Positions 1 through 64,000 of a stretch of DNA of 64,000 nucleotides are shown in pieces. The stretch lies in IMG/VR virus record IMGVR_UViG_3300044627_003892; one strand, written 5' to 3'. Position numbers and translations under genes: made by a program. The notes below the pieces were generated by a model that saw only the letters and a program-made list of their open reading frames with translations, did not search any database and was not told where the DNA came from. The stretch is from a virus. Its lineage: Duplodnaviria > Caudoviricetes. How positions within the stretch are numbered: position 1 is the stretch's first letter; each line of letters opens with the position of its first letter.

Positions 1-150
1 AAAAAACCCAATTTTCCAAAAAATTTCCCAAAATTTATTTTTTATATATAGGGAACATTTTAAAACAAAGGGTCGCTTTTCTAAAAAATTTTTCCAGGAT
101 TTTTTTGAGGGGATTATCCCCCCTTCTGACCCAAAAAACCCCCTGTGAAA

Positions 151-208
151 GGGGGGATACGGGAGGGGGTACCCCATAGGTAGGGGTATAGGAGGGGGTA
201 GTAGGGGG
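151..208 (+). other. G-run cluster (potential G-quadruplex) in non-coding GC-rich patch
   Basis: GGGGGG-atac-GGG-a-GGGGG-...-GGGG-...-GGGGG-tagta-GGGGG within an otherwise very AT-rich sequence. Confidence 0.4.
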
Positions 209-341
209 TGTTGATAACTTTTAATAAGTATCCCCTCCCCTTTACATTAGGTCACATCCTTTTACCACTGCTACTATGGTAACCATTAGTAGACAGTATA
301 GGATGATAGCTTGATTGGGTGTGATGGTAAATCGTTTCATA

Positions 342-530
342 TTATCTTCTGTGTTTCTTAGGGGTACACTGATGTTGTAGTTGGCTCTTCCCCTTGTTCA
401 CACGTTTAGTTTGTTTATACATCTTCTGTTGTGTGTTAGAATGTTTCTTGTAGTTGTACCCACGTTGTGGGGTAGAACAAGATGTTAGTATAACGACTAA
501 CATGATTAGGGGTAATATATATTTCTTCAT
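342..530 (-). CDS. small putative lipoprotein
   Basis: MKKYILPLIMLVVILTSC: signal peptide with lipobox Cys; ATG at 530 preferred over the longer ORF. Confidence 0.6.
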   Translation of the reverse strand: MKKYILPLIMLVVILTSCSTPQRGYNYKKHSNTQQKMYKQTKRVNKGKSQLQHQCTPKKHRR

Positions 531-575
531 AATGTATAGACTACAAATATAGTTCAAAGGTTTCTTATATACAAA

Positions 576-878
576 TTATTTCTTAGACAAATCAAGTAGT
601 ATGATTGGTAGTCTATCTTTATCTACATATGACAACACATCATCGTAGTCAGATAGTTTAATCCAATCACCTTGGTCACCCCACCATGCCGCTACCTCGA
701 ATGTATCAACTCCATCACCACGTAACATATTCATCCCACCGACAATAGATTGAAGACCACCACCTACAATAGATACTGTGATATTGTTGGGGAGTGTAAG
801 TAATCCTTGTACCGCACCCTTTACCACGTTGTGGGGTTTGAAGTCAAAGTCTTTAATGGTATATATCTTCTGTCTCAT
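576..878 (-). CDS. hypothetical phage protein
   Basis: 100-aa ORF preceded by a minus-strand TAnnTTTG (caaatata on +). Confidence 0.6.
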   Translation of the reverse strand: MRQKIYTIKDFDFKPHNVVKGAVQGLLTLPNNITVSIVGGGLQSIVGGMNMLRGDGVDTFEVAAWWGDQGDWIKLSDYDDVLSYVDKDRLPIILLDLSKK

Positions 879-1205
879 TACTACAAATATAAGATAATAT
901 CTTGGGGAAATATATTTGTTTATTTAAAAAATCCGCCGTAACTTAGCTTGGTGCTTTATATGTTTTTTTTTTATAACAAGAGCGTCAACACAAAGATACG
1001 GCGAAGAAAGTTAATATCCTAATTTTTTATTAATTATTTTTGTTGTAACTTAGCCCCGTAAGTGTACCTTATAACGATAAGGGGATAAAGGGCTGGCACG
1101 GTTAATGCTTGGAGTGTGTACTCCACCCTGCTTTTAAAAAAAAAGAAGATTTTTCTTGTGGGGGAAGAAAATTGTTGTATATTTGTAGAACAATAAACAA
1201 CCACT

Positions 1206-1628
1206 ATGAAAATCACCCAAGACAAACTATCAACCAAATTGTTAATGAGATTCATCAAGAAGCAAAACCTTGTTGTTATGACTGACACATGGAACCACTT
1301 CGGTGAGGTATCGGTTCGTATTGTATCTGTGGGTGAGACAGACAAGTGGAATTGGAACACCAACTCTTATGGTCGTGTGATTAACATAGAGGTAACCCTA
1401 AAGAGAGAAGGTCACCGTTACGCTGAGTCATCAATCCCAAGTGTTAACTCTTGGCGTAGTCATCACAGAGCAAGTTACTTCAAGAGCAGAAAGTGGTCAG
1501 CTAACAATGGGGCACAGAAACTAATCAACAACACAATCATCCCCACGTTCTTCAAAGCAGCTTGTATCTCATTACCAAGACACACTGACGAAATCATCGG
1601 AAACATCACCTACAAATTTATTGACTAA
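1206..1628 (+). CDS. hypothetical phage protein
   Basis: 140-aa ORF downstream of tatatttg (~1178). Confidence 0.65.
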   Translation: MKITQDKLSTKLLMRFIKKQNLVVMTDTWNHFGEVSVRIVSVGETDKWNWNTNSYGRVINIEVTLKREGHRYAESSIPSVNSWRSHHRASYFKSRKWSANNGAQKLINNTIIPTFFKAACISLPRHTDEIIGNITYKFID

Positions 1629-1629
1629 T

Positions 1630-2016
1630 ATGAAACTCAAAGATAGATTAGATACATACACAACCACCGAACTTCGTAAGATGGGGTTACAACTTATAAC
1701 CATAGTTAGAAAGACACTCGGTCATGGAAACAAACCATCCCCGAAACTGAAAATTAGAAATGGGTTAACAAACCTCTATGGTCAATACGATTATGAAGCA
1801 TTAGTTATCAACCCATCCACATGTGAGACTGTTGATAAGTTTGTAAAAACAATCATACACGAATACACCCACCACATACAAAAAGGTATCAAACGTAACT
1901 ACGCATCATCACAATCAAAACATGGTTATTGGAACTGTCCCTTTGAAGTGGAAGCTCGGGGGAATGAAACAAAGTACAAGAGTATTGTATGGAAACAATT
2001 TAAACAAATCCCTTAA
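1630..2016 (+). CDS. zincin-like (HExxH) metallopeptidase-domain protein
   Basis: TIIHEYTHHIQ motif and downstream FEVEAR. Confidence 0.6.
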   Translation: MKLKDRLDTYTTTELRKMGLQLITIVRKTLGHGNKPSPKLKIRNGLTNLYGQYDYEALVINPSTCETVDKFVKTIIHEYTHHIQKGIKRNYASSQSKHGYWNCPFEVEARGNETKYKSIVWKQFKQIP

Positions 2017-2296
2017 CATGGTTGTCCAAAATACGTATTGGATTTTCCTGACCCTTGAATAACTCCATGAACTCAGGGGTAAGTGAATACAATGTTAATA
2101 TCTTCATGTCCCCTTGGTATGTAGATGATGCTTTCCTATACTCCATCTTACCCACCTTTTCCCCATTATAATATAGGGTCACAGCAACAACATCCCGTAA
2201 AGGGTCAGTTATAACCCTTACATTTTTCAGTATGTCAGTTATTGAAATGGGGTTAGACATATCGTCAGGGGGAATTGTTGATAAATTATTATTCAT
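2000..2296 (-). CDS. hypothetical protein
   Basis: 98-aa ORF with protein-like composition, convergent with the previous gene. Confidence 0.45.
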   Translation of the reverse strand: MNNNLSTIPPDDMSNPISITDILKNVRVITDPLRDVVAVTLYYNGEKVGKMEYRKASSTYQGDMKILTLYSLTPEFMELFKGQENPIRILDNHVKGFV

Positions 2297-3076
2297 TTTT
2301 TCTTGATTTTGTCAAAATGTCAGTTGAGTGTCAGATGGGGGATAATCCCCTTGACGGGTTTTAGTCATATTAACAACTATAAATATAGTGTATATTATGT
2401 ATATTGTCCATAGGTAAATGTTCCCACTTTTTACCACTGACGTATGTGTAGTGAGGGTTTTTGGTTATATGAAAAGTGAAAAAAGTGGTCCTCCTGATAG
2501 TGTGAGAAGGGTTTTTTTAACTATATACATTTTCCAGATAAAAATAGGATGTAACAATAAAGTGGCGTGGACAGACTTTAGTTGTTTAAATCCTTCAACG
2601 AAAAGTGTATTTCATTGTGTCTTCAAGGGGGTTTTTAAGATTTCCCCTTACCATATAGACACATGATATCGACAATTATAGTGGTGGTAAAAAGTGGGAC
2701 ATATGTTTCATATCACTATAGTCAGGTTAAACCTGACATAACAGATATGTTTCGTATTGTCCCCTTCACATTCCACCATATATTTTATACCCTAACAGGT
2801 ATACTCATATCATCTTATATACCCTTTAGGGTATTTCATTATCCCGATGGGGTACAATACCATTAACAGTAATATGTTATGTCCCTTCATAGTGTGTGTC
2901 TTTCATTATGGGGAATTATTATAGATTAGTGTTGTACGTTAATTATAGATTCATACAATAGGGGAAATTAGGAAGTAAATAAAGGAATGGACCCATTAGT
3001 GTAATGACCCGAAGGGGAATGGAACGACACGATAGTGGAATGGGGGAATGAGTTTGTTTAATTCATAATTTCTTAT

Positions 3077-3084
3077 TATATTTG
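3077..3084 (+). promoter_or_regulatory. Bacteroidetes-type -7 promoter element (TAnnTTTG)
   Basis: TATATTTG 4 nt before the ATG at 3089; same motif at 10573-10580 before the paralog and before many other genes. Confidence 0.65.
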
Positions 3085-3088
3085 TACT

Positions 3089-3883
3089 ATGGTTATTACA
3101 GATAGATTAAAACAAATTATTTTTAAACACCTATATAGAGAGTTAGGTGATTGTGAGATTATTCCTTATAATGGGTCTATATGGTTCATTAATAGGGATA
3201 ATAAACATTGGTACTTTGAACTTGATGAGTCAGGTACTTTATGGTGGAGATACGATTTTTTTAATTCGTTTTTTCAAATATTCTCCATGAGTTCGGATGA
3301 TTTTTGTCCTGTTCTATCTTCTTGGGTGGAAGAGGTCTTAAATCATAAGGTATCCACAACCCAGGATAGCCTGTGTAACGTATGTAAACTGGTGGAAGAG
3401 GTCTTAAATCATAAGGTATCCACAACCTTCATTCCACTTCCAATTACAACGGACAAGGTGGAAGATGTATTAAATCATAAGGTATCCACAACGTGCGATG
3501 TTAAAGTTCGTGTTCCTTGGAAGGTGGAAGATGTATTAAGTCATAATGTTAAGGTGTCTACAACTACCATTCTCAAATACCCCGAGCATTCATTGGTGGA
3601 AAAGGTCTTAAATCATAAGGTATCCACAACCGATTCACTTGATTACGTTGGAAGAATTGAGGTAGAAGAGGTATTAAATCATAGGGTATCTAGAACCTGC
3701 CAAACAAGCGTTTATTGTGATAGGACGGTGGAAGAGGTCTTAAATCATAAGGTATCCACAACGCAGAATTTGAATTATGTCGGCCAAGGACTGGTGGAAG
3801 ATGTATTAAATCATAAGGTATCTACAACGGAATCGTATTTTGGACCCTTCACAAGAGGGGTGGAAGAGGTATTAAATCAATAA
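3089..3883 (+). CDS. array-bearing protein 1: conserved ~80-aa N-terminal domain + VEEVLNHKVSTT repeats with 10-aa variable inserts
   Basis: Open frame across the whole repeat-spacer array; N-terminal domain shared with 10586, 11208 and 11806. Confidence 0.85.
   Translation: MVITDRLKQIIFKHLYRELGDCEIIPYNGSIWFINRDNKHWYFELDESGTLWWRYDFFNSFFQIFSMSSDDFCPVLSSWVEEVLNHKVSTTQDSLCNVCKLVEEVLNHKVSTTFIPLPITTDKVEDVLNHKVSTTCDVKVRVPWKVEDVLSHNVKVSTTTILKYPEHSLVEKVLNHKVSTTDSLDYVGRIEVEEVLNHRVSRTCQTSVYCDRTVEEVLNHKVSTTQNLNYVGQGLVEDVLNHKVSTTESYFGPFTRGVEEVLNQ
3325..3879 (+). CRISPR. CRISPR-like array inside a CDS (8 full + 1 partial repeats, 8 spacers of 30 nt)
   Basis: Repeats start at 3325, 3391, 3457, 3523 (42 bp, +6 insertion), 3595, 3661, 3727, 3793, 3859 (partial); all spacers exactly 30 nt and mutually unrelated; no cas genes seen. 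Confidence 0.7.
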
Positions 3884-4339
3884 TTAGTTATTCTCTAAAG
3901 TACCTGTATAGAAATCTAATACCATATCAAAAATATCATCTAATACATCTTTTGGTAGTTCTTCATAAGACATATAACTTTCATCTAAAATTTGTGAGTA
4001 TTTATATCCACCATAATGAAACACTGTAACATCTTCTTTATTTATCATTTCTATTTGTGAAAGTTCACCGTCTTCATCCTTGAGGACTATTGGGTTTTCA
4101 TTCATATCCATTAGTACAATATATTCATCATCGGTTGTTTCTACTACTTCCTTAATAATCTTAATCTTATTGTTTGTTGTAAGGAACTCATCACCTAACA
4201 CATTTATAAGGTATTCTATACCACCGAACATTTCTCCTGTCTTTAGTAACCCCGCCTGACTTGCGATAGTTAATAACTTCATCTGTTTTACGGTGTATTC
4301 TTCCCTTAATATTCTTTTTATGTTTTGTTGTAGGTTCAT
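3884..4339 (-). CDS. MNLQE-leader family hypothetical protein
   Basis: MNLQQNIKRILREE N-terminus; TATTTATA motif upstream. Confidence 0.75.
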   Translation of the reverse strand: MNLQQNIKRILREEYTVKQMKLLTIASQAGLLKTGEMFGGIEYLINVLGDEFLTTNNKIKIIKEVVETTDDEYIVLMDMNENPIVLKDEDGELSQIEMINKEDVTVFHYGGYKYSQILDESYMSYEELPKDVLDDIFDMVLDFYTGTLENN

Positions 4340-4371
4340 AATATTATAAATATAATTATATTTATTATCAT

Positions 4372-4701
4372 ATGAAATATCTTATAACAGAATCACAATT
4401 AGATAAAGTAATCTTTAGATATTTGGATATTAAGAACTTTATTCAGATTAAAAGAGGAAACACAATATACTTTGTTAATTCGGAAGATGATAAATATGCC
4501 CAAATCAGATATGATAGAAACGATGGTTGGTGTTATATACGCCATGGATTAATTTACGAAATTTCTTCTTTCTTTTCTTTGGACATATATGATTCTAAGG
4601 AAGTTATCGGTAGATGGGTTGAAAATACTCTACAAATGAGGGTTACTTATACCCGTTTGGTCTTTCACGATGTGAACAATTTGTTTAAAATACCTAACTA
4701 A
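4372..4701 (+). CDS. MKYLITESQL-family protein
   Basis: Paralog of 7873, 6537, 10211 and 49322; ends WVENTL...FKIPN. Confidence 0.8.
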   Translation: MKYLITESQLDKVIFRYLDIKNFIQIKRGNTIYFVNSEDDKYAQIRYDRNDGWCYIRHGLIYEISSFFSLDIYDSKEVIGRWVENTLQMRVTYTRLVFHDVNNLFKIPN

Positions 4702-5410
4702 TAGTAATAATCTTCCACTCCCCATTATAATCTTCCACAAGACATGTAGAGTTCTCACAGAAGTCCCCTGAGTTCATATAGTAATTCTCTATCTTCGGAT
4801 GATGAATATGTCCACATACTGCCACATCATACCCCTTCTGTTTTGTTAGACCTTTTGCGTTATCCTCAAAATCAGATACAAAGTTAATTGCCCCTTTAAC
4901 AGATTGCTTTATTGTGTTTGCTAATGAATGATATGGTAAGTTAAACCACTTTCTTATTTTGTTATATAAAGTATTAAACTTAATCACAATATCATATGAC
5001 CATCCACCGATTACCGCTAACCACCTCGCTTCCATTATAACGAAATCCAATACATCCCCGTGAAAACAAAAATACTTTCTATTATCTATTCCTGTATGTA
5101 TATACTTTCTTACAATCCTGATGTTGTTTAATTTAAATGGAATAAAATCTTTTAGGAAGTCATCGTGGTTTCCTCTTATATAAACCACCTTTGTATTCTT
5201 CTCTGACATCTTCATGAACCTTCTGAATATCTTGGTACAATCCTTTGTCCATTTACCATTACCTTTAAGAGCCCAACCATCTATTATATCACCGTTCAGT
5301 ATTAGTTTTTCCGTTGTGTTATTATCCAAGAAACTTATTATCTTATCTGTCTGTGATTGTCTTGCTCCTAAGTGTAAATCACTCATGATTATCGTTTTCC
5401 AATTATTCAT
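4694..5410 (-). CDS. LpxH/PlcP-like metallophosphoesterase (UDP-2,3-diacylglucosamine hydrolase family)
   Basis: SDLHLG, GDIIDGW, GNHD, HGD, GHIH, NSGDFCE motifs. Confidence 0.85.
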   Translation of the reverse strand: MNNWKTIIMSDLHLGARQSQTDKIISFLDNNTTEKLILNGDIIDGWALKGNGKWTKDCTKIFRRFMKMSEKNTKVVYIRGNHDDFLKDFIPFKLNNIRIVRKYIHTGIDNRKYFCFHGDVLDFVIMEARWLAVIGGWSYDIVIKFNTLYNKIRKWFNLPYHSLANTIKQSVKGAINFVSDFEDNAKGLTKQKGYDVAVCGHIHHPKIENYYMNSGDFCENSTCLVEDYNGEWKIITIS

Positions 5411-6141
5411 TCCCAGTATCCTTTATCATCCTCAAAATGATTTTTATTGTTCCTGTTGAAGAATGAACTAACCATAAGTTTTAACATATACCACACTCCT
5501 TTCTGTTTGAACCTTCTTGGACTTGTGAATACCGTTGTATTCATGATATAAAACTTGCTTGGTTTAACTTGTTTGGAGAATAGATAATCCTCGGCAACTC
5601 TTGCGTTTTCATCAAACCCACCGATTGTATCATATACTTCTTTCTTAACCATCATGAACCCACCAAGACAAAATGGTGTGATTGGTTTGAATACCTTTTG
5701 TATTGTGTCAAACAATCTGAATATACTATTATACTCACCTGTCGTTGACCTTACCTTACATGTAATCAAATCTGTATTATGTAATAAGAACTCCCATATA
5801 CAATTGTTTAATATGTTGAAATCCAATAAGAATATGTCAGCGTCCAAAAATAGAACATAAGGTGTTTCCACATTCTCTGCTCCCTTATTTCTTGCAACAG
5901 ACGGAAGTCCTCCTGAAATAATCTGTAGATTAAAATAATCTGTTCTCCTATTTTCCAAAGAATAGGATGTATAATCATCATCCGATGAATCACAAACAAT
6001 AACTCTAACATCTTGTATTCCCTTTTGAAAGTTTAATAAGGACAACGTTTGTTCTATTATCTTGCCCTCGTTCTTACAAGGGATTACTATGGTTAAAAAC
6101 TTTGATAAATCCATAATAATAACTATTAAAAACAACCTCAA
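5407..6141 (-). CDS. glycosyltransferase family 2
   Basis: IVIPCKNE, ARNKG, FLDAD, AEDY motifs; start may be the internal MDLSK. Confidence 0.85.
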   Translation of the reverse strand: MRLFLIVIIMDLSKFLTIVIPCKNEGKIIEQTLSLLNFQKGIQDVRVIVCDSSDDDYTSYSLENRRTDYFNLQIISGGLPSVARNKGAENVETPYVLFLDADIFLLDFNILNNCIWEFLLHNTDLITCKVRSTTGEYNSIFRLFDTIQKVFKPITPFCLGGFMMVKKEVYDTIGGFDENARVAEDYLFSKQVKPSKFYIMNTTVFTSPRRFKQKGVWYMLKLMVSSFFNRNNKNHFEDDKGYWE

Positions 6142-6222
6142 ACCATATTATCATATTCTTATTAAATTATTAACCCAATATGTATTGTTCAATTTTATGT
6201 GTATCTTTGTATTTATTATAAT

Positions 6223-6540
6223 ATGAAGATTGAGCATAAGGTTAAAGCAATTGTAAAACTAATTAATACATTATACTCTCCTGACGAGATTAAAGTTAGA
6301 AAGAGTGAGTTTGATGATGAGATGTTAATTGATGTTTACGTTTCTCATATTGATGACTCATATATAACCAACCCTTACCATTATAATCTTAATAAACTAA
6401 AGGAATTAAATTTAGAACGTGAGATTAGAAGGGCGATAAAGGATTTTTTGAGTATTAAAACAAGCGGACTTAATCCATACACAGGTTTCGCCCCGTATGC
6501 TGTTCACGGCATAACAATAGATGTAAGATTAATATTATGA
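6223..6540 (+). CDS. hypothetical phage protein
   Basis: ATG MKIEH after a tatctttg motif. Confidence 0.6.
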   Translation: MKIEHKVKAIVKLINTLYSPDEIKVRKSEFDDEMLIDVYVSHIDDSYITNPYHYNLNKLKELNLEREIRRAIKDFLSIKTSGLNPYTGFAPYAVHGITIDVRLIL

Positions 6541-6890
6541 AATACCTTATAACAGAATCAAAATTAGAGAAAGTAATCTTTAAGTATCTTGATATTCAGG
6601 ACTTTGTGATATATGACAACAAGAAGAGATTCAGCAATTATATATATTTCTTAAACAGTGAGTCAGATAGGGAATCACAGATTAGTGTTTATACTAACAA
6701 CGCCTTTGGTGAAGTTAGGAATTGGATATTTGTAAATCGTGATTTGACTGATAAATTATCTACCTTATTCCCCATTGGTAAATCGGATTGTTTGGATATA
6801 ATCAAAGAATGGGTTAATAATACTTTGGGTATTAGTGATAGTACGATTTGGGATGGTCCATATGATTACAGATTAGCGGTTACAGATTAA
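6537..6890 (+). CDS. MKYLITESQL-family protein
   Basis: MKYLITESKLEKVIFKYLD ... WVNNTL. Confidence 0.8.
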   Translation: MKYLITESKLEKVIFKYLDIQDFVIYDNKKRFSNYIYFLNSESDRESQISVYTNNAFGEVRNWIFVNRDLTDKLSTLFPIGKSDCLDIIKEWVNNTLGISDSTIWDGPYDYRLAVTD

Positions 6891-6903
6891 TAGTTAACGA
6901 AGA

Positions 6904-7182
6904 ATGAAATACTTAATTACAGAATCACAGTTAGAATCATTTTTACTTAGAAGGTTTACAATGGATGAATTGGAATCACTTAGGGATGATTATAACTACA
7001 TTATGGATGAAGAAGATTTTGAAGATTCCGCCGACAGAGATGATTACGCTTATGAATTAATTGAAAAGTTCATTGATAGACATAGAGGTGAAGAGTTTTT
7101 TCAATATGATGATGATACTGAATTCTATGATAAACGTTCCAAATATATTGGAGCATTACTCAAATTCTTAAACTCTAATTAA
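6904..7182 (+). CDS. MKYLITESQL-leader acidic protein
   Basis: Leader motif; unrelated acidic body. Confidence 0.7.
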   Translation: MKYLITESQLESFLLRRFTMDELESLRDDYNYIMDEEDFEDSADRDDYAYELIEKFIDRHRGEEFFQYDDDTEFYDKRSKYIGALLKFLNSN

Positions 7183-7185
7183 TCT

Positions 7186-7515
7186 TTAGAAACCTTTTCT
7201 TTCATTATACATCCGTGTAATTCTTTTTCTATAATGATTTTCTAACCCTTGGTGTATATCATCATACCAAAATTCATCTTCAGGTAATGTGCTAACAAAT
7301 CTCCAATGTACCCCATCCATCATAAAGGTTATTGTTGTGTAGACTAACTCATCTAAAAAATGTGAACTTAAAACCTTTCTGTCTTTTGTAAGACGATAAG
7401 CACCTTCAAAAGATTCAAGAAACTCATTTTCCATTTCATCATTAGAAAGTCTTCTTTTAATTCTCGCTGATAGTTCTTCCCTCAGTATTCTTTTTATAGA
7501 TTCTTTTAAGTTCAT
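7186..7515 (-). CDS. MNLQE-leader family protein
   Basis: MNLKESIKRILREE. Confidence 0.75.
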   Translation of the reverse strand: MNLKESIKRILREELSARIKRRLSNDEMENEFLESFEGAYRLTKDRKVLSSHFLDELVYTTITFMMDGVHWRFVSTLPEDEFWYDDIHQGLENHYRKRITRMYNERKGF

Positions 7516-7548
7516 ATTATTATAAATATGATTATATTTATATTCTAT

Positions 7549-7869
7549 ATGAAATATCTTATCACCGAATCACAATTAGATAAAGCCAAATCGGTAATAA
7601 ATAATTTAATGATATCTGAGTTAAATAATATATTAGATTATGATAGAACATCAGATAGTGATTTCATTAATATATATAGCCAGGAAAGAGGCCCTGATTT
7701 TTTTATTTTAATGGAGTTTGACCATAGTGATGGTAGATTATTTATTGATGAATCTTTTTTAGATAAGTTTTCATCCATGTATCCACTTGATAAAGAACAA
7801 TCAGGTAAATTCATTTCTGATTGGTTTAGTAAAGTATTTGATGTTGATGTTATGTTTTTTGAATATTAA
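7549..7869 (+). CDS. MKYLITESQL-leader protein
   Basis: Start reassigned to MKYLITESQL at 7549. Confidence 0.75.
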   Translation: MKYLITESQLDKAKSVINNLMISELNNILDYDRTSDSDFINIYSQERGPDFFILMEFDHSDGRLFIDESFLDKFSSMYPLDKEQSGKFISDWFSKVFDVDVMFFEY

Positions 7870-7872
7870 TAT

Positions 7873-8202
7873 ATGAAATACCTTATCACCGAATCACAAT
7901 TAGACAGAGTAATCTTTAGATATTTGGATATTAAGAACTTTATTCAGATTAAAAAGGGTGCAACTATATTTTTAGTTAATTTAGAAGATGATGAATACGC
8001 TGAGATTAGATATGATAAAATTAGTGGATGGTGTTACATTGTTAATAGTTTAATTAATGAAGTGGCCTCTTTCTTTTCTTTGGGTATCTCCGATTCCATG
8101 GAACTTATCCGTAGATGGGTTGAAAATACCCTCAAAGTAATAGTTGTACAAGTCCGTGGGGCTAAACCCGCACCGAATGTATGGATAAGAGTAAATAACT
8201 AA
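7873..8202 (+). CDS. MKYLITESQL-family protein
   Basis: Close paralog of 4372..4701. Confidence 0.8.
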   Translation: MKYLITESQLDRVIFRYLDIKNFIQIKKGATIFLVNLEDDEYAEIRYDKISGWCYIVNSLINEVASFFSLGISDSMELIRRWVENTLKVIVVQVRGAKPAPNVWIRVNN

Positions 8203-8210
8203 TATAATAT

Positions 8211-8621
8211 ATGAAATACATAATCACTGAGAATCAATATAGCAAAACTCTTAAACCCTTATTAGAGAAATTTGGTATGCGTACTCTGTGTAAAATGACT
8301 GATAAGGAACCTGAAGATATTATTGATGAGATTGGTCTTAAAGGAACAAGAGAAGATATTATCTTTCTAACAAAAACTATACTTGAAAATGATATCTCAA
8401 CCGTCTTGATGTATTGTAGTTATAATATCATACCCACTCGTGACTCTATGAACTTGGTCGTCTACATACCTAAGCCAGCTCCTGCAAATGTGGGAAGGTA
8501 TATCTATGAGGAAGGTACAAGAAGTATGTATAGAGATGTTATTTCTAAGGCTTTATATCAATTGGGTGGTGGTCTAATTAGAGTTCACAATATTGAGGTT
8601 TATAATACAGGAAATTGTTAA
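8211..8621 (+). CDS. MKYIITE-leader protein
   Basis: Leader motif, 136-aa ORF. Confidence 0.7.
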   Translation: MKYIITENQYSKTLKPLLEKFGMRTLCKMTDKEPEDIIDEIGLKGTREDIIFLTKTILENDISTVLMYCSYNIIPTRDSMNLVVYIPKPAPANVGRYIYEEGTRSMYRDVISKALYQLGGGLIRVHNIEVYNTGNC

Positions 8622-8637
8622 CTTATATTTATATATA

Positions 8638-8994
8638 ATGAAATATCTTATCACCGAATCAAAATTAAAAACATTCATTAAAAACAAGTTTAATATTGAC
8701 CTGACAGGTCGTGTGGAATTTGAACCTGATTCATATGAATTATTGGTTTATTTTGATAACTATCTTACTCAAGATAGTTTAGCAAGAAGACGGAGAATGG
8801 ATAACTATGGTCCGATATATTTTATAGAATTAGATAATGGAAATAAAATATTTTATCAAATGAATTATAGTTCAGACAGTCCTTTAATTCTTAGTAACGA
8901 AGGTGCTCAATATACTGAATCACAATTTATGAATTTACTTGGTATCTCAGGTCTTGGAATATCAATTGAACAATTTCTTGATTTATACGTATAA
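8638..8994 (+). CDS. MKYLITE-leader protein
   Basis: Start reassigned to MKYLITESKL at 8638, after TATTTATA. Confidence 0.7.
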   Translation: MKYLITESKLKTFIKNKFNIDLTGRVEFEPDSYELLVYFDNYLTQDSLARRRRMDNYGPIYFIELDNGNKIFYQMNYSSDSPLILSNEGAQYTESQFMNLLGISGLGISIEQFLDLYV

Positions 8995-9009
8995 GATACT
9001 TAATCACTA

Positions 9010-9810
9010 TTAGATTAACGTACCAACATATCCTAATGCATCCCAATGACTCTTTCCTTTTGGTGTCTTAGTTGCACCCGCTACCACATCTAATCCTCTT
9101 GCTTTCGATGGACCTGTAATAACATGTGATGATGGAACTCCTTTACCTACCGCAGACTGAACTGAACTTGATGTATTCTTAGATATAGCGTAAGGTTCTA
9201 CTATGAATAACTTACTTTTGTTTTTAATAAGAGAAGCAACTTTAGATGAGTATGAACATCCTGCACTGAATAATACAACTGTCGCGTTAGGATTTTGTAT
9301 GATTGCGGTTTCAATCTTATCAAATTGATTATATCTATATCCTATAACATTTTTCTTTGAACTATTACTTTTAAGTAAGTTTATTTGTTCACCTATGTTT
9401 AAGTCTCCCTTTCTATAATCTAATCCACCCATTAATATAACATCAACAATTGGAGCTTTAGAATCTTTTTTATCATCAGACTCCGTTGATTCGTATATGA
9501 CATCAACACATTCTTTATTATAAAACCTTTCTAAGTCATCCCTCATGTAGTTTTCTACATACGTAACACCATCTTTATATTTTAACCACTCAGACAACGG
9601 ACCATCGGTATCAGAACCATCTGTAATCATGTCCATAATTTCATGTTGTATACCACGCATGAATGCTTCAAAGTTTTCAAAATCACATGGATAATTAGTT
9701 ACATTGTTATCCCATACAAACGATTTAAATCTATTCAATCTTCTTTTGAACTTTGGTGAAAAATCTGTTTCTTCCCTTAATACTTTTTTTATATTCTCTT
9801 GTAGGTTCAT
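9010..9810 (-). CDS. MNLQE-leader protein with possible alpha/beta-hydrolase-like C-terminal domain
   Basis: Leader motif; C-terminal VILMGGLDY...VLFSAGC...H. Confidence 0.6.
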   Translation of the reverse strand: MNLQENIKKVLREETDFSPKFKRRLNRFKSFVWDNNVTNYPCDFENFEAFMRGIQHEIMDMITDGSDTDGPLSEWLKYKDGVTYVENYMRDDLERFYNKECVDVIYESTESDDKKDSKAPIVDVILMGGLDYRKGDLNIGEQINLLKSNSSKKNVIGYRYNQFDKIETAIIQNPNATVVLFSAGCSYSSKVASLIKNKSKLFIVEPYAISKNTSSSVQSAVGKGVPSSHVITGPSKARGLDVVAGATKTPKGKSHWDALGYVGTLI

Positions 9811-9842
9811 AATATTATAAATATAATTATATTTATTATTAC

Positions 9843-10214
9843 ATGAAGTATATTATTACCGAGTCACAACATAAATTAATATCCGAACTTGAAAGAACTT
9901 GGAGAGATTCTGAATATACGGAACAATACAATAGACTAAAACCTAAAATGATTCGTTATTTTGAAAATTTGGTTGATTCACATTCTGAAAATGATGTAAG
10001 ACTTAACTTATTTGATAGTGACCAAAACGCCGTAATGGTTTATAATAAACCAAGTGGTGATTTATACTATAATAGGAACTTTGACGATATATATGGTACA
10101 GCCTTTCCTCATCCCATTTGGTTAGTTCACGGCAAATTCATTATGTCAGATGTATTTAATGAGTTCTTTCCTGACTACGAAGTTAAATCAGTTAGAAGTA
10201 TAACATTATCATGA
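9843..10214 (+). CDS. MKYIITESQ-leader protein
   Basis: Leader motif. Confidence 0.7.
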   Translation: MKYIITESQHKLISELERTWRDSEYTEQYNRLKPKMIRYFENLVDSHSENDVRLNLFDSDQNAVMVYNKPSGDLYYNRNFDDIYGTAFPHPIWLVHGKFIMSDVFNEFFPDYEVKSVRSITLS

Positions 10215-10549
10215 AATATTTAATCACAGAATCACAATTAGATAAAGCAATACTCAAGTTTCTTGATAGTCAGGATTTTAATATAACTAAAATTGGTGCC
10301 AGTACATATATTTCATACCCTGAAGATGATTTTGCTCAGATTAAATATGGTGGTAATCATTCCAATAATGAATTGTGTTTTATCTATAAAGGTTTAATTG
10401 AAGCAATTTCTTCCTTCTTTTCTCTTAACAGTTATCAATCCACCAGAATTGTTGGGCAATGGGTTAAGAAAAAACTGAATTTGGAGGGTCAAATGTCCAA
10501 CAAGATAATGAGCTCCCAATGGTCGTTAAAATTACCAACTGAAGATTAA
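10211..10549 (+). CDS. MKYLITESQL-family protein
   Basis: Paralog of 4372 (AQIKY...ISSFFSL...IVGQWV). Confidence 0.8.
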   Translation: MKYLITESQLDKAILKFLDSQDFNITKIGASTYISYPEDDFAQIKYGGNHSNNELCFIYKGLIEAISSFFSLNSYQSTRIVGQWVKKKLNLEGQMSNKIMSSQWSLKLPTED

Positions 10550-10585
10550 TTTGTATTTTCAAAGTTTTTTTGTATCTTTGTGCTT

Positions 10586-11224
10586 ATGGTTACAGATAAG
10601 CTAAAACAACTCATATTCAAACACCTATACAAAGAGTTAGGTAATGTGGAGATAATCCCGTATAAAGACTCTGTATGGTTCATTGATAGGGAAAATTGTT
10701 ATTGGTATTTTCAGTTGTCTAAAGATGGATGTTTATTTTGGAGATACTCATTCTTCCCATCGTTTTTCAGTATTTTCTCTTTGGAGCAAAGTGAGTTTGA
10801 ACCAATAATATCTTCTTGGGTGGAAGAGGTATTAAATCATAAGGTATCCACGACAGGTAATAAGCTCGGTTACTTCTCGCGAAAGGTGGAAGAGGTATTA
10901 AATCATAAGGTATCCACAACAAAAATGTTTGTAATTGACGAATTTCCTCTGGTGGAAGAGGTATTAAATCATAAGGTATCCACAACTGAAGAGAAAACTA
11001 CTGTAACAGCAAAGTGGGTGGAAGAGGTCTTAAATCATAAGGTATCCGAAACTTTTGAAGTAGACGCCGCCCAAAAAAGAAAGGTAAAAAAAGTATTAGA
11101 TAGTAGGGTATCAACAACTAAAAATAATTCCTTATTTTCCGAAAGGTCAGTGGAAGAAGTATTAAATAGTGCTTGGGTGAAAAAGGCATTAAACAATAAA
11201 AAAGAAAATGAAAGTAACGGATAG
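10586..11224 (+). CDS. array-bearing protein 2
   Basis: ATG 5 nt after TATCTTTG; same N-terminal domain plus VEEVLNHKVSTT repeats. Confidence 0.85.
   Translation: MVTDKLKQLIFKHLYKELGNVEIIPYKDSVWFIDRENCYWYFQLSKDGCLFWRYSFFPSFFSIFSLEQSEFEPIISSWVEEVLNHKVSTTGNKLGYFSRKVEEVLNHKVSTTKMFVIDEFPLVEEVLNHKVSTTEEKTTVTAKWVEEVLNHKVSETFEVDAAQKRKVKKVLDSRVSTTKNNSLFSERSVEEVLNSAWVKKALNNKKENESNG
10819..11170 (+). CRISPR. CRISPR-like in-frame array (5 repeats + partial, 5 spacers of 30 nt)
   Basis: Repeats at 10819, 10885, 10951, 11017, 11083 (degenerate), 11149 (partial); 66-nt period. Confidence 0.65.
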
Positions 11225-11819
11225 ATTAAGACAACTCATATTCAAACAACTATACAAAGAATTAGGTAATGTGGAAATTATCCCTACCCAATACAGTTAT
11301 TGGTTTATTAATAGAGAAGAAAAATACTGGTATTTCCAACTAACTGAAAGTGGATGTTTATATTGGAGATATGATTATTTCAAATCTTTCTTTTCTTTTT
11401 TCTCTTTGGAGTCCAAAGATTTTGAACCAATTATTTCATCTTGGGTGGAAGAGGTATTGAATAGTAAAGTATCCACAACAATTGTGCAGATGCATCATAA
11501 GAAGGATTCGGTGGAAGAGGTATTGAATAGTAAGGTATCCACAACTCAGCAATTCAGTTTCACTTCGAATGATATGATGGAAGAGGTATTGAATAGTAAG
11601 GTATCCACAACTGCAGGAAAGGCAGGAACTGTAACCATTGCGGTGGAACAGGTATTGAATCGTAAGGTATCCAAAACAGTCCGTGACGTAGGTGAAGGAA
11701 ACTTTTTGGTGGAAGATATATTGAATCGTAAGGTATCCAAAACGGAAGAATTCATCTCAAGAAGAGCGGAATCGGTATATGAGGCATTAAACAACAAAAA
11801 AGAAAATGAAAGTAACTGA
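11208..11819 (+). CDS. array-bearing protein 3 (VEEVLNSKVSTT variant)
   Basis: Paralog overlapping the previous stop; repeat variant LNSK/LNRK. Confidence 0.85.
   Translation: MKVTDRLRQLIFKQLYKELGNVEIIPTQYSYWFINREEKYWYFQLTESGCLYWRYDYFKSFFSFFSLESKDFEPIISSWVEEVLNSKVSTTIVQMHHKKDSVEEVLNSKVSTTQQFSFTSNDMMEEVLNSKVSTTAGKAGTVTIAVEQVLNRKVSKTVRDVGEGNFLVEDILNRKVSKTEEFISRRAESVYEALNNKKENESN
11444..11795 (+). CRISPR. CRISPR-like in-frame array (5 repeats + partial, 5 spacers of 30 nt)
   Basis: Repeats at 11444, 11510, 11576, 11642, 11708, 11774 (partial); consensus GGTGGAAGAGGTATTGAATAGTAAGGTATCCACAAC. Confidence 0.65.
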
Positions 11820-12540
11820 TAGATTAAAACAGGTTGTATTCAAACAACTATACAAAGAATTAGGTAATGTGGAGATAATCCCATATAAAGATTCTATATG
11901 GTTAATTGACCGAGAAAAGGAGCATTGGTATTTTGAATTTGAAAAGAGTGGTCGTTTGTGGTGGAGATATTATTTCTTTAATAGTTTTTTTACTATTTTC
12001 TCATTGGAACCCAAAGATTTTGAACCAATACTCTCTTCTTGGGTGGAAGAGGTATTAAATCATAAGGTGCCCACAACTGAATTGTGTGCGGAGAAAAAGT
12101 ATGATGAGGTGGAAGAGGTATTAAATCATAAGGTATCTACAACTGTTTACATGGGCATGAAGGCAAGTGTGAAGATGGAAGAGGTATTAAATCATAAGGT
12201 ATCCACAACGCAAAACGATATCGGTAAAGAAGGTTTCTTGGTGGAAGATGTATTAAATCATAAGGTATCTACAACACAAACGACGAATGCGGAACAAGTG
12301 GTTTTGGTGGAAAAGGCATTAAATCATAAGGTGTCTACAATATCATTCAATACACCGCCGTTTCCGAATATGGTGGAGAAGGTATTAAATCATAAGGTGT
12401 CTAAAACCTATTGTAGACCCACTATTGTTCCCAGTGAGGTGAAAGAAGTCCTAAATCATAAGGTAACTACAACACACACATCACGTACATGTAATTCACC
12501 AGTGGTGGAAGAGGTATTAAATGAAAACCCCACTGAGTAG
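11806..12540 (+). CDS. array-bearing protein 4
   Basis: Paralog with 7 variable inserts. Confidence 0.85.
   Translation: MKVTDRLKQVVFKQLYKELGNVEIIPYKDSIWLIDREKEHWYFEFEKSGRLWWRYYFFNSFFTIFSLEPKDFEPILSSWVEEVLNHKVPTTELCAEKKYDEVEEVLNHKVSTTVYMGMKASVKMEEVLNHKVSTTQNDIGKEGFLVEDVLNHKVSTTQTTNAEQVVLVEKALNHKVSTISFNTPPFPNMVEKVLNHKVSKTYCRPTIVPSEVKEVLNHKVTTTHTSRTCNSPVVEEVLNENPTE
12042..12522 (+). CRISPR. CRISPR-like in-frame array (7 repeats + partial, 7 spacers of 30 nt)
   Basis: Repeats at 12042, 12108, 12174, 12240, 12306, 12372, 12438, 12504 (partial). Confidence 0.65.
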
Positions 12541-12593
12541 CGAATTCAATGGGGTTAATGTAGCCTAAACTACAACGGTCCTAAGTCCGTATC

Positions 12594-13214
12594 TTAAGTA
12601 TTTTTATCTCTAAGTCTTTCATCTGTTTCTTCTTGGACTTCAGGTATGAATCTATCCAAGATTATTTCATACACTTCTGGTAAGTAAAACGTATTATACC
12701 AATCAAATAAATTATCAACACTATTAAAAAAATAATTACCATTATGTGTATTATGTGTAAGTTCCACAAAATAATCACCATCACCACTTGTATCGTATAT
12801 TCCTACATTAGGTTTCTTTGAGTCATCTTCTAATCCATACCAATCAAGTTCAACGGGTGTATAATCAGCAGTTGCAAAAAAAGGTGTTGCCATTACCCAT
12901 ATTTTTTCTAATACATTAGGTGGATAGTGTCCCGATTTAAACTGCCTTGTCCAATAAAACACATCATCACTACTTATTTCAATTTCAAATCCTTTATATT
13001 TTGCAGGTAAATTACCATTTTCAATATTTTCAACCAATAGTTCTTTAGCAACAAATTCATCAATTTTTAAATCAGACATTTTGTATAAATAGGTAAGACT
13101 CACACCCATCATTTTTGCCGTCTTATAAACACCATGTTTACCAACAGTATCCATAATGAATTTACTCTTTTTATCTTCCCTTAATACTCTTCTTATGTGT
13201 TCCTGTAGATTCAT
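12594..13214 (-). CDS. MNLQE-leader family protein
   Basis: MNLQEHIRRVLRED. Confidence 0.75.
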   Translation of the reverse strand: MNLQEHIRRVLREDKKSKFIMDTVGKHGVYKTAKMMGVSLTYLYKMSDLKIDEFVAKELLVENIENGNLPAKYKGFEIEISSDDVFYWTRQFKSGHYPPNVLEKIWVMATPFFATADYTPVELDWYGLEDDSKKPNVGIYDTSGDGDYFVELTHNTHNGNYFFNSVDNLFDWYNTFYLPEVYEIILDRFIPEVQEETDERLRDKNT

Positions 13215-13215
13215 A

Positions 13216-13644
13216 TTAATTACTTTTACCTGTTCCTTTATTGATTAATTTTATACAGTTAGATGATATATTCTCAAATGTCACAATATGATGTTCATAA
13301 TCTCCACCTTCGAAATGTGCATCTCTATACCAAGTAACCCCAGCACATTCTGTATCTATTAACCATGTGTCATCATCATAACCATCACTAAACATATCTT
13401 CTTTATCCAATGAATCTGTGGCAAAAATTGCTGGTTGACATTCCGTATACCATTCACCATATAAATCCATTGCGTGATTCTCATAACATTCCCCTACCGA
13501 TGTCAACAACCCATTAAGTCGTATATTCTTTCTCCATACCGAATTTGATTTATGGACCACAAACTTATTAGGTGTATATTCATCTCCTGATGGAGAATAT
13601 AGTTCTTCCCTTAATATTCGTCTTATTGTTTCTTGTAGGTTCAT
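13216..13644 (-). CDS. MNLQE-leader protein, possible ADP-ribosyltransferase-like fold
   Basis: Leader motif; VVHKS...NIRLNGL...IFAT...IVTFENI pattern reminiscent of Tpt1/ART-like domains (weak). Confidence 0.5.
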   Translation of the reverse strand: MNLQETIRRILREELYSPSGDEYTPNKFVVHKSNSVWRKNIRLNGLLTSVGECYENHAMDLYGEWYTECQPAIFATDSLDKEDMFSDGYDDDTWLIDTECAGVTWYRDAHFEGGDYEHHIVTFENISSNCIKLINKGTGKSN

Positions 13645-14108
13645 TTCTTTGTATTTTTAACACAGTTAGGGTATCTCTTACCAAACATAGTTTTCATTCC
13701 TTTTTGAGTATATCCTTTCCAACATCTTTCAGTTAATTCACCTTCTTTCATCTCCTGAGTTTTCTTTTTAGATTGTTCTTTTTTGGATTCAATATATTCA
13801 AAGGCAGTTCTTAATCTTTTCTTAACCTCAGGGTCTTTCGCTCTTTCCAAAGCCACTCGTAATCTTTGATGAATTAGATTTATAATCTGAGACTGACGAG
13901 CGTGTGATTTAGATTTGAAACTTTCTTTGTTTAAAGTATCTACAATATCTTGTTTTGTTCTGAACTTAACCGATACAGTATCCTTTGGGTTTTCATCAGT
14001 ATATAATCTTCTGTCGGAATCTTTTGGTTTCTTACCTGTTCCAACTTTGGGGTCTGACTCAACCAAGTATTTCCTCAATAATCTTCTTATTTGTTCTTGT
14101 AGGTTCAT
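13641..14108 (-). CDS. MNLQE-leader basic protein
   Basis: MNLQEQIRRLLRK. Confidence 0.7.
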   Translation of the reverse strand: MNLQEQIRRLLRKYLVESDPKVGTGKKPKDSDRRLYTDENPKDTVSVKFRTKQDIVDTLNKESFKSKSHARQSQIINLIHQRLRVALERAKDPEVKKRLRTAFEYIESKKEQSKKKTQEMKEGELTERCWKGYTQKGMKTMFGKRYPNCVKNTKK

Positions 14109-14109
14109 A

Positions 14110-14745
14110 TTATCTATTATCTAATCTATTAACCTCATTATTACGAAGTTTATTCAAATACATCCATTCTAAAGACCCAGGCTCTCTTTCTTCTAACGCC
14201 AATAAATCTTTTTTACGCCATAGTGTATTGTTCATAATAACCTTAATCATCTCGTCTTGAGTAACTCCTTCAGGTACTTCTTTAATTGGTGGAACACACG
14301 TATATGACCTATCATTAAATGATAATTCTTCAACAGATATATCATTTCTACCCATCATATTTGAGATTTTACTTAAAAAAGTATCTTCAAACCATTCTTC
14401 AATTATATAATAAAGATAATTTCTTCTAACAGGAAAAGCCCCTAATAGTCCACCAACAAAATCTTCTTGTACTGATAATGTTGAAGATTCAAATTGTCTT
14501 TTAGACGTTGGGGTTTTATCGTTAGTTTCTTCAAAGAACAATGCAAGATTCATTATTTGTTTTCCATTCTTACAAAACTCAAAATCGTGTCTTGTTTTAT
14601 AACTTTCAACGTGGTATATTTCAGCACCTGAAGCCATACTATTCAATCTATCCAAAATAAATTTCTCGGATTTTTCACTCGGTTTCAAATACTTCTTGTT
14701 AACCTCTTCTCTTAATACTCTTTTTATGTGTTCCTGTAAGTTCAT
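14110..14745 (-). CDS. MNLQE-leader family protein
   Basis: MNLQEHIKRVLREE. Confidence 0.75.
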   Translation of the reverse strand: MNLQEHIKRVLREEVNKKYLKPSEKSEKFILDRLNSMASGAEIYHVESYKTRHDFEFCKNGKQIMNLALFFEETNDKTPTSKRQFESSTLSVQEDFVGGLLGAFPVRRNYLYYIIEEWFEDTFLSKISNMMGRNDISVEELSFNDRSYTCVPPIKEVPEGVTQDEMIKVIMNNTLWRKKDLLALEEREPGSLEWMYLNKLRNNEVNRLDNR

Positions 14746-14754
14746 AATATATAA

Positions 14755-15063
14755 TTAGTCGTAATGTAAATAAATATAAAATTTGAATGGGAAAAACCTT
14801 GTAATGATTGAACCAATTTCTTTAATTGTTTCTTGTTTTACTTTATTAAAACCTTTGGGATTATCTATCGCATATTGTCTATCATAAAATATATTAACTT
14901 GAAATCCATTCATCATTTCGTCATAATCAAACTCAACACGTTTAACTGCCTTAAATTTTAGTTTGCTGAATAATGTATTAGCAGTTTTTACAAAATGCTC
15001 CACCTTATCAAACTTTTCAGTCTCCTCTTTTAATACTTTTTTTATGTGTTCTTGTAGGTTCAT
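14755..15063 (-). CDS. MNLQE-leader family protein
   Basis: MNLQEHIKKVLKEE. Confidence 0.75.
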   Translation of the reverse strand: MNLQEHIKKVLKEETEKFDKVEHFVKTANTLFSKLKFKAVKRVEFDYDEMMNGFQVNIFYDRQYAIDNPKGFNKVKQETIKEIGSIITRFFPFKFYIYLHYD

Positions 15064-15067
15064 ATAA

Positions 15068-15403
15068 TTAATATTTAACTATCTCTTCCCCATCAGGATT
15101 TAACACTTTAATAAAAACTTGTTCAATAAGTGCCGTGTTTAAATTAATATTTAAAAAATTAAGAAGGTATTTCAGATGATAATCATAAAGATAATGTGGG
15201 TCAAATCCTTTTTCATAAATGTTATATTCATTAATCGTTGGGTCATTTAACTTAACAGTAACATGAAGTTTATAAAAAGGAAAAGAATCGTCACCATCCC
15301 AATCAACATTAACATCAATATTATCAATCATCGGATATATATTTTTAATATATTCCGAATTGAAAAGTTTATTTAATACTTTATCAGTTAAAATCATATT
15401 CAA
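15068..15403 (-). CDS. hypothetical phage protein
   Basis: 111-aa ORF in the same operon. Confidence 0.65.
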   Translation of the reverse strand: MNMILTDKVLNKLFNSEYIKNIYPMIDNIDVNVDWDGDDSFPFYKLHVTVKLNDPTINEYNIYEKGFDPHYLYDYHLKYLLNFLNINLNTALIEQVFIKVLNPDGEEIVKY

Positions 15404-15472
15404 ATTTGTCCTTCAAATTCATTATAATATAAATACTTTTATTTTATATATTTATGTTATATATTTAATCAC

Positions 15473-15991
15473 ATGGAAAAATCATTTTTAGAATCATTAA
15501 GTCAAAAGTTATTATACACAATCCTATATGTCGCTAAAACATCGTTTGATGGTGAAAAAATTGTATTAAACGATATAGAGCATTCATATATTGTAGAAAC
15601 TTTTGAGTCGGCAATTAATTCTGCTATTGGAACAGGAAGAAAAAATTTAGATTATATTGATATAGATTTCATTTTTAATCTTTATGTATTAAATGTTGAT
15701 AAAATCACCACAAATAAAGCTTTTGCTGATTTAACAATACCTGAACCTAAAGAATATACTTATGATGTTTCTGAAAATCGTGTTCAATATGTTGAAACGG
15801 TATATAGAAATACGATAACCAGTTATTCAAAACATTCTGTGACACCAATTATAGAACTTTCACAAAATGATGGTAATTTTGATTATTACTATGGAAAAGA
15901 AGTTAGTGATATTATTACCGATTCTGAAATTCAAGAAGTTAATGTACTTTGGGGAACTATAAAAGAATTTTCACCAGATAAAAGAAAATAA
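15473..15991 (+). CDS. hypothetical phage protein
   Basis: 172-aa ORF. Confidence 0.65.
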   Translation: MEKSFLESLSQKLLYTILYVAKTSFDGEKIVLNDIEHSYIVETFESAINSAIGTGRKNLDYIDIDFIFNLYVLNVDKITTNKAFADLTIPEPKEYTYDVSENRVQYVETVYRNTITSYSKHSVTPIIELSQNDGNFDYYYGKEVSDIITDSEIQEVNVLWGTIKEFSPDKRK

Positions 15992-16108
15992 TTTGTCAGT
16001 ATAAGTTTTTATCATTACATTTGTAGTAATGAAAAAGAGCGACAAAATAGAATCCGTAATCTTTACACTTGTTGCCTTGGTTGCAGTTGTATCAATGATT
16101 TTTATAGG

Positions 16109-16426
16109 ATGTTAATAAAAGAACAAATAAAGAAATTTATTGAATCCCAAAATGTTGAAATATTAAATGATGGTAGTTACTATTTTTTAAAAGTTTCATC
16201 TTTGGAATTACCTATTTGTGTGATAAACTCAACCAAATACGCATATGGTAATAAAGAATTCATTAAAACAATTTCAACCTTACACTCTGTCCCAAAGGCA
16301 TTGGTAATTGAAGTGTTTAATGAATGGGTACAATCACAATTTAATAACGAATTGAAGAGTGTTATATTTTTAGGTTCACCAATTTATAAGTTCATCGCTA
16401 ATTTAGAAATACCATTCCCCAATTGA
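16109..16426 (+). CDS. hypothetical phage protein
   Basis: 105-aa ORF; EVFNEWV segment recalls the paralog family. Confidence 0.55.
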   Translation: MLIKEQIKKFIESQNVEILNDGSYYFLKVSSLELPICVINSTKYAYGNKEFIKTISTLHSVPKALVIEVFNEWVQSQFNNELKSVIFLGSPIYKFIANLEIPFPN

Positions 16427-16479
16427 TTATATCAATTTTTACTACTAAACTTATACAAACAAATAAAAAATAAAACAAA

Positions 16480-16692
16480 ATGGCAAAAGGTTCATCAAAA
16501 GGTATCTACACCTCTAAAGTAGGTTTCTACGACATTTACAAAACTTTACCAAGTCCAAAAGGTGGTTCAGTTGAATTCGTTATTTACCATTCAAAGAAAT
16601 TAGTGGCTAAAGGTTTAAAACAGAAAGAAGAAGCAGTTGAAAAATGTTTGTCGTTACTTGGAGCAAAATACAAATCAGTCTACGGTCTATAA
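16480..16692 (+). CDS. small basic hypothetical protein
   Basis: 70-aa ORF followed by a terminator. Confidence 0.6.
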   Translation: MAKGSSKGIYTSKVGFYDIYKTLPSPKGGSVEFVIYHSKKLVAKGLKQKEEAVEKCLSLLGAKYKSVYGL

Positions 16693-16725
16693 AAACGTAT
16701 CCGTCCTGAAACGATAACAATAAAT

Positions 16726-16753
16726 AAAAAACCCCTAATTCAAGGGGTTTTTT
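16726..16753. terminator. bidirectional intrinsic terminator
   Basis: aaaaaacccct-aattca-aggggtttttt between convergent genes. Confidence 0.7.
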
Positions 16754-16758
16754 AATGT

Positions 16759-17058
16759 TTATTTTCTTTTCTTTTTAGCTCTTCCATCACAATGGGCTCT
16801 CTGACTGAATCCTCTTGGAGCGTTACAGTTAATACTTCTCTTGTATTCATCTGTCCACTTCTCCATGATTTGTTCCAACTCATCAATATAATCAAACTTC
16901 TGTTTGAAGGATGGGTGGTCTTTCATATCATCCCCATGAACATCGTCGTTGTAATCAGTATCAGCCTTCTCATCGTAAGGTTCTGACACATCTTTAGACT
17001 CTCTGATAACTCCCATCATCTGTCTAATTTTTCCAAGTTGTTCTGTTAGTTTTGTCAT
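16759..17058 (-). CDS. hypothetical protein with leader-like N-terminus
   Basis: MTKLTEQLGKIRQMMGVIRES; C-terminal INCNAPRGFSQRAHC. Confidence 0.6.
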   Translation of the reverse strand: MTKLTEQLGKIRQMMGVIRESKDVSEPYDEKADTDYNDDVHGDDMKDHPSFKQKFDYIDELEQIMEKWTDEYKRSINCNAPRGFSQRAHCDGRAKKKRK

Positions 17059-17099
17059 ACCAATAAATATTTGGATGAACCTAAATTGTGATAAATCTA

Positions 17100-17696
17100 T
17101 TACACAATATCTTTTGTTTCAATCAATGTATATGTAAAACGATTTCCGTGAATGTCTTTTGACTTACGACAAATCTTCATAAACTCTTCAAAGTCCGCAG
17201 CCTTCTTAAAGACCTGACATCCTTCAGACCAATTCTCAACATATGTTGAATCAGCACCTGCCTTGTGAATGTTAATACCATAAACACCTTCAGTGATTTT
17301 GTTCTCATCATAAGTCATATCTTTATTGGCATCACGATAAACTTTAACCGCTCTATCCTGTCCCAAAGCTTCGTACTTACCCTGATGTAATCTGATAATA
17401 TGTGAACCACGGTATTGACCTTCAACCAAACGAGCAACACCATCTTTGTTGTGGTATTCCATTACACCCTTCTTACCTGGGTCAGTCGTTGCCGGCCAAA
17501 CGTGACACTTCCATTGTCCATTCTCTTTGTAAGAAATAGTTAAATAATCATCAAAAGCATTTGTAACCTTTTGTCCTGTTGCAGTGTTTCTGATTCCAAC
17601 GATGTTAACATCGTAACCTTTATTAGCAGTATCTTCAAACCATACATAACCTTTTGATTTTACCGCAGTTTCAATTTGTTCTTTTGTGTAACTCAT
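17100..17696 (-). CDS. L,D-transpeptidase-like (YkuD-fold) putative peptidoglycan hydrolase/endolysin
   Basis: GINIHKAG...NWSEGCQV resembles the H-x(n)-S-x-G-C catalytic motif. Confidence 0.6.
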   Translation of the reverse strand: MSYTKEQIETAVKSKGYVWFEDTANKGYDVNIVGIRNTATGQKVTNAFDDYLTISYKENGQWKCHVWPATTDPGKKGVMEYHNKDGVARLVEGQYRGSHIIRLHQGKYEALGQDRAVKVYRDANKDMTYDENKITEGVYGINIHKAGADSTYVENWSEGCQVFKKAADFEEFMKICRKSKDIHGNRFTYTLIETKDIV

Positions 17697-17736
17697 AGTA
17701 TATTTGTTTTACTATAAGTATTTATATAATAAGAAA

Positions 17737-18093
17737 ATGACATACGGAGAACACTTAAAAAATCATATTGAAAGGATATTACCTAAAGCCTTGTCAAAGT
17801 TTGAACAGGATAAAGGTTTTAATCTTCCTAATATTAGGATTAATCGTATTGAAGCTTATCCGTCTAAACAAGAATGGATGAGAGGTAATATTGTTTTCGG
17901 AAGTGTCTTTGTCGATGTAAGTGTTGATATTAAAGATGGTAGAATGGGTAAACTTAAATCTTTTTTAACCAATCTTATTTCCAACGCAATGGACTCACTT
18001 AATTACAAATACGACAATATATATCTTAATATAGAACAATCAGATGATTTGATAGAAGAGTCAATCAAAAAGGAACTCAGAAAATTGAGATAA
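17737..18093 (+). CDS. hypothetical phage protein
   Basis: Start MTYGE after a TATTTATA motif. Confidence 0.6.
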   Translation: MTYGEHLKNHIERILPKALSKFEQDKGFNLPNIRINRIEAYPSKQEWMRGNIVFGSVFVDVSVDIKDGRMGKLKSFLTNLISNAMDSLNYKYDNIYLNIEQSDDLIEESIKKELRKLR

Positions 18094-18225
18094 GAATAAA
18101 GTAGATTACCAAAGCAAAAAGGTAATGAAATACAAACTCACCCAACTCTTCCTTGAATGTTGGTTTTTCTTTAGTTGTTAGTAACCTAACAAACCTTGCA
18201 ATCACTACCCACAATAATACATTTA

Positions 18226-18558
18226 TCACTCAGAATATTTTTTTATATCAGTAATTAAACCATCATCATCAATCACAATACCAAATTTTTTAGCAGAAGT
18301 ATAAACCGTTTTGTTCTGTTTCTTCTTATCTATCTTCTCAACAAATAGATAATCTAGATTATATTTTTTAACACCACTAGTTGTTTCATAATAATATTTA
18401 GGGTCAGAATACCTTAAATTAATATCATAATCCTTACAATCATTACATGGTTTAGATGTTATTGTCCAACCTTGTTTAACAATTTCTTCATCATATAAAT
18501 CCAAAAAATCATCCAACTTGGACTTCAAACCATAATAATCATACTTCATATCAAACAA
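18226..18558 (-). CDS. hypothetical protein
   Basis: Overlapping operon ORF. Confidence 0.6.
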   Translation of the reverse strand: MFDMKYDYYGLKSKLDDFLDLYDEEIVKQGWTITSKPCNDCKDYDINLRYSDPKYYYETTSGVKKYNLDYLFVEKIDKKKQNKTVYTSAKKFGIVIDDDGLITDIKKYSE

Positions 18559-18859
18559 AATTTAACAAGTTTTTATTTTGTGGTCTATAGTCAACATAAA
18601 CCCTTAAATGATGAATCTGTCTTTCAGGATTAATTATTTTTAAAAAGGTTTTCAAATCATTTTCAACCTCTTCTAAAACTTCATATCTGTGGAAATAAAC
18701 TTCAAACGGTATCTTTTTCATTATAAAATGAATCTTGAAGTAAATCTCATCCATGTATTCAATAGACAGACATTCAAATGGAAGATTGTATTTAGTAAGA
18801 ATATTCTCTTTAACTTGTTTGAGGAAGAATAAATCATTCTTCTTCAACAAATCAATCAT
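18551..18859 (-). CDS. hypothetical protein
   Basis: Overlapping operon ORF. Confidence 0.6.
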   Translation of the reverse strand: MIDLLKKNDLFFLKQVKENILTKYNLPFECLSIEYMDEIYFKIHFIMKKIPFEVYFHRYEVLEEVENDLKTFLKIINPERQIHHLRVYVDYRPQNKNLLNFV

Positions 18860-19295
18860 TATTATGTTTTTCGTCTAAAGAAAGTAACCCCTTACCATAT
18901 TTTTCGTATCTTTCGTAGTATCTGTCCTTAACATATTGGTGAATCGGGATTGCCTTACCATCACCATCTATTCTTACAAATGTTATGAATGTTTGTGTAA
19001 CAGCTTCTTGTTTACCAGTATGAACATTATGTTTCCTAACTTCAATATATAATTTGATTGATGTCGTTCCAAACTTCTCTACCTTACCATAAATCTTTAA
19101 TAGACTTCCAATCTTAACAGGACTTTTGAAAATTAACTCATCAATCTTAATCGTGACCATTCTTGATGTATCACATATCTGTGCTGCGTATGATGCTGCC
19201 GAGTCGTCAATTAGAGACATTATCGTCCCACCGAACATGTTGTCGTGAACTCCGATATCACTCTTTTTACATATGTAAGTTGTTATTAATTCCAT
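18852..19295 (-). CDS. acyl-CoA thioesterase (hotdog fold)
   Basis: DIGVHDNMFGGTIMSLID...FKSPVKIG...TFVRID. Confidence 0.85.
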   Translation of the reverse strand: MELITTYICKKSDIGVHDNMFGGTIMSLIDDSAASYAAQICDTSRMVTIKIDELIFKSPVKIGSLLKIYGKVEKFGTTSIKLYIEVRKHNVHTGKQEAVTQTFITFVRIDGDGKAIPIHQYVKDRYYERYEKYGKGLLSLDEKHNND

Positions 19296-20320
19296 TAAAC
19301 ATTTTGAACTGAAAAATTGGCTTCAGCCTGATTGATTGATTCTGTTATTACTTTCATAATTTTGTACGGGTCAGCGTTTGCTGCAGGTCTTCTATCCTCA
19401 ACATAACCTTTCCAATTACTATTCACAGTTGTTTGTGGAACTCTTATGGAAGCACCTCTATCAGAGATACCGTAACTGAATTTACTAATAGACTGAGTTT
19501 CGTGTTTACCAGTTAACCTGAAATGATTGTTTGAACCATAGTTTTCAATATGTTTTTGGTGGTTCATTTCAAAGAAATTAAATATTGTTTCAAAATATTC
19601 TTTCCCACCAATTTCTCTCATCTTTTTGTTTGAGAAGTTTGTATGTAATCCTGAACCATTCCATTCACCATACATCAAAGGTTTTGGGTCGTATACTACT
19701 TCTACTTTATATGTTTCACAAAGTCTTTGTAATAAAAATCTACACAACCAAAGTTGGTCACAAGAATCTAACGTACCTTTACCCATCACTTGGAACTCCC
19801 ATTGTCCAAGTGCCACCTCAGCGTTAATACCTGTAACATTAAGTCCTGAGGATAAACAAACGTCTAAGTGATGTTCAACAATATCTCTAGCGACAACGTT
19901 CTCATAACCAATACCACAATAATACTCACCTTGTGGTCTCATTGTCACATCTTTAGTATGACCTAAAGGTAATTTGTTACTCCAAAGGAAATACTCCTGT
20001 TCAAACCCAACCCAAGTGTTTGAGTCGTCTTTAATCAATGAACGAGTATTAGAACTATGCGGTGTCATGTCAGGGTTAAGAACCTCACACAATACCAAAT
20101 AACCATTCTTTCTCTGTGGGTCTCTGATTATTTTTACAGGTTTTAAAAGACAATCTGAATAGTTACCTTCCGCCTGATTTGTTGATGAACCATCAAAGTT
20201 CCATATTGGGAGTGATTCTAATTCTGGTTCAGTTTCTGATGTTAAAACTTTTGTTTTACTTCTTAAGTTTGGTTCAGGAGTATATCCGTCCAACCAAATG
20301 TATTCTAACTTATATATCAT
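19295..20320 (-). CDS. glnII: glutamine synthetase type II
   Basis: KLEYIWLDG, WNFDGSST, GFEQEY, NAEVALGQWEFQ, WNGSGLHTNFS, RLTGKHET, DRGASIRVP, EDRRPAANADPY. Confidence 0.95.
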   Translation of the reverse strand: MIYKLEYIWLDGYTPEPNLRSKTKVLTSETEPELESLPIWNFDGSSTNQAEGNYSDCLLKPVKIIRDPQRKNGYLVLCEVLNPDMTPHSSNTRSLIKDDSNTWVGFEQEYFLWSNKLPLGHTKDVTMRPQGEYYCGIGYENVVARDIVEHHLDVCLSSGLNVTGINAEVALGQWEFQVMGKGTLDSCDQLWLCRFLLQRLCETYKVEVVYDPKPLMYGEWNGSGLHTNFSNKKMREIGGKEYFETIFNFFEMNHQKHIENYGSNNHFRLTGKHETQSISKFSYGISDRGASIRVPQTTVNSNWKGYVEDRRPAANADPYKIMKVITESINQAEANFSVQNV

Positions 20321-20540
20321 ATTGTATCAATTTCAGGTATTCCGAGTTCATAATACGCTTTCTCAAAAGAATCGTAAAATAAAATTCCTTCGTTATCTCT
20401 ATACTTTTTTGCAAGTTCAAATAATTCCTTGTACATATCTTTAGAATATGCCTCATGTATTATTTCTTCAATAAAATCAGAACTGTTTACACTCATAGTT
20501 AAAATATAAAATAAAGTATTATTTTTGTCAAAGGTTAATG

Positions 20541-21407
20541 TTAAATTCTATCAATTAAACCTCTAAGATATTTTCCGTAATTGTTCTTGTGGTATTTCTC
20601 AGCAAAATAGATAAGTTCACCTTTGTTAATCCACTTGTTTAGATAAGCAATCTCTTCAATACACCCAATCTTTAACCCTTGTCTCTCCTCAATACTCTGA
20701 ACATAGTTTGACGCTTGCATAAGTGATTCAAAGGTCCCTGTGTCAAGCCATGCGGTTCCTCTTTCAAGGATATGAACCTTTAACATGTTCCTTTCAAGAT
20801 AATCTCTATTAACATCTGTAATCTCAAGTTCACCTCTCCAAGATGGTTTAATCTCCTTGGCAATCTGTATCACACTATTGTCGTAGAAGTATAAACCTGG
20901 CACAGCATAATTTGATTTTGGGATTGTTGGTTTCTCATCCAAACTAACTACATTACATTCCTCATCAAACTCAACCACACCATATCTTTCAGGGTCATGA
21001 ACATGATATGCAAATATCATTGAACCATGGATGTTCTTAATCGATTTCTTTATCTTCCTGATATCCAATCCTGAGAATATATTATCACCAAGAACCAACG
21101 CAACACTATCATCACCAATGAAGTCTTCACCTATGATAAACGCTTGTGCTAGTCCATCAGGTGATGGTTGTATTCTATATGTTAGGTTAATACCAAACTG
21201 AGTTCCATCACCTAATAGTTGTTCAAATAGATGTTTATCGTTTGGTGTGCAGATTATCAATATATCTTTGATACCCAAAGACATAAGGGTTGATAAGGGA
21301 TAGTATATCATCGGCTTATCGTAAATTGGTAACAATTGTTTTGTTACTGAAATAGTTAAAGGGTGTAGTCTTGTTCCTGAACCACCTGCTAAAATTATTC
21401 CTTTCAT
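20541..21407 (-). CDS. rfbA: glucose-1-phosphate thymidylyltransferase
   Basis: [18 protein letters not shown]...[17 protein letters not shown]...GELEITD...WLDTGT. Confidence 0.97.
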
Positions 21408-22031
21408 TTAATCAATTTTTTTAATTTCGTAGTAATAGTTATTTGAATCTTCAGACACCCATTTATCCGACTGAGCTTCAACTGATTCAATATGTGTATC
21501 AACTTTTAAAGTTGATGGTTCCATTGGGAATGGTTTAGTCACCCAGTTAGAATCCCTCCAATATATTCTGTTGTTAGGTTGACAAAGTAAATAACCATCA
21601 TCACCAATTAAGATATGCCCACACTTATAATCAGATGGTTCATCAGAATATGGATTTTTATACCAGTCTACTGTCATAAGATATGTTGCCCATATCTTTG
21701 AACCATCTTTTAACGCCACTTGACATCTTTTTTCATAAAGATAGTCATAGGTAATTACACTCACATTTTCAGAGAAACAATCCCATAATTGTTTAAAATC
21801 AAATGGAATATCATTTTTAGGTATTTCCATAAAAATTTCAGATATCGGAACTCTTGACCTCAACATTCCATACTCAGTCATTACGTGGAATGTTAATATC
21901 TTACCAGCTAATGATTGAACCGCAAATGCGTAAGCTTTATGATAAGTGTCCTTATCTTCTTCATTTTTTGTAAAGTGTGATGCTCTAACATAACACTTAA
22001 ATAATTCGATGTTTTCGTTTAATTTTGACAT
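21408..22031 (-). CDS. conserved hypothetical phage protein
   Basis: 207-aa ORF with QLWDCFS and QPNNRIYW segments. Confidence 0.7.
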   Translation of the reverse strand: MSKLNENIELFKCYVRASHFTKNEEDKDTYHKAYAFAVQSLAGKILTFHVMTEYGMLRSRVPISEIFMEIPKNDIPFDFKQLWDCFSENVSVITYDYLYEKRCQVALKDGSKIWATYLMTVDWYKNPYSDEPSDYKCGHILIGDDGYLLCQPNNRIYWRDSNWVTKPFPMEPSTLKVDTHIESVEAQSDKWVSEDSNNYYYEIKKID

Positions 22032-22499
22032 TTAATCTTTTTTAATCCATTTATTTTCTGAGTCCAACTCAAACTCACCAACATATTCTTGTTTCCATTC
22101 TGTTGGTTTGATAATTGATAAGAATAATTCCCCATCTTGTCTACGGTATAGGTAATATATTTCACCAATTATTGGTTGAAATTTATAATTAGAACCATAG
22201 ACAACACTATTCCATTCAAACTCTTTGAGTAATTCGTCGTATTGTTCTTTGATTTCTTGATATTTCTTTTGGAAGTAATGGTTTGTCTTTAATATCCTCT
22301 CATTCTTCCATGTTGATATGTTGTCGGGCGTAATTACTGGTGCTCCAACATTTGTTGCGTATGGTAACAGGTGAGCGTAGTATCCACGTTCCTTACTCCA
22401 TACAACATTGTCGGGGTATTTCTTTTCTTTTGGCATATCGTAAGACATTACGCTTGGTAAATCAGAATATTGACACCATAAATCGTCAGTGTGTTCCAT
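22032..22499 (-). CDS. DUF2452-like protein
   Basis: LLPYATNVGAP...YNFQPIIGEIYYLY...FLSIIKPTEW. Confidence 0.6.
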   Translation of the reverse strand: MEHTDDLWCQYSDLPSVMSYDMPKEKKYPDNVVWSKERGYYAHLLPYATNVGAPVITPDNISTWKNERILKTNHYFQKKYQEIKEQYDELLKEFEWNSVVYGSNYKFQPIIGEIYYLYRRQDGELFLSIIKPTEWKQEYVGEFELDSENKWIKKD

Positions 22500-22840
22500 T
22501 TGTTAATGATATTCCGTGTTTTAGTCCCGTAATAAAATCTTGTAATTCACTTTCGGTGTGAATAAAATCACCCAACACAATACCTATCTCATTTCCAACA
22601 TCAGAGACATCTCCGTTGTCGTAATTAACATTATCCAATTGAGTTTTGATACGATTTAATATGTGTGTGAAATTGTCCATATTATTCTGTGATTACAATC
22701 TTTAAACAATTATTTTTAATATACTCCTCGTCAAAGGTCTCTACACCTTGTGGATAAACACATAGATGTTTCATTTTTGTATCATATAAAACATCTGATG
22801 TGTCAATATAAGTTACAGGTTCTAATGTTGCGGTCATAGG

Positions 22841-23941
22841 TTAATTACTTAATGGTGCTTTAATTGTTGGGTGTGATTGGTAGTTCTCCAAAATAACATC
22901 ATTGACTGAACTACAGAATATTCCATCTCTAACACTAACCTTTGGTAAGTCGTATGGTTCTCTACCAATCTGTTCTTTCGCTTGTTCAATATGATTTAGG
23001 TAAATGTGAGTATCACCCAAGTTACCAATCAATTCGTCAGGAACCATATTCACTTCGTCAGCAATCATAGTCAATAACAATCCATAACTTGCAATGTTGA
23101 ATGGTAAACCTAAGAATGTATCTACCGACCTTTGATTCCACATTAAAGAGATTGCTCGTTTAGGTACATTTAAGTTATCAAAGTACTCTTGTATATTAGG
23201 AACTTGAAGTTCAAGTGGAACCATTGTAGGGTCTAATTTTTCAAAATATAAAACATACCGTTCTTCCAAACTCAACTCTCTTGTATAAACTTGAAATCCA
23301 TAATGACAAGGTGGAAGAACCATTTGGTCTAATTCACCTACATTCCAAGCATTAACCATTAATCGTCTTGAGTCTGGGTTTGTTTTAAGTTCGGAGATTA
23401 GGTATGCAATTTGGTCTACTTGATGAGAAATATTTATAGAGTTAAGGTCAACTTCAATTTCCTCACCTTCTTTTAAGTTAACAAATCCTTCATCTAAACA
23501 GTTCCACTTTCTCCATTGCTTACCATAGATTGGACCTAACTCACCCCACTTCTTAGCAAACTCATTATCTGTTTTGATTTTGTTGATGAATTTATCTTTA
23601 TTGATAATAAATTCTGCTTCACCATTTTCAGGTAATGAATCTACGTATTTAGAAAAATTTCTAATGTAATTGGCAAAGCAGTCACCATCCCAAATATGAC
23701 AATTGTTATCAACAAGGTATTTGATGTTGGTATCACCTGTTAAAAACCATAGTAATTCAGTTACCATAGTTTTCCAAGCCATCTTCTTGGTTGTAAGAAG
23801 TGGAAATCCATCTTTCATATTATGACGAATGGTGTAACCAAAAATTGATTTGGTTCCTGTACCAGTTCGGTCTTTCTTCTCCACCCCAAAATCTAAAATG
23901 GTTTGGAGTAATGTTTGATATTGTTTATCTAGGTTGTTCAT
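22841..23941 (-). CDS. thyA: thymidylate synthase
   Basis: DRTGTGT, FPLLTTKK, LGPIYGKQWR, LPPCHYGFQ, QRSVDTFLGLPFNIASY, GDTHIYLNH. Confidence 0.97.
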   Translation of the reverse strand: MNNLDKQYQTLLQTILDFGVEKKDRTGTGTKSIFGYTIRHNMKDGFPLLTTKKMAWKTMVTELLWFLTGDTNIKYLVDNNCHIWDGDCFANYIRNFSKYVDSLPENGEAEFIINKDKFINKIKTDNEFAKKWGELGPIYGKQWRKWNCLDEGFVNLKEGEEIEVDLNSINISHQVDQIAYLISELKTNPDSRRLMVNAWNVGELDQMVLPPCHYGFQVYTRELSLEERYVLYFEKLDPTMVPLELQVPNIQEYFDNLNVPKRAISLMWNQRSVDTFLGLPFNIASYGLLLTMIADEVNMVPDELIGNLGDTHIYLNHIEQAKEQIGREPYDLPKVSVRDGIFCSSVNDVILENYQSHPTIKAPLSN

Positions 23942-26268
23942 ATTGTTCTATTGTTTGTTCTAATTGATGAAACATTTGTTTGATGTGTTCACCTATAAGT
24001 TGAGGTTCAGCGTCTTTAATAAACTCTAATGTGAGAGCAGTGTTGGACTTAAACCATTGGGGTGTTTTGGATTGTTGTTCATGTCCTAATACTCCCTTAT
24101 ACTTTTTAAACGCAACATCATGCATTGTTACCATACAATCAAATCGTATTTCACAAAGTCGTCTTGTGTCAGCCTCCATTTCGGATACTGGTTTTATTTC
24201 AATTTCGTTATTCATAAATTTTAGTTTTCGCACCCTACTTCACCTGTTGTTCGGTTAAATACGTCATCTATCACACTTTCAGCATGACCATCCAGTTTTA
24301 AAGCCAATTCAAAAGCTTCTCTGATTGCGTAAGGATAATTGCAATGTTTAGTGTCAATTTCTACAATGGCGGATTGTCTTGAATCAGCGTTGTTGTTGTT
24401 AATTATAATTTTCATAGTTATTTAGTTTTGTTTTTCTATTTCTTGTTTAACTTCTTGCCAATAAACTCTTCGAGAATGTATTTGATTACTGTTTGCATTC
24501 CTTACATTTTGCATATAAGAATAATCATTATTTATTTCATCAACTACAATTAATGCGCTTTCTATGGCAATTTGTTTAGTTTCCGCACCTTTAAATACAA
24601 ATTTCGTAAATAAATCTTCAGCTTTTTCTTTTGGTGTCATAATTTTTAGTAATTAAATCCGTTTTTGAATGATTCATTATAGTCATCCCATCTTTTTCCC
24701 AACCAATTAAAAATTGATGTTAAAATCTTTTTTTTAATATTCATAGTTATTTAGTTTTTAGTATCACGTCCAAATTTGTTGAACCACTTATCTGCCTGTT
24801 CTTTGGGTGTCATCATCCAAAATCTTTAAAATTATTAGTTGCCACACCTACATAAGATAGAAATCCTCCAATGAATAAAATAAAACAGAATCCGTAAGGA
24901 AATACACCTGTTTGGGATTCATACCATTGTGTGAAAATTGGTACTACTAATGAACTAATTAATGTTAGTGCGAACATTATATATAGTTTTGTTGCTTTAC
25001 TCATCGTCACCTCCAAATTTTTCGTTGTAGTACTTCTTAAAAGCATCTTCAGATTCTGAATTGTCTAAACCTTTCATTTTTTCAATAGCATACTTAAGCG
25101 CGTTTACCCAAGTAAGTGCGTGTTGATACTCTTGACCTTTACTGTTATCCGAAGATTCAACTTCCACTTCTTTACTCTTGTAATAATCTTCAATAGACTC
25201 ATACTTAAAATAAACACCATCGTGTTTAACAGCACATATCTGTGCCTCTTTAAATATATCAGCCTCTTGCTCCTTCTCCATTTGCTTGGCTTGGTCACGT
25301 ATTTTCTTTCTTTCAATCCAATAATTTTTATGCCCTCCAAAATCAATATCGAGTTCAATTAATCTATTCTCATACCAATCAACCGCAGTTTGTTTTTTCA
25401 TAATGTTGAGATTTTAACGAATACAATTATAAATGTTATTACTATTGCAACAATAGATAATTCTAGCCCAAGAGATGGGTCTTCTTGAGTTTTTGAGTAA
25501 TCATCATACTTATTTTTTTCCATAGTTATTTAAATTTGTTTTTATTTCTTTTACAAATATATTACTACTTCTATAATTTCCCAATACGTATTTTTACGTA
25601 TTAAATTCAGTATCGTCAGGAGTTTCCTCAATATAAGGCTGATTTTCCAATGGTTCAATTACGATGTTGATTGCCTCAGGATAATGATGTCCTCTCTCAG
25701 AGTTAAGATATATTGATGCAAGACCTACCACTTCATTATTGATGTAATGTCTATTCTTACCTTTACCTTTTAGTATTTCGTGGTCCATTGAAACATCGTT
25801 CCAATCTCTCAATACAAGTCCACGACCACCAGGTTCCTTGTAATGTAACCTAATGATGTTGTTGTGACTAAAGTTCTTAATAAATTCTCCTAATTTCATA
25901 TTATTTTTCCTTATTTAAATGATGTCTTCCAATCCATCAATTTCATTTCTTAATGTGTTAATCTTTGAAAGGACATACTCCTCAAGCTCGTAAGATATCT
26001 CCAAATACTTTCTTCTCAATTCGTGGAACTTTTCATCCTGAACTTCTTTGAATGATGAATAATGTTTGAAACAGTAATGGAAACCTTCATTCTCCATTCT
26101 ATAACGAACCATTTCAAACTCTTCAAGTTGTTCATCTAAATTATTTTTCCTGTTTTCAAAACCCATTTTAATTCGTTTAGCCAATTCAACATTCCACTCT
26201 TCAAAGGTAAGAGTTGAGCCAGGGTTGTCTTCCAAAAACTTCCAATATTGTGATTCAAGTGTTGCCAT
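23925..26268 (-). other. run of small co-oriented hypothetical genes
   Basis: Tightly packed ORFs 23925-24233, 24221-24415, 24422-24640, 24813-25046, 24997-25401, 25594-25899, 25915-26268; no recognisable motifs. Confidence 0.6.
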
Positions 26269-26269
26269 A

Positions 26270-26632
26270 TTATTCAAAAACTTGTATTTTAGTTTCAATT
26301 TCTTTTAGTTCCGTCCAATTACCCAAATAAGTAACCGCTCTTACCTTACGATTATCAATCCAAATGTATTCCTGTCCATCTTTGATTCTTGGTTTATCCA
26401 TAACCAACCCGTGATATTTAAATCCATTATCACCCAACCAAGTTTCAGTAACATCCCTATCTTTACTCTCACGTGCAGTGAAAAATGTTATGACGTTTCC
26501 TTCATCATACCACTTATTAATTATCCTTAATGCGTCAGGATAACACTTTGCCGTTGGATATAAATGTGACTCCTCATTTTTTATATCATCACATATTGTC
26601 CCGTCAATATCAATTAAAAAAACTCTATTCAT
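26270..26632 (-). CDS. HAD-superfamily phosphatase
   Basis: FLIDIDGTI (DxDGT), FFTAR, LVMDKP, WIDN motifs. Confidence 0.8.
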   Translation of the reverse strand: MNRVFLIDIDGTICDDIKNEESHLYPTAKCYPDALRIINKWYDEGNVITFFTARESKDRDVTETWLGDNGFKYHGLVMDKPRIKDGQEYIWIDNRKVRAVTYLGNWTELKEIETKIQVFE

Positions 26633-28912
26633 CTTATAATCTTAATCTCCGATTCAGTTTCAATTATCACACGTGCCCCACAGGACAACAATGTCTTTTC
26701 ATTACCACCATACACAACACGACTAGGTCCCAAGATTTCCACTTCAGAACAGTAGGTATTCTTCCTACCTTCTTTAATGGTTATAACAGGTTCTAACTCG
26801 TTATTCTTCTTGTTGGACCTTATCTTGTGTTGATTGACGTGGATATACTTTTTCATTGTTCCCAAACAACTTCTTCAGTTGAAAGTGGTTCAACGAATTT
26901 TCGTTTGTCTTCTTTTGGTTTAACAGCTTTCTTCTTGTTGAAGTTAAACGAAATCCACAGACGAGTCACGACCAAGTCCAAACCAAAGTTATAGGTTGAC
27001 TCTCGTTTCTTCTCACCAGTCTTTTCATCTTTATACCACACATAAGCCAAGTGTCTTGAGGTAAAGACACCAACATGACGATAATTACTTTGTTTCAAAG
27101 TATTATCCGTCCATAGAGTTTTATAATAAAACCCCACAATACATTTTCCTAATTTTACATCAAACAGTTTCATTTACTGATATAGATATTTTTATTTGTT
27201 TATTATTTTTTGTAATAACAGGGATTATGATTTCATCATTTGATTGTTCCACCTCAGGTAGAACCGTTAAACTACAACTTTCAAATCCAGTTCTTTCTTT
27301 CTCAAAATATTTTAGAGCCGTTGTAATTTCGTAAGCAATTTTCTTAACCTCAAAACAATTATCCATAATCCTTATTATTTATTCATATCACAATTGATGA
27401 TGTTGTGGTTATCATCCACGAACATAGCAGTATCACCAATTTTTGGTTTCTTTTTAGTATAATAAAGAATACCATTTTGTGTAGTAACCGCATAGTATTT
27501 ACCTTTACCATAATACTCATCAATTTGAATATCAACGACTACCGCTGGATACATCTCTTCACTACTCAAACAGGTATCCAATGTTTGAAATTCAATTTTG
27601 TCCTCATCTTCATCACATTCATCTTCACAAGATGGTGCTTCAAACTTAGGTGTTTCTTTACTAACAGGGGTTTCTTGATACAACATCTTGGATATCATAA
27701 ATCCAAATGACGCTAAGAATAACACAAGAACAACAGACGCAAGGACTGATAAAATAACTGATTTTTTTGACATATATTTATTTATTTAATTATTAATCGT
27801 AGTTAACTAACTCTTTAACATCACACTTCCACCCAACAACAAACTTCTTTTCAGTATCCAAATTTATAAAGTAAACTTCATTATTCAAAATACAATCTTC
27901 AACAAATTCCCAAACATAATCTTTCTCTTTCCATTCTTTCAATTTGTCCATGGTGGTTTCAATCACACTCCATCGGTTCATAATTTCATTGGTGTCCATC
28001 CAATACCACAAGAACAACCTGTCCTCAAACTTATATAACGACAGGATTGGTGCGTCGTAATAAATTATGTCCTGAACAAACTCCGAACCAGGAAATGGGT
28101 GAGTTGACAATACTTCTCCGTTAATTTTCTTCATATCAATAGTGTAAATCTATGTAAAGGTTATTGTCATTATTATATTTAACACAACACCAAGCTGGAT
28201 GATATTGTTCTTGTTCTGTTTCATACCAAGCACTTTCTTTTAACACAACCCCCCAACCATTTTCCTCATAGTACTTGTCTTCCACTCGTTGTGTTAGAAC
28301 CAAAGCATCATCAGGTAGTTCGGAGTGTTCCTCTAAAAACTTTTTAAGTTTACCAACGGTAAGGTAATCTTCATACTTACTTAAATCTTCAATAACTCTT
28401 ACTTTACTCATAAAATTAATTTTTTTCTTAATACTTTAAGTTCTTCCCTATATGGTTGAAACTCATCTTGTGTATGTGCTTTGTGTCCTTTAGACACAGC
28501 CTCTGTTACAATTGATTCTAATACAATAATCCTTGAAATGATTTCTTGTTGTGTCATTTTCTTTTTATTACCCATAGTCCAAAATCAAAACATAAAAAGT
28601 TTATACACAAGTTATATCTATTTCCGTAGCTTTTAGTTACGAAGATTGTTGGGATTAGTCCAACCTGTTTGAAGTCACTGCTCCAAGTCATATCAAAAAA
28701 TGGTATTATTTTCATACAATTTTTGCATATTTGATTAGTTCATATGTCTCGGTGTAACCCATTCCATTATTGTCTTCTTCAACAATATCAAAGTCAACTT
28801 TATTACCACTATTCATTTCATCCAATTCACTATTTGGATGTACAGGTATGATTTCATTGTTTTTAGTTTCAACGAACCAACCTTTTGTTGTTTTATATAC
28901 TTTACCCGTCAT
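26629..28912 (-). other. run of small co-oriented hypothetical genes
   Basis: ORFs 26629-26865, 26853-27173, 27160-27366, 27375-27773 (N-terminal TM), 27793-28134, 28136-28411, 28712-28912. Confidence 0.6.
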
Positions 28913-29640
28913 TATGATAGATATTTTGACATATTAATCGCCGCAGTTCTTGCGTCTTCCCAATTTTTAATCGTATGTTTACCTCTCTTGTTGAATGGTA
29001 TTACCGATTTGATTCCATCATTATAAATGTGTTTTTTATCAAAATCATCACCCTTTTTATATGACTTGATATATGTTTTCCACCACTTTGTAAATTCCTT
29101 CTCATCATAATCCTCAACAACTGGATTATATTTTTCATCAAACAATCGGTCACCAATTTTGAATAGACCTCCACCACGATGTGTGTAACCATAGTAACCT
29201 TTAATACCACCCCACCCACTCATCAATGTTTTATCAGAGTTTACAGTATTCCAAACAATAGCAACTCCGTTTGGATATTCTTCACAAACAGTCATTCCGT
29301 TTTGAAAATACCACCAAGCAGTCTCAATATTACCAATATATTTACCATCTTTGGTTAAGAAGGAATCCTCCAAAACAAATTCATCATTATCCCACTTGTG
29401 AGTTCCAATAACACCACCAGTATATTTCTCAATCAACTCAACTTTCTTGGGGTCAATATTTGAGTAACCTTCCATAACCTGTTTTGGTTTGAACCTAGTC
29501 ACCAATTTGGTAAACCATAAATTAAGGTGAACCTTATTTAATTTACCATCTTTACCACTTGTGTAGTATGGATGTCTCTCAAACTTCAATACCATTTTCC
29601 CAAGATATGGAGTTCTGTTTTTAACTAATTTTTCAATCAT
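28912..29640 (-). CDS. hypothetical phage protein
   Basis: 242-aa ORF in operon. Confidence 0.7.
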   Translation of the reverse strand: MIEKLVKNRTPYLGKMVLKFERHPYYTSGKDGKLNKVHLNLWFTKLVTRFKPKQVMEGYSNIDPKKVELIEKYTGGVIGTHKWDNDEFVLEDSFLTKDGKYIGNIETAWWYFQNGMTVCEEYPNGVAIVWNTVNSDKTLMSGWGGIKGYYGYTHRGGGLFKIGDRLFDEKYNPVVEDYDEKEFTKWWKTYIKSYKKGDDFDKKHIYNDGIKSVIPFNKRGKHTIKNWEDARTAAINMSKYLS

Positions 29641-30317
29641 AGTATTTCTATTTTTTTATTTTCAACATCAATGGTGATATCAAAAGGTTTTTGGTTGTGA
29701 CTGTAACGCTCATCCAAGATAGATGCGTTGAAGAAGTGTGTTCCATTCTTCTCAACATATCCATAACCTGTGTGGATGTGACCGCAACTATGGATTAGTG
29801 GGTGTAATGTCTCCAATCGTTTGGTTAACATTTCACATCCAAGATTAACATCACGACGATTGACTACGGTATCCAAGATACCCCAAGCCGGTCCGTGTGT
29901 TAACAAGATGTCGGTATCGTCAGGGATGTTGTTCCACTTCTCTTCCAACTCCTCACCATTACGTGGTAGGTTGAATGCCCAATTGTAGAACTCAGGTTGC
30001 CAAGGACTACCATATATTTTCAATCCCTCAAACTCAACGAAGTCATCAATCAAACAAACAACACCTTTGTCGTTAAATTCACGAATCATCTTCCAAGCGT
30101 CAAATGGTTTGTCCTCAATGTATCTGTCGTGATTACCAGGAATGAATACCTTCATCTTATATGGTAGTTCACTGAACCATTTTAAGAAGTCATACAAATC
30201 TTCCCAATTGTAACCTGAGTTCATAACATCACCGCTATGTAAAATCAAATCACCACCATTCACAAGAACGTTACGTTCTTTGGTGTGCGTGTCTGATATT
30301 AGGGTTACTTTCAACAT
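29637..30317 (-). CDS. calcineurin-like metallophosphoesterase
   Basis: ISDTH, HSGD, PGNHD, THGP, CGHIH motifs. Confidence 0.9.
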   Translation of the reverse strand: MLKVTLISDTHTKERNVLVNGGDLILHSGDVMNSGYNWEDLYDFLKWFSELPYKMKVFIPGNHDRYIEDKPFDAWKMIREFNDKGVVCLIDDFVEFEGLKIYGSPWQPEFYNWAFNLPRNGEELEEKWNNIPDDTDILLTHGPAWGILDTVVNRRDVNLGCEMLTKRLETLHPLIHSCGHIHTGYGYVEKNGTHFFNASILDERYSHNQKPFDITIDVENKKIEIL

Positions 30318-30341
30318 TTAACAAATATACGAATAAATTAC

Positions 30342-31496
30342 TTACTTTCCAACTTTATACATATCAAAATAGATAGTATCACCAACAGATACCTGTCTTA
30401 ACGACTTCATCTCCACACCATTTTCAAGTGTGATATCATAATACAAGTTCATCTCTTCATGAACATTCTGTGGTCGGTGTCTTTCAACCTTTATAACATA
30501 ATGAGCCTCAGTATAATGATAACCATTTTGTTTATCATAAGACGCAATTACAATTAACGACATTACTGTTGCGACGAACACGAAGAACAATGTCCAAGGG
30601 GATGTTAAAATTTTTTTCATAGTTTTATTTAGTTTTATTTTTCAGTTGTCTTTCCATCCATTTAGCACCTTGAATAAACCCCATATAATGAGAAGTTCTA
30701 TTCGTTTGATTTACAGCATAAGATTGTGCCGCAGTAATAATCGTTTCTTCGTTAAATTCTTCTTGTAGAATGATGATTTTATACTTTCGTAATACATTGG
30801 TACTACCTTTTAATATTGGATTGTTTTGGTTGAATTGCTCGTACTCATAAGTAATAAAAACTTCCTCACAAGTTGGATTCGTAACAAACCATTCTAAGAA
30901 CTCATCATCTATAGGTTGAACACCCTCATTTATTAATTCTTGGTCTGTTGTTAAAATGATTTTTTTACCATTAGAATTAACTTTAGATACTAAACAATAA
31001 AGATTATTATCTTCACCTAAATAATAATCATCAAATTTAATCTCCTCATCATTAGTGATGTAGATGTTTTGGTTAATCGTATGTCCATTAGAAGTTGTTG
31101 AAACACTATCTAAATGCAATTGACCATTATTGTTATATAACCTGCTTGGTTTGTCTGTTGGTAACAAATGTACGTTTTTCATAACTTTTATTTTTAATTT
31201 TCCACTGCTTTGGCCCCAATGATAATTTTCATTATTCTCCAATTACCTTTAACTGTTCTAACGTCAAAAGTATACTCATTATCGACTGGCTGAATTGATG
31301 TGAGTACTTTCCATTCTTTACCACACCAAGAGTAAACATTATACTTCTTAATGGTTTTTATGATTTCATTCTCAATTACATCCTTCCATTCTGTAAATGG
31401 TTCAAAACTAAGTGAAAGGAATAGATTCTCAATCTCTGTTCGGATTGATTCCCATCTTTGTTTTACTCGTTGTTTTTTATCTTTTCTTTTACTCAT
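30342..31496 (-). other. three hypothetical genes
   Basis: ORFs 30342-30620 (TM), 30625-31242, 31194-31496. Confidence 0.55.
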
Positions 31497-31589
31497 AACT
31501 TTTAGTTTTTATATCTTTTACAAATATATTAACATTTTTATAATTTCCCCATACGTATTTCTACGTATTTAGAATACTCCCCTTTGAAT

Positions 31590-32651
31590 TTATAGTTTTT
31601 TATATTCGGGTTTTAAATAATTCCATATTGCTTTATCAGTACTCTTTCCATCCCACATCATAAAGCATAATGCCTTTATCTTTGGGTGAGTATCACATTC
31701 TTGTAAGTGTAAAGCAAACTCTTTCTTTGATGGTTCAGGGTCTCTGTCCCCATATTTACCATATCTGAAATACTGATATATCTTACCAGCACGTTCTCCA
31801 AACTGATAGTGGTTATACCTTAACTCCTGAACATACATCTTTATCTTCTTATAGAATTCGTCAGGGACATCCTTCAATATCTCCAACACATCTTTGTCCT
31901 CACTCAACATTTCCCAAACAGAAGTGGTAGATACATTAGTCATAAGTTTATGAAGACGAAGATACTCCACACCCTTAACTTTCATTCTATCTCCGTTAGT
32001 AAAACGAACAACAAATCCTTCAGCGTTTTGTTCAACTTTACCCTTCAATTCGGTATAATCCCGAATTCCATCGTATTTTTTAACAACTTTGAAGCCAAGA
32101 TTGTTAACCATGTTCTTTAATCTAACATCAACTCCCTCACCATACAAATCAACCTCATACCCAGTTTCAGTATTTATCATACCAAGTAATACCAAGTCCT
32201 CATAGTCATACTTAACAACTATACGGTTATCATCATATATTATTTCAAACAGGTAAGTGTAATCTTTGTGAAGTTTCTTAAAGTCATACTTTTGTAGCAT
32301 GAAGAAACCTTTTAATGATTGGTCAGAAGCAAATGAACCACGAGTTGCTATCACCCATTGTCCTTCATAGTTGAACAATATACCAAGTGAACCATCCATC
32401 TTTTCGTATACATCAAACTCAGAAGTTGGGGTGTGTCTTTCCTCTTCTATGTTGAAGAACTTTCTAAATGGACGAGCAACAACATTACCTTTGTCGTCGG
32501 TAACTAACCCACGAGTTTGTAAAGTTACATCATCCCATAAACCTTCGTACTGAACCTTTTCAGTGTAGTTCCATATAGTCAAAGGAAGAGTTGGGTGTAC
32601 TTGTTTATACACCAACCCTTCCTCAAAATATTTGTTTAGTACTTCGTTCAT
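31590..32651 (-). CDS. T4 Rnl1-type RNA ligase
   Basis: LTIWNY, RGLV, PFRKFFN, EKMDGS (adenylation Lys), FEII, EGFVV, KVKG. Confidence 0.9.
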   Translation of the reverse strand: MNEVLNKYFEEGLVYKQVHPTLPLTIWNYTEKVQYEGLWDDVTLQTRGLVTDDKGNVVARPFRKFFNIEEERHTPTSEFDVYEKMDGSLGILFNYEGQWVIATRGSFASDQSLKGFFMLQKYDFKKLHKDYTYLFEIIYDDNRIVVKYDYEDLVLLGMINTETGYEVDLYGEGVDVRLKNMVNNLGFKVVKKYDGIRDYTELKGKVEQNAEGFVVRFTNGDRMKVKGVEYLRLHKLMTNVSTTSVWEMLSEDKDVLEILKDVPDEFYKKIKMYVQELRYNHYQFGERAGKIYQYFRYGKYGDRDPEPSKKEFALHLQECDTHPKIKALCFMMWDGKSTDKAIWNYLKPEYKKL

Positions 32652-32671
32652 TTAACAAAGATACAAAACAA

Positions 32672-33058
32672 TTAACGATTAAACAAATAATGATACGTTA
32701 AAAATAACTGACCATAATGTAACACTTGGTCAAAACCAACACTGACAAAGAAGTAATGAACTTTACCTGCCGCCCACAACTTACTATTCAGACGACTAGT
32801 AAAGTAATCGGTAATAGTGTGAACAACAAAAGTAATTACACTAAAATATAAAGTAGACCAAACAATCCATTCAGTTGTTGCACCTTCTTTCATCATACCA
32901 AAGACAAAACACATAGGTAACAACCACACCATTGAATAATTTGATGTGTGACTTAATAAAGCAAAGTTGTTCTTACTTTTGTTTTGGGCTTGCCAGTCAG
33001 TTTGTAATACAAAGTCGGCAATCCAATGGATGAAAATAATGATAAATGAAATTAACAT
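32672..33058 (-). CDS. DUF3307-like membrane protein
   Basis: HWIADFVLQT...HTITDY...GFDQVLH, several TM segments. Confidence 0.75.
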   Translation of the reverse strand: MLISFIIIFIHWIADFVLQTDWQAQNKSKNNFALLSHTSNYSMVWLLPMCFVFGMMKEGATTEWIVWSTLYFSVITFVVHTITDYFTSRLNSKLWAAGKVHYFFVSVGFDQVLHYGQLFLTYHYLFNR

Positions 33059-33651
33059 AATGAATTAGGTAAGAATAATAAAGTTGGATTTTTCTTTTGA
33101 ATATCAACGTCAGGAAATACATTTTTAAACGCCATAGCATCAAATCTATCGGTAATGAAATGATAACCATTTTTGGTTGGAATGATACATTTAATCTTAT
33201 CTCCCTCAGGTCTGATAATATTGATGACTTTAGTTATTCTAACCACTTCACCTTCATCTTGAGTATCCAAATCTACAATCCATCTACTCTCATGAGTTTT
33301 AATCTGTCCGACAACTGAGTCAAACAAATGTTTTTGGTTATGTTGTCCGTTCTTAATCTTTTCAGCTAGTCCAATCATCATTTCCAAAGATACATCCTTA
33401 TGGTTTTGTTTTTGAACGTGGATATATGCCCGAGCTTTAAACATCTCACAGAGTTGTTTAATCTCATCGTATCGTTTCTCCAAGTATTCAATACTTTCAA
33501 CACAATAAGTTTTGATAGTCCGAACTGATTGGTGATTGTCTCTCTCACCTTCAGGTTGGTCCTTCTTTCGTTTGAATACGTAGAGCATATAGAAGTCACC
33601 CTCGTTTTCAAAGTTCAATAATGGTTTTATTAATTCAATATTATCAATCAT
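33052..33651 (-). CDS. hypothetical phage protein
   Basis: 199-aa ORF with WIVDLD and TKNGYHFIT motifs. Confidence 0.7.
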   Translation of the reverse strand: MIDNIELIKPLLNFENEGDFYMLYVFKRKKDQPEGERDNHQSVRTIKTYCVESIEYLEKRYDEIKQLCEMFKARAYIHVQKQNHKDVSLEMMIGLAEKIKNGQHNQKHLFDSVVGQIKTHESRWIVDLDTQDEGEVVRITKVINIIRPEGDKIKCIIPTKNGYHFITDRFDAMAFKNVFPDVDIQKKNPTLLFLPNSLC

Positions 33652-33657
33652 TGTTTG

Positions 33658-34047
33658 TTAAAGTTTTACTTCAAAACGGTTTTTCATTAATTCTAACTTG
33701 TCTTCAGGTACACCATGTTCATTTACACCTTCGTGTCTGTTCTCCACTATAAGTGAAAAAACTCTGTATCCGTATTGTTTGGCTAACTCATAGTAAGCGT
33801 CCATTTCCCATTCTTGAGTAAATGTGTTTGAAACAGCAATCTTTTGGGAACTATCTTCCATACTTTGCTCAACACGTAATTTACACCAGTTATGAGCCAG
33901 TTTTATTTTTGACCCGTCAAATTTGTATTCACCTGTTTCAGAGTCAATAAAATATTGGTCAGCCTCAAATACAGGACAATCCAATGATTGTGCAAATGTG
34001 CTTTTACCACTTCCTGGTATTCCTCTTACGATATATAATGTTTTCAT
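33658..34047 (-). CDS. P-loop kinase (AAA_33 / polynucleotide-kinase-like)
   Basis: IVRGIPGSGKSTF, EADQYF, VSNTF, HGVP. Confidence 0.85.
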   Translation of the reverse strand: MKTLYIVRGIPGSGKSTFAQSLDCPVFEADQYFIDSETGEYKFDGSKIKLAHNWCKLRVEQSMEDSSQKIAVSNTFTQEWEMDAYYELAKQYGYRVFSLIVENRHEGVNEHGVPEDKLELMKNRFEVKL

Positions 34048-34437
34048 ATTTTAATCTTCTAATTCTTCAGGTATATCATCAATAATATGGCGTCTCCACC
34101 ATTTGTCAAATTTACTACCTTTAAACGTGTCCGCCAAATAAGTTCCTAAAATTACCACTAAAAGGGCACCAATACTAATCAAAAATACCCAAGAAAATAT
34201 AATAACGATTGCGTGTCCCATATTAATTAATTGTATAATATACTTTTGTAGTTCTTGGAAGTCCTGGGTAGAAACTATCAATCCTACGATGGATGTTCTC
34301 GTCCTGTTCATCAACATCATCAGGTATTGGGCCAATTCCAAAATCCAAGATGTCAAAGTGTTGGTCAATCTTTTTAATGATATCTAAACGTTGGTCAATC
34401 GTAAGATTGATAGTTAATTCTATTCTACTTGTTAGTG

Positions 34438-34887
34438 TCATACGGTATGTGGTATTTGAACTCTAATACAATTTTGTGGTTTACCCTCATTCATCAAGAA
34501 GTTATTGATATAACCCATGATGTTAGCACTACCAATAGGATTAGCTGAGTGAGTATAAACATCAGGGAACTTAATTGGTTCTCTCTTTCGGTTGGAATAA
34601 CCCATCTCCAATCTTTCAGGGTTTAGTTTATAGAACTCATCAACCAAGAACTTCGCAGCATCGTAGCCAGTCTTCTCATCAATGTTTTCATAACTCAATT
34701 TATAGTTAGGTGAAACATTTGTGTGATACTCAGTCATAGCACTATCACCCAAGTCGTGGTCTAATGATATAACATCAATAGCATTCAATCCAACCTTCTG
34801 AACCAAGTCAGATAGTTCATAAAAAGTTCTAACAACCTGCCAGTCCTTTTCAACAGGAGTTCGGATATCATCTAGGTAGATTTTCAT
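34438..34887 (-). CDS. cyclic-phosphate-processing receiver-like domain protein
   Basis: IYLDDIRTP...ISLDHDLG...TGYDAAKFL...THSANPIGS. Confidence 0.7.
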   Translation of the reverse strand: MKIYLDDIRTPVEKDWQVVRTFYELSDLVQKVGLNAIDVISLDHDLGDSAMTEYHTNVSPNYKLSYENIDEKTGYDAAKFLVDEFYKLNPERLEMGYSNRKREPIKFPDVYTHSANPIGSANIMGYINNFLMNEGKPQNCIRVQIPHTV

Positions 34888-34893
34888 GTATTT

Positions 34894-35592
34894 TTATTTA
34901 TCAGCGTTTAATAATCTTTCAAGGTGGTGGTCATTTGGCATATCTGACAACTGCTCACGATTTTTCATCAAAGGTAATACTTCTCTCAACAAGTTGTATG
35001 GTCGGAACTCAGGGTGTCCGTCAAATCCAACGTCCATTTTCTTTCCATTACCGAACTTTTTATTGTTTGGTAAGTGAACGTGTCCGTGAAGGTGAGGAAT
35101 ACCTTTATTCATCCCGTCCCAACTTTGGATTGGGTAGTGCATACATACGAACTCGTGACGATTAGTCACACCTTTCTTCACAGGTTCCATAACAACAATT
35201 CGTAGGTATTCGGATACTGAACTGAAGATTGATTGTATGTCCCCTTTGTTTCTTTCAACGTGTTGGTCATGGTTACCTAATACAAGGTGAACATTCTTAC
35301 ACACAATTCTATCTCTGAATTGTTTAATGAACTCAAACCCACCAAAGGACCAGTCACCAAGACAAACCAATACATCATCCTGTCCAACGTTCCAATTGAT
35401 ACCATCAACGATAGATTGGTTCATTCGTTCAAGTGTGTCAAAGTCACGAGTTTGGTCAACAGGGATTTCGTTATCTGTTGTTCTCCAATTAGTCGTTCCT
35501 CTACAAATGTTCTTGTGGTTGTAGTGCGGGTCAGAACATATCCAAATGTTTGGGAATACCCCTTTTATGTCTTGTTCAATCTTTAAAATCAT
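34894..35592 (-). CDS. calcineurin-like phosphoesterase
   Basis: SDPHYNH, LGD, GNHD, HYP, HLHGHVH, DVGFD. Confidence 0.88.
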   Translation of the reverse strand: MILKIEQDIKGVFPNIWICSDPHYNHKNICRGTTNWRTTDNEIPVDQTRDFDTLERMNQSIVDGINWNVGQDDVLVCLGDWSFGGFEFIKQFRDRIVCKNVHLVLGNHDQHVERNKGDIQSIFSSVSEYLRIVVMEPVKKGVTNRHEFVCMHYPIQSWDGMNKGIPHLHGHVHLPNNKKFGNGKKMDVGFDGHPEFRPYNLLREVLPLMKNREQLSDMPNDHHLERLLNADK

Positions 35593-35615
35593 ACCACAAA
35601 GATAATGCGTTTTTT

Positions 35616-35807
35616 CTATTCACCCTCATATAACTTCTTATTTTTTTGTTCAGCCCAAAGGTCAACTAAAAGGAACAGTCCCCACCACTTAACATCAACA
35701 TATTCTTCAATTTTAGTTCCTGTAAATGCTGAAATCAACAATACCACAAAAAGGTAAAGAGCAACGATTAAGGGAAGTATTCCTATTATTTTTTTGAAAG
35801 TTTTCAT
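35616..35807 (-). CDS. small membrane protein
   Basis: Two hydrophobic segments. Confidence 0.55.
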   Translation of the reverse strand: MKTFKKIIGILPLIVALYLFVVLLISAFTGTKIEEYVDVKWWGLFLLVDLWAEQKNKKLYEGE

Positions 35808-35850
35808 AATATATTTTTTTAAAAAGTTACAAGAGTTCTTTATGTTTATT

Positions 35851-36237
35851 TTATCCTTTTAAAAGGTCTTTATTTTTTTTAACATCAAAATACGTATCAA
35901 TCATTTTATCAATACGTTTATCAGTGTATGAGTTGGACTCGTTAACAGAATCCATAATTCTGGTATCTATACCTCTCCAAATATCTGTAATTTGTCTTTC
36001 CAATCTGTCGCTATATCCTCTAACCTCAGATTGAATGTTTTGTCTTTCATAATCAATACGACGAGTCGTATCTTCTATTTCTTGTGAGATTGTTCTCACT
36101 AATCCTTGGATATCTTCTTTCAGATTTCCAATTTCTGTTTGTTGTTTACTAATCTTAAACATACCCCAAGCAATTACCCCAATGAAAATTAGAGCAACAA
36201 CCGAGAGCATACCTAAAACAAAATAAGTTGTTTCCAT
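35851..36237 (-). CDS. N-terminally anchored coiled-coil protein
   Basis: TM helix followed by a heptad-rich segment. Confidence 0.65.
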   Translation of the reverse strand: METTYFVLGMLSVVALIFIGVIAWGMFKISKQQTEIGNLKEDIQGLVRTISQEIEDTTRRIDYERQNIQSEVRGYSDRLERQITDIWRGIDTRIMDSVNESNSYTDKRIDKMIDTYFDVKKNKDLLKG

Positions 36238-36258
36238 AATATTATCTCTTTATTTATT

Positions 36259-36289
36259 TCAAAGAACTCTTGTAACTGATACAAATGTA
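36259..36289 (-). promoter_or_regulatory. TAnnTTTG promoter followed by boxA-like GTTCTTTGA
   Basis: Minus strand TACATTTG (36282-36289) then GTTCTTTGA (36259-36267); same arrangement at 63158-63179. Confidence 0.5.
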
Positions 36290-36321
36290 AAACAAAAACC
36301 CCACCTTTTCAAGTGGGGTTT
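36290..36321. terminator. intrinsic terminator, 32-bp exact repeat of 37063-37094
   Basis: aaacaaaaaccccaccttttcaagtggggttt occurs twice. Confidence 0.75.
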
Positions 36322-36341
36322 TCAACAATATTTATTTGTTT

Positions 36342-37028
36342 TTACTTTTTTTGAAGTTCTTTACTATACTCAATAATAGGTACAGGTGTTCCCACAGGAT
36401 AAGGAAATCCAATCTTAGCTGCCGTGATTGATGTCATACCTGTTTTAACAGGAATTGCTTTACGTAATGGAACCGCCGCCTCGTTAAGTGGACCATATAC
36501 TTTCGCCAACACAATACCTGTAGATGTTGTATCAAAGATAATACCTGGCATTGCGAACATATTACTTTCACTTGTACTTGGTTCATCTGTATTTACAACA
36601 AAAGCTCTATTCACAGGTGTCATCATTTCCCATTCTTTAGTTGAAGGGTTAAATTGAGGAATAGTCGTAGTTGAATCATAATACCAAAATAACGACCAAA
36701 CAGTATTATTGGTTCCGTCAGGACTTTGGAAGTATTCATTAACATTAAACTTTCCGTAGGTTTCACTAAAACCTTCCATCGCCAAATTGGAGATTGATGG
36801 CCCTGATAATACAGGACATATTGCACAACCCTCATCATATTCTACACCTTGAACAACAATCTTTCGTCCGGTTGGAATCGCTCCCGATGCACCACAAAAA
36901 GCAAAAGACCCATCATGTATCTTAACAATTTTATCAGATTTAATGTCTTCAGCATTTTCAGTTTTTGTACTTGTATTACAACTAAATAACATAGTTGACA
37001 TAATAATACTTAAAATAATTTTTTTCAT
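36342..37028 (-). CDS. putative lipoprotein
   Basis: MKKIILSIIMSTMLFSC lipobox. Confidence 0.7.
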   Translation of the reverse strand: MKKIILSIIMSTMLFSCNTSTKTENAEDIKSDKIVKIHDGSFAFCGASGAIPTGRKIVVQGVEYDEGCAICPVLSGPSISNLAMEGFSETYGKFNVNEYFQSPDGTNNTVWSLFWYYDSTTTIPQFNPSTKEWEMMTPVNRAFVVNTDEPSTSESNMFAMPGIIFDTTSTGIVLAKVYGPLNEAAVPLRKAIPVKTGMTSITAAKIGFPYPVGTPVPIIEYSKELQKK

Positions 37029-37062
37029 AATTTTTTGGTTTTTTATTTATAAATATCCCGTT

Positions 37063-37094
37063 AAACAAAAACCCCACCTTTTCAAGTGGGGTTT
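37063..37094. terminator. intrinsic terminator (copy 2)
   Basis: Identical to 36290-36321. Confidence 0.75.
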
Positions 37095-37111
37095 AATAGA
37101 TTAAAAAACCA

Positions 37112-37750
37112 TTAGTTTGGTATAGGTCGTTTTGCTAATTGGCCAGCACCTCCCATACCAACCGCTCTTTTCGTATATCCCGTTGGGGATGAAAGTATTT
37201 TTTCTTCTAAACTATCTAATGCGTTTGGAACAATTACTTTACATTGTGAATCTTCAGTATTCTTAATCCAAAAACTTACTAATCGGTATCCAGCATCATA
37301 ACTACCTTTATATCTTATATTATCACTTAAACCTTTTGGTAGAATTAAATCATATTTTTTAGATAGTTCCTGAGCTAATTTGGGTTTAGTGTATACATTA
37401 CATCCGAATTGGTCAGTTGGGTCAAAAATAATTGTAGGACTTTTTTCACCATTTTCATAATAGAATATTCTACCATACTTTTCAACTTTATCAAAATTTA
37501 ATGAGTTCAGATAATCAAATGAGTCGTTTTGAATTTCTTTTGTAATAGTATAAGGTTTTTCATCTTTTTTCATTTCATCTTTTTCAGATTTACCAAATAA
37601 CCCTTTAACACCTTTAACACCTTGTGAAATCAATGAATTATTATTCATTAAATCGTCAATGAAGTTATCTTCTGATACTTCTTGTTCACTAATAACCCTT
37701 TTAACTATTCTAACCAAATCAGATTCAGTTAGTCTTATAACTTTTTTCAT
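37112..37750 (-). CDS. MKKVIRLTESDL-leader protein
   Basis: Leader shared with 48935 and 63436. Confidence 0.75.
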   Translation of the reverse strand: MKKVIRLTESDLVRIVKRVISEQEVSEDNFIDDLMNNNSLISQGVKGVKGLFGKSEKDEMKKDEKPYTITKEIQNDSFDYLNSLNFDKVEKYGRIFYYENGEKSPTIIFDPTDQFGCNVYTKPKLAQELSKKYDLILPKGLSDNIRYKGSYDAGYRLVSFWIKNTEDSQCKVIVPNALDSLEEKILSSPTGYTKRAVGMGGAGQLAKRPIPN

Positions 37751-37812
37751 ATTAATATTTTACTATAAATATATCACAAAAAAAAAACCACCCTCTCAGA
37801 TGGTTTTTTTTA

Positions 37813-38337
37813 TTAAATGTTTTCTTCACCTTCTTGTGTCGGTTCCTCTGTTGGGTATTCCTCAACGATTGGTTCCTCATATACTTCAGGTTCAGTATAT
37901 ACAACTGGTTCTTCAACAACCACAGGAGTTTCTTCTTTAACTTGTGTAACTACAACAACTGGTGGTTGTGGTGGTCTTGGAGTTGTTGGGTATTCCACAG
38001 CACTTGATAGTGATGTTCCATCTTCCTCGTCAACCTTTTGAATTAACATCTTGTCTCTGTCTTCAGAGTTAAACCAGTAATCAACAACCTTGTTAAGATT
38101 ACCAACGAATGCTCCAAATAATATCAATAACATTTCTTTCCAACTTTCTTCAATGGACACACCGAAAAATATTGCGGAGTTTATACCAGCAATGATAAAG
38201 AAGAATAAAAACAATACAATCATTGTTATTTTCCATCTGTTTGCCTGCATTTGTTGAAGCATGTAATAAAAACGATTTTTATCTTCAACCTTTACATACG
38301 GAGTTTCACCGAATAACATTCTTTTAAATCTACTCAT
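37813..38337 (-). CDS. two-TM membrane protein with Pro/Glu-rich tail
   Basis: Hydrophobic pair and a PEVYEEPIVEE tail. Confidence 0.7.
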   Translation of the reverse strand: MSRFKRMLFGETPYVKVEDKNRFYYMLQQMQANRWKITMIVLFLFFFIIAGINSAIFFGVSIEESWKEMLLILFGAFVGNLNKVVDYWFNSEDRDKMLIQKVDEEDGTSLSSAVEYPTTPRPPQPPVVVVTQVKEETPVVVEEPVVYTEPEVYEEPIVEEYPTEEPTQEGEENI

Positions 38338-38353
38338 TTTTTTATTTTTTTAT

Positions 38354-39037
38354 TTATTTATCTTTGTTAGGACTTGCCCCATACTTTACCCCAAGTATTG
38401 TTCCCACGATACTGAAACTATTTGTTAACAGGATACCAAACATATTACTCCAAGTGGAGCCAATGATGTCTGTATCCATTCCTATTGACATAGAATAAAC
38501 ATATATACCAGTCGTAATAAATCCAACACCTATGATTACATAAAGTGCAACTCTAACAATATTATTAATCAACTCAAATTGAGTTTTCTTCTGTATTAAA
38601 TCCAAATTGTTTTCAGCTTCGTTCTTAGCGTTTTCAGCAGTTATTCTTGCTTGTTCAGATTGTTTCATTGCCTCAACAAGTTCGGCACCAATCTTTTCGT
38701 TCTCCATTTTCCATTCAAGAAGTTCAGAGTTTTGACTTTCAATCTGATTGTTTTGGTCTTCCATACTTGTTAAAGTATTTTGGAGTTCCTCCATCATTCT
38801 TTGATTTTCTTCGTTAAGTTCAGTCAAGTCTTTGTTCTGAATCTGAACCTGTTTGGTCATCTCTAAACGTTTACGTCTGGTTGTAGTATCCTTTTCAATA
38901 CAAGTTTTAAGATACTCTTTAAACTCTTGGTCATCTTCAGCATCTATTAATTTAGTAATGTTACCCTCAAGACCAATGTTCTTGGTCTTAAAGGTCTCCA
39001 TTAATATCTTCTTTGTATTTTTATCTAAAACAATCAT
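38354..39037 (-). CDS. coiled-coil protein with C-terminal TM pair
   Basis: Long heptad region then two TM helices; directly downstream of the response regulator. Confidence 0.7.
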   Translation of the reverse strand: MIVLDKNTKKILMETFKTKNIGLEGNITKLIDAEDDQEFKEYLKTCIEKDTTTRRKRLEMTKQVQIQNKDLTELNEENQRMMEELQNTLTSMEDQNNQIESQNSELLEWKMENEKIGAELVEAMKQSEQARITAENAKNEAENNLDLIQKKTQFELINNIVRVALYVIIGVGFITTGIYVYSMSIGMDTDIIGSTWSNMFGILLTNSFSIVGTILGVKYGASPNKDK

Positions 39038-39465
39038 TTATAAACTTTGAAAGGGTTTGTTCTGTTCTTATATCCGTCGTAGTCTTTCTTAAACTCTTCA
39101 AGTCTTGGTTCAATGTCATCCGACTTGATAATCCAAAACTGAGCACCAGCCTGAACTGCCTTAGCCTGTTCTTCAGGTTCGTTACTTGAAGATATGATAC
39201 CGATAACTACATGGTTACCATATTCAAAGTTAATCTTACGGATAAGTTCAATACCATCAAAGGATGAACCTATAATGTTTAAATCCACAAACACACATTC
39301 AGGTTTTTGTGATGTATCTTTTTGCCATCCAGCAAATAATTTAGCAGCTTCATCCGAACTGTTCAAACTTCTTAATGACAATGTAATGTCAAGTAATGAA
39401 CAAGAGTCCTCAAATACCAAGTGGAACAAATCCTCGTCATCCACTAACAAAATTGAATCAATCAT
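39034..39465 (-). CDS. single-domain response regulator (receiver)
   Basis: ILLVDDED, VFVDLNI (phospho-Asp), IISSS, IIK. Confidence 0.9.
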   Translation of the reverse strand: MIDSILLVDDEDLFHLVFEDSCSLLDITLSLRSLNSSDEAAKLFAGWQKDTSQKPECVFVDLNIIGSSFDGIELIRKINFEYGNHVVIGIISSSNEPEEQAKAVQAGAQFWIIKSDDIEPRLEEFKKDYDGYKNRTNPFKVYK

Positions 39466-39479
39466 TTTTTTCTTTCTCT

Positions 39480-40808
39480 TTATTTTATTTTTATTTTCAT
39501 TTTGGTTCCACCTTCAATTTTTTCACAACTCAATTTAAAACCATGTTCTTCTAATATCGCAACACATATATTCAACCCAAGACCCTTCTCTTCACCAGTG
39601 ACATCAGCCTTCTTTGAATACTTTGTTAAATGTTTTTCAAGTTGTTTTTGTGAGAATCCTTTACCATTGTCCTCAACTATTAAATATTCTTCTTCGTTAT
39701 ATATCTTAACTTTTTTAACTTCACTATCGTTATATGATAAACCATTCTTAATTAAGTTCTCAACCGCATTACAGAATAAAGTCTCATTCACTTCCATATC
39801 ACCCAAGTCAGATATCTCAACCTGTGAACTATATGAATTTGGTGAAATGTATTTCCAAATCAAATCTTTAGCGTTAACCACAGATTTATTTAACACAACA
39901 TTTTGTTTAACAAGATTGGTAAACTCATAAACACTCTTATAAACTTTTTGAGTGTGGTTTAATCCTTCTTTAACCATCTTAAGTGCTCCTTCAATCTTCA
40001 ATCTTTGGATGTCCTCAACGGTTAATCTTTTTTCTAATGATGTAATACCTCTTGGCATGTATGTATTAATACCTGAGTGCATGTCATGTCTGATGATTCT
40101 TGCTGCGTGTTCCAAGTAACTATTCTTCTTAGCAATATCACTAATCTGTTGTTCAATCTCAACATCCTGTACTTGTATTCTCTTTCTTTGTAAGACAACC
40201 GCCAATATTAAAACAAACAGTATAACAACACCTAAAGCACCATAAAGGTATTTCTTCAAGGTCTCTCTTTGTTTTTCCAAATCAGTTTTTTCAGTCATCA
40301 AATTTCCATTCTCATCCATTAAGTCATCAGTCTCCAAAGTCAAACCGATGATATTCTTTTCTTTACTTAACGAAGTAATGGTATTTTCTTTTGATTTTAT
40401 AAGTTCTTCATTTCTTATAGCTTGAGCTAATAATAAATCTCGTTCTGCGGTAAGTTTATTAATCTTGTTATCAATTTGAACTAATACATTTTTTAAATCT
40501 TCTTTAGGTAAATCAGTATACGATTTTGGTAAGTCAGTTAAAAACTGTAAGTCTTCAGCAATACTTGCTAAATCACTTTCAGACAATTTAGTTTCATCAA
40601 CTGGTTCAGGTTCAGGTGGAATCCAAGTTGTAACGATTTCTTGTATATCCATAGCCGCAACTTGACTAGTATCACCATCAATCTGTAAATTATCGTTAGA
40701 CCATGAAACGTCAATTCCGTCAACTAATGTATCGTTGTAATTCAAATTTTGTGAGTGTAAACCTGTCGATACGAGTGTTACTAAAATCAATAATATTATC
40801 TTTTTCAT
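39480..40808 (-). CDS. membrane sensor histidine kinase
   Basis: Signal peptide, coiled coil, TM, IRHDMHSG (H box), NLIKNG (N box), DNGKG, GLGLNIC. Confidence 0.9.
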   Translation of the reverse strand: MKKIILLILVTLVSTGLHSQNLNYNDTLVDGIDVSWSNDNLQIDGDTSQVAAMDIQEIVTTWIPPEPEPVDETKLSESDLASIAEDLQFLTDLPKSYTDLPKEDLKNVLVQIDNKINKLTAERDLLLAQAIRNEELIKSKENTITSLSKEKNIIGLTLETDDLMDENGNLMTEKTDLEKQRETLKKYLYGALGVVILFVLILAVVLQRKRIQVQDVEIEQQISDIAKKNSYLEHAARIIRHDMHSGINTYMPRGITSLEKRLTVEDIQRLKIEGALKMVKEGLNHTQKVYKSVYEFTNLVKQNVVLNKSVVNAKDLIWKYISPNSYSSQVEISDLGDMEVNETLFCNAVENLIKNGLSYNDSEVKKVKIYNEEEYLIVEDNGKGFSQKQLEKHLTKYSKKADVTGEEKGLGLNICVAILEEHGFKLSCEKIEGGTKMKIKIK

Positions 40809-41425
40809 TACTTTTTTAATTCTTCTTTTAATAAACTTTTATTTTTCCAAATCCATGATTCATATCTTCGAGTTATACCATTAAAATCAAGAAACTTTAA
40901 ATTGTGAAAATAATTTGTTGCTGGTGCGAACTGCATATCAAACTCTTCTCTGAATTTTTTATATTCTTCATACTCACTTTTAGTCATTTTTTCAAAAACA
41001 AGAATTTTTCCGTATTCATGAGTGTAAAGATTGTAATCATCTAAATTCACAAAATATAACTTGTTGTATGGGGGTATAGTGTATATGAACGCTCCATTTG
41101 TAGCGTATTCCCAAAGAGTCATGTTCAATTCATCAGCCCATTTATATGTCGTATCTGCTACATATTTGATACTATCTAACATGTTAGGTATATTTTCAAC
41201 AATGTTATTTAAACTATCTATCTTATTATTTAAGGATGTGATTTTTTTACCTTGTTCTCTAATAATCCTTCTTTGTGTTTCAATTGCTTTATTAATATCA
41301 ACAGATTGTTTAACAGATAGGATAACAACAGAGTCACCTCTATAGATTGTTTGAATTGGGTATTTAATTTGACTAAACCCAAACAAAGAAATTGTTAAGA
41401 AAATAAAAGTTAGTAATGTTTTCAT
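40808..41425 (-). CDS. secreted coiled-coil hypothetical protein
   Basis: Signal peptide; lies between the two kinases. Confidence 0.65.
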   Translation of the reverse strand: MKTLLTFIFLTISLFGFSQIKYPIQTIYRGDSVVILSVKQSVDINKAIETQRRIIREQGKKITSLNNKIDSLNNIVENIPNMLDSIKYVADTTYKWADELNMTLWEYATNGAFIYTIPPYNKLYFVNLDDYNLYTHEYGKILVFEKMTKSEYEEYKKFREEFDMQFAPATNYFHNLKFLDFNGITRRYESWIWKNKSLLKEELKK

Positions 41426-42693
41426 TTAAATTTGATTTTCATTTTAGTTCCTGTTTCATTTTTTTCACAGGTTATTTTAAATCCGTGTTCTTCTAAAATG
41501 GCAACACAGATATTCAATCCTAAACCAGTACCCGATTCTTTTTGACCTTCTTTTCTGGTGTATGGTTTTGATAAATAATTAAAATCTTCTTGGGTAATAC
41601 CTCTACCATTATCCTGTATGAATATCATATCACCTTCAGAGTATATCTTAACAAACTTTGTTTCAGAGTCGTTATACTTTAAACCATTCCTAATTAGATT
41701 ATCAACTGCAGTACAGAACAATGGTTCATTCAATTCAATCGTTGGTAGGTTATCATCCAACATAACCTGACTAATGTATGCCGTCGAGGACAAATAGTCC
41801 TTGAGAATGTCCTTGATGTTAAATTCAGTTTTATTAAGAACAACATCTTTCTTTACCAGATTGGTAAATTCATAAACACCTTTATAAACTTTCTGTGAAT
41901 GCTTAAGTCCTTCCTTAATCATTTTAAGTGGTGCCTCAATTTTAAGTTTAACAATATCTTCTTGAGTTAATCTTCTCTCCAACGAGTTAACACCTCTTGG
42001 TATATAGGTATTAATACCTGAATGCATATCGTGTCTCAATATCTTAGCAGCATGTTCCAAGTATGTATTCTTTCTTTCAATCTCTTTCTTCTGTTCGTAA
42101 GAATTCGTGATATCAATAGCGATTTTCATAACACGATAAATCTTACCATCAGTATCAAAAATAGGATTGTAGGTCGCTTGTAAATAAACTAAAGACCCAT
42201 CTTTTTTAACTCTAACAATTTCCCCTGAAAATAATACACCACTTCTTAATTTTTCCCAAAAAAGACAATAATCCTCACTTTTCTCATAATCATCTTCCAC
42301 AAAAATTCTGTGATGTTTTCCAACTATTTCATCCTGTGATGGATATCCCATAGTTTTTATAAACAAATCATTGGCAAAAATAATATTACCTTCTAAATCA
42401 AATTCAATTACCGCATTAGATTTATTGATAGCGGTCATTCTATTAGTAAGTTCATTTTCTATTTTAATTAACTTATCTACAGATTCTTTAGATATTGAAT
42501 TTTTATTAGATTTGATAAAGTCTTTAATCATTAATATTGATATAGGAATTAACAAAATAAAACAAATGTATTCAATACCACGTGTAACTCTTGTTGATTC
42601 CTGTATTTCAAGTAAAACCGATGTTTTAACCAAAAAGAATACAGACATTATTAAAATAGAACAAAGTAAATAGATTTTTGTTTTTTTAGTCAT
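41422..42693 (-). CDS. PAS/PAC sensor histidine kinase
   Basis: 2 TMs, PAS (AVIEFDLEGNIIFANDLF...GKHHRIF...ATYNPI), LRHDMHSG, NLIRNG, DNGRG, GLGLNIC. Confidence 0.92.
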   Translation of the reverse strand: MTKKTKIYLLCSILIMSVFFLVKTSVLLEIQESTRVTRGIEYICFILLIPISILMIKDFIKSNKNSISKESVDKLIKIENELTNRMTAINKSNAVIEFDLEGNIIFANDLFIKTMGYPSQDEIVGKHHRIFVEDDYEKSEDYCLFWEKLRSGVLFSGEIVRVKKDGSLVYLQATYNPIFDTDGKIYRVMKIAIDITNSYEQKKEIERKNTYLEHAAKILRHDMHSGINTYIPRGVNSLERRLTQEDIVKLKIEAPLKMIKEGLKHSQKVYKGVYEFTNLVKKDVVLNKTEFNIKDILKDYLSSTAYISQVMLDDNLPTIELNEPLFCTAVDNLIRNGLKYNDSETKFVKIYSEGDMIFIQDNGRGITQEDFNYLSKPYTRKEGQKESGTGLGLNICVAILEEHGFKITCEKNETGTKMKIKFK

Positions 42694-42765
42694 ATTTCAT
42701 AAATACCTTTATTAAATAAAAAAACCCCTCAAATTAGAGGGGTTTAAACATTAGTTGGTTGTGAA

Positions 42766-44646
42766 CTACTTACCAACTTCTTCAAAATCTACATCAGATA
42801 CTTCAGAATCGTTATTCTCCATTTCGTTCATGTTGTTCATTTCAGAAGTTTGACTATAAAGATTTACAGTAATCTCTTGGAACACCTTGTTGATGTTATC
42901 AATACCTTCCTTAATCTTCTCAATATCTTTTGACGAATGAGCCGACTTTAATTCTTCAAGAGCTACAGTTACCTCTGACTTTTGTTCTTCCGTAATCTTG
43001 TCTTCAATATCTTTCAAAGACTTTTCCACTTGGAAGATTGTTGTGTCAGCTTGGTTGATAACCTCAGCATCTTCTTTTGCTTTCTTATCTGATTCAGCGT
43101 TCATCTCCGCTTCCTTCTTCATCGTTTCAATCTCTTCTTTCGAAAGTCCTGATGATGATTCAATACGGATATTTTGTTGTTTGTTAGTTCCTTTGTCAAG
43201 AGCCGATACATTGATAATACCATTAGCATCAATATCAAACGTTACCTCAACCTGTGGAATACCTCTTTGTGCCGGTGGGATACCATCCAGGTGGAAACGT
43301 CCAATACTTCGGTTGTCTTTCGCCATTGCTCTCTCACCTTGTAATACATGGATTTCAACGGTTGGTTGGTTATCAACTGCAGTTGAGAATACCTGTGACT
43401 TCTTGGTCGGGATAGTAGTGTTCGCTTCAATTAACTTTGTGAATACTCCACCCATAGTTTCAATACCAAGTGATAGTGGTGTTACATCTAATAACAATAC
43501 ATCTTTAACATCACCTGCTAATACACCTGCCTGAATTGCTGCTCCAAGAGCAACAACCTCATCAGGGTTAACACCCTTTGATGGTTCCTTACCGAAGAAC
43601 TTCTTAACTGCTTCCTGAATTGCCGGAATACGTGTTGTTCCTCCAACCAAAATGATTTCGTCAATATCACTTGTCTTAATTCCTGCGTTCTTCAATGCCG
43701 ACTTACAAGGAGCAATAGTTCTTTCAACCAAACTATCAACAAGTTGTTCAAACTTAGCCTTAGTTAAAGTTCTTACCAAGTGTTTCGGTATACCATCAAC
43801 AGGCATAATATATGGTAAGTTAATCTCCGTAGATGGTGAAGAAGATAATTCAATCTTCGCCTTCTCAGCTCCTTCACGAAGACGTTGAAGAGCCATAGCA
43901 TCTTTGGTCAAGTCAATTCCGTTTTCATCTTTGAACTCTGTAACCAACCAGTCAATGATTGCTTGGTCAAAGTCATCACCACCAAGGTGTGTATCACCAT
44001 CAGTAGACAATACTTCAAAAACACCATCACCAAGTTCCAAGACAGATACGTCATGTGTTCCACCACCACAGTCAAACACAACAATCTTCATATCTTTAGA
44101 TTGTTTGTCCAATCCGTAAGCAAGTGCCGCCGCAGTTGGTTCATTAACAATTCTCATTACTTTCAAACCTGCAATCTCTCCAGCTTCTTTCGTAGCTTGA
44201 CGTTGAGCATCGTTGAAGTATGCTGGTACCGTGATAACTGCCTCAGTTACCTCTGAACCCAAATAGTCCTCAGCAGTTTGTTTCATCTTTTGGAGAACCA
44301 TTGCCGAAATTTCTTGTGGTGAATATTTTCTATCCTCAATCTCAACACGAGGAGTTCCACCATCACCCTTAACTACTTTATAAGGAACACGTTTAACCTC
44401 ACCCTTACTTTCATCAAAACTTGTTCCCATGAAACGTTTGATAGATGAGATAGTCTTATCAGGATTAGTAACCGCCTGACGTTTAGCAGGGTCACCAACC
44501 TTTCTTTCACCACCATTTAAGAAACCCACAATTGAAGGGGTGGTTCTTTTTCCTTCACTGTTTGTAATTACAACTGGTTCGTTACCTTCCATTACGGCAA
44601 CACATGAGTTAGTTGTTCCAAGGTCAATACCTATAATTTTTCCCAT
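42766..44646 (-). CDS. dnaK: molecular chaperone DnaK
   Basis: [50 protein letters not shown]. Confidence 0.98.
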
Positions 44647-44748
44647 AGTTTAATTTAATTTTGTTTAATAATATTGATTATTTTTTATGGAGTCAAGTCC
44701 GACCCCCATTATTAAACAATGTGCCAAAGAAAAAAGTATGACAAATTG

Positions 44749-45891
44749 TCACGCGAAAAGACTTCTTGTGTCGTAATAATTTTGGTATATGTCAGCAATC
44801 TCTTTGTTGGATAATACCCTATTGTACGCCAGAAATACTTGTAAACCACCACGGTATTGTTGTCTGTTACTTGGTATCACCAAATTACCTAAAGTGAATG
44901 GTTCAATGTTTGGATTCCAATTAGAAGGTTCAAAGTCCTCTTGGTTAGTTTCATTCAATACACCATCAACATAAAAACTTATATTAGATTTACCAGCGGA
45001 ATCGTCAGGGGCGAAAACGTATGTATAAAGATGCCAACTTCTGTCATCTAAAGCGTTAACACCAATTCTTGATTGTGTAGAATTTGTTGTGTCAGTAATA
45101 TTATAATAAAAATAGATGAAACCACCTGTATTGTAAAAACCAACCCTTTGACTAAAAGTTGGAGTACATGAGAAAAGAGTTGGTGTATCACCTTCGTTAA
45201 CATATGAAGGGAAAGCCCAAAACATCAAAGTAAAAGTATTCCCAAGTTGTCTTCGTGGAGTGTTCGGGTCAATAAAGTATTGACCTGTACTGTTAAAATC
45301 ATAAAGTAAACTACCATTATCAAATCTAGCAATTACTGAAGAAGTTCCAGAAAATCCGCTCATAGCTGAGCGTCTAAAATCATACCATGTTGAACCTATC
45401 CAAGGATAAGAAGCCACATGTCCAGCATCCAAAGCAAATGTCAAACCACTTGTTGGTATGTTTGGATAATTCATATTAACACAAACATTCTTACCTTTTT
45501 CACCACCAGAATTACCTGAACCATCCTCCTTAAACCAATTAAACGCTGCTTCAATAGTTGTTGTTGCTGTAAATTTGTTAACAAAATCAATAACACCTTG
45601 CTGGTCATCAAATTGAACACACCTGTATTTGTCGTTAGCGTTCCCAGTATTACCTATTGTACTCCCAGTATAATATATAGTATACACCAAATCATCTATA
45701 CTACGATTATCAATACCCTGATACCATCCAGTACCTGAAGAAGGATAATAAGGACGATTAACATCAATACCAAAATACCAAGTATTAATATTTAAATAAT
45801 TGGAATCGTAATTAAGATTATTTTTATTACCGTTTGAGGTATAATCTATTTTGATTTTGTTTGGAACAATACTGTTGTATATCTCAGCCAT
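44749..45891 (-). CDS. LamG/concanavalin A-like domain protein (probably virion-associated)
   Basis: LTFALDAG..ASYP, FTLMFW, WHLYTYV, FYVDGVL, YNRVLS..EI. Confidence 0.75.
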   Translation of the reverse strand: MAEIYNSIVPNKIKIDYTSNGNKNNLNYDSNYLNINTWYFGIDVNRPYYPSSGTGWYQGIDNRSIDDLVYTIYYTGSTIGNTGNANDKYRCVQFDDQQGVIDFVNKFTATTTIEAAFNWFKEDGSGNSGGEKGKNVCVNMNYPNIPTSGLTFALDAGHVASYPWIGSTWYDFRRSAMSGFSGTSSVIARFDNGSLLYDFNSTGQYFIDPNTPRRQLGNTFTLMFWAFPSYVNEGDTPTLFSCTPTFSQRVGFYNTGGFIYFYYNITDTTNSTQSRIGVNALDDRSWHLYTYVFAPDDSAGKSNISFYVDGVLNETNQEDFEPSNWNPNIEPFTLGNLVIPSNRQQYRGGLQVFLAYNRVLSNKEIADIYQNYYDTRSLFA

Positions 45892-45902
45892 ACTAATAAG
45901 TA

Positions 45903-46289
45903 TTATACAACAGATTTAATTTTGTCATATAAAGTGGTAACCTCAGGGTGATTATATTCAATCCATTTGATTAACTGTTCATGCCATCTACCCTCACCAA
46001 ATAAACCATCAAGTTTTTCTTGAATAAAATACTCAACAACTATCATAGGAACATCTCCACCCCTATAAGGATTTCTTATACGTATCTTAAAAAGCATCTC
46101 GTAACTTTCCGCATCATAAAACGATACCGAATCAATTTGATTTATATCAGGTACCTCATTCAAATCATCATAGTCATCAAAACCATCAATAAATTCAACA
46201 TTAACATATTCAGGCATAATATCCTCAATAACATTATAAATCATGTTCTGAAGTTTCTGATATTGATGAGCACTTAATTGGATTTTCAT
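45903..46289 (-). CDS. hypothetical protein
   Basis: 128-aa ORF. Confidence 0.65.
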   Translation of the reverse strand: MKIQLSAHQYQKLQNMIYNVIEDIMPEYVNVEFIDGFDDYDDLNEVPDINQIDSVSFYDAESYEMLFKIRIRNPYRGGDVPMIVVEYFIQEKLDGLFGEGRWHEQLIKWIEYNHPEVTTLYDKIKSVV

Positions 46290-47389
46290 CTTAAAGAATA
46301 AAGTTTTGAAACCCTTTTTAACATATTGTTTGCCGTGAATTTGAATCTCTTCTCAAAGTATTCAAAAAACTTCTTTGGGTCTTTTCTAACGGCCAATGGT
46401 ACGGCATCAATCTTTGAAGCACTAACACCAGTTGTTATTAAATGGTTTGTAATCTTTTGTAAAATATCATTCCATTCAAAAATCCATTCATAAGCCTTCT
46501 CAACCGATGTCTGTTTAACTATCATATCTTGGATACTGTTAATCTTACCAAACGAGTTAAGTAATTCTTCCGCCGAGAAATTTCTTAATTCCTCAATCTC
46601 ACCAAAAATCTGTGTACCCTTTAAAGCACCAATGAAATCTTCGTAACTATCTATCTTAGTCCGTCTTAAGATTTGTGAAACCTGTGGAATACGAGCATCT
46701 TGCTCAAACTTTAAACTCACATAAATTAAATGTAAAAAATTATTCCACTCAGGTAAAAACTGATTGTTAATAGCATTAACCAAAACATTAGTTGTCTGTC
46801 CCTTACCAAATCCTACCTGACCCTTATTAACATATCTTTTATACAACTGATAAGCATGTAACAACTCATGTGAAATAACCGAATCCAACTTTGGTGATAA
46901 CAATTCCAAATTATCCCACGTTTCTTCATCCATTCTGATATGGAAGTCTAACGTACTAACATCAAAGACATCTTCACTCTTGAAATCCTTAGCCTCAAAA
47001 CTATGTGAAGCATCAATATTAAGATTACTTTTATAAACCGCCGGTAAAACATCCTCTTCAAATATTTCAAACCTAATACCAATAGGATTTTTATACATAG
47101 GGAATTTTTTCCACTCATTTTCATCAAAGCTTTGTGATTGCTTAACCATATTCCAAGACTTCTCCCCACCAATAGTTATTACACCAGAACGCATAACACT
47201 TTCACCAACGGTTTTAACATCAATCTCAACCTCGTCTAAAGGTTCGTTGGCAGACTTAAAAGAATAGAGCAGTTTTTTAACGACCTCAGTGAATACCGAA
47301 GTCATCATTTCAATATCAGAAGGAACACCTACCGCCTCACGTAGTAGGTTTCTTATTTTCAGTTTGTTTGATACGGACATTTTTCTCAA
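46286..47389 (-). CDS. HExxH-containing hypothetical protein
   Basis: ISHELLHAY...EQDAR; N-terminal IRNLLREA leader. Confidence 0.65.
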   Translation of the reverse strand: MRKMSVSNKLKIRNLLREAVGVPSDIEMMTSVFTEVVKKLLYSFKSANEPLDEVEIDVKTVGESVMRSGVITIGGEKSWNMVKQSQSFDENEWKKFPMYKNPIGIRFEIFEEDVLPAVYKSNLNIDASHSFEAKDFKSEDVFDVSTLDFHIRMDEETWDNLELLSPKLDSVISHELLHAYQLYKRYVNKGQVGFGKGQTTNVLVNAINNQFLPEWNNFLHLIYVSLKFEQDARIPQVSQILRRTKIDSYEDFIGALKGTQIFGEIEELRNFSAEELLNSFGKINSIQDMIVKQTSVEKAYEWIFEWNDILQKITNHLITTGVSASKIDAVPLAVRKDPKKFFEYFEKRFKFTANNMLKRVSKLYSLR

Positions 47390-47543
47390 ATAATTCTTTA
47401 TTCCTTTCGTATAAAGATAAGTCAGTAGTAAACATCAGTTTCTTAATCTGTTCCTCCGTTAAACCTTCAAATGGATTTTTCATAATACGAATATAATGAT
47501 AAATATTAATAAAACCAAAAAACCCCCTAAATAAATTAGAGGG

Positions 47544-47888
47544 TCATTTCCAAAACAACTGAACCATCAGTATCATCAAACTCAATAACAAACATACACC
47601 AGTTTTAATCGTTATCGGTTCACCAAATAATGAGACAGACATAATTGTAAACATTATCGTACCAATAACAAACCCTATCAATCTTGATGGCCACAACTGA
47701 CCGTCAAAATGTTGAACCATTAAACCAACTGATGTCATAAACAATATTGAAATCGGGATACCCATCAACACAACCAACCACTGATGGTTTTTCATCCACT
47801 CAAACTTCCATCTCCCCTGTAGTTGTAAGAAAGTTAGTACTTGAGCGAGTGACCCGATTAACATTGCCAGTAATAATTTCATTAACAA
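47544..47888 (-). CDS. small four-TM membrane protein
   Basis: Four hydrophobic segments, SMR/EamA-like layout. Confidence 0.65.
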   Translation of the reverse strand: MLMKLLLAMLIGSLAQVLTFLQLQGRWKFEWMKNHQWLVVLMGIPISILFMTSVGLMVQHFDGQLWPSRLIGFVIGTIMFTIMSVSLFGEPITIKTGVCLLLSLMILMVQLFWK

Positions 47889-47917
47889 ATATAAGGTGAA
47901 ACTTTTAGATAATCAAA

Positions 47918-48472
47918 TTATCTTGGTTGTCTAAAGGAAAGATTATACTCATCTAAATCAACGGAACCTCTAAGTTCATTTTCTAACTCAATCTTAAAAT
48001 CTTTCCAATCGGCAAATTGTTCCTTTGTTAAATTAGTAAATGTAATTGTTATTTCAGGATTGGTACTTCTATCCCAACTTAATTCTGTATTGGGATAGTT
48101 TGTTCTCTTAATTGCTTCTTCAATTTTATCATTGATATCTGATATGTAATCATAATTAATGAATTCATCAAAAACTTTATAATATTCTTTTGGTAATCCT
48201 GTTGAATTAAAAAACTCAGTAAACACACCTTCAAACTTTTTTGACCAATCATATGTAAACAACGGAATTCCAGTTAATTTTTTTCTTGAGGGTCTAAAAA
48301 ACTTGGTGTATTCTTCATCGTATTGTCCACTGTTTTTATCAGTTTTGGCAACATCAGTATAAACCTTCAATGCTCGTCTACCATCCAAATCAACAAACTC
48401 ATATTTAACATCTTTTGGGATGTTCAGTTTAGCCTTTAAAAAACTACTCAATATTTGTTCTTTCTTTGTCAT
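47918..48472 (-). CDS. hypothetical protein
   Basis: Start MTKKE after a TATTTAT motif. Confidence 0.6.
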   Translation of the reverse strand: MTKKEQILSSFLKAKLNIPKDVKYEFVDLDGRRALKVYTDVAKTDKNSGQYDEEYTKFFRPSRKKLTGIPLFTYDWSKKFEGVFTEFFNSTGLPKEYYKVFDEFINYDYISDINDKIEEAIKRTNYPNTELSWDRSTNPEITITFTNLTKEQFADWKDFKIELENELRGSVDLDEYNLSFRQPR

Positions 48473-48545
48473 ATAATTTATAAATACAAATATAAACAAA
48501 AAACCCCATCATTTACGACAGGGTTTAATAATTTTTGTTTTAAGA

Positions 48546-48899
48546 TTACTTGGTATAAGTTCTCAAACAGTGTGAAGCCCAAGCCATAGAACCAAGAATT
48601 ACTGGTACCAAGAAACCTGAACCACCCATAAGGGCTACGTGAAGAGCAACTGCTCCTGACATTACTGAAGACAAGATAACCGCTCCGTAGATTGATGTTC
48701 TTGGGATACAAAGAGCTATAACACCAGCAACTTCCATCACACCAACAAGTGCCATGTAAGGTAGTAAGTTCATTGCCGTGAAATTAGTAACTTGTTGTTC
48801 AGCACTAGTGATTTTTGTTAGTCCGCTCATTCCAAGCATAAAGGTAACGATTGCCGTTAGCAACCATCCCAAATTTTTAAGTGTAAGATATTTTTTCAT
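48546..48899 (-). CDS. DoxX-family membrane protein
   Basis: MSGLTK...VGVMEVAG...IPRTSIYGA...GAVALH. Confidence 0.75.
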   Translation of the reverse strand: MKKYLTLKNLGWLLTAIVTFMLGMSGLTKITSAEQQVTNFTAMNLLPYMALVGVMEVAGVIALCIPRTSIYGAVILSSVMSGAVALHVALMGGSGFLVPVILGSMAWASHCLRTYTK

Positions 48900-48934
48900 A
48901 TTCCAATTATAGAATATAAACTTTAGATTGTCAA

Positions 48935-49306
48935 TTATTTTTTATAAGGAATTGTTTTAGTCCATTTTAACCTATACTGACCATTAACTTTGTCAAATGG
49001 TTCAAAACTAAATCTAAAATCACCTATGTTAGCATACACTGGATAAATTGGGAACTCATAATCTTGTTTAACATGGAACGCATTTATACCAACCTTACTT
49101 TTGTTTAACTTTTCTAAAAAAGTTTTAGGTGTTTCTTTATTTAGTAAATTAATACCCATCTTTTTAGCGTCCTGAATAATATTATTATCAATATTAATTT
49201 CAGCATTTTTAGGAATTGCAACAGGACCATCCTTTGTTTGTTCGGCAATAACTCTTTTTATAATTCTAACCAAATCACTCTCAGTTAAGTTAATAATTTT
49301 TTTCAT
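48935..49306 (-). CDS. MKKIINLTESDL-leader protein
   Basis: Leader motif. Confidence 0.7.
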   Translation of the reverse strand: MKKIINLTESDLVRIIKRVIAEQTKDGPVAIPKNAEINIDNNIIQDAKKMGINLLNKETPKTFLEKLNKSKVGINAFHVKQDYEFPIYPVYANIGDFRFSFEPFDKVNGQYRLKWTKTIPYKK

Positions 49307-49321
49307 ACTTTATAAATAGAT

Positions 49322-49651
49322 TTAATCAGAAAATTTAAAAGGATACTTTTTCATCAAAATATTAGGATTAATTTCAGATATATCGACACCAAGTGTGTTT
49401 TCAACCCAAATACCTATATTATCTTTTGATACAGTTTTATCAATAGTGAAAAAATCACATATCTCCCTAATCAAATCAGGCGAAATAAAACAATAATGTT
49501 TAGTGATGTCAAATACAATTTCAGAATACGTATCATTTTCTGAATTTAAAAAATATATATAACCGTCTTTTTCAATTTGAATGAAGTCCTGGTTATCCAA
49601 ATATTTAAAGATTACTCTATCTAATTGTGATTCTGTGATTATATATTTCAT
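49322..49651 (-). CDS. MKYLITESQL-family protein
   Basis: Paralog of 4372 (IFKYLDNQDFIQI...WVENTL). Confidence 0.8.
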   Translation of the reverse strand: MKYIITESQLDRVIFKYLDNQDFIQIEKDGYIYFLNSENDTYSEIVFDITKHYCFISPDLIREICDFFTIDKTVSKDNIGIWVENTLGVDISEINPNILMKKYPFKFSD

Positions 49652-49660
49652 TTATAATAC

Positions 49661-50560
49661 TTACTCAGGTTCGTCACTCTTGGGGCTCTTATAACCAATT
49701 TTTTCAAATGGTTCTCTATTTTCTTTTTTAGCACTATAAAATAACTCATACATCATATTGAGTAACCTTGTCTCCCCAATAAGTTTTAATAACTTACTAC
49801 TAACAATAATACTTCTGTTTAAAACAAGTTTTCTTCTGTTTTTCTTGGTTAAGTATCTTTCATAGATACTATCAGTTACAATTTCAATTACTTTACTTTT
49901 AGGTAATCCGTCTTCAATTAATAAGACCGAATCATCGTAAACAACTGCGTTAATATCCGGCATTTCTAATAATCTTCTAAAAACTTCCTGAACCGCATTA
50001 GTTGCATTTTCAGCTGATTGTATAAATCCAAGTTTATGAAGAAGTGACCTGTAAATTTTAACACCGAGATTATACCCAAGTAATGATTTAGGTAGTCCTA
50101 CCGGGAAGTGAGTTCTATTTCTTGGCTGGTCAGTGTACATGTAAATCCATATTGTTTCTATAAACTCCCTGTAATCAGCAGCCATTTGAGCAATCTTACT
50201 AAGAGGATTTAATCCGTTTGTATAACCATTCTTATTTAATTCTTCGTACAACTCAGTCATCTCTTTCATTTTATTAGTTATGTTTTTTGGTAACATAACA
50301 TAAAAAAACTTATTTGGTTCATAAAAATTGATGTCTTCCCATTTAATATTTCGGAGTTCACTATCAATTTCGGAGTAAAGGTTATTACATTTTTTAACCA
50401 TCTTCTTTAACTCACTTCTTGATTCTTCACTCTTTTCTTTATCGATAAGAGATTTGACAAGATAGTTCTTTGGCTGAGAAGCTCTTACCTTTCTCATACT
50501 GAGTCCCATTTCTTTAACTTCAGCTTCTTCTCTTATGATTTTTTTGATTAAATCCCTCAT
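49661..50560 (-). CDS. hypothetical protein with LIKKIIREE leader
   Basis: 299-aa ORF. Confidence 0.7.
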   Translation of the reverse strand: MRDLIKKIIREEAEVKEMGLSMRKVRASQPKNYLVKSLIDKEKSEESRSELKKMVKKCNNLYSEIDSELRNIKWEDINFYEPNKFFYVMLPKNITNKMKEMTELYEELNKNGYTNGLNPLSKIAQMAADYREFIETIWIYMYTDQPRNRTHFPVGLPKSLLGYNLGVKIYRSLLHKLGFIQSAENATNAVQEVFRRLLEMPDINAVVYDDSVLLIEDGLPKSKVIEIVTDSIYERYLTKKNRRKLVLNRSIIVSSKLLKLIGETRLLNMMYELFYSAKKENREPFEKIGYKSPKSDEPE

Positions 50561-50635
50561 ACCAAATAAATATCACATTGTTTTTCTTTTTTTAAAGTAT
50601 TAGAACATGTAATTTTTTGTATATTAGCTTAAAAT

Positions 50636-51304
50636 ATGACTATGGAACTAAACAACATCAATTTGACAGATGAACAAAAATCAAAGATTAATAAGTTCAT
50701 TTCTGACTTGGAAGAAAAATGTTCAAAACATAATATTGACACACTTACACCAAACACCATAGGTGTTGAGTATCCTTCTAATGATACATTAACAAATGGA
50801 TATTTTGACTCGGATAACCGACTTCTTGCTTGTGCAACAGGTAAGGAACTTAATCAATGGTTACCCATCTTAATTCACGAATCCTCACATATGGACCAAT
50901 TCCTTGAGAATGACCCTGTATTTAATAATTCATTGGGATTAGATGAAACTTTCAAATGGACTGAAGGTTCAGAGGATGTTGATTTCAATAAAATTGATAG
51001 AGAGATTGAATCAGGTATCGCAGTTGAGGTGGATTGTGAAAAAAGAACCGTTGAAAAGATTAAACAATACGGTTTGGAGTTTGTAGTATCAGTTGATGAG
51101 TATATTCAAAAGTCAAACGCTTACGTTTTGTTCTACCGATGGATGAGAAAAAATAGAACTTGGTACAAGATTGGTCTTGAACCATACAATATCAAATCTG
51201 TATACACAAAGATGCCAAAGACATTTGACATTGATTACTCAACACTGTCTGAAGAAATTTCAAAAACCTTTGATGAACTACTTGTCTTATCAAATCAAGA
51301 ATAA
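50636..51304 (+). CDS. zincin-like (HExxH) protein
   Basis: ILIHESSHMDQ...EVDCE. Confidence 0.65.
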   Translation: MTMELNNINLTDEQKSKINKFISDLEEKCSKHNIDTLTPNTIGVEYPSNDTLTNGYFDSDNRLLACATGKELNQWLPILIHESSHMDQFLENDPVFNNSLGLDETFKWTEGSEDVDFNKIDREIESGIAVEVDCEKRTVEKIKQYGLEFVVSVDEYIQKSNAYVLFYRWMRKNRTWYKIGLEPYNIKSVYTKMPKTFDIDYSTLSEEISKTFDELLVLSNQE

Positions 51305-51355
51305 TAAAAAACCCCTCACATCGGAGGGGCTTTAAGAAACCTTGTTGATATTTTT

Positions 51356-52381
51356 TTAGTCAATGACAATAGCTCTCAACGAGTCGGATGTCAATGAATC
51401 TGATTTTATGTAAATTAGTTTATTTTCATTTCTCTTTAAGAAATTATCTAAAGTGTCATTATATGTTAACATAACATAATGTTTACCATCAATACTTACT
51501 TTAGTGTCCATAGTATAATGAATTTCAGTTTTGGTTCTAACCATTTGTTTTCCACATTGAGGACAGAATTTCCAAGATGATTTTTTTATCTTGGTTCCAC
51601 AATTTGAACAATGTGTAATATTCACTTCGGTTGCGGTCAATGGTTTTTCCGATAAAGGTAATATTTTCCATGTTGAATAGTTTGATGGGAATGAATTAAA
51701 ATTCATATCAACTGATTCAAACTCTTGTTTTGAATCTGAACCTTTCTCAATTCTACCAGTCTCTTTGAACCTGTCAGTTTGTAATGACTTTTTTAAGTTT
51801 TGTGAACTGTTCGTATTATACGAATCGTTGGTATAAAAAGCGTTTGAGTCACCTGCAAAAGTATTACTGTTAGATGTTAAATTAACGTTTGTGTTATAAT
51901 ACTTAGCATTTTCTCCCCAATTTATACTATACGTACCTGTGGTTATAGTGTTTATATCACCATGCCATTTATCATTAGTCCAAGTACTATTAGCACCACC
52001 CGCCAACGTCATAATTGGGTTAGTCAAATAAACATTCTCATCATAGAATTCAACGACAACCTCACCATTGTTTTGGATGGCTTCTTGGACTTCCTTTGAT
52101 GATGAGTTAACCTCATACACCTCAAATTTGAACTTCTTAGCTTCGTTCAAATATCTTTCCAAGAATACCCTTTGACCAGGTTTGATAATAATACCACCAC
52201 CTGATAGGTAATTCCCGTTGATTTTTATTTTCGCTAAAACTGAATTTGATTTTGGGTTGAAGATTTCTACCTCAAATTCTTCCCCGTTGTTAAGATAAAC
52301 GTTTGAGCCGTTTTGTTTTAATCTTTGTTTCCCTGTCGTAATATAAGCGGACGGAAACTTCTTGAGTTTTGTGTAATACAT
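51356..52381 (-). CDS. conserved phage protein with C-terminal zinc ribbon
   Basis: CSNCG...FCPQCG. Confidence 0.7.
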   Translation of the reverse strand: MYYTKLKKFPSAYITTGKQRLKQNGSNVYLNNGEEFEVEIFNPKSNSVLAKIKINGNYLSGGGIIIKPGQRVFLERYLNEAKKFKFEVYEVNSSSKEVQEAIQNNGEVVVEFYDENVYLTNPIMTLAGGANSTWTNDKWHGDINTITTGTYSINWGENAKYYNTNVNLTSNSNTFAGDSNAFYTNDSYNTNSSQNLKKSLQTDRFKETGRIEKGSDSKQEFESVDMNFNSFPSNYSTWKILPLSEKPLTATEVNITHCSNCGTKIKKSSWKFCPQCGKQMVRTKTEIHYTMDTKVSIDGKHYVMLTYNDTLDNFLKRNENKLIYIKSDSLTSDSLRAIVID

Positions 52382-52751
52382 TTTTTTCCTTATTTTATTT
52401 TTTATGTTTATTGAACCCCACTTCGTTGGTATTTCTCCAACTCAACTGTCTCACAGGACAGGTGGACCTCATCAACAAGGTTTCATTAATAACTATAAGG
52501 TAATTTGTTTTTTTTGTAAATAAAAAACCCCACTCTTTTGGAATGGGGGTTTAAGATTGTCGGTTATAATTCACACCAACCAAGACATACCTTACCAAAG
52601 GTAATCTTTTGAACTAATTTGCAAATATATTTCTTCATACTTTATAAATATTATATTAATATAAAAACCCCACTCTTTTGGAGATGGGGTTTAACAAACT
52701 CGGGCCCAGCGAGCCAATATTTCAGGAAGCGCCCTTTTTAAAGTTGGTTTG

Positions 52752-52834
52752 TGGGAGTAGAAGGACTCGAACCTACGAAACCAAAATGGTGAAACATTTA
52801 CAGTGTTTTGCAATTGCCTCTATGCGATACTCCC
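52752..52834 (-). tRNA. tRNA-Tyr(GTA)
   Basis: Anticodon arm aaaca-ctGTAaa-tgttt, long variable arm, GGTTCGAGTCC. Confidence 0.85.
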
Positions 52835-52941
52835 CTTAATTCTTTTACAAAGATACTATAAATATTTAAAAAAACAAGAAAAAAATGATTAGGACAACTA
52901 ACTTTTGATAAGAGTTCGTATATTTATAATAAAAGAGCATT

Positions 52942-53841
52942 ATGGAATGTAAAACTTGTGGTAAAGAAATTAAAGGTAATGGGGCACTAGTGGTTCATCA
53001 AACTACTTGTGAGTATGTTTATAATGTAAAAGAAGAGATTAAAAAATTATATGTTGATGAATTGTGGTCAATTAAAAGAATTAAAGACAAATATAATTTA
53101 GGGTCACAAACGATTACAGACATATTAGGAGATAATTTGAGGACCGCAAGTGAGTCAAATAAGATTGCACGTAAATTATTTCCAGAATCATTTATACACT
53201 CTGATGAAACAAAACAAAAAATCAGAGAAAAGAGAATTAAGTTTATGAAAGAAAACCCTGAACAAACTGCTTGGAGGACTAAGAATCTATCTTACCCTGA
53301 AAAACTATTTTTGGAAAAGGTATATGATTTATGTTTAGATAAAAAATATTCAATAGTTAGGGAGTATTCCGTATTTCCTTTCTTTATAGATTTTGCATTT
53401 GTTAATGAAAAGGTCGCAGTTGAAATTGATGGGTCCCAACATTTATTGCCTGAAAGAAAAGAAAGAGACGATAAAAAAGATGAGTTATTAAAAAAAGATG
53501 GTTGGTTTATCTTACGTGTTAGTGAAAACGAAGTTAAAACAAATATTAACTCAGTATTTAACACAATAATCTCAATAATTAATGATAGACCAAAAATACA
53601 ATCTATGAAACTTGGGGTAGTGAAGTTTCCAAAGAAAAGACAGATGAAAGAAAGAGAATCTTGTGGTTTAACAAAAGGTGAAATTGAAAGGTCTATTAAA
53701 CAAAGAAGAGTTACTCGTCCCCCATATCAAGAATTAATTAATTTAATTAAAACAAATGGATATAGTAAGACCGGAAAAATGTTTGGTGTTTCTGACAACT
53801 CAATCCGAAAGTGGATTAAATCTTATGAAAAAGATTTGTAG
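52942..53841 (+). mobile_element. free-standing DUF559/Vsr-like endonuclease with NUMOD3-like motif (homing-endonuclease-like)
   Basis: HSDETKQKIRE; IDFAF...AVEIDGSQH...D..KD..L...GW.ILRV; antisense between tRNA genes. Confidence 0.7.
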
Positions 53842-53910
53842 CCCGTGGCGGTAACGCTCCGCCGTCTCTGCCGTGAAAGGGCAGTGTACTTACTTCTATA
53901 CGAACGGGCC
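53839..53910 (-). tRNA. tRNA-Glu(TTC), non-canonical T loop
   Basis: ctgcc-ctTTCac-ggcag; T arm ggcgg-AGCGTTA-ccgcc. Confidence 0.75.
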
Positions 53911-54029
53911 AAATAAAAAAGATAGCTTATAGTGTCCACATTATACCATTATAAGAAGTAACGACCAGTTAAGTTGTGATTCTTACTTTACGTTGCCTGC
54001 AACAGGTGTAACTTACTTCTATCCTTTAG

Positions 54030-54104
54030 AAGCAGGAGCAAGATTCGAACTTGCGACCTTGACCTTATGAGAGTCACGAGATAGACCATCTTCTCCATCC
54101 TGCT
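54030..54104 (-). tRNA. tRNA-Met/Ile2(CAT)
   Basis: tgact-ctCATaa-ggtca; GTTCGAATC. Confidence 0.8.
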
Positions 54105-54188
54105 TTATAATATTTCAAATTAACATTCAGTCGTTCCTGAATTGTCTGACAAATGTAAGGTATAAATACTCTCGTGTCAAGAAAAATC

Positions 54189-54671
54189 TTATTTAACTTC
54201 CCAAGAATACAAAATAACTCGTTTTTTCATTTTAGAATCTTCTGTGTTTCCAACAACAACACCATCAATGATTGAGAAGGCGTGTCCACGAACAACAACA
54301 AGATATCTACCTTTTGGGTATTTCTTAATGAACGTTCCTGTGGTCATGTTACGTTTAACAATCTGACCTTTAACTTTAACATCATATTTCATATGTCCGT
54401 GTTGGTCACCCAAGTTGGAGAATGACTTACCATTAATCAAAACTCCTCTACTAACCATACCACGCATACCTCCAATGAAGTTTCTTGTTCCCTCACGATT
54501 TCCACGAAACCATTTTTTCGCAACGAACTTGTGAGCTTCATCGTAATGCATTTCAAACGAAGATGCAATCGCTCTAACTACACAATCATTACTTTCACTT
54601 TGAGCGATTTTAGAATCACTGTATCCAATAATCGCGTCTTTTGTAGGTATGTACTTTATTTCGTTATTCAT
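54189..54671 (-). CDS. conserved hypothetical phage protein
   Basis: NDCVVRAIA...GHAF..IDG motif. Confidence 0.7.
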   Translation of the reverse strand: MNNEIKYIPTKDAIIGYSDSKIAQSESNDCVVRAIASSFEMHYDEAHKFVAKKWFRGNREGTRNFIGGMRGMVSRGVLINGKSFSNLGDQHGHMKYDVKVKGQIVKRNMTTGTFIKKYPKGRYLVVVRGHAFSIIDGVVVGNTEDSKMKKRVILYSWEVK

Positions 54672-54745
54672 ATCACAAATATAAGGCGAAATACTTTACC
54701 CCACAAATTTTTTTGTAGTACGCTTTCACATTACGTAATACCTAA

Positions 54746-54967
54746 CTATTTTATCTTTACAGTTGATGTAATCTCTCCAGATAAATTAACACGAACATCT
54801 AAAGCGTGTAACGAATCAATAACTATATATCTTTCGTTATTTATCGGATACACAACACTATTAGGGTACTTTGTTTGTAGCATCTCTGTGTCTTGATATG
54901 AGGTGGTTTTATCTGAACAACCAGTTAAAAACATACCGATACCTAATATTACAATTATTCTTTTCAT
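54746..54967 (-). CDS. small lipoprotein
   Basis: MKRIIVILGIGMFLTGC. Confidence 0.6.
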   Translation of the reverse strand: MKRIIVILGIGMFLTGCSDKTTSYQDTEMLQTKYPNSVVYPINNERYIVIDSLHALDVRVNLSGEITSTVKIK

Positions 54968-54982
54968 ATCTTTTATTTTTTG

Positions 54983-55087
54983 TACTCAGAGAAGGACTTG
55001 AACCTTCACGTCATTTCTGACTCGGGTAGGTTACCCTAGCGTCTATCCATCGGACTAATGCATTAGTCTCGCTTCCGCCACCTGAGT
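54983..55087 (-). ncRNA. tRNA-Leu-like RNA with D-loop hairpin insertion and aberrant anticodon arm
   Basis: Acceptor actcagg/tctgagt, GGCGGAA^...TAGACGC, T arm gaagg-TTCAAGT-ccttc; no 5-bp stem/7-nt loop anticodon arm. Confidence 0.6.
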
Positions 55088-55091
55088 ATTT

Positions 55092-55343
55092 TTAATTACC
55101 TAAAGTATCTACTTCAGCTGTAATTTCATCATTAAACTCACGGATTTGTTTTCTTGACAATTTACCTTTAACCGCATCTCTACCCGCCTTGTCAGCTGAC
55201 TTAAACGCATTGTTCAAAATTTTATCATATTGTTTTTGAGTAACCGTAGTACCATTAGCAAGTTCCACAGTTTTTTGTTGTTTCGTACATGACGAAACCA
55301 AGATAATCAAAACTAACATCGAGATAACTTTATTCATTTTCAT
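55092..55343 (-). CDS. small lipoprotein
   Basis: LVSSC lipobox. Confidence 0.6.
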   Translation of the reverse strand: MKMNKVISMLVLIILVSSCTKQQKTVELANGTTVTQKQYDKILNNAFKSADKAGRDAVKGKLSRKQIREFNDEITAEVDTLGN

Positions 55344-55400
55344 AGTTTTATATATTTATACAAATATACGTGGTTTTACCCGTATAAAAAAATATATTAC

Positions 55401-57116
55401 ATGAAAAAATTATTAATAACTGAAGATGATAAAAAACACATACTAAACTTGTATGGTCTTTTAACTGAGGCAATTGACCCTAATTCAGGTGGTACTACTA
55501 CAATTAACAATTATTACCCATCAGGATGGTATACATTAGGAAATAAAGATACTCAATCCGGTAAAATCATACAAAATCAATTAGATGAAATATTAGTTCA
55601 AGTAACTGAATTTGCTAAAAAATACCCTAACTCCATAGTGAGTGTTAAATTTATATCACAAGAATCAGCAATACCTAATAAAGATAATGAAGGGAAAGCC
55701 GGTGGTGGATATTTAGAAGTTGGTGGGTTGAGTGATTTGAGAAAACAATACTTAGAAGCACATATTAAAAAATATTTTGATAATTTAAAAGCTAACGGTG
55801 TTATTGGACAAACAGTTGAGGTTCCTCCTATAGAGTATGAAAGAAAACCCATTGTTACCGCTTGGGTAGGAACACCTTTTTGTCCGGCAAATGCAACCAA
55901 AGAACAACAAAGAGGTGAATGTTACAAGAAATATAAAGCCGGTGAAAAAACAACTTATAAAGATTATTTTAACAAATACCAAAAAGAACAATCAAGTCAA
56001 TTAGAAATTACTGTAAAGTTAAAAGAAGAACCAAAAATAACAACGACAACTATTGACTATGGTAAATGTGCGGTTCAATTAAAAATTAGAGTATGGGTTG
56101 AGTCTCATAATTGTCAAAATGCTGAATTTTTCATTTTTGCAAATGATTTACTACTTTATAACACACAGGGAGGTATGACTGCAAATTTAAATAATGCCGG
56201 CACGTCTAGAGGTATACCAAAACCAACAGCTCCACCAATATTTGATGCTGAATACTTAAACCCTGGTTATGGTGAGTTAAAAAATGGTGACGGTACATTT
56301 TCATACGGTTATGGTATAAAAAAACTATCTGGTGATAAAGAGGGAAGTAGGTCAGACACCTTTACAATAACTAAAGAGCAATCATTAGAATTATTAAAAA
56401 AATCTGATGGTAAAATTAATCTTTGGATGATTGCCACAACATCGGCAGCCCATAAAGACATTCCAAAGGTAACAATCACAAAATCAGATGGTACAGTAAT
56501 CTATAATAAAGCCCCTAAAATAAGACAAGGTAAATTGTTAACTTTAGATGGATGTACCTATAAAGTAATTGAAGGAAATAACGCTTCAGTTCCTTCTGTT
56601 GCAAGTTATGTTAATAAAATTAGAGACGAAAGAAGTGCTTTACAAAAAACATATGAAATTAAAGGAGGTAGTAAAAAGAAACAACAGAAGATGGATACTA
56701 AAGCATTAATTTTAGAGAGGTGTACTGAATTGGTCGATAAAATGACTAATTTATTACAATATTTAAAATTAAAATTACAACCATCTGAATCACGATATGG
56801 AACACCTGAAATAGAGGCGGAAATCACTAAGAATTACGAGCTCTTCGAGAGCCTATTAACAGATACAGGAACAGACGAAAATCCTCAACCACAATTATAT
56901 AAGTCCGATGGTACATTTCACGATGAAACTATTGCCAATGATAAACTGTTTGGTGATGTTAGACAAGATTTAGAACAATTTTACGAAGGATTTAATGCGG
57001 TGTTTGTTAAAAGCAAAAAAGTATTTTCTAATGGAATTAGAAATTCATCGGGTGAATTGGATGGTAATAAGATATTAAATAATATTAAAAACCTAAAACA
57101 ATATATGATAGACTAA
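55401..57116 (+). CDS. large hypothetical protein with MKKLLITEDDKKHIL leader (probably virion-associated)
   Basis: 571-aa ORF, leader motif; no nuclease motif recognised. Confidence 0.7.
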   Translation: MKKLLITEDDKKHILNLYGLLTEAIDPNSGGTTTINNYYPSGWYTLGNKDTQSGKIIQNQLDEILVQVTEFAKKYPNSIVSVKFISQESAIPNKDNEGKAGGGYLEVGGLSDLRKQYLEAHIKKYFDNLKANGVIGQTVEVPPIEYERKPIVTAWVGTPFCPANATKEQQRGECYKKYKAGEKTTYKDYFNKYQKEQSSQLEITVKLKEEPKITTTTIDYGKCAVQLKIRVWVESHNCQNAEFFIFANDLLLYNTQGGMTANLNNAGTSRGIPKPTAPPIFDAEYLNPGYGELKNGDGTFSYGYGIKKLSGDKEGSRSDTFTITKEQSLELLKKSDGKINLWMIATTSAAHKDIPKVTITKSDGTVIYNKAPKIRQGKLLTLDGCTYKVIEGNNASVPSVASYVNKIRDERSALQKTYEIKGGSKKKQQKMDTKALILERCTELVDKMTNLLQYLKLKLQPSESRYGTPEIEAEITKNYELFESLLTDTGTDENPQPQLYKSDGTFHDETIANDKLFGDVRQDLEQFYEGFNAVFVKSKKVFSNGIRNSSGELDGNKILNNIKNLKQYMID

Positions 57117-57166
57117 CAAAAAACCCATCAAAAGATGGGTTTTTTTATAGTAGTAAATTTAAATTA

Positions 57167-57886
57167 TTAAAATAAAAGACTTTTTTTGTAGTAGTCATCA
57201 AACCCATCAAGCATTTCGGTGATTGATTTAGTTCCATCGGTTTTAATAACCTCATCAATCAATCCAAACTCTTTCGCTTCATCTGAGTTAAACCATCTGT
57301 CACGTGCAGAGAATTCCAATACCTCATCAATAGTTTTACCACAATTCTCAGCCAACATCTTAAATAAGATATAGTTATACTTCTCAGCTTCCATCTGGTT
57401 GATACGAGTATCTTGAATGTTACCACTTGTTCCGTGACTAACTTGGTGAGTCATAACCTTTGAATATACAAGTGATGAACGTTTACCTTTGGTTCCTGAT
57501 GAAAGTAACACTGAACCCATAGATGCACACATACCAATATTTGTGGTAACAACATCTGATTTAATGTAGTTCATCAAATCTACAATACCAAGACCACACA
57601 ATACAGAACCACCTGGTGAGTTGATATATAAGGTAATATCTTTCTGTTCAACCGAATCCAAGAATAACATCTGAGCTTGAACAATATCGGACATACGTTG
57701 GTTCACCGCTCCTGATACCCACAAGATACGTTCTCTCATCAATCGTGAGAAGATATCAATCTGTGTTGCTCTCATCTCTCTTTCCTCTAACACATAAGGT
57801 GTTAATGAGTTCTCAAACGCATCAAGGCTAGTTGATGAAATCCCTTCACTTAACGCAAACTTTCTAAATTCTTTTCCGTAATTCAT
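57167..57886 (-). CDS. clpP: ATP-dependent Clp protease proteolytic subunit
   Basis: DIFSRLMRERI, LYINSPGG, CASMG, MTHQ, RDRWF..DEAKEFGLIDEV. Confidence 0.97.
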   Translation of the reverse strand: MNYGKEFRKFALSEGISSTSLDAFENSLTPYVLEEREMRATQIDIFSRLMRERILWVSGAVNQRMSDIVQAQMLFLDSVEQKDITLYINSPGGSVLCGLGIVDLMNYIKSDVVTTNIGMCASMGSVLLSSGTKGKRSSLVYSKVMTHQVSHGTSGNIQDTRINQMEAEKYNYILFKMLAENCGKTIDEVLEFSARDRWFNSDEAKEFGLIDEVIKTDGTKSITEMLDGFDDYYKKSLLF

Positions 57887-58279
57887 ATTATATTATTTTA
57901 TTCCTTTACAAATTTGTTTATCGTCTGATGTGTCCCATAGTTTGGGATTAACCATATGACAGGTGTGTTTTCTACCTGTTCGTTGAACAAAGTTTTTTAA
58001 CTTACTATTGTGATTATTTTCAACCTTCCAAGGACATTCCTTACAACAAGACATATTATATCTTTTCGTATTTAATATTATCAAGTTTTTCCATGAGTTG
58101 GTAATAGATGGTAAGGTTCATACCTACATTTTCTTTTTCATATTTCGCAAAATATAGTTTTACCAATTTCTTTGCAGCAACTCCCTGTAAGGGTGTCTTA
58201 CAGGACTTTATTACCTCCTCAACCCATAATAGGGTGTCATACCAATTTTTTCCTTTTGCCGCCATAATTTTAAAATTTG

Positions 58280-58353
58280 TGAAGAAGACGGGAATCGAAC
58301 CACGTGGCACAAGATGTTTCAAACCTTTGCTCTACCGACTGAGCTACTTCTTC
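58280..58353 (-). tRNA. tRNA-Phe(GAA)
   Basis: aaggt-ttGAAac-atctt; GGTTCGATTCC. Confidence 0.8.
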
Positions 58354-58407
58354 ATATAAGTTAAAGGCCGGTGTATTTCACAATCCGACCTTTATATATA
58401 AATTAAA

Positions 58408-58773
58408 TTAGATTACTTCAGAGATTGCCTCGTCAGCACAATCCATTATAATATCTGAGTGAATTTCGCCTGTAGCACTTACGAATGTGTCTCTCAAAAC
58501 ATCTTCGTCAATACTTGGGATGATTAAACGACCATCAACTTCAAATGTTACCACATCATTAGCTTCTAATGAATTAATCATTTCATCAAAGATACATTCA
58601 TTAATTTTACCGGTGTATTCAATCAAGAAATCTTTTAATTGTTCTCTTGTGAAAACGATATCCGCTTCTTCAACTACGATACCCGCTTCAGATTTAACTT
58701 CATTTAATTGTGATTGGATTTCAATTAATTTCTCAATTAACTCTTCGTTTTGTTTTTTGTTCTTCTTAGACAT
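58408..58773 (-). CDS. acidic hypothetical protein
   Basis: 121-aa ORF after a TAnnTTTG motif. Confidence 0.65.
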   Translation of the reverse strand: MSKKNKKQNEELIEKLIEIQSQLNEVKSEAGIVVEEADIVFTREQLKDFLIEYTGKINECIFDEMINSLEANDVVTFEVDGRLIIPSIDEDVLRDTFVSATGEIHSDIIMDCADEAISEVI

Positions 58774-58837
58774 ATTATTATTTTTTTGTTTTTATTTCTT
58801 TTACAAATATATAAAGTATTTCTGATACTATCAAATA

Positions 58838-59437
58838 TTATCTTACCAAACTAACAAAACCTTTTTGGTAATGTGGTGTTCCTTTTTCATCACGGTAATA
58901 CATCTTCCAAGTGTATATACCCGACTCACAATAGTATCCACTGTTATTCACATTACCTGTCCAATATTGTGATTGTGATTCAATAACACAAACCAGTTGA
59001 CCCCATTGGGTATAAATCTCTAATCGTGGATTAAACACATTGGTTCCCTTGAAGGAAAATATATCATTCAGCCCATCGTTGTTAGGTGAAAACGAATTGG
59101 GAACATAAAGTTTATGACAGGCAGTGGTGGTAATAGTTAAAGAAGCAGTATCAGTACTACACCCATTTAAATCCACACCATACACTTCAATCAAATAATT
59201 ATCAGTGGTATCATCCCAAGTCAATGAAATATCATTGTCGGATTCAACCTGACCTACACTATCAACCGTCCAGTAATAAACAACATTGTCTATGTTCTCA
59301 ACAGAATAGTTATGTGTCTTAAACTCTGAACACATATCAAGCACATTACCATCGTGTGTTATCGTTAGTGGTAAAGTATCACACTGTCCAAAGAAGTGTG
59401 AGGGAATAAATAATAATACAAATAAAAGTTTTTTCAT
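58838..59437 (-). CDS. secreted protein with T9SS type B sorting (gliding-motility-associated, CHU_C) C-terminal domain
   Basis: Signal peptide; LYVPNSFSPNNDGLNDIF...IYTQWGQLV...WTG...GIYTW. Confidence 0.85.
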   Translation of the reverse strand: MKKLLFVLLFIPSHFFGQCDTLPLTITHDGNVLDMCSEFKTHNYSVENIDNVVYYWTVDSVGQVESDNDISLTWDDTTDNYLIEVYGVDLNGCSTDTASLTITTTACHKLYVPNSFSPNNDGLNDIFSFKGTNVFNPRLEIYTQWGQLVCVIESQSQYWTGNVNNSGYYCESGIYTWKMYYRDEKGTPHYQKGFVSLVR

Positions 59438-59471
59438 ACGAAATCAATAATACACATTAGACTTTGTAAAG

Positions 59472-60245
59472 TCAAAAAAAATTGAGGTCGGAGTTGGAAG
59501 AATTATCTTTATTAAATTTATCATTCCATTCTTTTATCCTTGAAATAAGTTCATCAATAGTAATTGAGCAAGATGTTTTTTTTACACTATTTTCAGAATA
59601 CTTTAATAATTGACAGTTTGCCGGATGTTTTATTATTTCAGGGTCTATTTTATTAATGAAACCTTCTTTAACTGAATACATATGGTCCTTACTGACCCCA
59701 TTTAAATTATTACCTTTATTTGAAGGACTATACCATCCTAATTTTTTTAAATCAGTGGTGTTAAATTCTGCTTCAAAAGTTTTGAAGTCAAAGTCAAATT
59801 CACAAGACGGTCTATAAAACTTATAATATTGGTATCTACAATCATCACAAGTTATTTTATATTTTGGTATTTTTTTTTCAAGATTACAAGAACGACATTT
59901 TTTATTTTTTTCTTTTACCGGCCCATAGTGTTTTTTTAATGATTGACTTATTTTATTCTTAACATCTTCTGTCAACCCATTTCTTTGTAAATTATTATAA
60001 GAAGCTGAACAATTTAAAGAACAAAAAAATCTTTCTTCACTAATATATGAAACAAATTCATCACCACAATACTTACAACTTTGTTTATGACTTTTAGATG
60101 GTAATTGTGATTTTAATTTTAACCTAAAACAACGATTGTTAATTGTTTTTTTTGACACGCCAAAAATTATAGATATTTCTTTGTGTGTTTTACCTTCTTG
60201 GATTAACTCCTTTAAGGTATTATCATTTTGTTTAGTCCATTTCAT
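59472..60245 (-). mobile_element. free-standing HNH-like endonuclease
   Basis: HTH-like N-terminus, CxxC...FCSLNC zinc motifs, SKDH...HPANC...EN..K; located in the tRNA cluster. Confidence 0.55.
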
Positions 60246-60293
60246 ATCTATAAATATATGAAAATGAGTTTTTTTCATAGTTGAACTTAATTG

Positions 60294-60381
60294 AGTGTTC
60301 GGTCAGATTCGAACTGACGATGTTGCTATTAACAAAACCAATTTTGCAGATTGGCGGTTTCAACCACTCACCCACGAACAC
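60294..60381 (-). tRNA. tRNA-Cys(GCA) with long variable arm
   Basis: ccaat-ctGCAaa-attgg, U73 discriminator, ~19-nt extra arm. Confidence 0.75.
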
Positions 60382-60408
60382 TTATAATTTAATACCAAAA
60401 AAGTCAAG

Positions 60409-60496
60409 AGGAGAGCAACAGACTCGAACTGTGCCCAACTTAATGGGTTACTGTTTAGCAAACAGTCGGGGACACCATTTCCCTCCTTTACTCTCC
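60409..60496 (-). tRNA. tRNA-Ser(GCT)
   Basis: actgt-ttGCTaa-acagt, long variable arm. Confidence 0.8.
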
Positions 60497-60500
60497 AATG

Positions 60501-60575
60501 TGTGTCTAGCGGGATTCGAACCCGCGATGACCTGAACCACAATCAGGCGACTTAAACCTCTTGTCAATAGACACC
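60501..60575 (-). tRNA. tRNA-His(GTG)
   Basis: cctga-ttGTGgt-tcagg. Confidence 0.8.
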
Positions 60576-60581
60576 GTGTAG

Positions 60582-60664
60582 TACCCCCTGTAGGACTCGA
60601 ACCTACACGTCTTTAAGACAATTGTTTCTAAGACAACTCTGACTACCAGTTCCAGCAAGGGGGT
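60582..60664 (-). tRNA. tRNA-Leu(TAG)
   Basis: gttgt-ctTAGaa-acaat, long variable arm. Confidence 0.85.
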
Positions 60665-60671
60665 AAATAAG

Positions 60672-60758
60672 CGGAAGAGATAGGACTCGAACCTACACAT
60701 CAGTTTCCCGATACCGGTTTTCAAGACCGGGGCGATACCAATTACGCTTTACTCTTCC
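60672..60758 (-). tRNA. tRNA-Ser(TGA)
   Basis: ccggt-ctTGAaa-accgg, G73 discriminator. Confidence 0.88.
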
Positions 60759-60763
60759 AAGTT

Positions 60764-61020
60764 CCCCACCTGAGATTACAGTGAGTAGATTTTAACGGGT
60801 TACTCTGACTGTTTCGAGAACCATCACTATTCTGGGTTCGACGCCAGACCTAGCTTTTTCATTAGTGTCTTACCACATAAAAACCTGTCAATCCTATACG
60901 TCGGAGCTGCGGATATGCTTCACTTTAACCCGAATCGATTCCCCATTAAGGTCGGGGGCTTTTTACTACCACTACTTTTTTAAAGAATGTAGCCAATCTT
61001 GCCGAGTATCTCTTACTCAT
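60764..61020 (-). ncRNA. unidentified structured RNA, copy 1 (257 nt)
   Basis: Highly similar to 61921-62177 with compensatory changes; strand assumed from the flanking tRNAs. Confidence 0.6.
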
Positions 61021-61022
61021 TG

Positions 61023-61211
61023 CAATCAGAACAGGATTCGAACCTGTATGATGTATTTCCCTTACATCTCGGAATTAAGAGTATCATAGAAACAACTTAA
61101 TCCTACTAACTTACTTGTTGCGTCTACCAAGTTAACATTGACCCCGTAGTGGATTCTAACCACGCTATTTTTACATCTAGAACGGGGTTGTTAACATTCC
61201 GCCACCTGACT
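61023..61211 (-). ncRNA. tRNA-Leu-scaffold RNA with large central insert and nested D-loop insertion
   Basis: agtcagg..GGCGGAA^..TTGGTAGACGCA..(~70 nt)..acagg-TTCGAAT-cctgt-tctgatt. Confidence 0.6.
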
Positions 61212-61276
61212 ATTTTTTTTCTCCCCATATTAACCATCCTATGATGATTCCAATTACAATACCTGATACCATATCC

Positions 61277-61594
61277 TTATCGTTTTGTTATTTCTTTATA
61301 GTTAGAAACAAGTTTATCCAAAAAATTTACCAACTCTTCATTAGACATATCACCCATCCAATATTCGTCAGGTATTGATGTCACATCATCTCCCTTTGCT
61401 GATATGGAAATTCCATTGATTTCACCAATCATTCTTGAAACACATTGGTGAGGACCATCCTCAACTTCAATATAACCATTTGGGAATGTTATACCCCATC
61501 CTGTTGATCCGTCAACATATAATTCATATATCCCAAGGTTGCATGACTTATACAAAAATTCACTTTTAAAAGGTGTTTCAAGTGTGTTATTCAT
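61277..61594 (-). CDS. hypothetical protein
   Basis: 105-aa ORF after a caaagata promoter motif. Confidence 0.55.
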   Translation of the reverse strand: MNNTLETPFKSEFLYKSCNLGIYELYVDGSTGWGITFPNGYIEVEDGPHQCVSRMIGEINGISISAKGDDVTSIPDEYWMGDMSNEELVNFLDKLVSNYKEITKR

Positions 61595-61650
61595 TTGACA
61601 AAGATATGAATACTTTTCCGATATTCCTAATCTTTTTTGATGTTTTTTAG

Positions 61651-61733
61651 TACTCGGAGCGGGAATCGAACCCGCACTCCCTATGGGAACATCATTTTAA
61701 GTGATGCGTGTCTACCTGTTCCACCATCCAAGC
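61651..61733 (-). tRNA. tRNA-Leu(TAA)
   Basis: catca-ctTAAaa-tgatg, long variable arm. Confidence 0.88.
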
Positions 61734-61771
61734 GTTTAATCATTAACAATACGTAAAAGAACTTTGTTTTG

Positions 61772-61844
61772 CGGTCCCAACGGGATTCGAACCCGTACCT
61801 CGCACCGTGACAGGGTGGTATTGTAGCCATTCAACCATGGGACC
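61772..61844 (-). tRNA. tRNA-Asp(GTC)
   Basis: cacc-ctGTCac-ggtg, G73 discriminator. Confidence 0.85.
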
Positions 61845-61920
61845 AAGTTTATCAGTCTTTCCTGATCGTCACCTCTAACCCACAGGTATGAACCCGTATT
61901 GTAGTGAAGCTTGGTTTGCT

Positions 61921-62177
61921 CCTCACCTGAGATCTCAGTGAGTAGATTTTAACGGGTTTCTCTAACTATTTCGAGAACCATATCCCCTTCTGCCTTTCGC
62001 TCAGTCGGTCTTTTTCATTAGTGTCTTACCACATAAAAACCTGTCAATCCTTTACGTCGGAGCTGCGGATACGCTTCACTTTAACCCGAATCGATACCTC
62101 ATTAAGGTCGAGGATTTTTTTACCACCACTACTTTTTTACAGAATGTAGCCAATCTTGCTGAGGATCTCTCACTCAT
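61921..62177 (-). ncRNA. unidentified structured RNA, copy 2 (257 nt)
   Basis: Paralog of 60764-61020; starts just 3' of tRNA-Glu. Confidence 0.6.
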
Positions 62178-62179
62178 TG

Positions 62180-62251
62180 TAGTCGGTACGGGATTCGAAC
62201 CCGTGTGACAAGAATGAAAATCTTGTATCCTAACCCCTAGATGAACCGACC
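62180..62251 (-). tRNA. tRNA-Glu(TTC)
   Basis: caaga-ttTTCat-tcttg. Confidence 0.85.
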
Positions 62252-62258
62252 ATCTATG

Positions 62259-62328
62259 TGGACACTGTGGGAATCGAACCCAAACGATCTGATTGCAAAT
62301 CAGTCTACCTGCCGTTGGCATCAGGCCC
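62259..62328 (-). tRNA. tRNA-Ala(TGC)
   Basis: ctga-ttTGCaa-tcag; G3:U70 present, acceptor stem imperfect. Confidence 0.65.
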
Positions 62329-62333
62329 ATTTG

Positions 62334-62406
62334 AGCGGGAGAGGGGACTCGAACCCCCAACAACCAGTTTGGAAGACTGGAACTCTACCAATTGAGCTAC
62401 TCCCGC
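62334..62406 (-). tRNA. tRNA-Gly(TCC)
   Basis: ccagt-ctTCCaa-actgg, U73 discriminator. Confidence 0.9.
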
Positions 62407-62621
62407 AATTGTGACTACTCCTTGGGAAGTTTCGTCACGTTTTACGTGAATGGGGTGATCAAACCTACTTACATCACGGTTGTAAGTTTATACGTTAAAC
62501 TATCAACATAAAACGTCAGTTTTTAACGACCAAAACTGAATAAACGGCTTATCTCTTTGGAACCCCTTTTAAAGTGTGTGTCCCTACCATCATAAGCTGA
62601 TCCCTACTGTTAACACTCCCG

Positions 62622-62702
62622 TACTGATGGTTGGATTCGAACCAACGTTTGCAACTTACCTCTACAGGTATGGACGATATAAGCGTCCACTGGTACATCA
62701 GC
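62622..62702 (-). tRNA. atypical D-arm-less tRNA, anticodon TAT (Ile?)
   Basis: Acceptor gctgatg/catcagt, 7-nt linker instead of a D arm, ggacg-ctTATat-cgtcc, extra stem, canonical T arm. Confidence 0.5.
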
Positions 62703-62708
62703 ATTTAG

Positions 62709-62780
62709 TTGCGGGAGAGGGATTCGAACCCCCGACCTCAAGGTTATGAGCCTTGCGAGCTACCACTGCTCTATCCCGCG
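62709..62780 (-). tRNA. tRNA-fMet(CAT)
   Basis: C1:A72 mismatch, caagg-ctCATaa-ccttg. Confidence 0.88.
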
Positions 62781-62785
62781 ATATG

Positions 62786-62901
62786 TAGTCAGGACAGGAT
62801 TCGAACCTGTAATAAGAGAGGTCACTTACCGCTGATGGGACTTATACCATCACCCTCTGTATTGCCATACCACGTTGCGTCTACCCTTCCGCCACCTGAC
62901 T
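62786..62901 (-). ncRNA. tRNA-Leu-scaffold RNA with structured central insert
   Basis: agtcaggTGGCGGAAGGGTAGACGCA..(~63 nt)..acaggTTCGAATcctgtcctgact. Confidence 0.6.
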
Positions 62902-62987
62902 ATGTTCCTCGTCTTTCCGAGGTGTCAACTACTTGCATTTTGTTTAATTGCAACAACTCAATGCCAATCCTCTTATAGCCGATTTGG

Positions 62988-63143
62988 TAGTCAGAACAGG
63001 ATTCGAACCTGCACGTACACTTGAATCCTACCTAAATGATGTTCTCCATCAATCTACTGTCATCGTTAATGGATTCAAACCATTCAACTCTTGTAGTATC
63101 GGTTTTTACTTAGTGTAGCGTTTACCAATTTCGCCACCTGACT
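62988..63143 (-). ncRNA. tRNA-Leu-scaffold RNA with ~100-nt central insert
   Basis: agtcaggTGGCGAAATTGGTAAACGC-tacac..gtgta..gcaggTTCGAATcctgttctgact. Confidence 0.6.
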
Positions 63144-63157
63144 ATGTTATTAATCTT

Positions 63158-63179
63158 TCAAAGAACTTCAACAAAGATA
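63158..63179 (-). promoter_or_regulatory. TAnnTTTG promoter + boxA-like element heading the tRNA operon
   Basis: TATCTTTG (63172-63179) then GTTCTTTGA (63158-63166); another GTTCTTTGA at 63231-63239. Confidence 0.5.
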
Positions 63180-63435
63180 TAGCAACTTTTTCATTCTGCC
63201 TAATCTTTTTTAATCTTTTTTACCAATAAATCAAAGAACCTAAAAACAAAAAACCCACCTCTTTTGGAGATGGGTTTGAAATTTATATATGTAAATTATC
63301 ATACCATCTCCATATAGGAACGATCCTCAGCTATCGCCAATCCGCCTAATAATATGATATGTAAATTTTTCATTTGCGTTTTTATTTGTTTTTTATAATT
63401 ATACCACACTTTTAAAAAGTGTCAAGTTTTTTAAA

Positions 63436-63768
63436 TTATTTTTTTCTTTTTAATTTGTCCTCAAGACTTTTTAACTCATTTCTATTACTTGTATAGATCC
63501 CAATTGCTTTATTATTGTCGTCATCATTAGCCCCATGACCTTTTTTAAGGTTACTGTATATTGATCGTGCCATGTTTTCAGCACCTGAAGGAGTTAATAA
63601 GTAATTCGCCAAAGTAATCATCTCGTCATTTCCTTTTTCTGAAAATTCAAATTTGGATAATACGTGATCAATAATTTCACTTATTGATTTTTTTCCTTTA
63701 CTCTCATTAATAGTACGTTTAACAATTCTTGCCAAATCAGATTCTGTTAATCTTACAACTTTTTTCAT
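63436..63768 (-). CDS. MKKVVRLTESDL-leader protein
   Basis: Leader motif; TATTTATA upstream. Confidence 0.7.
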   Translation of the reverse strand: MKKVVRLTESDLARIVKRTINESKGKKSISEIIDHVLSKFEFSEKGNDEMITLANYLLTPSGAENMARSIYSNLKKGHGANDDDNNKAIGIYTSNRNELKSLEDKLKRKK

Positions 63769-63829
63769 AATAATATTTTATTATAAATATATCAAGATAT
63801 GAAAATGTTTATTTAATATTGACCTTTTG

Positions 63830-63910
63830 TACCCTCGGAGAGACTCGAACTCTCACACCCTTCGGCATCAGATTCTAAATCTGACGTGTCTGCCATTCCA
63901 CCACGGGGGC
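63830..63910 (-). tRNA. tRNA-Leu(TAG)
   Basis: tcaga-ttTAGaa-tctga, long variable arm. Confidence 0.88.
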
Positions 63911-64000
63911 ATTTTACCAATTTTTAATTCTTTCTTTTAACACATCAATAGTAATAGAACTATTGTAATTTTTTTTATTGTTTTCTGTATGTATCAATAA

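Follow-up and report, generated by a model that had tools for sequence, protein, structure and literature searches.

The window, by which we mean the whole 64,000-nucleotide stretch of DNA from a giant lake-water phage (Caudoviricetes) that was analysed, probably carries, in two copies, the gene for a compact and stable noncoding RNA that belongs to an uncatalogued phage family and is cut from a tRNA operon. We assign this explanation as a whole a probability of about 0.8; apart from function, it can be held with still greater confidence. The element would be transcribed together with tRNAs and excised by tRNA-maturing enzymes: its 5′ end would be generated where an RNase Z/BN-type activity cuts behind the discriminator of a CCA-less upstream tRNA, an RNase P cut at the next tRNA, 5–9 nt behind the 3′ hairpin, would generate the 3′ end, and the terminal hairpins would then shield the released RNA.

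Two copies in the window and a family among phages

Copy 1 ("type A") lies at positions 60764–61020 and copy 2 ("type B") at 61921–62177, both on the minus strand, which is the strand of every tRNA in the window. Each is 257 nt long, and they are 86.5% identical over 260 columns (BLAST, E = 3.8e-82), with long identical blocks in common that appear both in a MAFFT alignment and in a repeat search (repeats D2, D3 and D6); the first-pass annotation had described equal-length paralogs with long identical blocks, and this description holds. When scored by the covariance model R1, copy 1 reaches 95.5 bits (E = 1.3e-33) over the full model length and copy 2 reaches 73.5 bits (E = 1.8e-25). Two diverged copies are present in the window and one in the relatives, those nearest to copy 1 being L003, L005 and L125 and those nearest to copy 2 being L001 and L002 (95% identity).

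Both copies begin 2–3 nt past the 3′ end of a tRNA or tRNA-like gene, as had been claimed of their minus-strand starts. Copy 2 follows tRNA-Glu(UUC) (62179/62180–62251, minus strand; called by ARAGORN and, at 57.8 bits, by Rfam), which has no encoded CCA: its discriminator A is followed by CAA and then by the UGAGUG of the element. Copy 1 follows a tRNA-Leu-like gene with a long insert (61021–61213, minus strand), which is called by neither ARAGORN nor Rfam and was recognised by sequence inspection from a 7-bp acceptor pairing and the T arm GGTTCGAATCC; a 3′ end of the same form is also found 5′ of the family member in L003 and L005–L007. On the other side, tRNA-Ser(UGA) (60671–60758, minus strand; ARAGORN) lies 5 nt 3′ of copy 1, and a conserved 76-nt module (61845–61920, minus strand), also covered by RNA-library contigs, separates copy 2 from tRNA-Asp. 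Copies of this module with 88–90% identity occur in seven other loci: in L104, L151 and L159 the family member is followed by the module within 1–2 nt on its 3′ side, in L351 and L319 the module is about 90 nt beyond it, and the remaining two loci are L329 and L348.

An nhmmer search gave 159 matches in IMG/VR phage contigs, with 101 distinct full-length sequences, and the 5′ 17-mer alone has at least 120 IMG/VR matches. As the patterns used to gather members came from the element, the apparent conservation of each scan's motif is inflated. A typical member is about 205 nt long and the longest about 285 nt, so that the 257-nt copies of the window are unusually long. Each of five records of 140–465 kb has one strong copy, to which one record adds a weak partial match of 19.8 bits. 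Distant-mode BLAST against 50,697 GenBank phage records gave no match to copy 1 or to a short member, and none was found in the nearest virus record, which is 18% complete. The 185,579 bacterial and archaeal genomes of GTDB contain essentially no family members: there are seven matches to the 5′ 17-mer, four of which are the bare 17-mer; L401 has a partial match of 50 nt, L404 has nothing above threshold, and L406 has a true copy, which breaks off where its 4.4-kb MAG contig ends. Locus L004, found by the 17-mer, was rejected as a chance match within GC-rich coding DNA. The family is restricted to phages, most of them jumbo phages from fresh water.

Another reading is that the element is a small mobile or recombining cassette targeting tRNA 3′ ends, its two copies having arisen by insertion or exchange rather than for an operon function. 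Members do adjoin the 3′ ends of tRNAs of many isotypes, types A and B of the window each have closer counterparts in other phages than in one another, and the array contains small ORFs. However, large genomes have a single strong copy, neither terminal repeats nor target duplications were found in the window, and an integrase, transposase or endonuclease accompanying the element was likewise not found. Moreover, the covariation described below reflects selection on the RNA fold, and mobility would in any case still allow an RNA function. We regard this reading as very improbable.

A fold with tandem pseudoknots and a loop-loop pairing

The fold predicted for the family, shown by comparison of its members, begins with a 5′ hairpin, continues with two tandem H-type pseudoknots and another four hairpins, and includes a pairing between the 5′ and 3′ hairpin loops. 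The evidence for structure is comparative, because the single-sequence folding energies of both copies are no better than those of shuffled sequences (z = −0.62 and −0.10). Covariation was tested for 53 pairs on a MAFFT alignment of 62 sequences that was not fitted to the structure. In this alignment 83.4% of cells pair, compared with 39–51% when the partners are slid, and the covariation score is 0.273, compared with 0.075–0.142; both sides change in 35 of the 53 pairs, and none of 500 shuffles reached the observed value. Together with about 160 homologous loci and the R1 scores of the two copies, this strong covariation bears out the earlier proposal of a conserved structured noncoding RNA.

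The 5′ hairpin H1 of copy 1 (61003–61019, minus strand; UGAGUA AGAGA UACUCG) is 98% paired among the 62 sequences (positions 2–7 with 13–18), and its counterpart in copy 2 (62160–62176, minus strand; UGAGUG AGAGA UCCUCA) has one U-C mismatch. Pseudoknot 1 follows (60970–61000 in copy 1, minus strand), with a stem 2 formed by GGCUAC (60989–60994) and GUAGU (60971–60975) and a stem 1 of AAGA/UCUU only. Across the family these stems are 82% and 87% paired, respectively, and stem 2 covaries, being GGUCGC/GCGAU, GGUCAC/GUGAU or GGCCGC/GCGGU in relatives. In pseudoknot 2 (60941–60971 in copy 1 and 62097–62128 in copy 2, minus strand), CCCC (60954–60957) pairs with GGGG (60941–60944) in copy 1 and CCUC (62110–62113) with GAGG (62097–62100) in copy 2. 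The first-pass annotation had singled out this change, cccc/gggg at 60941–60957 against cctc/gagg at 62097–62113 around the same attaaggtc, as a covarying stem; it corresponds to stem 2 of pseudoknot 2, all five pairs of which change on both sides in the family. The other stem of this pseudoknot, stem 1, only GGU/ACC in copy 1, is assigned to the window copies by homology and should be regarded as putative; in these copies stem 1 of either pseudoknot has just 3–4 bp and is weak.

Hairpin H4 (60901–60933, minus strand) has a UCGG/CCGA lower stem, an A-rich bulge and a short upper stem. Its lower and upper stems are 88% and 76% paired in the family and vary on both sides (for example CGAU/AUCG and CGGU/ACCG). 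A conserved UUGAC (60887–60891) precedes hairpin H5 (60854–60884, minus strand), which reads UUUUUAUGUG GUAAGA CAC UA AUGAAAAA and is identical in both copies; the pair closing its A-N-G apical triloop is U-A in 29 sequences and G-C in 27. The variable expansion hairpin of copy 1 (60827–60853, minus strand; UCUGG CGUCGAAC CCAGA) is replaced by a GAAA-capped hairpin in copy 2 (61982–62009, minus strand) and in all close relatives, with the same form in L001, L003 and L005. The replacement of a peripheral hairpin reported earlier is thus confirmed and falls inside an expansion segment that is absent from typical 205-nt members. Hairpin H6 (60798–60822, minus strand; GGUUCUC ... GAGUAACC) is 79% paired in the family, and four of its pairs vary on both sides. 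The 3′ hairpin H7 (60764–60785 in copy 1, minus strand; CUCACUG UAAUCU CAGGUGGGG) is 85% paired and also varies on both sides, and one of its pairs is U-G in 53 of the 62 sequences. The RNA is read from the element's strand, because such frequent G-U pairs fit that strand only. In copy 2, H7 (61921–61942, minus strand) includes CUGAGAUCUCAG, which doubles as a 12-nt palindrome; because of this competing palindrome and the mismatch in H1, copy 2 may be less fit than copy 1.

The loops of the two terminal hairpins form a pairing of 4–5 bp, GAGAU of the 5′ hairpin (61008–61012 in copy 1 and 62165–62169 in copy 2, minus strand) with AUCUC of the 3′ hairpin (60772–60776 and 61929–61933, minus strand). 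The two partners switch jointly in L172, L109, L106, L140, L139 and L094, the complete switches being GGGU/ACCC, AAGAC/GUCUU, GAGG/CCUC, UUAGA/UCUAA and GAGAC/GUCUC. Two other helices were rejected: a long-range P1 that would join the 5′ UGAGUA to the 3′ UACUCA is altered in relatives on one side without compensation, and its 3′ segment lies in the local hairpin H7; likewise, an RNAalifold helix, CGGGUU/AACCCG, undergoes one-sided, uncompensated changes, and the segment lies in the local hairpin H6.

Could the pairing of the 5′ and 3′ loops take place between molecules, so that the RNA alone assembles head to tail into rings, chains or cages, on the models of phi29 pRNA rings and the nanocages of ROOL and GOLLD? 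In phi29-like podophages, pRNA molecules pair with one another into a ring that sits on the portal, and the RNA has no link to tRNA genes. Like pRNA, the present element is phage-encoded, of similar size and equipped with two complementary covarying loops, although no sequence similarity is seen and the pairing of the element may be intramolecular. Complementary loops at opposite ends of the RNA, almost invariant in sequence while other stems drift, would suit an assembly, and covariation is blind to the difference between intramolecular and intermolecular pairing; indeed, the kissing loops through which ROOL and GOLLD form homo-oligomers were first read from covariation as tertiary contacts (PMC12286853). 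However, a simple intramolecular closure of the ends accounts for the same covariation, the element is only 205–285 nt long as against about 580 nt for ROOL and about 800 nt for GOLLD, and it has no ROOL or GOLLD match in Rfam. An assembly of this kind is rather unlikely.

Expression and proposed release from the tRNA operon

Among the 101 members, 93 adjoin a tRNA or tRNA-Leu-like gene, 56 of them on both sides. The element starts 2–3 nt past the discriminator in most members, with CA just 5′ of it in 76 of the 101, and 5–9 nt separate it from the next tRNA; the tRNA most often called downstream is tRNA-Ser(UGA) (15 of 64 called cases). All of the 1000 tRNAs called by ARAGORN in the family loci are on the element's strand. 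Two stand-alone copies, in L176 and L139, have no upstream tRNA; the 3′ hairpin is followed immediately by a terminator-like run of eight U in the former and by an A-rich sequence, not a U run, in the latter.

RNA-library contigs from three studies (416, 292, 133 and 127 nt), derived from lake metatranscriptomes, cover the element and match copy 2 at 99–100% identity; being contigs, they are blind to starts, ends, strand and abundance, and an RNA library can include DNA. The 416-nt contig spans tRNA-Asp, the spacer, copy 2 and tRNA-Glu, with the junction between tRNA-Glu and copy 2 uncut, and represents either a precursor or DNA. Sixteen further RNA-library runs with 22–48% of the sampled words of copy 1 were kept outside the expression count. 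An ORF between the copies (61223–61577) has zero cover in four RNA runs in which the element and tRNAs are covered, an absence that carries no weight. The co-transcription with tRNAs proposed earlier is well supported, though indirectly, by the common strand of all 1000 tRNAs and by the bridging contig, and the fixed geometry of the junctions suggests that the element is released by tRNA processing.

As for a protein product, the first-pass annotation saw no convincing ORF, and the family agrees: the frame opened by the 5′ AUG varies in length between 6 and 60 codons, with conservation over the first hairpin only, and a coding role for it was rejected. Small ORFs of unknown family are present within the array. 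No conserved protein neighbour of the family was found, and the neighbours of the stand-alone copies (PPK2, a T4-like portal) follow no pattern. Ro60/TROVE was rejected as a partner, its gene being present in only one of five carriers.

A different source of the 5′ end would be the element itself. It might be a catalytic RNA for tRNA maturation, which either cleaves itself at or near its own 5′ end and so releases the 3′ end of the upstream tRNA, as has been proposed for theta ribozymes, or acts in trans on phage pre-tRNAs, as the fixed start 2–3 nt from the discriminator in most members, the conserved CA before it and a complex, pseudoknot-rich fold with invariant unpaired nucleotides would fit. 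Theta ribozymes, minimal HDV-like double pseudoknots of gut phages of Bacteroidota and Bacillota, provide a precedent at phage tRNA 3′ ends, where they cleave at most 1 nt from the tRNA end and are needed at each processed tRNA (PMC10879173). The likeness is that a structured RNA begins at the 3′ end of a CCA-less phage tRNA and that carriers often encode a CCA-adding enzyme (a gene of this enzyme family is present in four of four near-complete carrier genomes). However, the present RNA is about three times larger, is found in freshwater phages, begins 2–3 nt from the tRNA and occurs once per genome, with one strong copy in 140–465 kb and 20 or more tRNAs, whereas a theta ribozyme is needed for each of them. 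Nor is its architecture HDV-like: the nested double pseudoknot (P1, P1.1, P2, P3 and P4), in which P1 starts at the cleavage site and has its partner strand 3′ of P3, is not found, the first helix H1 being a plain local hairpin, and Rfam at E up to 10 returned none of the HDV-like, hatchet, twister, pistol and hammerhead models. The stand-alone copies without an upstream tRNA and the contig that crosses the junction uncut also speak against catalysis, which we consider improbable.

Finally, the element might act only in cis, as an operon spacer in the form of a processing insulator, a pause site, a terminator or an internal DNA promoter. The 3′ hairpin and U run of L176 resemble a terminator, and TTGAC is nearly invariant within the element, but no conserved −10 element follows TTGAC. 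An element of some 205 nt, in which two pseudoknots are combined with the pairing of distant loops, goes far beyond the needs of a spacer, an array of 20 or more tRNAs has one element, and stand-alone copies exist outside arrays. This alternative can be given hardly any weight.

Relation to known RNAs and significance

At gathering scores, Rfam 15 gave no match to the element in the window and 12 homologous loci, although tRNAs and tmRNAs were matched elsewhere. At E up to 10, the region 60200–63300 and a 251-nt stretch with a typical member yielded noise besides tRNAs. The first-pass annotation had been unable to assign the RNA to a family, and the search was indeed negative for the GOLLD, ROOL, HDV-like, group I, RNase P and tmRNA models. 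The family is in no catalogue that was searched, though it may figure among the 8,495 unnamed candidates of the IMG/VR structured-RNA catalogue (PMC10690425).

Several known RNAs were considered and rejected in turn. A group I intron has no model match at E up to 10, and the element lies between complete tRNAs and inside none. Bacterial RNase P RNA likewise has no model match at E up to 10. The motif GGUAAGA and a P4-like AACCCG bear what we take to be a likeness to conserved RNase P sequence; at the former the family shows the A-N-G triloop with a closing pair that changes from U-A to G-C, and the latter resemblance is upheld neither by Rfam nor by the family alignment. The pseudoknot-rich RNA of the translation apparatus, tmRNA, is sometimes found in large phages and is present as a separate gene beside the family member in L126 and L081. 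The element itself is negative for tmRNA (RF00023) in ARAGORN and Rfam, its ends are separate hairpins with no acceptor stem, T arm or CCA, and a conserved tag reading frame is absent.

Closer parallels are offered by rnaC (species 1, 139 nt) and rnaD (species 2, 119 nt), stable RNAs of the T4 tRNA cluster that lie on the tRNA strand and start 1–2 nt after a tRNA 3′ end; rnaD begins one nucleotide after tRNA-Arg-CCA and starts with AUGAG. The position of the family directly 3′ of a tRNA matches theirs, the RNA-library contigs hint at a similar stability, and one member, L139, comes from a phage with a T4-like portal protein. However, the T4 RNAs are half as long, rnaC has a tRNA-like T arm at its end, and a two-pseudoknot fold with loop-loop closure is not known for them. 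Homology was not detectable by R1: with filters off, its best match in the T4 tRNA region (69000–74000) scores 4.8 bits and lies outside rnaC and rnaD. ROOL (RF03087) and GOLLD (RF01998) are phage or prophage RNAs, often near tRNA islands, with pseudoknots and kissing loops, for which no protein partner or function is known (PMC12286853). The family shares with them its phage origin and the tRNA neighbourhood (93 of 101 members) but differs in length as stated above and is unrelated in sequence and secondary structure; neither model matches the window, the 12 homologous loci or the 251-nt member at E up to 10.

By likeness to T4 rnaC and rnaD or to ROOL and GOLLD, we suggest tentatively, at less than even odds, that the RNA has an architectural or protein-binding role, exerted in trans, when the phage takes over tRNA and translation. 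That it represents a new class of large, protein-independent functional RNA, either a self-assembling cousin of ROOL and GOLLD or a new pre-tRNA ribozyme, is unlikely. To our knowledge, large RNAs with such conserved tertiary structure are rare, and those that are understood are mostly ribozymes or core parts of translation.

The family adds to T4 rnaC and rnaD, ROOL and GOLLD as RNAs of phage tRNA clusters whose purpose is open, a question that for the T4 RNAs has stood for about fifty years. With its typical length of about 205 nt, the new RNA is small enough for chemical probing, crystallography and cryo-EM, and its diversity permits a reliable model; because of this short length and diversity, the question of what non-tRNA RNAs do in phage tRNA operons becomes more tractable. 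An Rfam entry is merited and would close a gap in the annotation of jumbo phages. If the new RNA class is real, freshwater jumbo phages would have in it a core gene present in single copy.

Paired copies within a tRNA array

The element occurs twice in the window on the minus strand, which is the strand of every window tRNA found by ARAGORN and Rfam. As the first-pass annotation had noted, copy 1 (60764-61020) and copy 2 (61921-62177) are paralogs of equal length: both have 257 nt and they share 86.5% identity (BLAST, E = 3.8e-82), and the paralogy is also seen in a pairwise alignment and in families D2, D3 and D6 of a repeat search. The stem described as covarying between them (CCCC/GGGG at 60941-60957, CCUC/GAGG at 62097-62113) and the hairpin described as exchanged are both present, the latter being an extra variable hairpin between hairpins H5 and H6 of the fold. 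The absence of a convincing ORF was also borne out: among relatives the length of the 5′ AUG frame varies from 6 to 60 codons, with conservation confined to the first hairpin, and therefore the element is not coding. Each copy was said to begin near a tRNA 3′ end, and indeed copy 2 starts 2-3 nt after tRNA-Glu (62179/62180-62251, minus strand) and copy 1 starts 2-3 nt after a tRNA-Leu-like gene (61021-61213, minus strand). This gene was not called by any tRNA finder; its sequence nevertheless shows an acceptor pairing of 7 bp, a D arm of the Leu type and a GGTTCGAATCC T arm. tRNA-Ser(UGA) starts 5 nt beyond the end of copy 1, and a 76-nt module separates copy 2 from tRNA-Asp, which comes next on the minus strand.

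Several further features of the array were observed. The variable hairpin unique to copy 1 (60827-60853) resembles a tRNA T arm on the plus strand (TCTGG GTTCGACG CCAGA), so that its RNA is antisense to a T arm; judged from its sequence, this hairpin may derive from a piece of tRNA that was captured in inverted orientation. The 76-nt stretch (61845-61920, minus strand) is itself conserved at 88-90% identity in seven other loci, lying 1-2 nt 3′ of a family member in L104, L151 and L159 and about 90 nt beyond one in L351 and L319, with further copies in L329 and L348; it is covered by RNA-library contigs and appears to be another small RNA module. tRNA-Leu-like genes with inserts of 40-120 nt lie on the minus strand at 61021-61213, 62786-62901 and about 62988-63150, sharing the acceptor AGUCAGG, the D arm GGUGGCGGAAU and a normal T arm; Rfam calls only 62786-62901 among them (36.4 bits), and about 40% of family members are directly flanked on one side or the other by such a gene. 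Between tRNA-Gly and tRNA-Met, some 300 nt without an ORF (62407-62707, minus strand) are 76-86% conserved in L331, L094 and L340 and probably hold further small RNAs. A tRNA-like sequence at 60400-60495 (minus strand), whose acceptor is GGAGAGC/GCUCUCC and whose loop predicts the anticodon GCU (Ser), received no call by ARAGORN or Rfam.

Fold and covariation

In the numbering of one relative (L361:3607-3811, 205 nt), the fold opens with H1 (2-7 with 13-18, loop AGAGA), followed by two pseudoknots: the stems of the first pair 20-24 with 33-37 and 28-32 with 45-49, and those of the second 50-53 with 66-69 and 57-61 with 76-80. Then come H4 (83-87 with 111-115 and 93-96 with 107-110, with an AAUAAA bulge), a joining strand of conserved GUA and UUGAC and then a U tract, H5 (138-140 with 144-146, an A-N-G triloop), H6 (151-156 with 167-172, GGUUUU/AAAACC) and H7 (183-188 with 200-205). 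The terminal loops are connected by a loop-loop pairing of 9-13 with 193-197 (GAGAU with AUCUC).

The fold was tested on A4, a MAFFT alignment of 62 sequences that were collected with the H1 17-mer and aligned independently of any structure. Standard pairs occupy 83.4% of cells, a share that falls to 39-51% once the 3′ partners are shifted by 1-3 columns, and the covariation score is 0.273 as against 0.075-0.142; none of 500 column shuffles reached the observed values. Both sides change in 35 of the 53 pairs, with a clean switch at the closing pair of the H5 triloop (U-A in 29 sequences, G-C in 27). The strand is fixed by frequent G-U pairs, which would be A-C if read on the other strand.

The loop-loop pairing is invariant in A4, a set gathered by the H1 17-mer, and is maintained through complete switches when 83 distinct sequences are aligned to the model: from 5′ to 3′ loop, GGGU/ACCC in L172, AAGAC/GUCUU in L109, GAGG/CCUC in L106, UUAGA/UCUAA in L140 and GAGAC/GUCUC in L139 and L094. 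This covariation fits pairing inside one molecule or between molecules alike.

When the window was searched with R1, a covariance model of 211 positions built from A4, the two copies were its only matches, copy 1 at 95.5 bits and copy 2 at 73.5 bits. In the window copies the first stem of each pseudoknot is short (AAGA/UCUU in pseudoknot 1, GGU/ACC in pseudoknot 2) and is assigned by homology. In copy 2, H1 contains a U-C mismatch, and the palindrome CUGAGAUCUCAG might compete with the loop-loop pairing.

Distribution and genomic setting

The proposal of a conserved structured RNA outside known families agrees with this strong covariation and with Rfam 15, which reports tRNAs alone in the window and no match to the element, whether searched at gathering scores or with E up to 10; GenBank phages likewise gave no BLAST match. 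Exact-pattern scans of IMG/VR with conserved blocks first yielded six close relatives at about 90% identity and later many distant ones; the 5′ 17-mer TGAGTAAGAGATACTCA has at least 120 matches there, and a profile search over all fetched loci gave 159 matches comprising 101 distinct full-length sequences. Of these, 77 have 200-222 nt and the others 250-285 nt, the window copies being of the long kind. Among 185,579 bacterial and archaeal species, one genome each, the 17-mer has seven matches. Only one of these is a true copy, truncated where its 4.4-kb MAG contig ends, and another is a partial match of 50 nt; by these sequence searches the family is in effect phage-only.

One strong copy each was found in five IMG/VR records, which measure 140-465 kb and in four cases are 93-100% complete, and the pair in the window is therefore unusual. 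Copy 1 is nearest to L003, L005 and L125, and copy 2 to L001 and L002 (95% identity); on sequence grounds the two are old paralogs, or one was acquired by recombination. A full tmRNA was observed near the tRNA array in two family-carrying loci (L126, 9849-10255, 83.8 bits; L081, 4975-5349, 53.3 bits).

Among the 101 distinct members, 93 directly adjoin a tRNA or tRNA-Leu-like gene, and 56 of these are so flanked on either side. Where a tRNA lies downstream, it is always separated from the element by 5-9 nt, CA stands directly before the element, right behind the tRNA discriminator, in 76 members, and all 1000 ARAGORN tRNAs in these loci are on the element's strand. The neighboring isotypes vary, the commonest being Asp upstream and Ser(UGA) downstream. 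A few members stand alone, such as that of L176, in which a terminator-like run of eight U directly follows H7; in L139 the element adjoins a T4-like portal gene.

The window encodes thymidylate synthase, T4-type RNA ligase 1 and, at 19295-20320 and 39480-44646, a glutamine-synthetase-like protein, two histidine kinases (one with a PAS domain) and full-length Hsp70. With this gene content, and with 82-93% of its sampled words present in 18 lake-water DNA runs, its source is a freshwater jumbo-type phage. When four lake/freshwater metatranscriptome runs were compared with 60300-62420, RNA-library contigs of three studies matched the element at 99-100% identity: one of 416 nt (61821-62236) spanning tRNA-Asp, the 76-nt module, copy 2 and tRNA-Glu, and others of 292 nt (61873-62164), 133 nt (60865-60997) and 127 nt (61924-62050). 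As contigs are blind to ends, strand and level, and RNA libraries may contain DNA, these matches establish the presence of the element in such libraries and are no proof of a processed species. In a metatranscriptome contig of X21, a copy 2-like element is connected at its 3′ end, by way of seven other letters, to the start of a tRNA-Leu-like gene (61213 to 61924); a rearrangement in the window phage was rejected, since L001 and L002 have the same gene order, and the contig therefore belongs to a relative of this phage living in the same water.

Relation to known RNAs and possible role

ROOL and GOLLD, which assemble into RNA-only cages (PMC12286853), share with the element the phage and tRNA-island setting, an ornate fold and kissing loops, but they exceed it two- to fourfold in size, and neither of their models matches it. 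Theta ribozymes also adjoin phage tRNA 3′ ends; however, they are minimal HDV-like folds required at each tRNA processed (PMC10879173), whereas the element, present once per genome, does not have an HDV-like fold. Identity with a group I intron, RNase P RNA or tmRNA was also considered and rejected, as the element fails the tests that define them. Nearest in kind are T4 rnaD and rnaC, although R1 sees no homology to either: rnaD (AF158101, 71053-71171) starts one nt past tRNA-Arg-CCA, opens with AUGAG, and has UGAGUAAG and GGUAAG, short motifs also found in the family.

The element has an RNA-level fold under selection and normally occurs once per genome; it shares the strand of the tRNAs and keeps a constant spacing from their ends. 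It would be transcribed inside a tRNA precursor and freed by the same cuts as mature its neighbor tRNAs. These tRNAs have no encoded CCA, and a CCA-adding-enzyme family protein is encoded in all four near-complete carrier genomes. For CCA-less tRNAs, trimming behind the discriminator is the work of RNase Z/BN-type enzymes, as is established for T4 tRNAs in E. coli; RNase P, which forms the 5′ end of the tRNA that follows, would make the other release cut, and terminal hairpins would shield both ends of the RNA. No partner was found in a check of Ro60/TROVE, present in only one of five carriers, or among the gene neighbors of stand-alone copies, which follow no pattern.

The element thus represents a conserved, structurally elaborate phage RNA family absent from Rfam, and the interpretation given in the first-pass annotation holds. 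It is a new family of a kind already known, namely the stable RNAs other than tRNAs that phage tRNA operons encode. Our guess is that it may act in trans, as an architectural or protein-binding RNA, in the phage's tRNA and translation take-over.
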